Assembly (NCBI GenBank): GCA_964016885.1
Contig: OZ024741.1
Coordinates: 127,596,001-127,660,000, forward strand
Source of the DNA: Eledone cirrhosa
Taxonomy: Eukaryota
DNA: 64,000 nucleotides
Direction: 5' to 3'
The position numbers and the translations under genes are program-made. The notes under the pieces were generated by a model. The model ran no database searches and was not told the origin of the DNA. It was given only the letters and a program-made list of their open reading frames with translations. Shown here one piece after another: positions 1 to 64,000 of this stretch (position 1 is its first letter; the number at the start of each line of letters is the position of its first letter).

Positions 1-3000
1 TCTACCACAAAATACACTCAGCCCACTCTATAATGTGGTAGTGCTGGTTCTACCACAAAATACACCCAACCCACTCTATAATGTGGTAGTGCTGGTTCTA
101 CTACAAAATACACCCAACTCACTCTATAATGTGGTAGTGCTGGTTCTACTACAAAATACACTCAGCCCACTCTATAATGTGGTAGTGCTGGTTCTACTAC
201 AAAATACACCTAGCACACTCTATAATGTGGTAGTGCCGGTTCTACTACAAAATACACTCAGCCCACTCTATAACGTGGTAGTGCTGATTCTACCACAAAA
301 TACACCTAGCCCATTCTATAATGTGGTAGTGCCGGTTCTACTGCAAAATACACCCAGCCCACTCTATAATGTGGTAGTGCTAGTTCTACTACAAAATACA
401 CCTAGCCCACTCTATAATGTGGTAGTGCCGATTCTACTACAAAATACACTCAGCCCACTCTATAATGTGGTAGTGCTGGTTCTACCACAAAATACACCCA
501 ACCCACTCTATAATGTGGTAGTGCTGGTTCTACCACAAAATACACCCAGCCCACTCTAGAATGTGGTAGTGCTGGTTCTACCACAAAATACACCCAGCCC
601 ACTCTATAATGTAGTGCTGGTTCTACCACAAAATACACTCAGCCCACTCTATAATGTGGTAGAGCTGGTTCTACTACAAAATACACCTAGCCCACTCTAT
701 AATGTGGTAGTGCTGGTTCTACTACAAAATACACTCAGCCCACTCTATAATGTGGTAGTGCTGGTTCTACTACAAAATACACCCAGCCCACTCTATAATG
801 TGGTAATGCTGCTTCTACTACAAAATACACCTAGCCCACTGTATAATGTGGTAGTGCTGGTTCTACCACAAAATACACCTAGCCCACTCTATAATGTGGT
901 AATGCTGGTTGTACTACAAAATAGACCCAGCCCACTCTGTAATGTGGTAATGCTGGTTCAACTACAAAATACACCCAGCCCACTCTGTAATGTAGTAATG
1001 CTGGTTCTACTACAAAATACACCCAGCCCACTCTATAATGTGGTAATGGTGGTTCTACCATAAAATACACCCAGCCCACTCTATAAAGTGGTAATGCTGG
1101 TTCTACCACAAAATACACCCAGCCAACTCGATGATGTGGTAATGCTGGTTCTACCACAAAATACACCCAGCCCACTCTATAATGTGGTAGTGCTGGTTCT
1201 ACTACAAAAAACACCCAGCCCACTCTATAATTTGGTAATGCTGGTTCTACTACAAAATACAATCAGCCCACTCTATAATGTGGTAGTGTTGGTTCTACGA
1301 CAACATACACTCAGCCCACTCTATAATGTGGTAGTTTTGGTTCTGCTACAAAATACACTCAGCCCACTCTATAATGTGGTAATGCTGGTTCTACTACAAA
1401 ATACACCCAGCCCACTCTGTAATGTGGTAATGCTGGTTCAACTACAAAATACACCCAGCCCACTCTGTAACGTAGTAATGCTGGTTCTACTACAAAATAC
1501 ACTCAGCCCACTCTATGATGTGGTAATGCTGGTTCTCCTACAAAATACACCCAGCCCACTCTATAATGCGGTAATGCTGGTTCTACTACAAAATACACCC
1601 AGCCCATTCTATAATGAGGTAGTGTTGGTTCTACTACAAAATACACTCAGCCCACTCTATAATGAGGTAGTGTTGGTTCTGCTACAAAATACACCCAGCC
1701 CACTCTATAATGTGGTAATGCTGGTTCTACTATAAAATACACTCAGCCCACTCTATAATGTGGCAGTGCTGGTTCTACTACAAAATACACTCAGCCCACT
1801 CTATAATGTGGTAATGCTGGTTCTACTACAAAATACACCTAGCCCACTCTATAATGTGGTCGTGCTGGTTCTACTACAAAATACACCCAGCCCACTCTAT
1901 AATGTGGTCGTGCTGGTTCTACTACAAAATACACCTAGCCCACTCTATAATGTGGTAGTGCTGGTTCTACTACAAAATACATTCAGCCCACTCAATAATG
2001 TGGTAATGCTGGTTCTACTACAAAATACACTCAGCCCACTCTATAATGTGGTAGTGCTGGTTCTACTACAAAATACACTCAGCCCACTCTATAATGTGGC
2101 AATGCTGGTTCTACTACAAAATACACTCAGCCCACTCTATAATGTGGTAATGCTGGTTCTACTACAAAATACACTCAGCCCACTCTATAATGTGGTAATG
2201 CTGGTTCTACTACAAAATACACCCAGCCCACTCTATAATGTGGTAGTGCTGGTTCTACTACAAAATAGACTCAGCCCACTCTATAATGTGGTAATGCTGG
2301 TTTTACCACAAAATACACCCAGACCACTATAATGTGGTAATGCTGGTTCTACCACAAAATACACTCAGCCCACTCTATAATGTGGTAGTGCTGGTTCTAC
2401 TACAAAATACACTCAGCCCACTCTATAATGTGGTAATGCTGTTTCTACCACAAAATACACTTAGCCCACTCTATAATGTGGTAGTGCTGGTTCTACCATA
2501 AAATACACCCAGCCCACTCTATAATGTGGTAGTGCTGGTTCTACTACAAAATACACTCAGCCCACTCTATAATGTTGTAGTGCTGGTTCTACTACAAAAT
2601 ACACCTAGCACACTCTATAATGTGGTAGTGCCGGTTCTACTACAAAATACACTCAGCCGACTCTATAACGTGGTAGTGTTGATTCTACCACAAAATACAC
2701 CTAGCCCACTCTATAATGTGGTAGTGCCGGTTCTACTGCAAAATACACCCAGCCCACTCTATAATGTGGTAGTGCTAGTTCTACTACAAAATACACCTAG
2801 CCCACTCTATAATGTGGTAGTGCTAAATCTACTACAAAATACACTCAGCCCACTCTATAATGTGGTAGTGCTGGTTCTACCACAAAATACACCCAACCCA
2901 CTCTATAATGTGGTAGTGCTGGTTCTACCACAAAATACACCCAGCCCACTCTATAATGTGGTAATGCTGGTTCTACCACAAAATACACTCAGCCCACTCT

Positions 3001-6000
3001 ATAATGTGGTAGTGCTGCTTTTACTACAAAATACACTCAGCCCACTCTATAATGTGGTAGTGCTGGTTCTACCACAAAATACACCCAGCCCACTCTATAA
3101 TGTGGTAATGCTGGTTCTACCACAAAATACACCCAGCCCACTCTATAATGTGGTAATGCTGGTTCTACTACAAAATACACCTAGCCCACTGTATAATGTG
3201 GTAGTGCTGGTTCTACTACAAAATACACCCAGCCCACTCTATAATGTGGTAGTGCTGGTTCTACTACAAAATACACCTAGCCCACTCTATAATGTGGTAG
3301 TGCCGGTTCTACTACAAAATACACTCAGCCCACTCTATAATGTGGTAGTGTTGGTTCTACGACAAAATACACTCAGCCCACTCTATAATGTGGTAATGCT
3401 GGTTCTACTACAAAATACACCCAGCCCACTCTGTAATGTGGTAATGCTGGTTCAACTACAAAATACACCCAGCCCACTCCGTAATGTAGTAATGCTGGTT
3501 CTACTACAAAATACACTCAGCCCACTCTATAATGTGGTAGTGTTGGTTCTACTACAAAATACACCCAGCCCACTCTATAATGTGGTAGTGCTGGTTCTAC
3601 TACAAAATACACTCAGCCCACTCTAAAATGTGGTAATGCTGGTTCTACTACAAAATACACCCAGACCACTACAATGTGGTAATGCTGGTTCTACCACAAT
3701 ATACACTCAGCCCACTCTATAATGTGGTAGTGCTGGTTCTACCACAAAATACACCCAACCCACTCTATAATGTGGTAGTGCTGGTTCTACTACAAAATAC
3801 ACCCAAATCACTCTATAATGTGGTAGTGCTGGTTCTACTACAAAATACACTCAGCCCACTCTATAATGTGGTAGTGCTAGTTCTACTACAAAATACACCT
3901 AGCACACTCTATAATGTGGTAGTGCCAGTTCTACTACAAAATACACTCAGCCCACTCTATAACGTGGTAGTGCTGATTCTACCACAAAATACACCTAGCC
4001 CACTCTATAATGTGGTAGTGCCGGTTCTACTGCAAAATACACCCAGCCCACTCTATAATGTGGTAGTGCTAGTTCTACTACAAAATACACCTAGCCCACT
4101 CTATAATGTGGTAGTGCCGATTCTACTACAAAATACACTCAGCCCACTCTATAATGTGGTAGTGCTGGTTCTACCACAAAATACACCCAGCCCACTCTAG
4201 AATGTGGTAGTGCTGGTTCTACCACAAAATACACTCAGCCCACTCTATAATGTGGTAGTGCCGGTTCTACAACAAAATACACCCAACCCACTCTATAATG
4301 TGGTAGTGCTGGTTCTACTACAAAATACACCCAGCCCACTCTATAATGTGGTAGTGCTGGTTCTACTACAAAATACACCCAGCCCACTCTGTAATGTGGT
4401 AATGCTGGTTCAACCACAAAATACACTCAGCCCACTCTATAATGTGGTAGAGCTGGTTCTACTACAAAATACACCTAGCCCACTCTATAATGTGGTAGTG
4501 CTGGTTCTACTACAAAATACACTCAGCCCACTCTATAATGTGGTAGTGCTGGTTCTACTACAAAATACACCCAGCCCACTCTATAATGTGGTAATGCTGG
4601 TTCTACTACAAAATACACATAGCCCACTGTATAATGTGGTAGTGCTGGTTCTACCATAAAATACACCCAGCCCACTCTATAATGTGGTAATGCTGGTTCA
4701 CTACAAAATACACCTAGCCCACTCTATAATGTGGTCGTGCTGGTTCTACTACAAAATACACCCAGCCCACTCTATAATGTGGTCGTGCTGGTTCTACTAC
4801 AAAATACACCTAGCCCACTCTATAATGTGGTAGTGCTGATTCTACTACAAAATACATTCAGCCCACTCTATAATGTGGTAATGCTGGTTCTACTACAAAA
4901 TACACTCAGCCCACTCTATAATGTGGTAGTGCTGGTTCTACTACAAAATACACTCAGCCCACTCTATAATGTGATAATGCTGGTTCTACTACAAAATACA
5001 CTCAGCCCACTCTATAATGTGGTAATGCTGGTTCTACTACAAAATACACTCAGCCCACTCTATAATGTGGTAATGCTGGTTCTACTACAAAATACACCCA
5101 GCCCACTCTATAATGTGGTAGTGCTGGTTCTACTACAAAATACTCTCAGCCCACTCTATAATGTGGTAATGCTGGTTCTACCACAAAATACACCCAGACC
5201 ACTATAATGTGGTAATGCTGGTTCTACCACAAAATACACTCAGCCCACTCTATAATGTGGTAGTGCTGTTTCTACCACAAAATACACTTAGCCCACTCTA
5301 TAATGTGGTAGTGCTGGTTCTACCACAAAATACACCCAGCCCACTCTATAATGTGGTAGTGCTGGTTCTACTACAAAATACACTCAGCCCACTCTATAAC
5401 GTGGTAATGCTGTTTCTACCACAAAATACACTTAGCCCACTCTATAATGTGGTAGTGCTGGTTCTAACACAAAATACACCCAGCCCACTCTATAATGTGG
5501 TAGTGCTGGTTCTACTACAAAATACACTCAGCCCACTCTATAATGTGGTAGTGCTGGTTCTACTACAAAATACACCTAGCACACTCTATAATGTGGTAGT
5601 GACGATTCTACTACAAAATACACTCAGCCCACTCTATAATGTGGTAGTGCTGGTTCTACCACAAAATACACCCAGCCCACTCTAGAATGTGGTAGTGCCG
5701 GTTCTACCACAAAATACATTCAGCCCACTCTATAATATAGTGCTGGTTCTACCACAAAATACACTCAGCCCACTCTATAATGTGGTAATGCTGGTTCTAC
5801 TACAAAATACACTCAGCCCACTCTATAATGTGGTAGTGACGATTCTACTACAAAATACACTCAGCCCACTCTATAATGTGATAGTGCTGGTTCTACCACA
5901 AAATACACCCAGCCCACTCTAGAATGTGGTAGTGCCGGTTCTACCACAAAATACACCCAGCCCACTCTATAATGTGGTAATGCTGGTTCTACCACAAAAT

Positions 6001-9000
6001 ACACCCAGCCCACTCTATAATGTGGTAATGCTGGTTTTACTACAAAATACACTCAGCCCACTCTATAATGTGGTAGTGCTGGTTCTACCACAAAATACAT
6101 TCAGCCCACTCTATAATGTAGTGCTGGTTCTACCACAAAATACACTCAGCCCACTCTATAATGTGGTAGTGCCGGTTCTACAACAAAATACACCCAACCC
6201 ACTCTATAATGTGGTAGTGCTGGTTCTACCACAAAATACACCCAACCCTCTCTATAATGTGGTAGTGCTGGTTCTACTACAAAATACACATAGCCCACTC
6301 TATAATGTGGTAGTGCCGGTTCTACTACAAAATACACTCAGCCCACTCTATAATGTGGTAGTGCTGGTTCTACTACAAAATACACCCAGCCCACTCTATA
6401 ATTTGGTAATGCTGGTTCTACTACAAAATACACTCAGCCCACTCTATAATGTGGTAGTGTTGGTTCTACGACAAAATACACTCAGCCCACTCTATAATGT
6501 GGTAATGCTGGTTCTACTACAAAATACACCCAGCCCACTCTGTAATGTGGTAATGCTGGTTCAACTACAAAATACACCCAGCCCACTCCGTAATGTAGTA
6601 ATGCTGGTTCTACTACAAAATACACTCAGCCCACTCTATAATGTGGTAGTGTTGGTTCTACTACAAAATACACCCAGCCCACTCTATAATGTGGTAGTGC
6701 TGGTTCTACTACAAAATACACTCAGCCCACTCTATAATGTGGTAATGCTGGTTCTACTACAAAATACACCCAGACCACTACAATGTGGTAATGCTGGTTC
6801 TACCACAATATACACTCAGCCCACTCTATAATGTGGTAGTGCTGGTTCTACCACAAAATACACCCAACCCACTCTATAATGTGGTAGTGCTGGTTCTACT
6901 ACAAAATACACCCAACTCACTCTATAATGTGGTAGTGCTGGTTCTACTACAAAATACACTCAGCCCACTCTATAATGTGGTAGTGCTAGTTCTACTACAA
7001 AATACACCTAGCACACTGTATAATGTGGTAGTGCCGGTTCTACTACAAAATACACTCAGCCCACTCTATAACGTGGTAGTGCTGATTCTACCACAAAATA
7101 CACCTAGCCCACTCTATAATGTGGTAGTGCCGGTTCTACTGCAAAATACACCCAGCCCACTCTATAATGTGGTAGTGCTAGTTCTACTACAAAATACACC
7201 TAGCCCACTCTATAATGTGGTAGTGCACATTCTACTACAAAATACACTCAGCCCACTCTATAATGTGGTAGTGCTGGTTCTACCACAAAATACATTCAGC
7301 CCACTCTATAATATAGTGCTGGTTCTACCACAAAATACACTCAGCCCACTCTAGAATGTGGTAGTGCTGGTTCTACCACAAAATACATTCAGCCCACTCT
7401 ATAATATAGTGCTGGTTCTACCACAAAATACACTCAGCCCACTCTATAATGTGGTAGAGCTGGTTCTACTACAAAATACACCTAGCCCACTCTATAATGT
7501 GGTAGTGCTGGTTCTACTACAAAATACACCCAGCCCACTCTATAATGTGGTCATGCTGGTTCTACTACAAAATACACCTAGCCCACTCTATAATGTGGTA
7601 GTGCTGGTTCTACTACAAAATACATTCAGCCCACTCTATAATGTGGTAATGCTGGTTCTACTACAAAATACACTCAGCCCACTCTATAATGTGGTAATGC
7701 TGGTTCTACTACAAAATACACTCAGCCCACTCTATAATGTGGTAATGCTGGTTCTACTACAAAATACACTCAGCCCACTCTATAATGTGGTAATGCTGGT
7801 TCTACTACAAAATACACTCAGCCCACTCTATAATGTGGTAATGCTGGTTCTACTACAAAATACACCCAGCCCACTCTATAATGTGGTAGTGCTGGTTCTA
7901 CTACAAAATACACTCAGCCCACTCTATAATGTGGTAATGCTGGTTCTACCACAAAATACACCCAGACCACTATAATGTGGTAATGCTGGTTCTACCACAA
8001 AATACACTCAGCCCACTCTATAATGTGGTAGTGCTGTTTCTACCACAAAATACACTTAGCCCACTCTATAATGTGGTAGTGCTGGTTCTACCACAAAATA
8101 CACCCAGCCCACTCTATAATGTGGTAGTGCTGGTTCTACTACAAAATACACTCAGCCCACTCTATAACGTGGTAATGCTGTTTCTACCACAAAATACACT
8201 TAGCCCACTCTATAATGTGGTAGTGCTGGTTCTAACACAAAATACACCCAGCCCACTCTATAATGTGGTAGTGCTGGTTCTACTACAAAATACACTCAGC
8301 CCACTCTATAATGTGGTAGTGCTGGTTCTACTACAAAATACACTCAGCCCACTCTATAATGTGGTAGTGCTGGTTCTACTACAAAATACACCTAGCACAC
8401 TCTATAATGTGGTAGTGCCGGTTCTACTACAAAATACACTCAGCCCACTCTATAACGTGGTAGTGCTGATTCTACCACAAAATACACCTAGCCCACTCTA
8501 TAATGTGGTAGTGCCGGTTCTACTGCAAAATACACCCAGCCCACTCTATAATGTGGTAGTGCTAGTTCTACTACAAAATACACCTAGCCCACTCTATAAT
8601 GTGGTAGTGCCGATTCTACTACAAAATACACTCAGCCCACTCTATAATGTGGTAGTGCTGGTTCTACCACAAAATACACCCAACCCACTCTATAATGTGG
8701 TAGTGTTGGTTCTACTACAAAATACACTCAGCCCACTCTATAACGTGGTAGTGCTGATTCTACCACAAAATACACCTAGCCCACTCTATAATGTGGTAAT
8801 GCTGGTTCTACCACAAAATACACCCAGACCACTACAATGTGGTAATGCTGGTTCTACCACAAAATACACTCAGCCCACTCTATAATGTGGTAGTGCTGGT
8901 TCTACCACAAAATACACTCAGCCCACTCTATAATGTGGTAGTGCTGGTTCTACTACAAAATACACCCAACCCACTCTATAATGTGGTAGTGCTGGTTCTA

Positions 9001-12000
9001 CTACAAAATACACCCAACTCACTCTATAATGTGGTAGTGCTGGTTCTACTACAAAATACACTCAGCCCACTCTATAATGTGGTAGTGCTGGTTCTACTAC
9101 AAAATACACCTAGCACACTCTATAATGTGGTAGTGCCGGTTCTACTACAAAATACACTCAGCCCACTCTATAACGTGGTAGTGCTGATTCTACCACAAAA
9201 TACACCTAGCCCACTCTATAATGTGGTAGTGCCGGTTCTACTGCAAAATACACCCAGCCCACTCTATAATGTGGTAGTGCTAGTTCTACTACAAAATACA
9301 CCTAGCCCACTCTATAATGTGGTAGTGCCGATTCTACTACAAAATACACTCAGCCCACTCTATAATGTGGTAGTGCTGGTTCTACCACAAAATACACCCA
9401 GCCTACTCTAGAATGTGGTAGTGCTGGTTCTACCACAAAATACATTCAGCCCGCTCTATAATATAGTGCTGGTTCTACCACAAATACACTCAACCCACTT
9501 TATAATGTGGTAGTGCCGGTTCTACAACAAAATACACCCAACCCACTCTATAATGTGGTAGTGCTGGTTCTACTACAAAATACACCCAGCCCACTCTATA
9601 ATGTGGTAGTGCTGGTTCTACTACAAAATACACCCAGCCCACTCTGTAATGTGGTAATGCTGGTTCTACCACAAAATACACTCAGCCCACTCTATAATTT
9701 GGTAGTGCTGGTTCTACTACAAAATACACCCAGCCCACTCTATAATGTGGTAATGCTGGTTCTACTACAAAATACACCTAGCCCACTGTATAATGTGGTA
9801 GTGCTGGTTCTACCACAAAATACACCCAGCCCACTCTATAATGTGGTAATGCTGGTTCACTACAAAATACACCTAGCCCACTCTATAATGTGGTCGTGCT
9901 GGTTCTACTACAAAATACACCCAGCCCACTCTATGATGTGGTCGTGCTGGTTCTACTACAAAATACACCTAGCCCACTCTATAATGTGGTAGTGCTGGTT
10001 CTACTACAAAATACATTCAGCCCACTCTATAATGTGGTAATGCTGGTTCTACTACAAAATACACTCAGCCCACTCTATAATGTGTTAGTGCTTGTTCTAC
10101 TACAAAATACACTCAGCCCACTCTATAATGTGGTAATGCTGGTTCTACTACAAAATACACTCAGCCCACTCTATAATGTGGTAATGCTGGTTCTACTACA
10201 AAATACACTCAGCCCACTCTATAACGTGGTAATGCTGGTTCTACTACAAAATACACCCAGCCCACTCTATAATGTGGTAGTGCTGGTTCTACTACAAAAT
10301 ACACTCAGCCCACTCTATAATGTGGTAATGCTGGTTCTACCACAAAATACACCCAGACCACTATAATGTGGTAATGCTGGTTCTACCACAAAATACACTC
10401 AGCCCACTCTATAATGTGGTAGTGCTGTTTCTACCACAAAATACACTTAGCCCACTCTATAATGTGGTAGTGCTGGTTCTACCACAAAATACACCCAGCC
10501 CACTCTATAATGTGGTAGTGCTGGTTCTACTACAAAATACACTCAGCCCACTCTATAACGTGGTAATGCTGTTTCTACCACAAAATACACTTAGCCCACT
10601 CTATAATGTGGTAGTGCTGGTTCTACCACAAAATACACCCAGCCCACTCTATAATGTGGTAGTGCTGTTTCTACCACAAAATACACTTAGCCCACTCTAT
10701 AATGTGGTAGTGCTGGTTCTACCACAAAATACACCCAGCCCACTCTATAATGTGGTAGTGCTGGTTCTACTACAAAATACACTCAGCCCACTCTATAATG
10801 TGGTAGTGCTGATTCTACCACAAAATACACCTAGACCACTCTATAATATGGTAGTGCCGGTTCTACTGCAAAATACACCCAGCCCACTCTATAATGTGGT
10901 AGTGCTAGTTCTACTACAAAATACACCTAGCCCACTCTATAATGTGGTAGTGCCGATTCTACTACAAAATACACTCAGCCCACTCTATAATGTGGTAGTG
11001 CTGGTTCTACTACAAAATACACCCAACCCACTCTATAATGTGGTAGAGCTGGTTCTACTACAAAATACACCTAGCCCACTCTATAATGTGGTAGTGCTGG
11101 TTCTACTACAAAATACACTCAGCCCACTCTATAATGTGGTAGTGCTGGTTCTACTACAAAATACACCCAGCCCACTCTATAATGTGGTAATGCTGGTTCT
11201 ACTACAAAATACACCTAGCCCACTGTATAATGTGGTAGTGCTGGTTCTACCACAAAATACACCCAGCCCACTCTATAATGTGGTAATGCTGGTTCACTAC
11301 AAAATACACCTAGCACACTCTATAATGTGGTCGTGCTGGTTCTACTACAAAATACACCCAGCCCACTCTATAATGTGGTCGTGCTGGTTCTACTACAAAA
11401 TACACCTAGCCCACTCTATAATGTGGTAGTGCTGGTTCTACTACAAAATACATTCAGCCCACTCTATAATGTGGTAATGCTGGTTCTACTACAAAATACA
11501 CTCAGCCCACTCTATAATGTGTTAGTGCTGGTTCTACTACAAAATACACTCAGCCCACTCTATAATGTGGTAATGCTGGTTCTACCACAAAATACACTCA
11601 GCCCACTCTATAATGTGGTAGTGCTGGTTCTACCACAAAATACACCCAACCCACTCTATAATGTGGTAGTGCTGGTTCTACTACAAAATACACCCAACTC
11701 ACTCTATAATGTGGTCGTGCTGGTTCTACTACAAAATACACCTAGCCCACTCTATAATGTGGTAGTGCTGGTTCTACTACAAAATACATTCAGCCCACTC
11801 TATAATGTGGTAATGCTGGTTCTACTACAAAATACACTCAGCCCACTCTATAATGTGTTAGTGCTGGTTCTACTACAAAATACACCTAGCCCACTCTATA
11901 ATGTGGTAGTGCCGATTCTACTACAAAATACACTCAGCCCACTCTATAATGTGGTAGTGCTGGTTCTACCACAAAATACACCCAACCAACTCTATAATGT

Positions 12001-13422
12001 GGTAGTGCTGGTTCTACCACAAAATACACCCAGCCCACTCTAGAATGTGGTAGTGCTGGTTCTACCACAAAATACATTCAGCCCACTCTATAATGTAGTG
12101 CTGGTTCTACCACAAAATACACTCAGCCCACTCTATAATGTGGTAGAGCTGGTTCTACTACAAAATACACCTAGCCCACTCTATAATGTGGTAGTGCTGG
12201 TTCTACTACAAAATACACTCAGCCCACTCTATAATGTGGTAGTGCTGGTTCTACTACAAAATACACCCAGCCCACTCTATAATGTGGTAATGCTGGTTCT
12301 ACTACAAAATACACCTAGCCCACTGTATAATGTGGTAGTGCTGGTTCTACCACAAAATACACCCAGCCCACTCTATAATGTGGTAATGCTGGTTCACTAC
12401 AAAATACACTCAGCCCACTCTATAATGTGGTAGTGCTGGTTCTACCACAAAATACACCTAGCCCACTCTATAATGTGGTAATGCTGGTTCTACTACAAAA
12501 TAGACCCAGCCCACTCTGTAATGTGGTAATGCTGGTTCTACTACAAAATAAACCCAGCCCACTCTGTAACGTAGTAATGCTGGTTCTACTACAAAATACA
12601 CTCAGCCCACTCTATGATGTGGTAATGCTGGTTCTCCTACAAAATACACCCAGCCCACTCTATAATGCGGTAATGCTGGTTCTACTACAAAATACACCCA
12701 GCCCATTCTATAATGAGGTAGTGTTGGTTCTACTACAAAATACACTCAGCCCACTCTATAATGAGGTAGTGTTGGTTCTGCTACAAAATACACCCAGCCC
12801 ACTCTATAATGTGGTAATGCTGGTTCTACTATAAAATACACTCAGCCCACTCTATAATGTGGCAGTGCTGGTTCTACTACAAAATACACTCAGCCCACTC
12901 TATAATGTGGTAATGCTGGTTCTACTACAAAATACACCTAGCCCACTCTATAATGTGGTCGTGCTGGTTCTACTACAAAATACACCCAGCCCACTCTATA
13001 ATGTGGTCGTGCTGGTTCTACTACAAAATACACCTAGCCCACTCTATAATGTGGTAGTACTGGTTCTACTACAAAATACATTCAGCCCACTCAATAATGT
13101 GGTAATGCTGGTTCTACTACAAAATACACTCAGCCCACTCTATAATGTGGTAGTGCTGGTTCTACTACAAAATACACTCAGCCCACTCTATAATGTGGCA
13201 ATGCTGGTTCTACTACAAAATACACTCAGCCCACTCTATAATGTGGTAATGCTGGTTCTACTACAAAATACACTCAGCCCACTCTATAATGTGGTAATGC
13301 TGGTTCTACTACAAAATACACCCAGCCCACTCTATAATGTGGTAGTGCTGGTTCTACTACAAAATAGACTCAGCCCACTCTATAATGTGGTAATGCTGGT
13401 TCTACCACAAAATACACCCAGA

Positions 13423-16400
13423 CCACTATAATGTGGTAATGCTGGTTCTACCACAAAATACACTCAGCCCACTCTATAATGTGGTAGTGCTGGTTCTACT
13501 ACAAAATACACTCAGCCCACTCTATAATGTGGTAATGCTGTTTCTACCACAAAATACACTTAGCCCACTCTATAATGTGGTAGTGCTGGTTCTACCACAA
13601 AATACATCCAGCCCACTCTATAATGTGGTAGTGCTGGTTCTACTACAAAATACACTCAGCCCACTCTATAATGTTGTAGTGCTGGTTCTACTACAAAATA
13701 CACCTAGCACACTCTATAATGTGGTAGTGCCGGTTCTACTACAAAATACACTCAGCCCACTCTATAACGTGGTAGTGTTGATTCTACCACAAAATACACC
13801 TAGCCCACTCTATAATGTGGTAGTGCCGGTTCTACTGCAAAATACACCCAGCCCACTCTATAATGTGGTAGTGCTAGTTCTACTACAAAATACACCTAGC
13901 CCACTCTATAATGTGGTAGTGCTAAATCTACTACAAAATACACTCAGCCCACTCTACAATGTGGTAGTGCTGGTTCTACCACAAAATACACCCAACCCAC
14001 TCTATAATGTGGTAGTGCTGGTTCTACCACAAAATACACCCAGCCCACTCTATAATGTGGTAATGCTGGTTCTACTACAAAATACACTCAGCCCACTCTA
14101 TAATGTGGTAGTGCTGCTTTTACTACAAAATACACTCAGCCCACTCTATAATGTGGTAGTGCTGGTTCTACCACAAAATACACCCAGCCCACTCTATAAT
14201 GTGGTAATGCTGGTTCTACCACAAAATACACCCAGCCCACTCTATAATGTGGTAGTGCCGATTCTACTACAAAATACACTCAGCCCACTCTATAATGTGG
14301 TAGTGCTGGTTCTACCACAAAATACACCCAGCCCACTCTATAATGTGGTAATGCTGGTTCTACCACAAAATACACCCAGCCCACTCTATAATGTGGTAGT
14401 GCCGGTTCTACTGCAAAATACACCCAGCCCACTCTATAATGTGGTAGTGCTAGTTCTACTACAAAATACACCTAGCCCACTCTATAATGTGGTAGTGCCG
14501 ATTCTACTACAAAATACACTCAGCCCACTCTATAATGTGGTAGTGCTGGTTCTACCACAAAATACACCCAGCCCACTCTAGAATGTGGTAGTGCTGGTTC
14601 TACCACAAAATACACTCAGCCCACTCTATAATGTGGTAGTGCCGGTTCTACAACAAAATACACCCAACCCACTCTATAATGTGGTAGTGCTGGTTCTACT
14701 ACAAAATACACCCAGCCCACTCTATAATGTGGTAGTGCTGGTTCTACTACAAAATACACCCAGCCCACTCTGTAATGTGGTAATGCTGGTTCAACCACAA
14801 AATACACTCAGCCCACTCTATAATGTGGTAGAGCTGGTTCTACTACAAAATACACCTAGCCCACTCTATAATGTGGTAGTGCTGGTTCTACTACAAAATA
14901 CACTCAGCCCACTCTATAATGTGGTAGTGCTGGTTCTACTACAAAATACACCCAGCCCACTCTATAATGTGGTAATGCTGGTTCTACTACAAAATACACA
15001 TAGCCCACTGCATAATGTGGTAGTGCTGGTTCTACCATAAAATACACCCAGCCCACTCTATAATGTGGTAATGCTGGTTCACTACAAAATACACCTAGCC
15101 CACTCTATAATGTGGTCGTGCTGTTTCTACTACAAAATACACCCAGCCCACTCTATAATGTGGTCGTGCTGGTTCTACTACAAAATACACCTAGCCCACT
15201 CTATAATGTGGTAGTGCTGATTCTACTACAAAATACATTCAGCCCACTCTATAATGTGATAATGCTGGTTCTACTACAAAATACACTCAGCCCACTCTAT
15301 AATGTGGTAGTGCTGGTTCTACTACAAAATACACTCAGCCCACTCTATAATGTGGTAATGCTGGTTCTACTACAAAATACACTCAGCCCACTCTATAATG
15401 TGGTAATGCTGGTTCTACTACAAAATACACTCAGCCCACTCTATAATGTGGTAATGCTGGTTCTACTACAAAATACACCCAGCCCACTCTATAATGTGGT
15501 AGTGCTGGTTCTACTACAAAATACACTCAGCCCACTCTATAATGTGGTAATGCTGGTTCTACCACAAAATACACCCAGACCACTATAATGTGGTAATGCT
15601 GGTTCTATCACAAAATACACTCAGCCCACTCTATAATGTGGTAGTGCTGTTTCTACCACAAAATACACTTAGCCCACTCTATAATGTGGTAGTGCTGGTT
15701 CTACCACAAAATACACCCAGCCCACTCTATAATGTGGTAGTGCTGGTTCTACTACAAAATACACTCAGCCCACTCTATAACGTGGTAATGCTGTTTCTAC
15801 CACAAAATACACTTAGCCCACTCTATAATGTGGTAGTGCTGGTTCTAACACAAAATACACCCAGCCCACTCTATAATGTGGTAGTGCTGGTTCTACTACA
15901 AAATACACTCAGCCCACTCTATAATGTGGTAGTGCTGGTTCTACTACAAAATACACCTAGCACACTCTATAATGTGGTAGTGACGATTCTACTACAAAAT
16001 ACACTCAGCCCACTCTATAATGTGGTAGTGCTGGTTCTACCACAAAATACACCCAGCCCACTCTAGAATGTGGTAGTGCCGGTTCTACCACAAAATACAT
16101 TCTGCCCACTCTATAATATAGTGCTGGTTCTACCACAAAATACACTCAGCCCACTCTATAATGTGGTAATGCTGGTTCTACTACAAAATACACTCAGCCC
16201 ACTCTATAATGTGGTAGTGACGATTCTACTACAAAATACACTCAGCCCACTCTATAATGTGATAGTGCTGGTTCTACCACAAAATACACCCAGCCCACTC
16301 TAGAATGTGGTAGTGCCGGTTCTACCACAAAATACACCCAGCCCACTCTATAATGTGGTAATGCTGGTTCTACCACAAAATACACCCAGCCCACTATAAT

Positions 16401-19363
16401 GTGGTAATGCTGGTTCTACCACAAAATACACTCAGCCCACTCTATAATGTGGTAGTGCTGGTTCTACTACAAAATACACTCAGCCCACTCTATAATGTGG
16501 TAATGCTGTTTCTACCACAAAATACACTTAGCCCACTCTATAATGTGGTAGTGCTGGTTCTACCACAAAATACATCCAGCCCACTCTATAATGTGGTAGT
16601 GCTGGTTCTACTACAAAATACACTCAGCCCACTCTATAATGTTGTAGTGCTGGTTCTACTACAAAATACACCTAGCACACTCTATAATGTGGTAGTGCCG
16701 GTTCTACTACAAAATACACTCAGCCCACTCTATAACGTGGTAGTGTTGATTCTACCACAAAATACACCTAGCCCACTCTATAATGTGGTAGTGCCGGTTC
16801 TACTGCAAAATACACCCAGCCCACTCTATAATGTGGTAGTGCTAGTTCTACTACAAAATACACCTAGCCCACTCTATAATGTGGTAGTGCTAAATCTACT
16901 ACAAAATACACTCAGCCCACTCTACAATGTGGTAGTGCTGGTTCTACCACAAAATACACCCAACCCACTCTATAATGTGGTAGTGCTGGTTCTACCACAA
17001 AATACACCCAGCCCACTCTATAATGTGGTAATGCTGGTTCTACTACAAAATACACTCAGCCCACTCTATAATGTGGTAGTGCTGCTTTTACTACAAAATA
17101 CACTCAGCCCACTCTATAATGTGGTAGTGCTGGTTCTACCACAAAATACACCCAGCCCACTCTATAATGTGGTAATGCTGGTTCTACCACAAAATACACC
17201 CAGCCCACTCTATAATGTGGTAGTGCCGATTCTACTACAAAATACACTCAGCCCACTCTATAATGTGGTAGTGCTGGTTCTACCACAAAATACACCCAGC
17301 CCACTCTATAATGTGGTAATGCTGGTTCTACCACAAAATACACCCAGCCCACTCTATAATGTGGTAGTGCCGGTTCTACTGCAAAATACACCCAGCCCAC
17401 TCTATAATGTGGTAGTGCTAGTTCTACTACAAAATACACCTAGCCCACTCTATAATGTGGTAGTGCCGATTCTACTACAAAATACACTCAGCCCACTCTA
17501 TAATGTGGTAGTGCTGGTTCTACCACAAAATACACCCAGCCCACTCTAGAATGTGGTAGTGCTGGTTCTACCACAAAATACACTCAGCCCACTCTATAAT
17601 GTGGTAGTGCCGGTTCTACAACAAAATACACCCAACCCACTCTATAATGTGGTAGTGCTGGTTCTACTACAAAATACACCCAGCCCACTCTATAATGTGG
17701 TAGTGCTGGTTCTACTACAAAATACACCCAGCCCACTCTGTAATGTGGTAATGCTGGTTCAACCACAAAATACACTCAGCCCACTCTATAATGTGGTAGA
17801 GCTGGTTCTACTACAAAATACACCTAGCCCACTCTATAATGTGGTAGTGCTGGTTCTACTACAAAATACACTCAGCCCACTCTATAATGTGGTAGTGCTG
17901 GTTCTACTACAAAATACACCCAGCCCACTCTATAATGTGGTAATGCTGGTTCTACTACAAAATACACATAGCCCACTGCATAATGTGGTAGTGCTGGTTC
18001 TACCATAAAATACACCCAGCCCACTCTATAATGTGGTAATGCTGGTTCACTACAAAATACACCTAGCCCACTCTATAATGTGGTCGTGCTGTTTCTACTA
18101 CAAAATACACCCAGCCCACTCTATAATGTGGTCGTGCTGGTTCTACTACAAAATACACCTAGCCCACTCTATAATGTGGTAGTGCTGATTCTACTACAAA
18201 ATACATTCAGCCCACTCTATAATGTGATAATGCTGGTTCTACTACAAAATACACTCAGCCCACTCTATAATGTGGTAGTGCTGGTTCTACTACAAAATAC
18301 ACTCAGCCCACTCTATAATGTGGTAATGCTGGTTCTACTACAAAATACACTCAGCCCACTCTATAATGTGGTAATGCTGGTTCTACTACAAAATACACTC
18401 AGCCCACTCTATAATGTGGTAATGCTGGTTCTACTACAAAATACACCCAGCCCACTCTATAATGTGGTAGTGCTGGTTCTACTACAAAATACACTCAGCC
18501 CACTCTATAATGTGGTAATGCTGGTTCTACCACAAAATACACCCAGACCACTATAATGTGGTAATGCTGGTTCTATCACAAAATACACTCAGCCCACTCT
18601 ATAATGTGGTAGTGCTGTTTCTACCACAAAATACACTTAGCCCACTCTATAATGTGGTAGTGCTGGTTCTACCACAAAATACACCCAGCCCACTCTATAA
18701 TGTGGTAGTGCTGGTTCTACTACAAAATACACTCAGCCCACTCTATAACGTGGTAATGCTGTTTCTACCACAAAATACACTTAGCCCACTCTATAATGTG
18801 GTAGTGCTGGTTCTAACACAAAATACACCCAGCCCACTCTATAATGTGGTAGTGCTGGTTCTACTACAAAATACACTCAGCCCACTCTATAATGTGGTAG
18901 TGCTGGTTCTACTACAAAATACACCTAGCACACTCTATAATGTGGTAGTGACGATTCTACTACAAAATACACTCAGCCCACTCTATAATGTGGTAGTGCT
19001 GGTTCTACCACAAAATACACCCAGCCCACTCTAGAATGTGGTAGTGCCGGTTCTACCACAAAATACATTCTGCCCACTCTATAATATAGTGCTGGTTCTA
19101 CCACAAAATACACTCAGCCCACTCTATAATGTGGTAATGCTGGTTCTACTACAAAATACACTCAGCCCACTCTATAATGTGGTAGTGACGATTCTACTAC
19201 AAAATACACTCAGCCCACTCTATAATGTGATAGTGCTGGTTCTACCACAAAATACACCCAGCCCACTCTAGAATGTGGTAGTGCCGGTTCTACCACAAAA
19301 TACACCCAGCCCACTCTATAATGTGGTAATGCTGGTTCTACCACAAAATACACCCAGCCCACT
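13423..19363 (+). repeat. Higher-order tandem duplication, 2 x 2968 bp (62 monomers)
   Basis: Identical ORF-track entries offset by 2968: 13433/16401, 14585/17553, 15112/18080, 15590/18558, 16070/19038. 62x48-8 = 2968, matching the -1, -2, -2, -3 deletion monomers in the unit. Confidence 0.93.
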
Positions 19364-22300
19364 CTATAATGTGGTAATGCTGGTTTTACTACAAAATACA
19401 CTCAGCCCACTCTATAATGTGGTAGTGCTGGTTCTACCACAAAATACATTCAGCCCACTCTCTAATGTAGTGCTGGTTCTACCACAAAATACACTCAGCC
19501 CACTCTATAATGTGGTAGTGCCGGTTCTACAACAAAATACACCCAACCCACTCTATAATGTGGTAGTGCTGGTTCTACCACAAAATACACCCAACCCTCT
19601 CTATAATGTGGTAGTGCTGGTTCTACTACAAAATAGACCCAGCCCACTCTATAATGTGGTAGTGCTGGTTCTACTACAAAACACACCTAGCCCACTCTAT
19701 AATGTGGTAGTGCCGGTTCTACTACAAAATACACTCAGCCCACTCTATAATGTGGTAGTGCTGGTTCTACTACAAAATACACCCAGCCCACTCTATAATT
19801 TGGTAATGCTGGTTCTACTACAAAATACACTCAGCCCACTCTATAATGTGGTAGTGTTGGTTCTACGACAAAATACACTCAGCCCACTCTATAATGTGGT
19901 AATGCTGGTTCTACTACAAAATACACCCAGCCCACTCTGTAATGTGGTAATGCTGGTTCAACTACAAAATACACCTAGCCCACTCTATAATGTGGTAGTG
20001 CTGGTTCTACTACAAAATACATTCAGCCCACTCTATAATGTGGTAATGCTGGTTCTACTACAAAATACACTCAGCCCACTCTATAATGTGGTAATGCTGG
20101 TTCTACTACAAAATACACCCAGCCCACTCTATAATGTGGTAGTGCTGGATCTACTACAAAATACACTCAGCCCACTCTATAATGTGGTAATGCTGGTTCT
20201 ACCACAAAATACACCCAGACCACTACAATGTGGTAATGCTGGTTCTACCACAAAATACACTCAGCCCATTCTATAATGTGGTAGTGCTGGTTCTACCACA
20301 AAATACACTCAGCCCACTCTATAATGTGGTAGTGCTGGTTCTACTACAAAATACACCCAACCCACTCTATAATGTGGTAGTGCTGGTTCTACTACAAAAT
20401 ACACCCAACTCACTCTATAATGGGGTAGTGCTGGTTCTACTACAAAATACACTCAGCCCACTCTATAATGTGGTAGTGCTGGTTCTACTACAAAATACAC
20501 CTAGCACACTCTATAATGTGGTAGTGCCGGTTCTACTACAAAATACACTCAGCCCACTCTATAACGTGGTAGTGCTGATTCTACAACAAAATACACCTAG
20601 CCCACTCTATAATGTGGTAGTGCCGGTTCTACTGCAAAATACACCCAGCCCACTCTATAATGTGGTAGTGCTAGTTCTACTACAAAATACACCTAGCCCA
20701 CTCTATAATGTGGTAGTGCCGATTCTACTACAAAATACACTCAGCCCACTCTATAATGTGGTAGTGCTGGTTCTACCACAAAATACACCCAGCCTACTCT
20801 AGAATGTGGTAGTGCTGGTTCTACCACAAAATACATTCAGCCCACTCTATAATATAGTGTTGGTTCTACCACAAATACACTCAGCCCACTCTATAATGTG
20901 GTAGTGCCGGTTCTACAACAAAATACACCCAACCCACTCTATAATGTGGTAGTGCTGGTTCTACTACAAAATACACCCAGCCCACTCTATAATGTGGTAG
21001 TGCTGGTTCTACTACAAAATACACCCAGCCCACTCTGTAATGTGGTAATGCTGGTTCTACCACAAAATACACTCAGCCCACTCTATAATGTGGTAGAGCT
21101 GGTTCTACTACAAAATACACCTAGCCCACTCTATAATGTGGTAGTGCTGGTTCTACTACAAAATACACTCAGCCCACTCTATAATGTGGTAGTGCTGGTT
21201 CTACTACAAAATACACCCAGCCCACTCTATAATGTGGTAATGCTGGTTCTACTACAAAATACACCTAGCCCACTGTATAATGTGGTAGTGCTGGTTCTAC
21301 CACAAAATACACCCAGCCCACTCTATAATGTGGTAATGCTGGTTCACTACAAAATACACCTAGCCCACTCTATAATGTGGTCGTGCTGGTTCTACTACAA
21401 AATACACCCAGCCCACTCTATGATGTGGTCGTGCTGGTTCTACTACAAAATACACCTAGCCCACTCTATAATGTGGTAGTGCTGGTTCTACTACAAAATA
21501 CATTCAGCCCACTCTATAATGTGGTAATGCTGGTTCTACTACAAAATACACTCAGCCCACTCTATAATGTGTTAGTGCTGGTTCTACTACAAAATACACT
21601 CAGCCCACTCTATAATGTGGTAATGCTGGTTCTACTACAAAATACACTCAGCCCACTCTATAATGTGGTAATGCTGGTTCTACTACAAAATACACTCAGC
21701 CCACTCTATAATGTGGTAATGCTGGTTCTACTACAAAATACACCCAGCCCACTCTATAATGTGGTAGTGCTGGTTCTACTACAAAATACATTCAGCCCAC
21801 TCTATAATGTGGTAATGCTGGTTCTACTACAAAATACACTCAGCCCACTCTATAATGTGTTAGTGCTGGTTCTACTACAAAATACACTCAGCCCACTCTA
21901 TAATGTGGTAGTGCTGGTTCTACTACAAAATACACTCAGCCCACTCTATAATGTGGTAATGCTGGTTCTACCACAAAATACACCCAGACCACTATAATGT
22001 GGTAATGCTGGTTCTACCACAAAATACACTCAGCCCACTCTATAATGTGGTAGTGCTGTTTCTACCACAAAATACACTTAGCCCACTCTATAATGTGGTA
22101 GTGCTGGTTCTACCACAAAATACACCCAGCCCACTCTATAATGTGGTAGTGCTGGTTCTACTACAAAATACACTCAGCCCACTCTATAACGTGGTAATGC
22201 TGTTTCTACCACAAAATACACTTAGCCCACTCTATAATGTGGTAGTGCTGGTTCTACCACAAAATACACCCAGCCCACTCTATAATGTGGTAGTGCTGTT

Positions 22301-25300
22301 TCTACCACAAAATACACTTAGCCCACTCTATAATGTGGTAGTGCTGGTTCTACCACAGAATACACCCAGCCCACTCTATAATGTGGTAGTGCTGGTTCTA
22401 CTACAAAATACACTCAGCCCACTCTATAATGTGGTAGTGCTGGTTCTACCACAAAATACACCCAGCCCACTCTATAATGTGGTAGTGCTAGTTCTACTAC
22501 AAAATACACCCAGCCCACTCTATAATGTGGTAGTGCTAGTTCTACTACAAAATACACCCAGCCCACTCTATAATGTGGTAGTGCCGATTCTACTACAAAA
22601 TACACTCAGCCCACTCTATAATGTGGTAGTGCTGGTTCTACTACAAAATACACCCAACCCACTCTATAATGTGGTAGAGCTGGTTCTACTACAAAATATA
22701 CCTAGCCCACTCTATAATGTGGTAGTGCTGGTTCTACTACAAAATACACTCAGCCCACTCTATAATGTGGTAGTGCTGGTTCTACTACAAAATACACCCA
22801 GCCCACTCTATAATGTGGTAATGCTGGTTCTACTACAAAATACACCTAGCCCACTGTATAATGTGGTAGTGCTGGTTCTACCACAAAATACACCCAGCCC
22901 ACTCTATAATGTGGTAATGCTGGTTCACTACAAAATACACCTAGCCCACTCTATAATGTGGTCGTGCTGGTTCTACTACAAAATACACCCAGCCCACTCT
23001 ATAATGTGGTCGTGCTGGTTCTACTACAAAATACACCTAGCCCACTCTATAATGTGGTAGTGCTGGTTCTACTACAAAATACATTCAGCCCACTCTATAA
23101 TGTGGTAATGCTGGTTCTACTACAAAATACACTCAGCCCACTCTATAATGTGTTAGTGCTGGTTCTACTACAAAATACACTCAGCCCACTCTATAATGTG
23201 GTAATGCTGGTTCTACCACAAAATACACTCAGCCCACTCTATAATGTGGTAGTGCTGGTTCTACCACAAAATACACCCAACCCACTCTATAATGTGGTAG
23301 TGCTGGTTCTACTACAAAATACACCCAACTCACTCTATAATGTGGTAGTGCTGGTTCTACTACAAAATACACTCAGCCCACTCTATAATGTGGTAGTGCT
23401 GGTTCTACTACAAAATACACCTAGCACACTCTATAATGTGGTAGTGCCGGTTCTACTACAAAATACACTCAGCCCACTCTATAACGTGGTAGTGCTGATT
23501 CTACCACAAAATACACCTAGCCCACTCTATAATGTGGTAGTGCCGGTTCTACTGCAAAATACACCCAGCCCACTCTATAATGTGGTAGTGCTAGTTCTAC
23601 TACAAAATACACCTAGCCCACTCTATAATGTGGTAGTGCCGATTCTACTACAAAATACACTCAGCCCACTCTATAATGTGGTAGTGCTGGTTCTACCACA
23701 AAATACACCCAGCCTACTCTAGAATGTGGTAGTGCTGGCTCTACCACAAAATACATTCAGCCCACTCTATAATATAGTGCTGGTTCTACCACAAAATACA
23801 CTCAGCCCACTCTATAATGTGGTAGTGCCGGTTCTACAACAAAATACACCCAACCCATTCTATAATGTGGTAGTGCTGGTTCTACTACAAAATACACCCA
23901 GCCCACTCTATAATGTGGTAGTGCTGGTTCTACTACAAAATACACCCAGCCCACTCTGTAATGTGGTAATGCTGGTTCTACCACAAAATACACTCAGCCC
24001 ACTCTATAATGTGGTAGAGCTGGTTCTACTACAAAATACACCTAGCCCACTCTATAATGTGGTAGTGCTGGTTCTACTACAAAATACACTCAGCCCACTC
24101 TATAATGTGGTAGTGCTGGTTCTACTACAAAATACACCCAGCCCACTCTATAATGTGGTAATGCTGGTTCTACTACAAAATACACCTAGCCCACTGTATA
24201 ATGTGGTAGTGCTGGTTCTACCACAAAATACACCCAGCCCACTCTATAATGTGGTAATGCTGGTTCACTACAAAATACACCTAGCCCACTCTATAATGTG
24301 GTCGTGCTGGTTCTACTACAAAATACACCCAGCCCACTCTATAATGTGGTCGTGCTGGTTCTACTACAAAATACATCTAGCCCACTCTATAATGTGGTAG
24401 TGCTGATTCTACTACAAAATACATTCAGCCCACTCTATAATGTGGTAATGCTGGTTCTACTACAAAGTACACTCAGCCCACTCTATAATGTTTTAGTGCT
24501 GGTTCTACTACAAAATACACTCAGCCCACTCTATAATGTGGTAATGCTGGTTCTACTACAAAATACACTCAGCCCACTCTATAATGTGGTAATGCTGGTT
24601 CTACTACAAAATACACTCAGCCCACTCTATAATGTGGTAATGCTGGTTCTACTACAAAATACACTCAGCCCACTCTATAATGTGGTAGTGCTGGTTCTAC
24701 TACAAAATACACTCAGCCCACTCTATAATGTGGTAATGCTGGTTCTACCACAAAATACACTCAGCCCACTCTATAATGTGGTAGTGCTGTTTCTACCACA
24801 AAATACACTTAGCCCACTCTATAATGTCGTAGTGCTGGTTCTACCACAAAATACACCCAGCCCACTCTATAATGTGGTAGTGCTGGTTCTACTACAAAAT
24901 ACACTCAGCCCACTCTATAATGTGGTAGTGCTGATTCTACCACAAAATACACCTAGCCCACTCTATAATGTGGTAGTGCCGGTTCTACTGCAAAATACAC
25001 CCAGCCCACTCTATAATGTGGTAGTGCTAGTTCTACTACAAAATACACCTAGCCCACTCTATAATGTGGTAGTGCCGATTCTACTACAAAATACACTCAG
25101 CCCACTCTATAATGTGGTAGTGCTGGTTCTACTACAAAATACACCCAACCCACTCTATAATGTGGTAGAGCTGGTTCTACTACAAAATACACCTAGCCCA
25201 CTCTATAATGTGGTAGTGCTGGTTCTACTACAAAATACACTCAGCCCACTCTATAATGTGGTAATGCTGGTTCTACTACAAAATACACCTAGCCCACTGT

Positions 25301-27642
25301 ATAATGTGGTAGTGCTGGTTCTACCACAAAATACACCCAGCCCACTCTATAATGTGGTAATGCTGGTTCACTACAAAATACACCTAGCCCACTCTATAAT
25401 GTGGTCGAGCTGGTTCTACTACAAAATACACCCAGCCCACTCTATAATGTGGTCGTGCTGGTTCTACTACAAAATACACCTAGCCCACTCTATAATGTGG
25501 TAGTGCTGGTTCTACTACAAAATACATTCAGCCCACTCTATAATGTGGTAATGCTGGTTCTACTACAAAATACACTCAGCCCACTCTATAATGTGTTAGT
25601 GCTGGTTCTACTACAAAATACACTCAGCCCACTCTATAATGTGGTAATGCTGGTTCTACTACAAAATACACTCAGCCCACTCTATAATGTGGTAATGCTG
25701 GTTCTACTACAAAATACACTCAGCCCACTCTATAATGTGGTAATGCTGGTTCTACTACAAAATACACCCACCCCACTCTATAATGTGGTAGTGCTGGTTC
25801 TACTACAAAATACACTCAGCCCACTCTATAATGTGGTAATGCTGGTTCTACCACAAAATACACCCAGACCACTATAATGTGGTAATGCTGGTTCTACCAC
25901 AAAATACACTCAGCCCACTCTATAATGTGGTAGTGCTGTTTCTACCACAAAATACACTTAGCCCACTCTATAATGTGGTAGTGCTGGTTCTACCACAAAA
26001 TACACCCAACCCACTCTATAATGTGGTAGTGCTGGTTCTACTACAAAATACACTCAGCCCACTCTATAACGTGGTAATGCTGTTTCTACCACAAAATACA
26101 CTTAGCCCACTCTATAATGTGGTAGTGCTGGTTCTACCACAAAATACACCCAGCCCACTCTATAATGTGGTAGTGCTGTTTCTACCACAAAATACACTTA
26201 GCCCACTCTATAATGTGGTAGTGCTGGTTCTACCACAAAATACACCCAGCCCACTCTATAATGTGGTAATGCTGGTTCTACTACAAAATACACTCAGCCC
26301 ACTCTATAATGTGGTAGTGCTGATTCTACCACAAAATACACCTAGCCCACTCTATAATGTGTTGGTGCCGGTTCTACTGCAAAATACACCCAGCCCACTC
26401 TATAATGTGGTAGTGCTAGTTCTACTACAAAATACACCTAGCCCACTCTATAATGTGGTAGTGCCGATTCTACTACAAAATACACTCAGCCCACTCTATA
26501 ATGTGGTAGTGCTGGTTCTACCACAAAATACACCCAACCCACTCTATAATGTGGTAGTGTTGGTTCTACGACAAAATACACTCAGCCCACTCTATAATGT
26601 GGTAGTTTTGGTTCTGCTACAAAATACACTCAGCCCACTCTATAATGTGGTAATGCTGGTTCTACTACAAAATACACCCAGCCCACTCTGTAATGTGGTA
26701 ATGCTGGATCAACTACAAAATACACCCAGCCCACTCTGTAATGTAGTAATGCTGGTTCTACTACAAAATACACTCAGCCCACTCTATGATGTGGTAATGC
26801 TGGTTCTCCTACGAAATACACCCAGCCCACTCTATAATGTGGTAATGCTGGTTCTACTACAAGATACACCCAGCAAACTCTATAATCTGGTAATGCTGGT
26901 TCTACTACAAAATACACCCAGCCCATTCTATAATGAGGTAGTGTTGGTTCTACTACAAAATACACTCAGCCCACTCTATAATGTGGTAGTGTTGGTTCTA
27001 CTACAAAATACACCCAGCCCACTATAATGCGGTAATGATGGTTCTACTACAAAATACACTCAGCCCACTCTATAATGTGGCAGTGCTGGTTCTACTACAA
27101 AATACACTCAGCCCATTCTATAATGAGGTAATGCTGGTTCTACTACAAAATACACCCAGCCCATTCTATAATGAGGTAGTGTTGGTTCTACTACAAAATA
27201 CACCCAGCCCACTCTATAATGTGGTAATGCTGGTTCTACTACAAAATACACTCAGCCCACTCTATAATGTGGTAATGCTGGTTCTACTACAAAATACACC
27301 TAGCCCACTCTATAACGTGGTCGTGCTGGTTCTACTACAAAATACAACCAGCCCACTCTATAATGTGGTAATGCTGGTTCAACTACAAAATACACCCAGC
27401 CCACTCCGTAATGTAGTAATGCTGGTTCTACTACAAAATACACTCAGCCCACTCTATAATGAGGTAGTGTTGGTTCTACTACAAAATACACCCAGCCCAC
27501 TCTATAATGTGGTAATGCTGGTTCTACTACAAAATACACTCAGCCCACTCTATAATGTGGTAATGCTGGTTCTACTACAAAATACACCTAGCCCACTCTA
27601 TAACGTGGTCGTGCTGGTTCTACTACAAAATACAACCAGCCC

Positions 27643-30600
27643 ACTCTATAATGTGGTAATGCTGGTTCTACTACAAAATACACCTAGCCCACTCTATAAT
27701 GTGGTCGTGCTGGTTCTACTACAAAATACACCCAGCCCACTCTCTAATGTGGTAATGCTGGTTCTACTACAAAATACACCTAGCCCACTCTATAATGTGG
27801 TCGTGCTGGTTCTAATACAAAATACACCCAGTCTACTCTATAATGTGGTAATGCTGGTTCTACTACAAAATATACCTAGCCCACTCTATAATGTGGTAGT
27901 GCTGGTTCTACTACAAAATACATTCACCCCACTCTATAATGTGGTAATGCTGGTTCTACTACAAAATACACTCAGCCCACTCTATAATGTGGTAATGCTG
28001 GTTCTACTACAAAATACACCCAGCCCACTCTATAATGTGGTAGTGCTGGTTCTACCACAAAATACACTCAGCCCACTCTATAATGTGGTAGTGCTGGTTC
28101 TACCACAAAATACACCCAACCCACTCTATAATGTGGTAGTGCTGGTTCTACTACAAAATACACCCAACTCACTCTATAATGTGGTAGTGCTGGTGCTACT
28201 ACAAAATACACTCAGCCCACTCTATAATGTGGTAGTGCTGGTTCTACTACAAAAAACACCTAGCCCACTCTATAATGTGGTAGTGCCGGTTCTACTGCAA
28301 AATACACCCAGCCCACTCTATAATGTGGTAGTGCTAGTTCTACTACAAAATACACCTACCCCACTCTATAATGTGGTAATGCTGGTTCTACTACAAAATA
28401 CACTCAGCCCACTCTATAATGTGGTAATGCTGGTTCTACTACAAAATACACCCAGCCCACTCTATAATGTGGTCGTGCTGGTTCTACCACAAAATACACT
28501 CAGCCCACTCTATAATGTGGTAATGCTGGTTCTACTACAAAGTAAACCCAGCCCACTCTATAATGTGGTAATGCTGGTTCTACTACAAAATACACCTAGC
28601 CCACTCTATAATGTGGTCGTGCTGGTTCTACTACAAAATACACCCAGCCCACTCTATAATGTGGTCGTGCTGGTTCTACTACAAAATACACCTAGCCCAC
28701 TCTATAATGTGGTAGTGCTGGTTCTACCACAAAATACACCCAACCCTATCTATAATGTGGTAGTGCTGGTTCTACTACAAAATACACCCAGCCCACTCTA
28801 TAATGTGGTAGTGCTGGTTCTACTACAAAATACACCTAGCCCACTCTATAATGTGGTAATGATGGTTCTACTACAAAATACACCCAGCCCAATCTGTAAT
28901 GTGGTAATGCTGGTTCTACTACAAAATACACCCAGCCCACTCTATAATGTGGTAATGCTGGTTCTACTACAAAATACACCCAGCCCACTCTATAATGTGG
29001 TAGTGCTGGTTCTACTACAAAATACACTCAGCCCACTCTATAATGTGGTAATGCTGGTTCTACTACAAAATACACTCAGCCCACTCTATAATGTGGTAAT
29101 GCTGGTTCTACTACAAAATACACTCAGCCCACTCTATAATGTGGTAGTGCTGCTTCTACTACAAAATACACTCAGCCCACTCTATAATGTGGTAATGCTG
29201 GTTCTACTACAAAATACACTCAGCCCACTCTATAATGTGGTAATGCTGGTTCTACCACAAAATACACCCAGACCACTATAATGTGGTAATGCTGGTTCTA
29301 CCACAAAATACACTCAGCCCACTCTATAATGTGGTAGTGCTGTTTCTACCACAAAATACACTTAGCCCACTCTATAATGTGGTAGTGCTGGTTCTACCAC
29401 AAAATACACCCAGCCCACTCTATAATGTGGTAGTGCTGGTTCTACTACAAAATACACTCAGCCCACTCTATAATGTGGTAGTGCTGGTTCTACTATAAAA
29501 TACACCTAGCACACTCTATAATGTGGTAGTGCCGATTCTACTACAAAATACACTCAGCCCACTCTATAATGTGGTAGTGCTGGTTCTACCACAAAATACA
29601 CCCAGCCCACTCTAGAATGTGGTAGTGCTGGTTCTACCACAAAATACATTCAGCCCACTCTATAATATAGTGCTGGTTCTACCACAAAATACACTCAGCC
29701 CACTTTATAATGTGGTAGTGCCGGTTCTACAACAAAATACACCCAACCCACTCTTTAATGTGGTAGTGCTGGTTCTACTACAAAATACACCCAGCCCACT
29801 CTATAATGTGGTAGTGCTGGTTCTACTACAAAATACACCCAGCCCACTCTGTAATGTGGTAATGCTGGTTCTAATACAAAATACACCCAGTCTACTCTAT
29901 AATGTGGTAATGCTGGTTCTACTACAAAATATACCTAGCCCACTCTATAATGTGGTAGTGCTGGTTCTACTACAAAATACATTCACCCCACTCTATAATG
30001 TGGTAATGCTGGTTCTACTACAAAATACACTCAGCCCACTCTATAATGTGGTCGTGCTGGTTCTACTACAAAATACACCCAGCCCCCTCTATAATGTGGT
30101 AATGCTGGTTCTACTACAAAATACACCTAGCCCACTCTATAATGTGGTCGTGCTGGTTCTAATACAAAATACACCCAGTCTACTCTATAATGTGGTAATG
30201 CTGGTTCTACTACAAAATACACCTAGCCCACTCTATAATGTGGTCGTGCTGGTTCTACTACAAAATACACCCAGCCCACTCTATAATGTGGTAATGCTGG
30301 TTCTACTACAAAATACACCTAGCCCACTCTATAATGTGGTCGTGCTGGTTCTAATTCAAAATACACCCAGTCTACTCTATAATGTGGTAATGCTGGTTCT
30401 ACTACAAAATATACCTAGCCCACTCTATAATGTGGTAGTGCTGGTTCTACTACAAAATACATTCACCCCACTCTATAATGTGGTAATGCTGGTTCTACTA
30501 CAAAATACACTCAGCCCACTCTATAATGTGGTAATGCTGGTTCTACTACAAAATACACCCAGCCCACTCTATAATGTGGTAGTGCTGGTTCTACCACAAA

Positions 30601-32412
30601 ATACACTCAGCCCACTCTATAATGTGGTAGTGCTGGTTCTACCACAAAATACACCCAACCCACTCTATAATGTGGTAGTGCTGGTTCTACTACAAAATAC
30701 ACCCAACTCACTCTATAATGTGGTAGTGCTGGTGCTACTACAAAATACACTCAGCCCACTCTATAATGTGGTAGTGCTGGTTCTACTACAAAAAACACCT
30801 AGCCCACTCTATAATGTGGTAGTGCCGGTTCTACTGCAAAATACACCCAGCCCACTCTATAATGTGGTAGTGCTAGTTCTACTACAAAATACACCTACCC
30901 CACTCTATAATGTGGTAATGCTGGTTCTACTACAAAATACACTCAGCCCACTCTATAATGTGGTAATGCTGGTTCTACTACAAAATACACCCAGCCCACT
31001 CTATAATGTGGTCGTGCTGGTTCTACCACAAAATACACTCAGCCCACTCTATAATGTGGTAATGCTGGTTCTACTACAAAGTAAACCCAGCCCACTCTAT
31101 AATGTGGTAATGCTGGTTCTACTACAAAATACACCTAGCCCACTCTATAATGTGGTCGTGCTGGTTCTACTACAAAATACACCCAGCCCACTCTATAATG
31201 TGGTCGTGCTGGTTCTACTACAAAATACACCTAGCCCACTCTATAATGTGGTAGTGCTGGTTCTACCACAAAATACACCCAACCCTATCTATAATGTGGT
31301 AGTGCTGGTTCTACTACAAAATACACCCAGCCCACTCTATAATGTGGTAGTGCTGGTTCTACTACAAAATACACCTAGCCCACTCTATAATGTGGTAATG
31401 ATGGTTCTACTACAAAATACACCCAGCCCAATCTGTAATGTGGTAATGCTGGTTCTACTACAAAATACACCCAGCCCACTCTATAATGTGGTAATGCTGG
31501 TTCTACTACAAAATACACCCAGCCCACTCTATAATGTGGTAGTGCTGGTTCTACTACAAAATACACTCAGCCCACTCTATAATGTGGTAATGCTGGTTCT
31601 ACTACAAAATACACTCAGCCCACTCTATAATGTGGTAATGCTGGTTCTACTACAAAATACACTCAGCCCACTCTATAATGTGGTAGTGCTGCTTCTACTA
31701 CAAAATACACTCAGCCCACTCTATAATGTGGTAATGCTGGTTCTACTACAAAATACACTCAGCCCACTCTATAATGTGGTAATGCTGGTTCTACCACAAA
31801 ATACACCCAGACCACTATAATGTGGTAATGCTGGTTCTACCACAAAATACACTCAGCCCACTCTATAATGTGGTAGTGCTGTTTCTACCACAAAATACAC
31901 TTAGCCCACTCTATAATGTGGTAGTGCTGGTTCTACCACAAAATACACCCAGCCCACTCTATAATGTGGTAGTGCTGGTTCTACTACAAAATACACTCAG
32001 CCCACTCTATAATGTGGTAGTGCTGGTTCTACTATAAAATACACCTAGCACACTCTATAATGTGGTAGTGCCGATTCTACTACAAAATACACTCAGCCCA
32101 CTCTATAATGTGGTAGTGCTGGTTCTACCACAAAATACACCCAGCCCACTCTAGAATGTGGTAGTGCTGGTTCTACCACAAAATACATTCAGCCCACTCT
32201 ATAATATAGTGCTGGTTCTACCACAAAATACACTCAGCCCACTTTATAATGTGGTAGTGCCGGTTCTACAACAAAATACACCCAACCCACTCTTTAATGT
32301 GGTAGTGCTGGTTCTACTACAAAATACACCCAGCCCACTCTATAATGTGGTAGTGCTGGTTCTACTACAAAATACACCCAGCCCACTCTGTAATGTGGTA
32401 ATGCTGGTTCTA
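27643..32412 (+). repeat. Higher-order duplication, offset 2539 bp (53 monomers)
   Basis: Offsets 28836/31375, 29283/31822, 29619/32158. Shared rare variants include agtaaaccc, aaccctatc, ggtgctact and ctctttaat. 53x48-5 = 2539. Confidence 0.9.
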
Positions 32413-34587
32413 CCACAAAATACACTCAGCCCACTCTATAATGTGGTAGAGCTGGTTCTACTACAAAATACACCTAGCCCACTCTATAATGTGGTAGTGC
32501 TGGTTCTACTACAAAATACACTCAGCCCACTCTATAATGTGGTAGTGCTGGTTCTACTACAAAATACACCCAGCCCACTCTATAATGTGGTAAAGCTGGT
32601 TCTACTACAAAATACACCCAGCCCACTCTATAATGTGGTCGTGCTGGTTCTACTACAAAATACACCTAGCCCACTCTATAATGTGGTAGTGCTGGTTCTA
32701 CTACAAAATACACTCAGCCCTCTCTATAATATAGTGCTGGTTCTACCACAAAATACACTCAGCCCACTCTATAACGTGGTAGTGCTGATTCTACCACAAA
32801 ATACACCTAGCCCACTCTATAATGTGGTAGTGCCGGTTCTACTGCAAAATACACCCAGCCCACTCTATAATGTGGTAGTGCTAGTTCTACTACAAAATAC
32901 ACCTAGCCCACTCTATAATGTGGTAGTGCCGATTCTACTACAAAATACACTCAGCCCACTCTATAATGTGGTAGTGCTGATTCTACCACAAAATACACCC
33001 AACCCACTCTATAATGTGGTAGTGTTGGTTCTACGACAAAATACACTCAGCCCACTCTATAATGTGGTAGTGCCGGTTCTACTACAAAATACACTCAGCC
33101 CACTCTATAACGTGGTAGTGCTGATTCTACCACGAAATACACCTAGCCCACTCTATAATGTGGTAGTGCCGGTTCCACTGCAAAATACACCCAGCCCACT
33201 CTATAATGTGGTAGTGCTAGTTCTACTACAAAATACACCTAGCCCACTCTATAATGTGGTAGTGCCGATTCTACTACAAAATACACTCAGCCCACTCTAT
33301 AATCTGGTAGTGCTGGTTCTACCACAAAATACACCCAGCCTACTCTAGAATGTGGTAGTGCTGGTTCTACCACAAAATACATTCAGCCCACTCTATAATA
33401 TAGTGCTGGTTCTACCACAAAATACACTCAGCCCACTCTATAATGTGGTAGTGCCGGTTCTACAACAAAATACACCCAACCCACTCTATAATGTGGTAGT
33501 GCTGGTTCTACTACAAAATACACCGAGCCCACTCTATAATGTGGTAGTGCTGGTTCTACTACAAAATACACCCAGCCCAATCTGTAATGTGGTAATGCTG
33601 GTTCTACCACAAAATACACTCAGCCCACTCTATAATGTGGTAGAGCTGGTTCTACTACAAAATACACCTAGCCCACTCTATAATGTGGTAGTGCTGGTTC
33701 TACTACAAAATACACTCAGCCCACTCTATAATGTGGTAGTGCTGGTTCTACTACAAAATACACCCAGCCCACTCTATAATGTGGTAATGCTGGTTCTACT
33801 ACAAAATACACCTAGCCCACTGTATAATGTGGTAGTGCTGGTTCTACCACAAAATACACCCAGCCCACTCTATAATGTGGTAATGCTGGTTCACTACAAA
33901 ATACACCTAGCCCACTCTATAATGTGGTCGTGCTGGTTCTACTACAAAATACACCCAGCCCACTCTATAATGTGGTCGTGCTGGTTCTACTACAAAATAC
34001 ACCTAGCCCACTCTATAATGTGGTAGTGCTGGTTCTACTACAAAATACATTCAGCCCACTCTATAATGTGGTAATGCTGGTTCTACTACAAAATACACTC
34101 AGCCCACTCTATAATGTGGTAGTGCTGGTTCTACTACAAAATACACTCAGCCCACTCTATAATGTGGTAATGCTGGTTCTACTACAAAATACACTCAGCC
34201 CACTCTATAATGTGGTAATGCTGGTTCTACTACAAAATACACTCAGCCCACTCTATAATGTGGTAATGCTGGTTCTACTACAAAATACACCCAGCCCACT
34301 CTATAATGTGGTAGTGCTGGTTCTACTACAAAATACACTCAGCCCACTCTATAATGTGGTAATGCTGGTTCTACCACAAAATACACCCAGACCACTATAA
34401 TGTGGTAATGCTGGTTCTACCACAAAATACACTCAGCCCACTCTATAATGTGGTAGTGCTGTTTCTACCACAAAATACACTTAGCCCACTCTATAATGTG
34501 GTAGTGCTGGTTCTACCACAAAATACACCCAGCCCACTCTATAATGTGGTAGTGCTGGTTCTACTACAAAATACACTCAGCCCACTC

Positions 34588-34609
34588 TAATAATAATAAT
34601 AATAATAAT
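34588..34609 (-). repeat. (ATT)7 microsatellite 3' tail of the LINE
   Basis: Plus strand reads (TAA)7T at 34588-34609 directly against the satellite. Short-repeat tails instead of poly(A) are typical of CR1/L2-group LINEs. Confidence 0.92.
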
Positions 34610-34840
34610 GAAATTATTGTGTACAGTGCTCAGGTGCACTACAACTCATCAAAGGTGCATGTATAGTACATAGAATAATGTACAAATGTCAGGAAAATAA
34701 ACAGTGTATGAGTCATGATATAATAACAATAACAATAATGAAATATTGTGCACAGTGCCCAGGTGCACCACAACCCATCAAAAAAGTGCATGTACAGTAC
34801 ATAGGGCAATGCACAAACATCAGTAAAATGAACAGTGCAC
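34588..34840 (-). repeat. Diverged tandem duplication (period ~130 bp) forming most of the LINE 3' UTR
   Basis: 34604-34708 (aataatgaaattattgtgtacagtgctcaggtgcactacaactcatc...aaacagtgta) aligns with 34734-34839 (aataatgaaatattgtgcacagtgcccaggtgcaccacaacccatc...gaacagtgca), with about 15 substitutions and 2 small indels. Confidence 0.9.
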
Positions 34841-34870
34841 ACATGTGTGCATGTGTATGGAAGGGGCACA

Positions 34871-37636
34871 TCAGGTGTAGTTTTGGCGTATTTCGGGAAG
34901 CATGAGTGTCTTAAAGGATGCAGTGTCTCGGCAGCTAACAATTGACGCAGGCAGTTTGTTCCATGTTTCAGCAACTCTGAGCGTGAAAAAATGTCTGCGA
35001 AAGTCATGGGAGCTGTGCTGTTTTCTTATCTTGTAGGCATGTCCACGTGTGTTAGACACATGGAGATCAAAGAGGCGCTCAGGGTTGCAGTTGGCGAGAT
35101 GGTTAAAAACTTTGTGGGTATTCACCAAGTCCACTGCCAGACGTCGGAGCTTCAATGAATCCATGCCCAGGGAAGCAAGGCGTTCAGAGTATGGTAGGTG
35201 TCTGATGGAGGGTATGCGCTTGGTTGCACGTCTCTGAACAGTTTCCAGGAGGTCAATGTTCCGAGCAAGATAGGGGTTCCAGACTGATGATGCGAATTCC
35301 AAGTGTGGTCGCACCATAGCTGTATACAGTTTTAAATAGATGGCTGGAGAGCGGCTAACAAAGGTCTTGCTGAGTGATGCCAAGACACCCTCGGCCTTCT
35401 TGACAATCTTAGAGACATGCTTTGTCCAATGCAAATCGTTGCTGACAGTAATGCCTAGGTCACGTTCACAAGAGGACTTTTTGATGTCAGTGTTGTGGAG
35501 GGAGTATGTGGACGCTGGATTTTTCCTTCCAAAATGCATGGTGGTACACTTGTCCACAGCCAGCTTCAGTTGCCAGTCTGTGATCCATTGCTGCATTGTG
35601 TCCAGGTCTGATTGTAGGAAAGAGTTGTAAATTTCAGGATCAGTCCTTTTGATTTCAAGGTACAGCTTGATGTCATCTGCATATTTTAGTACCGTGGCAT
35701 TCTGTAAGTTGGCATCTATGTCATTAATATATGCCACAAACAAAAGAGGACCAAGAACAGATCCCTGTGGTACACCAGATGACATCTCATATGGTGAAGA
35801 ATGCTGTCCTAGAACCGTGACTACTTCCCTTCGGCTGAGAATGAAGGATTTCAGCCAGTCGAAAAGATCATCCCTCACACCCATTGCAGAGAGTTTTGCC
35901 ATAAGTCTTTTGTGTGGCACAGAATTAAAAGCCTTAGCAAAGTCAAGGTAAACAACATCCACCCATGAGCCGCTGTCAGTGATCCGGGTGATGTCCTCAA
36001 GGAACTCGATAAGCTGATCACAGCAGCTGGAGTTAGGGATAAATCCAAACTGTGATGGCCGGATGAGGCTGTGAGAGCTCCAGAAGTTCCAAAGTGTTTC
36101 TCTGACACAGGATTCCATCAGTTTGGCCATACAGCTAGTAAGACTGACTGGACGATAGTTGACAAGTGACATGCGGTTGCCCTTTTTGAACAGGGGAATG
36201 ACACTGGCAGTTTTCCACTGCTCCGGAGTAGCACCATTGCTGAGACAGTATTGAAAGAAAAAAGAAAGCTGGCGCAAAAGGAAATCCCCGCCACGTTTGA
36301 GAAGCAGGTATGTCACACCATCAAGACCAGGGGAGGCATAGTTGCGCTTATTCTTAAGGTGACGTCGCAACATTGCAGGTGTAAATTCCATAGTTGTTAT
36401 GGAATTTGATGTTAGAGATGGTGGAGATGGTACATTCTGGTTTTCAACAGTAAAACTACTTGCATAGCACTCAGCAATGAGTTCTGCGCATTCCTTGGGA
36501 TCGTCAGTGATCTGGCTTGTGTGGGGATTGCGAAGAGGACCAACTGGAGAGTGAGGTCTCTGCTTTGAATGAACATATTTCCAGAACACCTTACTGTCAG
36601 GATTGGTTGCGATGCACTGTTCAAATTCAAGCACTGCCTTCTTTGTCACTTGCTTGAGATGGTTAGAAGATTTATTCCGCTTTTTTCTGTTGGCATCTGA
36701 TCTATGCAGTTTATATTCCCGTTCAGCGTTCCGACGTTCTTTCCTGGCAAGTCGGACTGCTGAAGTTTCCCAGATTGCACTTTTGGGGTGGTTATTTTTC
36801 CGCTTCCGTGGCACTGATGCTGCACACGCTATCCATATTGAGTCCAGGATGCTCTGGAGTATAGAGTTCACATCTCCAGAGTTATACATCTCATGCCAGT
36901 TTGGGCGCTGTAGCTCAGTGCAGTACAAGTTCCAATCCGCCCTCTTCCAATCAAAGCAAGCAGATTGGAGATGGCTCTGGTTTTTGTTGCTGCCCTCAAG
37001 TGCCAGATTGGCAATGATCATAGCATGATCAGAGTCGCCTAGAGGTTCCTCAGTAGTACAACTGATAACCACTTCAGGAGTAGTGGTGAAGATCAGGTCC
37101 AAAGTGTTGTCACCTCTTGTTGGAGAGGTGACTACTTGTGACCAGTTTGAGTCCAGCACTAGTTCAAGGAAATCGTTTGCACCCTGTGGCCAACGAAAGG
37201 TTTCCCAATCGATCTCAGGATGATTGAAGTCACCTGCAATAAACACATAAGTGGCTGTTTTCTTGGCAGCAACTCTGAGGATATCGCAAAGCTGTGTGTC
37301 CTGATGGTAGTTTGGGGGGCGATAAACAACGCCAAGCAGAAGTGTTGACATGGTCATACGTATGTCACAGAAAAAAACTTCTTCCTGTGATTCGTTCAAA
37401 TCAACGCAAGGAATTACCGAAAAGTTTGAACGAACGTAGACCATCACACCACCACCACGGCGGTTAATGCGGTCCTTGCGGAAAAGGTTGTACCCAGTAA
37501 TGGTGAAAACCCCATCACAGAGTAAGGAATGTGCCCATGTTTCCGTGACTGTGATGAAGTCAGGGTCGATGCTTCTGACGTAGGATTCGAACAGATGTAT
37601 CTTGTTGCATAAACTGCGAGCATTTAAGGACAACAA
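34871..37636 (-). CDS. LINE ORF2 protein: apurinic-like endonuclease + reverse transcriptase (CR1-type)
   Basis: 921 codons without stop or frameshift. APE motifs: LNARS, VTETW, RKDR..GGGV, GVVYRPP, GDFN, TR...TLDLIF, SDH. RT motifs: SPGLDGV, W..A.VIPLFKKG, NYRPVSLTS, QFGF, YLDFAKAF, SGVPQGSVLGPLLF, YADD (35672-35683), DLG. CR1-type C-terminus: VRPHLEFASSVWNP, VQRRAT, YSERL, TRGH, FFTLRVAETWNKLP. The track start is a TTG, not an AUG. The frame is open upstream to 37744 and the first AUG is codon 65 (37444). Confidence 0.96.
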   Translation of the reverse strand: MLSLNARSLCNKIHLFESYVRSIDPDFITVTETWAHSLLCDGVFTITGYNLFRKDRINRRGGGVMVYVRSNFSVIPCVDLNESQEEVFFCDIRMTMSTLLLGVVYRPPNYHQDTQLCDILRVAAKKTATYVFIAGDFNHPEIDWETFRWPQGANDFLELVLDSNWSQVVTSPTRGDNTLDLIFTTTPEVVISCTTEEPLGDSDHAMIIANLALEGSNKNQSHLQSACFDWKRADWNLYCTELQRPNWHEMYNSGDVNSILQSILDSIWIACAASVPRKRKNNHPKSAIWETSAVRLARKERRNAEREYKLHRSDANRKKRNKSSNHLKQVTKKAVLEFEQCIATNPDSKVFWKYVHSKQRPHSPVGPLRNPHTSQITDDPKECAELIAECYASSFTVENQNVPSPPSLTSNSITTMEFTPAMLRRHLKNKRNYASPGLDGVTYLLLKRGGDFLLRQLSFFFQYCLSNGATPEQWKTASVIPLFKKGNRMSLVNYRPVSLTSCMAKLMESCVRETLWNFWSSHSLIRPSQFGFIPNSSCCDQLIEFLEDITRITDSGSWVDVVYLDFAKAFNSVPHKRLMAKLSAMGVRDDLFDWLKSFILSRREVVTVLGQHSSPYEMSSGVPQGSVLGPLLFVAYINDIDANLQNATVLKYADDIKLYLEIKRTDPEIYNSFLQSDLDTMQQWITDWQLKLAVDKCTTMHFGRKNPASTYSLHNTDIKKSSCERDLGITVSNDLHWTKHVSKIVKKAEGVLASLSKTFVSRSPAIYLKLYTAMVRPHLEFASSVWNPYLARNIDLLETVQRRATKRIPSIRHLPYSERLASLGMDSLKLRRLAVDLVNTHKVFNHLANCNPERLFDLHVSNTRGHAYKIRKQHSSHDFRRHFFTLRVAETWNKLPASIVSCRDTASFKTLMLPEIRQNYT

Positions 37637-37692
37637 TTTGTACCCTGCTCGCAGTCTATGATGGTGTGTAGAGGGTGGCAGGTTGTTCTGGT

Positions 37693-37702
37693 TTAGTTTC
37701 CC
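37693..37702 (-). promoter_or_regulatory. Candidate -1 ribosomal frameshift site G_GGA_AAC followed by UAA
   Basis: Minus strand CTG GGA AAC TAA gives an X_XXY_YYZ heptamer (37702-37696) in phase with the putative ORF1. The -1 frame (GGG AAA CTA AAC CAG...) is the ORF2 frame. Confidence 0.55.
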
Positions 37703-37839
37703 AGAGTTGTAGCAGTTTTTACATTGCCAGTTATTGTGGGTAGATCACACTCAGACCAGCTGGTATCTCTCTTCCACGTTTCACCCGCCTTGACAAACCT
37801 CCAGATCTGCCCATCATCACGCAGACTGAAACTTTCATC
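37693..37839 (-). pseudogene. Putative C-terminal remnant of LINE ORF1 (48 codons, cut by the 5' truncation)
   Basis: Frame open from the element's 5' junction: DESFSLRDDGQIWRFVKAGETWKRDTSWSECDLPTITGNVKTATTLGN-stop (TAA 37695-37693). It overlaps the open ORF2 frame by 52 nt. No recognisable domain, and a second frame is also open for 35 codons, so the assignment is positional. Confidence 0.65.
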
Positions 37840-40195
37840 AATGCTGTTTCTACCACAAAATACACTTAGCCCACTCTATAATGTGGCAGTGCTGGTTCTA
37901 CCACAAAATACACCCAGCCCACTCTATAATGTGGTAGTGCTGGTTCTACTACAAAATACACTCAGCCCACTCTATAATGTGGTAGTGCTGGTTCTACTAC
38001 AAAATACACCTAGCACACTCTATAATGTGGTAGTGCCGATTCTACTACAAAATACACTCAGCCGACTCTATAATGTGGTAGTGCTGGTTCTACCACGAAA
38101 TACACCCAGCCCACTCTAGAATGTGGTAGTGCTGGTTCTACCACAAAATACATTCAGCCCACTCTATAATATAGTGCTGGTTCTACTACAAAATACACTC
38201 AGCCCACTCTATAATGTGGTAATGCTGGTTCTACCACAAAATACACCCAGACCACTATACTGTGGTAATGCTGGTTCTACCACAAAATACACTCAGCCCA
38301 CTCTATAATGTGGTAGTGCTGTTTCTACCACAAAATACACTTAGCCCACTCTATAATGTGGTAGTGCTGGTTCTACCACAAAATACACCCAGCCCACTCT
38401 ATAATGTGGTAGTGCTGGTTCTACTACAAAATACACTCAGCCCACTCTATAACGTGGTAATGCTGTTTCTACCACAAAATACACTTAGCCCACTCTATAA
38501 TGTGGTAGTGCTGGTTCTACCACAAAATACACCCAGCCCACTCTATAATGTGGTAGTGCTGGTTCTACTACAAAATACACTCAGCCCACTCTATAATGTG
38601 GTAGTGCTGGTTCTACTACAAAATACACCTAGCACACTCTATAATGTGGTAGTGCCGATTCTACTACAAAATACACTCAGCCCACTCTATAATGTGGTAG
38701 TGCTGGTTCTACCACAAAATACACCCAGCCCACTCTAGAATGTGGTAGTGCTGGTTCTACCACAAAATACATTCAGCCCACTCTATAATATAGTGCTGGT
38801 TCTACCACAAAATACACTCAGCCCACTCTATAATGTGGTAGTGCCGGTTCTACAACAAAATACACCCAACCCACTCTATAATGTGGTAGTGCTGGTTCTA
38901 CTACAAAATACACCCAGCCCACTCTATAATGTGGTAGTGCTGGTTCTACTACAAAATACACCCAGCCCACTCTGTAATGTGGTAATGCTGGTTCTACCAC
39001 AAAATACACTCAGCCCACTCTATAACGTGGTAGTGCTGATTCTACCACAAAATACACCTAGCCCACTCTATAATGTGGTAGTGCCGGTTCTACTGCAAAA
39101 TACACCCAGCCCACTCTATAATGTGGTAGTGCTAGTTCTACTACAAAATACACCTAGCCCACTCTATAATGTGGTAGTGCCGATTCTACTACAAAATACA
39201 CTCAGCCCACTCTATAATGTAGTAGTACTGGTTCTACCACAAAATACACCCAACCCACTCTATAATGTGGTAGTGTTGGTTCTACGACAAAATACACTCA
39301 GCCCACTCTATAATGTGGTAGTGCCGGTTCTACTACAAAATACACTCAGCCCACTCTATAACGTGGTAGTGCTGATTCTACCACGAAATACACCTAGCCC
39401 ACTCTATAATGTGGTAGTGCTAGTTCTACTACAAAATACACCTAGCCCACTCTGTAATGTGGTAGTGCCGATTCTACTACAAAATACACTCAGCCCACTC
39501 TATAATGTGGTCGTTTTGGTTCTGCTACAAAATACACTCAGCCCACTCTATAATGTGGTAATGCTGGTTCTACTACAAAATACACCCAGCCCACTCTGTA
39601 ATGTGGTAATGCTGGATCAACTACATAATACACCCAGCCCACTCTATAATGTGGTAGTGCCGATTCTACTACAAAATACACTCAGCCCACTCTAGAATGT
39701 GGTAGTGCTGGTTCTACCACAAAATACATTCAGCCCACTCTATAATATAGTGCTGGTTCTACCACAAAATACACTCAGCCCACTCTATAATGTGGTAGTG
39801 CCGGTTCTACAACAAAATACACCCAACCCACTCTATAATGTGGTAGTGCTGGTTCTACTACAAAATACACCCAGCCCACTCTATAATGTGGTAGTGCTGG
39901 TTCTACTACAAAATACACCCAGCCCACTCTGTAATGTGGTAATGCTGGTTCTACCACAAAATACACTCAGCCCACTCTATAATGTGGTAGAGCTGGTTCT
40001 ACTACAAAATACACCTAGCCCACTCTATAATGTGGTAGTGCTGGTTCTACTACAAAATACACTCAGCCCACTCTATAATGTGGTAGTGCTGGTTCTACTA
40101 CAAAATACACCCAGCCCACTCTATAATGTGGTAATGCTGGTTCTACTACAAAATACACCTAGCCCACTGTATAATGTGGTAGTGCTGGTTCTACC

Positions 40196-43100
40196 ACAAA
40201 ATACACCCAGCCCACTCTATAATGTGGTAATGCTGGTTCACTACAAAATACACCTAGCCCACTCTATAATGTGGTCGTGCTGGTTCTACTATAAAATACA
40301 CCCAGCCCACTCTATAATGTGGTCGTGCTGGTTCTACTACAAAATACACCTAGCCCACTCTATAATGTGGTAGTGCTGGTTCTACTACAAAATACATTCA
40401 GCCCACTCTATAATGTGGTAATGCTGGTTCTACTACAAAATACACTCAGCCCCCTCTATAATGTGGTAGTGCTGGTTCTACTACAAAATACACTCAGCCC
40501 ACTCTATAATGTGGTCGTGCTGGTTCTACTACAAAATACACCCAGCCCACTCTATAATGTGGTAGTGCTGGTTCTACTACAAAATACACTCAGCCCACTC
40601 TATAATGTGGTAATGCTGGTTCTACCACAAAATACACCCAGACCACTATAATGCGGTAATGCTGGTTCTACCACAAAATACACTCAGCCCACTCTATAAT
40701 GTGGTAGTGCTGTTTCTACCACAAAATACACTTAGCCCACTCTATAATGTGGTAGTGCTGGTTCTACCACAAAATACACCCAGCCCACTCTATAATGTGG
40801 TAGTGCTGGTTCTACTACAAAATACACTCAGCCCACTCTATAACGTGGTAATGCTGTTTCTACCACAAAATACACTTAGCCCACTCTATAATATAGTGCT
40901 GGTTCTACCACAAAATACACTCAGCCCACTCTACAATGTGGTAGTGCCGGTTCTACAACAAAATACACCCAACCCACTCTATAATGTGGTAGTGCTGGTT
41001 CTACTACAAAATACACCCAGCCCACTCTATAATGTGGTAGTGCTGGTTCTACTACAAAATACACCCAGCCCACTCTGTAATGTGGTAATGCTGGTTCACT
41101 ACAAAATACACCTAGCCCACTCTATAATGTGGTCGTGCTGGTTCTACTACAAAATACACCCAGCCCACTCTATAATGTGGTAGTGCTGGTTCTACTACAA
41201 AATACACCCAGCCCACTCTGTAATGTGGTAATGCTGGTTCACTACAAAATACACCCAGCCCACTCTATAATGTGGTCGTGCTGGTTCACTACAAAATACA
41301 CCTAGCCCACTCTATAATGTGGTCGTGCTGGTTCTACTACAAAATACACCCAGCCCACTCTCTAATGTGGTCGTGCTGGTTCTACTACAAAATACACCTA
41401 GCCCACTCTATAATGTGGTAGTGCTGGTTCTACTACAAAATACATTCAGCCCACTCTGTAATGTGGTAATGCTGGTTCTACTACAAAATACACTCAGCCC
41501 ACTCTATAATGTGTTAGTGCTGGTTCTACTACAAAATACACTCAGCCCACTCTACAATGTGGTAATGCTGGTTCTACTACAAAATACACTCAGCCCACTC
41601 TATAATGTGGTAATGCTGGTTCTACTACAAAATACACCCAGCCCACTCTATAATGTGGTAGTGCTGGTTCTACTACAAAATACACTCAGCCCACTCTATA
41701 ATGTGGTAATGCTGGTTCTACCACAAAATACACCCAGACCACTATAATGCGGTAATGCTGGTTCTACCACAAAATACACTCAGCCCACTCTATAATGTGG
41801 TAGTGCTGTTTCTACCACAAAATACACTTAGCCCACTCTATAATGTGGTAGTGCTGGTTCTACCACAAAATACACCCAGCCCACTCTATAATGTGGTAGT
41901 GCTGGTTCTACTACAAAATACACTCAGCCCACTCTATAACGTGGTAATGCTGTTTCTACCACAAAATACACATAGCCCACTCTATAATGTGGTAGTGCTG
42001 GTTCTACCACAAAATACACCCAGCCCACTCTATAATGTGGTAGTGCTGGTTCTACTACAAAATACACTCAGCCCACTCTATAATGTGGTAGTGCTGGTTC
42101 TACTACAAAATACACCTAGCACACTCTATAATGTGGTAGTGCCGATTCTACTACAAAATACACTCAGCCCACTCTATAATGTGGTAGTGCTGGTTCTACC
42201 ACAAAATACACCCAGCCCACTCTAGAATGTGGTAGTGCTGGTTCTACCACAAAATACATTCAGCCCACTCTATAATATAGTGCTGGTTCTACCACAAAAT
42301 ACACTCAGCCCACTCTATAATGTGTTAGTGCCGGTTCTACAATAAAATACACCCAACCCACTCTATAATGTGGTAGTGCTGGTTCTACTACAAAATACAC
42401 CCAGCCCACTCTATAATGTGGTAGTGCTGGTTCTACTACAAAATACACCCAGCCCACTCTATAATGTGGTAATGCTGGTTCACTACAAAATACACCTAGC
42501 CCACTCTATAATGTGGTCGTGCTGGTTCTACTATAAAATACACCCAGCCCACTCTATAATGTGGTCGTGCTGGTTCTACTACAAAATACACCTAGCCCAC
42601 TCTATAATGTGGTAGTGCTGGTTCTACTACAAAATACATTCAGCCCACTCTATAATGTGGTAATGCTGGTTCTACTACAAAATACACTCAGCCCCCTCTA
42701 TAATGTGGTAGTGCTGGTTCTACTACAAAATACACTCAGCCCACTCTATAATGTGGTCGTGCTGGTTCTACTACAAAATACACCCAGCCCACTCTATAAT
42801 GTGGTAGTGCTGGTTCTACTACAAAATACACTCAGCCCACTCTATAATGTGGTAATGCTGGTTCTACCACAAAATACACCCAGACCACTATAATGCGGTA
42901 ATGCTGGTTCTACCACAAAATACACTCAGCCCACTCTATAATGTGGTAGTGCTGTTTCTACCACAAAATACACTTAGCCCACTCTATAATGTGGTAGTGC
43001 TGGTTCTACCACAAAATACACCCAGCCCACTCTATAATGTGGTAGTGCTGGTTCTACTACAAAATACACTCAGCCCACTCTATAACGTGGTAATGCTGTT

Positions 43101-46100
43101 TCTACCACAAAATACACTTAGCCCACTCTATAATATAGTGCTGGTTCTACCACAAAATACACTCAGCCCACTCTACAATGTGGTAGTGCCGGTTCTACAA
43201 CAAAATACACCCAACCCACTCTATAATGTGGTAGTGCTGGTTCTACTACAAAATACACCCAGCCCACTCTATAATGTGGTAGTGCTGGTTCTACTACAAA
43301 ATACACCCAGCCCACTCTGTAATGTGGTAATGCTGGTTCACTACAAAATACACCTAGCCCACTCTATAATGTGGTCGTGCTGGTTCTACTACAAAATACA
43401 CCCAGCCCACTCTATAATGTGGTAGTGCTGGTTCTACTACAAAATACACCCAGCCCACTCTGTAATGTGGTAATGCTGGTTCACTACAAAATACACCCAG
43501 CCCACTCTATAATGTGGTCGTGCTGGTTCACTACAAAATACACCTAGCCCACTCTATAATGTGGTCGTGCTGGTTCTACTACAAAATACACCCAGCCCAC
43601 TCTCTAATGTGGTCGTGCTGGTTCTACTACAAAATACACCTAGCCCACTCTATAATGTGGTAGTGCTGGTTCTACTACAAAATACATTCAGCCCACTCTG
43701 TAATGTGGTAATGCTGGTTCTACTACAAAATACACTCAGCCCACTCTATAATGTGTTAGTGCTGGTTCTACTACAAAATACACTCAGCCCACTCTACAAT
43801 GTGGTAATGCTGGTTCTACTACAAAATACACTCAGCCCACTCTATAATGTGGTAATGCTGGTTCTACTACAAAATACACCCAGCCCACTCTATAATGTGG
43901 TAGTGCTGGTTCTACTACAAAATACACTCAGCCCACTCTATAATGTGGTAATGCTGGTTCTACCACAAAATACACCCAGACCACTATAATGCGGTAATGC
44001 TGGTTCTACCACAAAATACACTCAGCCCACTCTATAATGTGGTAGTGCTGTTTCTACCACAAAATACACTTAGCCCACTCTATAATGTGGTAGTGCTGGT
44101 TCTACCACAAAATACACCCAGCCCACTCTATAATGTGGTAGTGCTGGTTCTACTACAAAATACACTCAGCCCACTCTATAACGTGGTAATGCTGTTTCTA
44201 CCACAAAATACACATAGCCCACTCTATAATGTGGTAGTGCTGGTTCTACCACAAAATACACCCAGCCCACTCTATAATGTGGTAGTGCTGGTTCTACTAC
44301 AAAATACACTCAGCCCACTCTATAATGTGGTAGTGCTGGTTCTACTACAAAATACACCTAGCACACTCTATAATGTGGTAGTGCCGATTCTACTACAAAA
44401 TACACTCAGCCCACTCTATAATGTGGTAGTGCTGGTTCTACCACAAAATACACCCAGCCCACTCTAGAATGTGGTAGTGCTGGTTCTACCACAAAATACA
44501 TTCAGCCCACTCTATAATATAGTGCTGGTTCTACCACAAAATACACTCAGCCCACTCTATAATGTGTTAGTGCCGGTTCTACAATAAAATACACCCAACC
44601 CACTCTATAATGTGGTAGTGCTGGTTCTACTACAAAATACACCCAGCCCACTCTATAATGTGGTAGTGCTGGTTCTACTACAAAATACACCCAGCCCACT
44701 CTATAATGTGGTAATGCTGGTTCACTACAAAATACACCTAGCCCACTCTATAATGTGGTCGTGCTGGTTCTACTATAAAATACACCCAGCCCACTCTATA
44801 ATGTGGTCGTGCTGGTTCTACTACAAAATACACCTAGCCCACTCTATAATGTGGTAGTGCTGGTTCTACTACAAAATACATTCAGCCCACTCTATAATGT
44901 GGTAATGCTGGTTCTACTACAAAATACACTCAGCCCCCTCTATAATGTGGTAGTGCTGGTTCTACTACAAAATACACTCAGCCCACTCTATAATGTGGTC
45001 GTGCTGGTTCTACTACAAAATACACCCAGCCCACTCTATAATGTGGTAGTGCTGGTTCTACTACAAAATACACTCAGCCCACTCTATAATGTGGTAATGC
45101 TGGTTCTACCACAAAATACACCCAGACCACTATAATGCGGTAATGCTGGTTCTACCACAAAATACACTCAGCCCACTCTATAATGTGGTAGTGCTGTTTC
45201 TACCACAAAATACACTTAGCCCACTCTATAATGTGGTAGTGCTGGTTCTACCACAAAATACACCCAGCCCACTCTATAATGTGGTAGTGCTGGTTCTACT
45301 ACAAAATACACTCAGCCCACTCTATAACGTGGTAATGCTGTTTCTACCACAAAATACACTTAGCCCACTCTATAATATAGTGCTGGTTCTACCACAAAAT
45401 ACACTCAGCCCACTCTACAATGTGGTAGTGCCGGTTCTACAACAAAATACACCCAACCCACTCTATAATGTGGTAGTGCTGGTTCTACTACAAAATACAC
45501 CCAGCCCACTCTATAATGTGGTAGTGCTGGTTCTACTACAAAATACACCCAGCCCACTCTGTAATGTGGTAATGCTGGTTCACTACAAAATACACCTAGC
45601 CCACTCTATAATGTGGTCGTGCTGGTTCTACTACAAAATACACCCAGCCCACTCTATAATGTGGTAGTGCTGGTTCTACTACAAAATACACCCAGCCCAC
45701 TCTGTAATGTGGTAATGCTGGTTCACTACAAAATACACCCAGCCCACTCTATAATGTGGTCGTGCTGGTTCACTACAAAATACACCTAGCCCACTCTATA
45801 ATGTGGTCGTGCTGGTTCTACTACAAAATACACCCAGCCCACTCTCTAATGTGGTCGTGCTGGTTCTACTACAAAATACACCTAGCCCACTCTATAATGT
45901 GGTAGTGCTGGTTCTACTACAAAATACATTCAGCCCACTCTGTAATGTGGTAATGCTGGTTCTACTACAAAATACACTCAGCCCACTCTATAATGTGTTA
46001 GTGCTGGTTCTACTACAAAATACACTCAGCCCACTCTACAATGTGGTAATGCTGGTTCTACTACAAAATACACTCAGCCCACTCTATAATGTGGTAATGC

Positions 46101-46944
46101 TGGTTCTACTACAAAATACACCCAGCCCACTCTATAATGTGGTAGTGCTGGTTCTACTACAAAATACACTCAGCCCACTCTATAATGTGGTAATGCTGGT
46201 TCTACCACAAAATACACCCAGACCACTATAATGCGGTAATGCTGGTTCTACCACAAAATACACTCAGCCCACTCTATAATGTGGTAGTGCTGTTTCTACC
46301 ACAAAATACACTTAGCCCACTCTATAATGTGGTAGTGCTGGTTCTACCACAAAATACACCCAGCCCACTCTATAATGTGGTAGTGCTGGTTCTACTACAA
46401 AATACACTCAGCCCACTCTATAACGTGGTAATGCTGTTTCTACCACAAAATACACATAGCCCACTCTATAATGTGGTAGTGCTGGTTCTACCACAAAATA
46501 CACCCAGCCCACTCTATAATGTGGTAGTGCTGGTTCTACTACAAAATACACTCAGCCCACTCTATAATGTGGTAGTGCTGGTTCTACTACAAAATACACC
46601 TAGCACACTCTATAATGTGGTAGTGCCGATTCTACTACAAAATACACTCAGCCCACTCTATAATGTGGTAGTGCTGGTTCTACCACAAAATACACCCAGC
46701 CCACTCTAGAATGTGGTAGTGCTGGTTCTACCACAAAATACATTCAGCCCACTCTATAATATAGTGCTGGTTCTACCACAAAATACACTCAGCCCACTCT
46801 ATAATGTGTTAGTGCCGGTTCTACAATAAAATACACCCAACCCACTCTATAATGTGGTAGTGCTGGTTCTACTACAAAATACACCCAGCCCACTCTATAA
46901 TGTGGTAGTGCTGGTTCTACTACAAAATACACCCAGCCCACTCT
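40196..46944 (+). repeat. Higher-order tandem triplication, 3 x 2242 bp (47 monomers)
   Basis: Offsets 40319/42561/44803, 40659/42901/45143, 41319/43561/45803, 41755/43997/46239. 47x48-14 = 2242 (four -1, two -2 and two -3 deletion monomers). Confidence 0.94.
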
Positions 46945-49900
46945 GTAATGTGGTAATGCTGGTTCTACCACAAAATACACTCAGCCCACTCTATAACGTG
47001 GTAGTGCTGATTCTACCACAAAATACACCTAGCCCACTCTATAATGTGGTAGTGCCGGTTCTACTGCAAAATACACCCAGCCCACTCTATAATGTGGTAG
47101 TGCTGGTTCTACTGCAAAATACACCCAGCCCACTCTATAATGTGGTAGTGCCGATTCTACTACAAAATACACTCAGCCCACTCTATAATGTGGTAGTACT
47201 GGTTCTACCACAAAATACACCCAACCCACTCTATAATGTGGTAGTGTTGGTTCTACGACAAAATACACTCAGCCCACTCTATAATGTGGTAGTGCCGGTT
47301 CTACTACAAAATACACTCAGCCCACTCTATAACGTGGTAGTGCTGATTCTACCACGAAATACACCTAGCCCACTCTATAATGTGGTAGTGCCGGTTCTAC
47401 TGCAAAATACACCCAGCCCACTCTATAATGTGGTAGCGCTAGTTCTACTACAAAATACACCTAGCCCACTCTATAATGTGGTAGTGCCGATTCTACTACA
47501 AAATACACTCAGCCCACTCTATAATGTGGTAGTTTTGGTTCTGCTACAAAATACACTCAGCCCACTCTATAATGTGGTAATGCTGGTTCTACTACAAAAT
47601 ACACCCAGCCCACTCTGTAATGTGGTAATGCTGGATCAACTACAAAATACACCCAGCCCACTCTATAATGTGGTAGTGCCGATTCTACTACAAAATACAC
47701 TCAGCCCACTCTATAATGTGGTAGTGCTGGTTCTACCACAAAATACACCCAGCCTACTCTAGAATGTGGTAGTGCTGGTTCTACCACAAAATACATTCAG
47801 CCCACTCTATAATATAGTGCTGGTTCTACCACAAAATACACTCAGCCCACTCTATAATGTGGTAGTGCCGGTTCTACAACAAAATACACCCAACCCACTC
47901 TATAATGTGGTAGTGCTGGTTCTACTACAAAATACACCCAGCCCACTCTATAATGTGGTAGTGCTGGTTCTACTACAAAATACACCCAGCCCACTCTGTA
48001 ATGTGGTAATGCTGGTTCTACCACAAAATACACTCAGCCCACTCTATAATGTGGTAGAGCTGGTTCTACTACAAAATACACCTAGCCCACTCTATAATGT
48101 GGTAGTGCTGGTTCTACTACAAAATACACTCAGCCCACTCTATAATGTGGTAGTGCTGGTTCTACTACAAAATACACCCAGCCCACTCTATAATGTGGTA
48201 GTGCTGGTTCTACTACAAAATACACTCAGCCCACTCTATAATGTGGTAATGCTGGTTCTACCACAAAATACACCCAGACCACTATAATGCGGTAATGCTG
48301 GTTCTACCACAAAATACACTCAGCCCACTCTATAATGTGGTAGTGCTGTTTCTACCACAAAATACACTTAGCCCACTCTATAATGTGGTAGTGCTGGTTC
48401 TACCACAAAATACACCCAGCCCACTCTATAATGTGGTAGTGCTCGTTCTACTACAAAATACACTCAGCCCACTCTATAACGTGGTAATGCTGTTTCTACC
48501 ACAAAATACACATAGCCCACTCTAAAATGTGGTAGTGCTGGTTCTACCACAAAATACACCCAGCCCACTCTATAATGTGGTAGTGCTGGTTCTACTACAA
48601 AATACACTCAGCCCACTCTATAATGTGGTAGTGCTGGTTCTACTACAAAATACACCTAGCACACTCTATAATGTGGTAGTGCCGATTCTACTACAAAATA
48701 CACTCAGCCCACTCTATAATGTGGTAGTGCTGGTTCTACCACAAAATACACCCAGCCCACTCTAGAATGTGGTAGTGCTGGTTCTACCACAAAATACATT
48801 CAGCCCACTCTATAATATAGTGCTGGTTCTACCACAAAATACACTCAGCCCACTCTATAATGTGTTAGTGCCGGTTCTACAATAAAATACACTCAGCCCA
48901 CTCTATAATGTGGTAGTGCCGGTTCTACAACAAAATACACCCAACCCACTCTATAATGTGGTAGTGCTGGTTCTACTACAAAATACACCCAGCCCACTCT
49001 ATAATGTGGTAGTGCTGGTTCTACTACAAAATACACCCAGCCCACTCTGTAATGTGGTAATGCTGGTTCTACCACAAAATACACTCAGCCCACTCTATAA
49101 CGTAGTAGTGCTGATTCTACCACAAAATACACCTAGCCCACTCTATAATGTGGTAGTGCCGGTTCTACTGCAAAATACACCCAGCCCATTCTATAATGTG
49201 GTAGTGCTGGTTCTACTGCAAAATACACCCAGCCCACTCTATAATGTGGTAGTGCCGATTCTACTACAAAATACACTCAGCCCACTCTATAATGTGGTAG
49301 TACTGGTTCTACCACAAAATACACCCAACCCACTCTATAATGTGGTAGTGTTGGTTCTACGACAAAATACACTCAGCCCACTCTATAATGTGGTAGTGCC
49401 GGTTCTACTACAAAATACACTCAGCCCACTCTATAACGTGGTAGTGCTGATTCTACCACGAAATACACCTAGCCCACTCTATAATGTGGTAGTGCCGGTT
49501 CTACTGCAAAATACACCCAGCCCACTCTATAATGTGGTAGTGCTAGTTCTACTACAAAATACACCTAGCCCACTCTATAATGTGGTAGTGCCGATTCTAC
49601 TACAAAATACACTCAGCCCACTCTATAATGTGGTAGTTTTGGTTCTGCTACAAAATACACTCAGCCCACTCTATAATGTGGTAATGCTGGTTCTACTACA
49701 AAATACACCCAGCCCACTCTGTAATGTGGTAATGCTGGATCAACTACAAAATACACCCAGCCCACTCTATAATGTGGTAGTGCCGATTCTACTACAAAAT
49801 ACACTCAGCCCACTCTATAATGTGGTAGTGCTGGTTCTACCACAAAATACACCCAGCCTACTCTAGAATGTGGTAGTGCTGGTTCTACCACAAAATACAT

Positions 49901-51310
49901 TCAGCCCACTCTATAATATAGTGCTGGTTCTACCACAAAATACACTCAGCCCACTCTATAATGTGGTAGTGCCGGTTCTACAACAAAATACACCCAACCC
50001 ACTCTATAATGTGGTAGTGCTGGTTCTACTACAAAATACACCCAGCCCACTCTATAATGTGGTAGTGCTGGTTCTACTACAAAATACACCCAGCCCACTC
50101 TGTAATGTGGTAATGCTGGTTCTACCACAAAATACACTCAGCCCACTCTATAATGTGGTAGAGCTGGTTCTACTACAAAATACACCTAGCCCACTCTATA
50201 ATGTGGTAGTGCTGGTTCTACTACAAAATACACTCAGCCCACTCTATAATGTGGTAGTGCTGGTTCTACTACAAAATACACCCAGCCCACTCTATAATGT
50301 GGTAGTGCTGGTTCTACTACAAAATACACTCAGCCCACTCTATAATGTGGTAATGCTGGTTCTACCACAAAATACACCCAGACCACTATAATGCGGTAAT
50401 GCTGGTTCTACCACAAAATACACTCAGCCCACTCTATAATGTGGTAGTGCTGTTTCTACCACAAAATACACTTAGCCCACTCTATAATGTGGTAGTGCTG
50501 GTTCTACCACAAAATACACCCAGCCCACTCTATAATGTGGTAGTGCTGGTTCTACTACAAAATACACTCAGCCCACTCTATAACGTGGTAATGCTGTTTC
50601 TACCACAAAATACACATAGCCCACTCTAAAATGTGGTAGTGCTGGTTCTACCACAAAATACACCCAGCCCACTCTATAATGTGGTAGTGCTGGTTCTACT
50701 ACAAAATACACTCAGCCCACTCTATAATGTGGTAGTGCTGGTTCTACTACAAAATACACCTAGCACACTCTATAATGTGGTAGTGCCGATTCTACTACAA
50801 AATACACTCAGCCCACTATATAATGTGGTAGTGCTGGTTCTACCACAAAATACACCCAGCCCACTCTAGAATGTGGTAGTGCTGGACCTACCACAAAACA
50901 CATTCAGCCCACTCTATAATATAGTGCTGGTTCTACCACAAAATACACTCAGCCCACTCTATAATGTGTTAGTGCCGGTTCTACAATAAAATACACTCAG
51001 CCCACTCTATAATGTGGTAGTGCCGGTTCTACAACAAAATACACCCAACCCACTCTATAATGTGGTAGTGCTGGTTCTACTACAAAATACACCCAGCCCA
51101 CTCTATAATGTGGTAGTGCTGGTTCTACTACAAAATACACCCAGCCCACTCTGTAATGTGGTAATGCTGGTTCTACCACAAAATACACTCAGCCCACTCT
51201 ATAACGTGGTAGTGCTGATTCTACCACAAAATACACCTAGCCCACTCTATAATGTGGTAGTGCCGGTTCTACTGCAAAATACACCCAGCCCACTCTATAA
51301 TGTGGTAGTG
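46828..51310 (+). repeat. Higher-order tandem duplication, ~2.1 x 2104 bp (44 monomers)
   Basis: Offsets 47766/49870, 48295/50399, 48529/50633, 48910/51014. 44x48-8 = 2104. Confidence 0.9.
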
Positions 51311-52422
51311 CTAGTTCTACTACAAAATACACCTAGCCCACTCTATAATGTGGTAGTGCCGATTCTACTACAAAATACACTCAGCCCACTCTATAATGTG
51401 GTAGTACTGGTTCTACCACAAAATACACCCAACCCACTCTATAATGTGGTAGTGTTGGTTCTACGACAAAATACACTCAGCCCACTCTATAATGTGGTAG
51501 TGCCGGTTCTACTACAAAATACACTCAGCCCACTCTATAACGTGGTAGTGCTGATTCTACCACGAAATACACCTAGCCCACTCTATAATGTGGTAGTGCT
51601 AGTTCTACTACAAAATACACCTAGCCCACTCTATAATGTGGTAGTGCCGATTCTACTACAAAATACACTCAGCCCACTCTATAATGTGGTCGTTTTGGTT
51701 CTGCTACAAAATACACTCAGCCCACTCTATAATGTGGTAATGCTGGTTCTACTACAAAATAAACCCAGCCCACTCTGTAATGTGGTAATGCTGGATCAAC
51801 TACAAAATACACCCAGCCCACTCTATAATGTGGTAGTGCCGATTCTACTACAAAATACACTCAGCCCACTCTATAATGTGGTAGTGCTGGTTCTACCACA
51901 AAATCCACCCAGCCTACTCTAGAATGTGGTAGTGCTGGTTCTACCACAAAATACATTCAGCCCACTCTATAATATAGTGCTGTTTCTACCACAAAATACA
52001 CTCAGCCCACTCTATAATGTGGTAGTGCCGGTTCTACAACAAAATACACCCAACCCACTCTATAATGTGGTAGTGCTGGTTCTACTACAAAATACACCCA
52101 GCCCACTCTATAATGTGGTAGTGCTGGTTCTACTACAAAATACACCCAGCCCACTCTGTAATGTGGTAATGCTGGTTCTACCACAAAATACACTCAGCCC
52201 ACTCTATAATGTGGTAGAGCTGGTTCTACTACAAAATACACCTAGCCCACTCTATAATGTGGTAGTGCTGGTTCTACTACAAAATACACTCAGCCCACTC
52301 TATAATGTGGTAGTGCTGGTTCTACTACAAAATACACCCAGCCCACTCTATAATGTGGTAATGCTGGTTCTACTACAAAATACACCTAGCCCACTGTATA
52401 ATGTGGTAGTGCTGGTTCTACC

Positions 52423-55400
52423 ACAAAATACACCCAGCCCACTCTATAATGTGGTAATGCTGGTTCACTACAAAATACACCTAGCCCACTCTATAATGTG
52501 GTCGTGCTGGTTCTACTATAAAATACACCCAGCCCACTCTATAATGTGGTCGTGCTGGTTCTACTACAAAATACACCTAGCCCACTCTATAATGTGGTAG
52601 TGCTGGTTCTACTACAAAATACATTCAGCCCACTCTATAATGTGGTAATGCTGGTTCTACTACAAAATACACTCAGCCCCCTCTATAATGTGGTAGTGCT
52701 GGTTCTACTACAAAATACACTCAGCCCACTCTATAATGTGGTCGTGCTGGTTCTACTACAAAATACACCCAGCCCACTCTATAATGTGGTAGTGCTGGTT
52801 CTACTACAAAATACACTCAGCCCACTCTATAATGTGGTAATGCTGGTTCTACCACAAAATACACCCAGACCACTATAATGCGGTAATGCTGGTTCTACCA
52901 CAAAATACACTCAGCCCACTCTATAATGTGGTAGTGCTGTTTCTACCACAAAATACACTTAGCCCACTCTATAATGTGGTAGTGCTGGTTCTACCACAAA
53001 ATACACCCAGCCCACTCTATAATGTGGTAGTGCTGGTTCTACTACAAAATACACTCAGCCCACTCTATAACGTGGTAATGCTGTTTCTACCACAAAATAC
53101 ACTTAGCCCACTCTATAATATAGTGCTGGTTCTACCACAAAATACACTCAGCCCACTCTACAATGTGGTAGTGCCGGTTCTACAACAAAATACACCCAAC
53201 CCACTCTATAATGTGGTAGTGCTGGTTCTACTACAAAATACACCCAGCCCACTCTATAATGTGGTAGTGCTGGTTCTACTACAAAATACACCCAGCCCAC
53301 TCTGTAATGTGGTAATGCTGGTTCACTACAAAATACACCTAGCCCACTCTATAATGTGGTCGTGCTGGTTCTACTACAAAATACACCCAGCCCACTCTAT
53401 AATGTGGTAGTGCTGGTTCTACTACAAAATACACCCAGCCCACTCTGTAATGTGGTAATGCTGGTTCACTACAAAATACACCCAGCCCACTCTATAATGT
53501 GGTCGTGCTGGTTCACTACAAAATACACCTAGCCCACTCTATAATGTGGTCGTGCTGGTTCTACTACAAAATACACCCAGCCCACTCTCTAATGTGGTCG
53601 TGCTGGTTCTACTACAAAATACACCTCGCCCACTCTATAATGTGGTAGTGCTGGTTCTACTACAAAATACATTCAGCCCACTCTATAATGTGGTAATGCT
53701 GGTTCTACTACAAAATACACTCAGCCCACTCTATAATGTGTTAGTGCTGGTTCTACTACAAAATACACTCAGCCCACTCTACAATGTGGTAATGCTGGTT
53801 CTACTACAAAATACACTCAGCCCACTCTATAATGTGGTAATGCTGGTTCTACTACAAAATACACCCAGCCCACTCTATAATGTGGTAGTGCTGGTTCTAC
53901 TACAAAATACACTCAGCCCACTCTATAATGTGGTAATGCTGGTTCTACCACAAAATACACCCAGACCACTATAATGCGGTAATGCTGGTTCTACCACAAA
54001 ATACACTCAGCCCACTCTATAATGTGGTAGTGCGGTTTCTACCACAAAATACACTTAGCCCACTCTATAATGTGGTAGTGCTGGTTCTACCACAAAATAC
54101 ACCCAGCCCACTCTATAATGTGGTAGTGCTGGTTCTACTACAAAATACACTCAGCCCACTCTATAACGTGGTAATGCTGTTTCTACCACAAAATACACAT
54201 AGCCCACTCTATAATGTGGTAGTGCTGGTTCTACCACAAAATACACCCAGCCCACTCTATAATGTGGTAGTGCTGGTTCTACTACAAAATACACTCAGCC
54301 CACTCTATAATGTGGTAGTGCTGGTTCTACTACAAAATACACCTAGCACACTCTATAATGTGGTAGTGCCGATTCTACTACAAAATACACTCAGCCCACT
54401 CTATAATGTGGTAGTGCTGGTTCTACCACAAAATACACCCAGCCCACTCTAGAATGTGGTAGTGCTGGTTCTACCACAAAATACATTCAGCCCACTCTAT
54501 AATATAGTGCTGGTTCTACCACAAAATACACTCAGCCCACTCTATAATGTGTTAGTGCCGGTTCTACAATAAAATACACCCAACCCACTCTATAATGTGG
54601 TAGTGCTGGTTCTACTACAAAATACACCCAGCCCACTCTATAATGTGGTAGTGCTGGTTCTACTACAAAATACACCCAGCCCACTCTGTAATGTGGTAAT
54701 GCTGGTTCTACCACAAAATACACTCAGCCCACTCTATAACGTGGTAGTGCTGATTCTACCACAAAATACACCTAGCCCACTCTATAATGTGGTAGTGCCG
54801 GTTCTACTGCAAAATACACCCAGCCCACTCTATAATGTGGTAGTGCTGGTTCTACTGCAAAATACACCCAGCCCACTCTATAATGTGGTAGTGCCGATTC
54901 TACTACAAAATACACTCAGCCCACTCTATAATGTGGTAGTACTGGTTCTACCACAAAATACACCCAACCCACTCTATAATGTGGTAGTGTTGGTTCTACG
55001 ACAAAATACACTCAGCCCACTCTATAATGTGGTAGTGCCGGTTCTACTACAAAATACACTCAGCCCACTCTATAACGTGGTAGTGCTGATTCTACCACGA
55101 AATACACCTAGCCCACTCTATAATGTGGTAGTGCCGGTTCTACTGCAAAATACACCCAGCCCACTCTATAATGTGGTAGTGCTAGTTCTACTACAAAATA
55201 CACCTAGCCCACTCTATAATGTGGTAGTGCCGATTCTACTACAAAATACACTCAGCCCACTCTATAATGTGGTAGTTTTGGTTCTGCTACAAAATACACT
55301 CAGCCCACTCTATAATGTGGTAATGCTGGTTCTACTACAAAATACACCCAGCCCACTCTGTAATGTGGTAATGCTGGATCAACTACAAAATACACCCAGC

Positions 55401-56603
55401 CCACTCTATAATGTGGTAGTGCCGATTCTACTACAAAATACACTCAGCCCACTCTATAATGTGGTAGTGCTGGTTCTACCACAAAATACACCCAGCCTAC
55501 TCTAGAATGTGGTAGTGCTGGTTCTACCACAAAATACATTCAGCCCACTCTATAATATAGTGCTGGTTCTACCACAAAATACACTCAGCCCACTCTATAA
55601 TGTGGTAGTGCCGGTTCTACAACAAAATACACCCAACTCACTCTATAATGTGGTAGTGCTGGTTCTACTACAAAATACACCCAGCCCACTCTATAATGTG
55701 GTAGTGCTGGTTCTACTACAAAATACACCCAGCCCACTCTGTAATATGGTAATGCTGGTTCTACTACAAAATACACTCAGCCCACTCTATAATGTGGTAG
55801 AGCTGGTTCTACTACAAAATACACCTAGCCCACTCTATAATGTGGTAGTGCTGGTTCTACTACAAAATACACTCAGCCCACTCTATAATGTGGTAGTGCT
55901 GGTTCTACTACAAAATACACCCAGCCCACTCTATAATGTGGTAGTGCTGGTTCTACTACAAAATACACTCAGCCCACTCTATAATGTGGTAATGCTGGTT
56001 CTACCACAAAATACACCCAGACCACTATAATGCGGTAATGCTGGTTCTACCACAAAATACACTCAGCCCACTCTATAATGTGGTAGTGCTGTTTCTACCA
56101 CAAAATACACTTAGCCCACTCTATAATGTGGTAGTGCTGGTTCTACCACAAAATACACCCAGCCCACTCTATAATGTGGTAGTGCTGGTTCTACTACAAA
56201 ATACACTCAGCCCACTCTATAACGTGGTAATGCTGTTTCTACCACAAAATACACATAGCCCACTCTAAAATGTGGTAGTGCTGGTTCTACCACAAAATAC
56301 ACCCAGCCCACTCTATAATGTGGTAGTGCTGGTTCTACTACAAAATACACTCAGCCCACTCTATAATGTGGTAGTGCTGGTTCTACTACAAAATACACCT
56401 AGCACACTCTATAATGTGGTAGTGCCGATTCTACTACAAAATACACTCAGCCCACTCTATAATGTGGTAGTGCTGGTTCTACCACAAAATACACCCAGCC
56501 CACTCTAGAATGTGGTAGTGCTGGTTCTACCACAAAATACATTCAGCCCACTCTATAATATAGTGCTGGTTCTACCACAAAATACACTCAGCCCACTCTA
56601 TAA
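52423..56603 (+). repeat. ~4.2-kb satellite block matching 44680-48860 (offset 7743 bp)
   Basis: Offsets 44803/52546, 45143/52886, 45803/53546, 46239/53982, 46854/54597, 47766/55509, 48295/56038, 48529/56272. Confidence 0.88.
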
Positions 56604-59600
56604 CGTGGTAGTGCTGATTCTACCACAAAATACACCTAGCCCACTCTATAATGTGGTAGTGCCGGTTCTACTGCAAAATACACCCAGCCCACTCTATAAT
56701 GTGGTAGTGCTAGTTCTACTACAAAATACACCTAGCCCACTCTATAATGTGGTAGTGCCGATTCTACTACAAAATACACTCAGCCCACTCTATAATGTGG
56801 TAGTGCTGGTTCTACCACAAAATACACCCAACCCACTCTATAATGTGGTAGTGTTGGTTCTACGACAAAATACACTTAGCCCACTCTATAATGTGGTAGT
56901 GACGGTTCTACTACAAAATACACTCAGCCCACTCTATAACGTGGTAGTGCTGATTCTACCACGAAATACACCTAGCCCACTCTATAATGTGGTAGTGCCG
57001 GTTCTACTGCAAAATACACCCAGCCCACTCTATAATGTGGTAGTGCTAGTTCTACTACAAAATACACCTAGCCCACTCTATAATGTGGTAGTGCCGATTC
57101 TACTACAAAATACACTCAGCCCACTCTATAATGTGGTAGTTTTGGTTCTGCTACAAAATACACTCAGCCCACTCTATAATGTGGTAATGCTGGTTCTACT
57201 ACAAAATACACCCAGCCCACTCTGTAATGTGGTAATGCTGGATCAACTACAAAATACACCCGGCCCACTCTGTAATGTAGTAATGCTGGTTCTACTACAA
57301 AATACACTCAGCCCACTCTATAATGTGGTAATGCTGGTTCTACCACAAAATACACCCAGACCACTACAATGTGGTAATGCTGATTCTACCACAAAATACA
57401 CTCAGCCCACTCTATAATGTGGTAGTGCTGGTTCTACCACAAAATACACTCAGCCCACTCTATAATGTGGTAGTGCTGGTTCTACCACAAAATACACCCA
57501 AACCACTCTATAATGTGGTAGTGCTGGTTCTACTACAAAATACACCCAACTCACTCTATAATGTGGCAGTGCTGGTTCTACTACAAAATACACTCAGCCC
57601 ACTCTATAATGTGGTAGTGCTGGTTCTACTACAAAATACATCTAGCACACTCTATAATGTGGTAGTGCCGGTTCTACTACAAAATACACTCAGCCCACTC
57701 TATAACGTGGTAGTGCTGATTCTACCACAAAATACACCTAGCCCACTCTATAATGTGGTAGTGCCGGTTCTACTGCAAAATACACCCAGCCCACTCTATA
57801 ATGTGGTAGTGCTAGTTCTACTACAAAATACACCTAGCCCACTCTATAATGTGGTAGTGCCGATTCTACTACAAAATACACTCAGCCCACTCTATAATGT
57901 GGTAGTGCTGGTTCTACCACAAAATACACCCAGTCTACTCTAGAATGTGGTTATGCTGGTTCTACCACAAAATACATTCAGCCCACTCTATAATATAGTG
58001 CTGGTTCTACCACAAAATACACTCAGCCCACTCTATAATGTGGTAGTGCCGGTTCTACAACAAAATACACCCAACCCACTCTATAATGTGGTAATGCTGG
58101 TTCTACTACAAAATACACCCAGCCCACTCTGTAATGTGGTAATGCTGGTTCTACCACAAAATACACTCAGCCCACTCTATAATGTGGTAGAGCTGGTTCT
58201 ACTACAAAATACACCTAGCCCACTCTATAATGTGGTAGTGCTGGTTCTACTACAAAATACACTCAGCCCACTCTATAATGTGGTAGTGCTGGTTCTACTA
58301 CAAAATACACCCAGCCCACTCTATAATGTGGTAATGCTGGTTCTACTACAAAATACACCTAGCCCACTGTATAATGTGGTAGTGCTGGTTCTACCACAAA
58401 ATACACCCAGCCCACTCTATAATGTGGTAATGCTGGTTCACTACAAAATACACCTAGCCCACTCTATAATGTGGTCGTGCTGGTTCTACTACAAAATACC
58501 CCCAGCCCACTCTATAATGTGGTCGTGCTGGTTCTACTACAAAATACACCTAGCCCACTCTATAATGTGGTAGTGCTGGTTCTACTACAAAATACATTCA
58601 GCCCACTCTATAATGTGGTAGTGCTGGTTCTACTACAAAATACACCTAGCACACTCTATAATGTGGTAGTGCCGATTCTACTACAAAATACACTCAGCCC
58701 ACTCTATAATGTGGTAGTGCTGGTTCTACCACAAAATACACCCAGCCCACTCTAGAATGTGGTAGTGCTGGTTCTACCACAAAATACATTCAGCCCACTC
58801 TATAATATAGTGCTGGTTCTACCACAAAATACACTCAGCCCACTCTATAATGTGGTAGTGCCGGTTCTACAACAAAATACACCCAACCCACTCTATAATG
58901 TGGTAGTGCTGGTTCTACTACAAAATACACCCAGCCCACTCTATAATGTGGTAGTGCTGGTTCTACTACAAAATACACCCAGCCCACTCTGTAATGTGGT
59001 AATGCTGGTTCTACCACAAAATACACTCAGCCCACTCTATAACGTGGTAGTGCTGATTCTACCACAAAATACACCTAGCCCACTCTATAATGTGGTAGTG
59101 CCGGTTCTACTGCAAAATACACCCAGCCCACTCTATAATGTGGTAGTGCTAGTTCTACTACAAAATACACCTAGCCCACTCTATAATGTGGTAGTGCCGA
59201 TTCTACTACAAAATACACTCAGCCCACTCTATAATGTGGTAGTACTGGTTCTACCACAAAATACACCCAACCCACTCTATAATGTGGTAGTGTTGGTTCT
59301 ACGACAAAATACACTCAGCCCACTCTATAATGTGGTAGTGCCGGTTCTACTACAAAATACACTCAGCCCACTCTATAACGTGGTAGTGCTGATTCTACCA
59401 CGAAATACACCTAGCCCACTCTATAATGTGGTAGTGCCGGTTCTACTGCAAAATACACCCAGCCCACTCTATAATGTGGTAGTGCTAGTTCTACTACAAA
59501 ATACACCTAGCCCACTCTATAATGTGGTAGTGCCGATTCTACTACAAAATACACTCAGCCCACTCTATAATGTGGTAGTGCTGGTTCTACCACAAAATAC

Positions 59601-62600
59601 ACCCAGTCTACTCTAGAATGTGGTTATGCTGGTTCTACCACAAAATACATTCAGCCCACTCTATAATATAGTGCTGGTTCTACCACAAAATACACTCAGC
59701 CCACTCTATAATGTGGTAGTGCCGGTTCTACAACAAAATACACCCAACCCACTCTATAATGTGGTAATGCTGGTTCTACTACAAAATACACCCAGCCCAC
59801 TCTATAATGTGGTAGTGCCGATTCTACTACAAAATACACTCAGCCCACTCTATAATGTGGTAGTTTTGGTTCTGCTACAAAATACACTCAGCCCACTCTA
59901 TAATGTGGTAATGCTGGTTCTACTACAAAATACACCCAGCCCACTCTGTAATGTGGTAATGCTGGATCAACTACAAAACACACCCAGCCCACTCTATAAT
60001 GTGGTAGTGCCGATTCTACTACAAAATACACTCAGCCCACTCTATAATGTGGTAGTGCTGGTTCTACCACAAAATACACCCAGCCTACTCTAGAATGTGG
60101 TAGTGCTGGTTCTACCACAAAATACATTCAGCCCACTCTATAATATAGTGCTGGTTCTACCACAAAATACACTCAGCCCACTCTATAATGTGGTAGTGCC
60201 GGTTCTACAACAAAATACACCCAACCCACTCTATAATGTGGTAGTGCTGGTTCTACTACAAAATACACCCAGCCCACTCTATAATGTGGTAGTGCTGGTT
60301 CTACTACAAAATACACCCAGCCCACTCTGTAATGTGGTAATGCTGGTTCTACCACAAAATACACTCAGCCCACTCTATAATGTGGTAGAGCTGGTTCTAC
60401 TACAAAATACACCTAGCCCACTCTATAATGTGGTAGTGCTGGTTCTACTACAAAATACACTCAACCCACTCTATAATGTGGTAGTGCTGGTTCTACTACA
60501 AAATACACCCAGCCCACTCTATAATGTGGTAATGCTGGTTCTACTACAAAATACACCTAGCCCACTGTATAATGTGGTAGTGCTGGTTCTACCACAAAAT
60601 ACACCCAGCCCACTCTATAATGTGGTAATGCTGGTTCACTACAAAATACACCTAGCCCACTCTATAATGTGGTCGTGCTGGTTCTACTACAAAATACACC
60701 CAGCCCACTCAATAATGTGGTCGTGCTGGTTCTACTACAAAATACACCTAGCCCACTCTATAATGTGGTAGTGCTGGTTCTACTACAAAATACATTCAGC
60801 CCACTCTATAATGTGGTAATGCTGGTTCTACTACAAAATACACTCAGCCCACTCTATAATGTGGTAGTGCTGGTTCTACTACAAAATACACTCAGCCCAC
60901 TCTATAATGTGGTAATGCTGGTTCTACTACAAAATACACCCAGCCCACTCTATAATGTGGTAGTGCTGGTTCTACTACAAAATACACTCAGCCCACTCTA
61001 TAATGTGGTAATGCTGGTTCTACCACAAAATACACCCAGACCACTATAATGCGGTAATGCTGGTTCTACCACAAAATACACTCAGCCCACTCTATAATGT
61101 GGTAGTGCTGGTTCTACTACAAAATACACCCAGCCCACTCTATAATGTGGTAGTGCTGGTTCTACCACAAAATACACCCAGCCCACTCTATAATGTGGTA
61201 GTGCTGGTTCTACTACAAAATACACTCAGCCCACTCTATAACGTGGTAATGCTGTTTCTACCACAAAATACACTTAGCCCACTCTATAATGTGGTAGTGC
61301 TGGTTCTACCACAAAATACACCCAGCCCACTCTATAATGTGGTAGTGCTGGTTCTACTACAAAATACACTCAGCCCACTCTATAATGTGGTAGTGCTGGT
61401 TCTACTACAAAATACACCTAGCACACTCTATAATGTGGTAGTGCCGATTCTACTACAAAATACACTCAGCCCACTCTATAATGTGGTAGTGCTGGTTCTA
61501 CCACAAAATACACCCAGCCCACTCTATAATGTGGTAGTGCTGGTTCTACTACAAAATACACTCAGCCCACTCTATAATGTGGTAGTGCTGGTTCTACCAC
61601 AAAATACACCCAGCCCACTCTAGAATGTGGTAGTGCTGGTTCTACCACAAAATACATTCAGCCCACTCTATAATATAGTGCTGGTTCTACCACAAAATAC
61701 ACTCAGCCCACTCTACAATGTGGTAGTGCCGGTTCTACAACAAAATACACCCAACCCACTCTATAATGTGGTAGTGCTGGTTCTACTACAAAATACACCC
61801 AGCCCACTCTATAATGTGGTAGTGCTGGTTCTACTACAAAATACACCCAGCCCACTCTGTAATGTGGTAATGCTGGTTCTACCACAAAATACACTCAGCC
61901 CACTCTATAATGTGGTAGAGCTGGTTCTACTACAAAATACACCTAGCCCACTCTATAATGTGGTAGTGCTGGTTCTACTACAAAATACACTCAGCCCACT
62001 CTATAATGTGGTAGTGCCGGTTCTACTACAAAATACACCCAGCCCACTCTATAATGTGGTAATGCTGGTTCTACTACAAAATACACCTAGCCCACTGTAT
62101 AATGTGGTAGTGCTGGTTCTACCACAAAATACACCCAGCCCACTCTATAATGTGGTAATGCTGGTTCACTACAAAATACACCTAGCCCACTCTATAATGT
62201 GGTCGTGCTGGTTCTACTACAAAATACACCCAGCCCACTCTATAATGTGGTCGTGCTGGTTCTACTACAAAATACACCTAGCCCACTCTATAATGTGGTA
62301 GTGCTGGTTCTACTACAAAATACATTCAGCCCACTCTATAATGTGGTAATGCTGGTTCTACTACAAAATACACCCAGCCCACTCTGTAATGTGGTAATGC
62401 TGGATCAACTACAAAATACACCCAGCCCACTCTGTAATGTAGTAATGCTGGTTCTACTACAAAATACACTCAGCCCACTCTATAATGTGGTAATGCTGGT
62501 TCTACCACAAAATACACCCAGACCACTACAATGTGGTAATGCTGGTTCTACCACAAAATACACTCAGCCCACTCTATAATGTGGTAGTGCTGGTTCTACC

Positions 62601-64000
62601 ACAAAATACACTCAGCCCACTCTATAATGTGGTAGTGCTGGTTCTACCACAAAATACACCCAACCCACTCTATAATGTGGTAGTGCTGGTTCTACTACAA
62701 AATACACCCAACTCACTCTATAATGTGGTAGTGCTGGTTCTACTACAAAATACACTCAGCCCACTCTATAATGTGGTAGTGCTGGTTCTACTACAAAATA
62801 CACCTAGCACACTCTATAATGTGGTAGTGCCGGTTCTACTACAAAATACACTCAGCCCACTCTATAACGTGGTAGTGCTGATTCTACCACAAAATACAAC
62901 TAGCCCACTCTATAATGTGGTAGTGCCGGTTCTACTGCAAAATACACCCAGCCCACTCTATAATGTGGTAGTGCTGGTTCTACCACAAAATACACCCAAC
63001 CCACTCTATAATGTGGTAGTGCTGGTTCTACTACAAAATACACCTAGCCCACTCTATAATGTGGTAGTGCCGATTCTACTACAAAATACACTCAGCCCAC
63101 TCTATAATGTGGTAGTGCTGGTTCTACCACAAAATACACCCAGCCTACTCTAGAATGTGGTAGTGCTGGTTCTACCACAAAATACACTCAGCCCACTCTA
63201 TAATGTGGTAGAGCTGGTTCTACTACAAAATACACCTAGCCCACTCTATAATGTGGTAGTGCTGGTTCTACTACAAAATACACTCAGCCCACTCTATAAT
63301 GTGGTAGTGCTGGTTCTACTACAAAATACACCCAGCCCACTCTATAATGTGGTAATGCTGGTTCTACTACAAAATACACCTAGCCCACTGTATAATGTGG
63401 TAGTGCTGGTTCTACCACAAAATACACCCAGCCCACTCTATAATGTGGTAATGCTGGTTCACTACAAAATACACCTAGCCCACTCTATAATGTGGTCGTG
63501 CTGGTTCTACTACAAAATACACCCAGCCCACTCTATAATGTGGTAGTGCTGGTTCTACCACAAAATACACCCAGCCTACTCTAGAATGTGGTAGTGCTGG
63601 TTCTACCACAAAATACATTCAGCCCACTCTATAATATAGTGTTGGTTCTACCACAAAATACACCCAGCCCACTCTATAATGTGGTAATGCTGGTTCACTA
63701 CAAAATACACCTAGCCCACTCTATAATGTGGTCGTGCTGGTTCTACTACAAAATACACCCAGCCCACTCTATAATGTGGTCGTGCTGGTTCTACTACAAA
63801 ATACACCTAGCCCACTCTATAATGTGGTAGTGCTGGTTCTACTACAAAATACATTCAGCCCACTCTATAATGTGGTAATGCTGGTTCTACTACAAAATAC
63901 ACCCAGCCCACTCTGTAATGTGGTAATGCTGGATCAACTACAAAATACACCCAGTCCACTCTGTAATGTAGTAATGCTGGTTCTACTACAAAATACACTC

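Follow-up and report, generated by a model that had tools for sequence, protein, structure and literature searches.

How ORF2 of a LINE is translated is described as an open and important question in a passage of a 2013 review (PMC3894237). It applies to a CR1-group element in the window, the 64,000-nucleotide stretch of Eledone cirrhosa DNA analyzed here, where ORF2 has no AUG ahead of its endonuclease domain and overlaps ORF1 in the -1 frame. CR1-group elements are named as the dominant retrotransposon in most vertebrate species in part of a 2026 survey of the group (PMC13343379). Since ORF1 ends on the slippery heptamer G_GGA_AAC and an AUG-less ORF2 overlaps it in -1, ribosomes likely slip at this site, and -1 ribosomal frameshifting very probably yields an ORF1-ORF2 fusion of about 1,400 amino acids. 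This reading was put forward in an initial annotation of the window and is supported here; we infer the slip itself from the frames, the missing AUG and the conservation of the site. The features referred to below are as follows.

34589..37839, minus strand: 5'-truncated young CR1-group LINE copy, within a 48-bp satellite array
37693..37839, minus strand: 3' end of ORF1, last 48 codons plus TAA
37696..37702, minus strand: slippery heptamer G_GGA_AAC, in phase with ORF1
37693..37695, minus strand: ORF1 stop TAA, directly 3' of the heptamer
37679..37681, minus strand: in-frame CUG in an A-rich context, kept in both subfamilies, candidate reinitiation start
37608..37660, minus strand: predicted 15-bp RNA hairpin, 35 nt after the heptamer, spanning the NARS codons
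34871..37744, minus strand: ORF2 frame, -1 relative to ORF1, with APE and RT; first ATG at 37444
34589..34870, minus strand: 3' UTR, ending in an (ATT)n tail

The element and its two reading frames

A genome search with positions 37500-37839 (1287 candidates) gave 40 scored matches at 100%. Position 37839 was rejected as the true 5' end because eight other copies continue into ORF1; at least 31 copies on C28 and C18 end 7 nt upstream of it. Being young and rich in copies that look intact, the family is a practical test system. A 3' end made of short tandem repeats rather than poly(A) is a trait of the CR1 group, and the (ATT)n tail at about 34613-34589 is of this kind. Within the group, poly-A is unique to Zenon according to a portion of the 2026 survey (PMC13343379).

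From 37744 the ORF2 frame stays open as far as a stop codon at 34873-34871; it measures 957 codons between stops, and 941 codons follow the predicted slip. Pfam placed APE at residues 39-240 (PF03372/PF14529) and RT at 523-750 (PF00078), in agreement with the initial description of an APE-RT frame, and found no RNase H family in ORF2 at E values up to 1 and no protease domain in the element. In an APE tree of 73 sequences, midpoint-rooted and including no labelled L2 or Jockey references, the element shared its clade with proteins from birds and turtles (FastTree 0.85). Over an alignment of 801 residues, ORF2 had 32% identity with the RT protein of a turtle CR1.

Longer genomic copies fixed the frame of the heptamer as that of ORF1, which runs for 456-457 residues from a Met in seven of eight such copies, the eighth being truncated within ORF1. 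A second frame ending in TAA at 37733-37731, earlier kept as a candidate for the real ORF1, spans only 41 codons in all eight and was discarded. Full-length ORF1 is rich in Cys at its N-terminus and in Q in its middle part, and its C-terminus is RRM/CTD-like. The best Foldseek row for a model of the C-terminal part (pLDDT 78.7) was the L1 ORF1p RRM-CTD at an E value of 1.2e-3, with no row at or below 0.001, and comparison with 2w7a gave a VIA Z of 8.8 (rmsd 2.6, 80 aligned), tied with other RRMs. A Pfam search of ORF1 produced no match, PHD included, while weak PHD/FYVE-type PDB rows were obtained for the N-terminus (E 0.55-3.6). The homologue search for ORF1 returned one protein; the N-terminal Cys/His pattern is conserved with protein P0121, which ends in GN.

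At the junction the minus strand reads ACA ACT CTG GGA AAC TAA, placing GGGAAAC at 37702-37696 against the TAA at 37695-37693, as originally reported, so that an in-phase X_XXY_YYZ heptamer lies within the -1 overlap. The claim of an AUG-less ORF2 was also borne out: the frame is shut upstream by a TGA, its first in-frame ATG (37444) lies past NARS and TETW, and neither subfamily has an in-frame AUG upstream of LNARS.

Conservation of slippery sites in the family and its clade

The initial annotation judged the heptamer unlikely by chance from its rarity. No strict in-phase heptamer occurs in the family's 454 preceding ORF1 codons, but a lone site could be chance, and it is the conservation tests, rather than single-site rarity, that exclude a chance origin. 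The main subfamily has 280 junction matches; of the 100 that were listed, 98 carry GGGAAAC and none differs in length. The sister subfamily (APE about 88% identical) keeps both heptamer and stop, with the -1 frame shut only four codons upstream, and has 182 junction matches against 2+1 fused variants. The frame-separated junction is the family's master state. Fused copies of 1,381 codons were considered as the active form and rejected, there being three of them against 182.

Heptamer and stop are likewise unchanged in two related organisms, in contigs from all four runs; these contigs differ at the flanking bases (L037 5159 and 5170), not within 5160-5169, and carry upstream deletions of 3+3 nt. 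In the more distant locus L115 (APE 55% identical), a homologous ORF1 ends CAG GGA AAC TAG with ORF2 in -1; about 15 residues before the heptamer are unrelated, yet the heptamer is kept. The expectation that relatives would retain the site thus holds for both subfamilies, two related organisms and L115, and slippery-type sites extend into the wider clade. A degenerate NARS pattern, meant to reveal other families in the genome, gave no match, two divergent protein queries recovered, among the loci read, only the same two subfamilies, and a pattern scan of viral contigs gave 21 hits, none of them confirmed.

For the clade, 82 loci (80 metagenome and two of the element's own family) were collected, and removal of three without an anchor, 21 that were truncated or had an ORF1 under 200 codons, and two redundant ones left 56. 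Among these 56 non-redundant readable loci ORF2 lies in -1 relative to ORF1 in 44, in +1 in nine and in frame in three; L158, L182 and L188, in the same tree clade, are without a -1 overlap. Damaged copies L115, L126, L141, L145 and L170 were misclassed automatically and stand outside the statistics, the site having been seen on inspection. Strict in-phase heptamers were present in 21 of 41 metagenome -1-overlap loci, against 9.1 expected from 1000 synonymous shuffles (maximum 18), and relaxed ones in 36 of 41 (18.2 expected, maximum 27). By phase, in 43 loci, 23 heptamers were in ORF1 phase and three in each of the other two.

In one ORF1 column, picked after looking at the data and covering 34 of 41 loci, the degenerate base before the site equals the next base in 34/34; the expectation is 12.0 even under the constraint of an open -1 frame. 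Its codons are fixed as Glu GAA (18/18), Lys AAA (8/8) and Asn AAC (29/29; background 41%), while 209 upstream ORF1 columns are neutral (observed/expected 1.02). The 34 sites comprise 11 strict X_XXY_YYZ, 18 G_GAA_AAC and five G_GGG_GAC/A, the last two groups being non-canonical (23 in all). The -1 frame closes upstream of the sites at background rate (median 4 codons, 6.5 expected) and is open downstream for 26-149 codons. Nucleotides are thus conserved beyond the needs of the protein both in this lineage and in the clade. The clade statistics support the family's own site by analogy, because the column differs in position from that site and ORF1 homology is weak (HHalign probability 12%, E 0.0024).

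RNA context and alternative routes to ORF2

Under the frameshift reading, a minority of ribosomes would slip back one base at G_GGA_AAC and make the ORF1-ORF2 fusion, while most would stop at the TAA and release ORF1 protein alone; this split would determine how far RNA-binding protein outnumbers enzyme, like retroviral gag versus gag-pol. Stimulators of slippage usually lie 5-9 nt downstream of the heptamer. None was found at that distance in the family (over +3..+63 the two subfamilies have fold z values of -0.8 and +1.9), where stems starting within 16 nt of the heptamer reach 5 bp only and the sister subfamily does not keep the GC-rich one. The weak pairings named earlier, CCTGC/GCAGG and ACCCT/AGGGT, are present in the window copy, but both are gone from the sister subfamily and so are not conserved. 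Across 41 relatives there was no common local fold (mean z -0.54), z fell below -1.5 in 8/41 compared with 1-6/41 in control windows, and Rfam had no match in L037 or L103. The 15-bp hairpin, which the initial annotation did not include, is stronger than the pairings it named. Its 113-nt region has a z of -3.47, and in the sister subfamily the hairpin is less stable, at -16.7 instead of -29.9 kcal/mol. What stimulates the slip can only be guessed at; slow termination at the stop next to the heptamer and the hairpin further downstream are two candidates.

ORF2 might instead be reached by reinitiation, with ribosomes that stop at the ORF1 TAA restarting at the near-cognate CUG at 37681, 11 nt past the stop, while the hairpin acts as a pause and the heptamer is incidental. 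The CUG has an A at -3 and persists in both subfamilies, and in L1 and SART1 ORF2 translation depends on that of ORF1, SART1 also needing downstream structure, according to passages in three papers (PMC2881922, PMC3894237, PMC10275272). L115, the closest relative, carries an ATG in frame two codons ahead of NARS, and an ATG upstream of NARS occurs in 17 of 42 metagenome -1 loci, within 12 codons in nine of the 17. However, L115 lacks the CUG and retains the heptamer, the ORF1 stop is followed by ACC with no UAAUG stop-start overlap, and reinitiation leaves unexplained both the fixed synonymous codons of the heptamer and the fact that in relatives the -1 frame opens 60-430 nt ahead of the ORF1 stop. 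We consider it improbable.

A change of frame at the RNA level, whether the polymerase slips on the purine run or splicing gives rise to a separate ORF2 message, is less probable still. Three sister-subfamily genomic copies carry +1 or -2 indels in the upstream A run that fuse the ORFs, so slippage on A runs does take place here at one stage or another, and many relatives have a donor-looking, GTGGTAG-like motif 12 nt downstream of the site. Against this, the runs are short (3-4 identical bases at most sites), the sites keep to ORF1 phase and end in AAC, no GTRAG donor occurs from the ORF1 start to the NARS region, and no joint across the junction appears in four contig sets, possibly of RNA. 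Among the runs listed as carrying the element none is recorded as RNA, which speaks neither for nor against. That the heptamer reflects chance or protein constraint (a Gly-Asn ORF1 end, dual coding), with ORF2 served by an internal promoter or internal entry, is barely credible: although the family's site is off the clade's conserved column and direct evidence on it comes from only two or three independent lineages, the codons GGA and AAC, like the G before them, stay fixed next to residues that have diverged, and no AUG precedes the APE motifs for an internal transcript to use.

Frameshifting at the heptamer accordingly remains our preferred reading for this family, and we lean slightly towards extending it. 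In that extension, -1 frameshifting would be the ancestral and usual ORF2 route in much of the CR1 group, making these gag-pol-like LINEs that work with an uncut ORF1-ORF2 fusion as their enzyme; the site would have moved within ORF1, lying at its very end here and 60-430 nt inside it in relatives, with G_GAA_AAC and G_GGG_GAC/A as variants and no nearby RNA structure, which would point to a stimulator not yet described. With no protease domain found, such a fusion would probably stay uncut. If true, ORF2 annotation would change, there being no AUG, as would the design of CR1 assay constructs and views on the possible origin of cis preference. With a site of seven bases that is conserved and can be mutated, the question of ORF2 translation becomes a simple reporter test.

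Comparison with known systems

Frameshift sites of the G_GGA_AAC class occur in FIV, SRV-1, BWYV and PEG10. With retroviral-type frameshifting the element shares an in-phase X_XXY_YYZ where an RT gene overlaps an RNA-binding gene in -1; it differs in being non-LTR and in the lack of a detectable pseudoknot or hairpin 5-9 nt downstream. On mammalian ribosomes G_GGA_AAC ranks among the most shifty heptamers, according to part of one study (PMC5009743).

The initial annotation held that the well-studied LINEs use reinitiation instead, which is described for L1 and SART1; a review figure legend (PMC5911963) states that a -1 frameshift is required for ORF2 translation in Dictyostelium TRE5-A and TRE3-A. 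Like the present element, these are APE-type non-LTR elements with a -1 frameshift stated for ORF2; they belong to another lineage and another host, and the legend gives no slippery site, conservation or experiment. For CR1, a literature search found no mention of -1 frameshifting. The words "frameshift" and "slippery" do not occur in the available part of the 2026 survey (PMC13343379), nor "frameshift" and "overlap" in that of Metcalfe and Casane (PMC4120745), where type IIC ORF1 of the CR1 group is given as PHD plus transposase-22. The element shares with type IIC LINEs an APE-RT ORF2 and a short-repeat tail, and it may resemble them in its ORF1, whose C-terminal model is nearest the L1 ORF1p RRM-CTD.

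With mammalian L1 and silkworm SART1 it has in common a bicistronic LINE RNA from which ORF2 is made at low level after ORF1. Those elements make a separate ORF2 protein, SART1 via UAAUG, whereas this one has neither such an overlap nor an AUG, and its active enzyme, if frameshifting is correct, would bear ORF1 at its N-terminus.

The ORF1-ORF2 junction of a satellite-embedded LINE

The window is made up of a 48-bp satellite array, inside which lies a single 5′-truncated LINE on the minus strand with APE and RT domains present in its ORF2. All of the features described in the initial annotation (GGGAAAC, an adjacent TAA, and an open -1 frame) are present:

LINE copy: 37839 to ~34589, minus strand, 5′-truncated, ending in an (ATT)n tail
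Slippery heptamer GGGAAAC: 37702-37696, minus strand, read from sequence
ORF1 stop TAA: 37695-37693, minus strand, read from sequence
-1 (ORF2) frame, no stop: 37744 to 34871, minus strand, first ATG at 37444

As had been claimed, the ORF2 frame lacks an ATG ahead of the NARS and TETW endonuclease motifs, its first ATG being located beyond both. The assignment of ORF1 to the heptamer frame was likewise borne out, as seven of eight longer copies encode a 456-457-residue ORF1 that starts with Met and ends in TLGN; the eighth is truncated within ORF1. A second frame, raised as a possible ORF1, was set aside because it spans only 41 codons in all eight copies. The ORF1 C-terminus was modeled with a pLDDT of 78.7, and its best match was the human L1 ORF1p RRM-CTD (E = 1.2e-3, sub-threshold, and tied with other RRMs in a second structural comparison), a resemblance that would be expected of a real ORF1.

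All 40 scored matches to 37500-37839 (among 1287 candidates) were 100% identical, and the family is young and abundant. A second, longer copy (L227), carrying an additional inverted 3′ piece, is found 4.3 kb past the window end in the opposite orientation within the same satellite array. On contig G000:C28, at least 30 copies between 124.7 and 126.35 Mb (L001-L030, L040, L041, L224-L226) share one common 5′ truncation at a spacing of ~30-100 kb, which points toward amplification of the LINE within a large tandem unit. Between two of these copies lies one match to the histone 3′ stem-loop, scoring 36.6 bits against a cut-off of 34.

Conservation of the slippery site

The main subfamily, to which the window copy belongs, yielded 280 junction matches; among the 100 listed, GGGAAAC was found in 98 and a length change in none. 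The sister subfamily, with an APE ~88% identical to that of the main one, keeps both heptamer and stop; 4 codons upstream, the -1 frame is closed in this subfamily. Its junction has 182 exact matches versus 2 and 1 copies in which A-run indels fuse the ORFs. The heptamer plus stop is the master state of the family, not damage. These three copies (L100, L101, and G000:C1:418407266) bear +1 or -2 indels in the A run just upstream of the heptamer, which in L100 and L101 join ORF1 and ORF2 in a single 1,381-codon frame; they have not been amplified, and the indels could be copying or assembly slips.

Conservation of the heptamer in relatives was confirmed. Across four runs covering two related organisms, the contigs vary at bases flanking the heptamer and stop and at none inside, with two upstream deletions of 3 nt each. 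The heptamer is also kept in L115, the nearest metagenome relative among the best 80 of 483 loci (APE 55% identical, adjacent clade in the tree), where the homologous ORF1 end reads CAG GGA AAC TAG with ORF2 in -1. This copy bears a frameshift within ORF1, and an ATG two codons ahead of NARS is a point against the frameshift reading. P0121, the sole homologous ORF1 protein found, ends in GN, the rest of its tail having diverged.

In the wider clade, the best 80 of 483 metagenome loci plus two own copies gave 82 loci, of which 79 were anchored. ORF1 was untruncated and 200 codons or longer in 58, and filtering to below 80% identity left 56; median pairwise APE identity of the set is 35%. ORF2 lies in the -1 frame relative to ORF1 in 44 of the 56, in +1 in 9, and in frame in 3. 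A -1 overlap is present in 41 metagenome loci, again from the best 80 of 483; among these, a strict in-phase heptamer is found in 21 (mean 9.1 and maximum 18 over 1000 synonymous shuffles) and a relaxed one in 36 (mean 18.2, maximum 27). The site occupies one aligned ORF1 column, picked after inspection, in 34 of the 41:

Column sites (n = 34): G_GAA_AAC, 18; A_AAA_AAC, 8; G_GGG_GAC/A, 5; G_GGA_AAC, 2; U_UUA_AAC, 1

The degenerate base preceding the column site equals the next base in 34/34 (9.3 expected, or 12.0 with the -1 frame held open), and its Asn is AAC in 29/29 against a background of 41%. Codon identity across 209 upstream ORF1 columns is at expectation (1.02), indicating that the lineages are effectively saturated; at the three site codons it is 0.70, 0.95, and 1.00 versus 0.24, 0.47, and 0.50. 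Upstream of the sites, stops interrupt the -1 frame as often as background would predict; downstream it stays open for 26-149 codons, which partly follows from how the class was chosen. Eleven of the 34 sites at this column fit the canonical pattern, and for the other 23 we infer probable slipping from covariation. The remaining seven of the 41 loci carry a heptamer at other overlap positions, including U_UUA_AAC directly before the stop in L133, placed as in the window family, and a heptamer ending in G in L148. Since the conserved column lies away from the window family's site and ORF1 homology between the sets is weak, the site appears to have moved or arisen again.

Genome contigs gave U_UUA_AAC_UAG at the ORF1 end in 8 of 29 eukaryote-type loci (6 of the 8 from a single assembly, 4 of the 29 without an anchor), with the -1 frame intact in 5. 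In L199, L201, L202, L204, L205, and L214, a run of 5-7 G follows the stop by ~8 nt; none is present in the window family. These 29 loci (L195-L223) are CR1-type animal sequence within several prokaryote genome assemblies, 17 of them in one, and are likely host contamination.

Most +1 loci sit on a separate tree branch, with an ATG in 8 of 9 (best 80 of 483), and L158, L182, and L188 fall inside the main clade without a -1 overlap. In L158, L178, and L182, ORF1 and ORF2 share a frame, and the only stop between them is one UGA with CUA, CUG, or CUU after it; this context resembles leaky read-through signals. L178 has no ATG before NARS, and the tree places L158 next to L182 as its sister. These loci have possibly switched from frameshifting to read-through.

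RNA downstream of the heptamer

A stimulator at the usual distance downstream was looked for in the window family and its relatives and was not found. Neither of the pairings initially proposed (CCTGC/GCAGG and ACCCT/AGGGT) survives in the sister subfamily. A 15-bp hairpin is predicted 35 nt downstream of the heptamer (z = -3.47); in the sister subfamily its outer 9 pairs are kept, with one A-U, G-U, G-C series, and it falls to -16.7 kcal/mol. Covariation at this one pair only is weak evidence for the hairpin.

In the L116-L184 group of metagenome relatives, Val-Val codons 12-19 nt past the heptamer are mostly GTG GTA (23/34 and 20/34), with a codon identity of 0.55 versus 0.27 expected, close to the top of the upstream range; these codons may contribute to a stimulator, form a protein-binding site, or be under dual-coding constraint. 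In one clade (L134, L135, L146, L153, L169, L171, L176, and L180), A_AAA_AAC is followed by an overlap in which 234-432 nt are double-coded. Strong folding is predicted just downstream of the site in L134, L135, and L169 (z = -2.5 to -5.1), and these folds are the best candidate stimulators among the loci examined.

Proposed mechanism and known systems

The window junction is a real, conserved recoding candidate, and -1 ribosomal frameshifting at G_GGA_AAC very probably yields an ORF1-ORF2 fusion in this family. In a small share of passes, the Gly and Asn tRNAs on GGA AAC would re-pair one base back on GGG AAA, and slipped ribosomes would translate 941 further ORF2 codons to give a fusion of ~1,398 residues (457 + 941). 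Ribosomes that do not slip would terminate, freeing the ORF1 protein. ORF2 could instead arise by non-AUG reinitiation, for which a conserved CUG is available, and this is improbable. A frame change at the RNA level, through slippage or splicing, is harder still to credit, and a chance heptamer is the least plausible reading, with very little probability left to it.

No description of frameshifting in CR1 was found in the literature searched; an earlier remark, for example in subscription journals or in the original CR1, T1/Q, or TRE papers, is possible. The search took in passages of PMC2881922, PMC4120745, PMC1965478, PMC11835228, PMC13343379, PMC5006619, PMC10275272, PMC1925062, PMC4700185, PMC7175516, and PMC3894237. 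The portion searched of PMC5009743 holds a single mention of non-LTR elements, on HeT-A and TART. A -1 frameshift is stated for Dictyostelium TRE5-A and TRE3-A in PMC5911963, so on that account such frameshifting is not new to non-LTR elements. Added here are the branch with an RRM/CTD-type ORF1, the placement of G_GGA_AAC at the end of ORF1, internal sites whose overlaps reach up to ~450 nt, and non-canonical site variants. The window junction departs from a canonical -1 frameshift signal in one feature, the nearby stimulator, and in its mode of action this candidate would be akin to the retroviral gag-pol shift.
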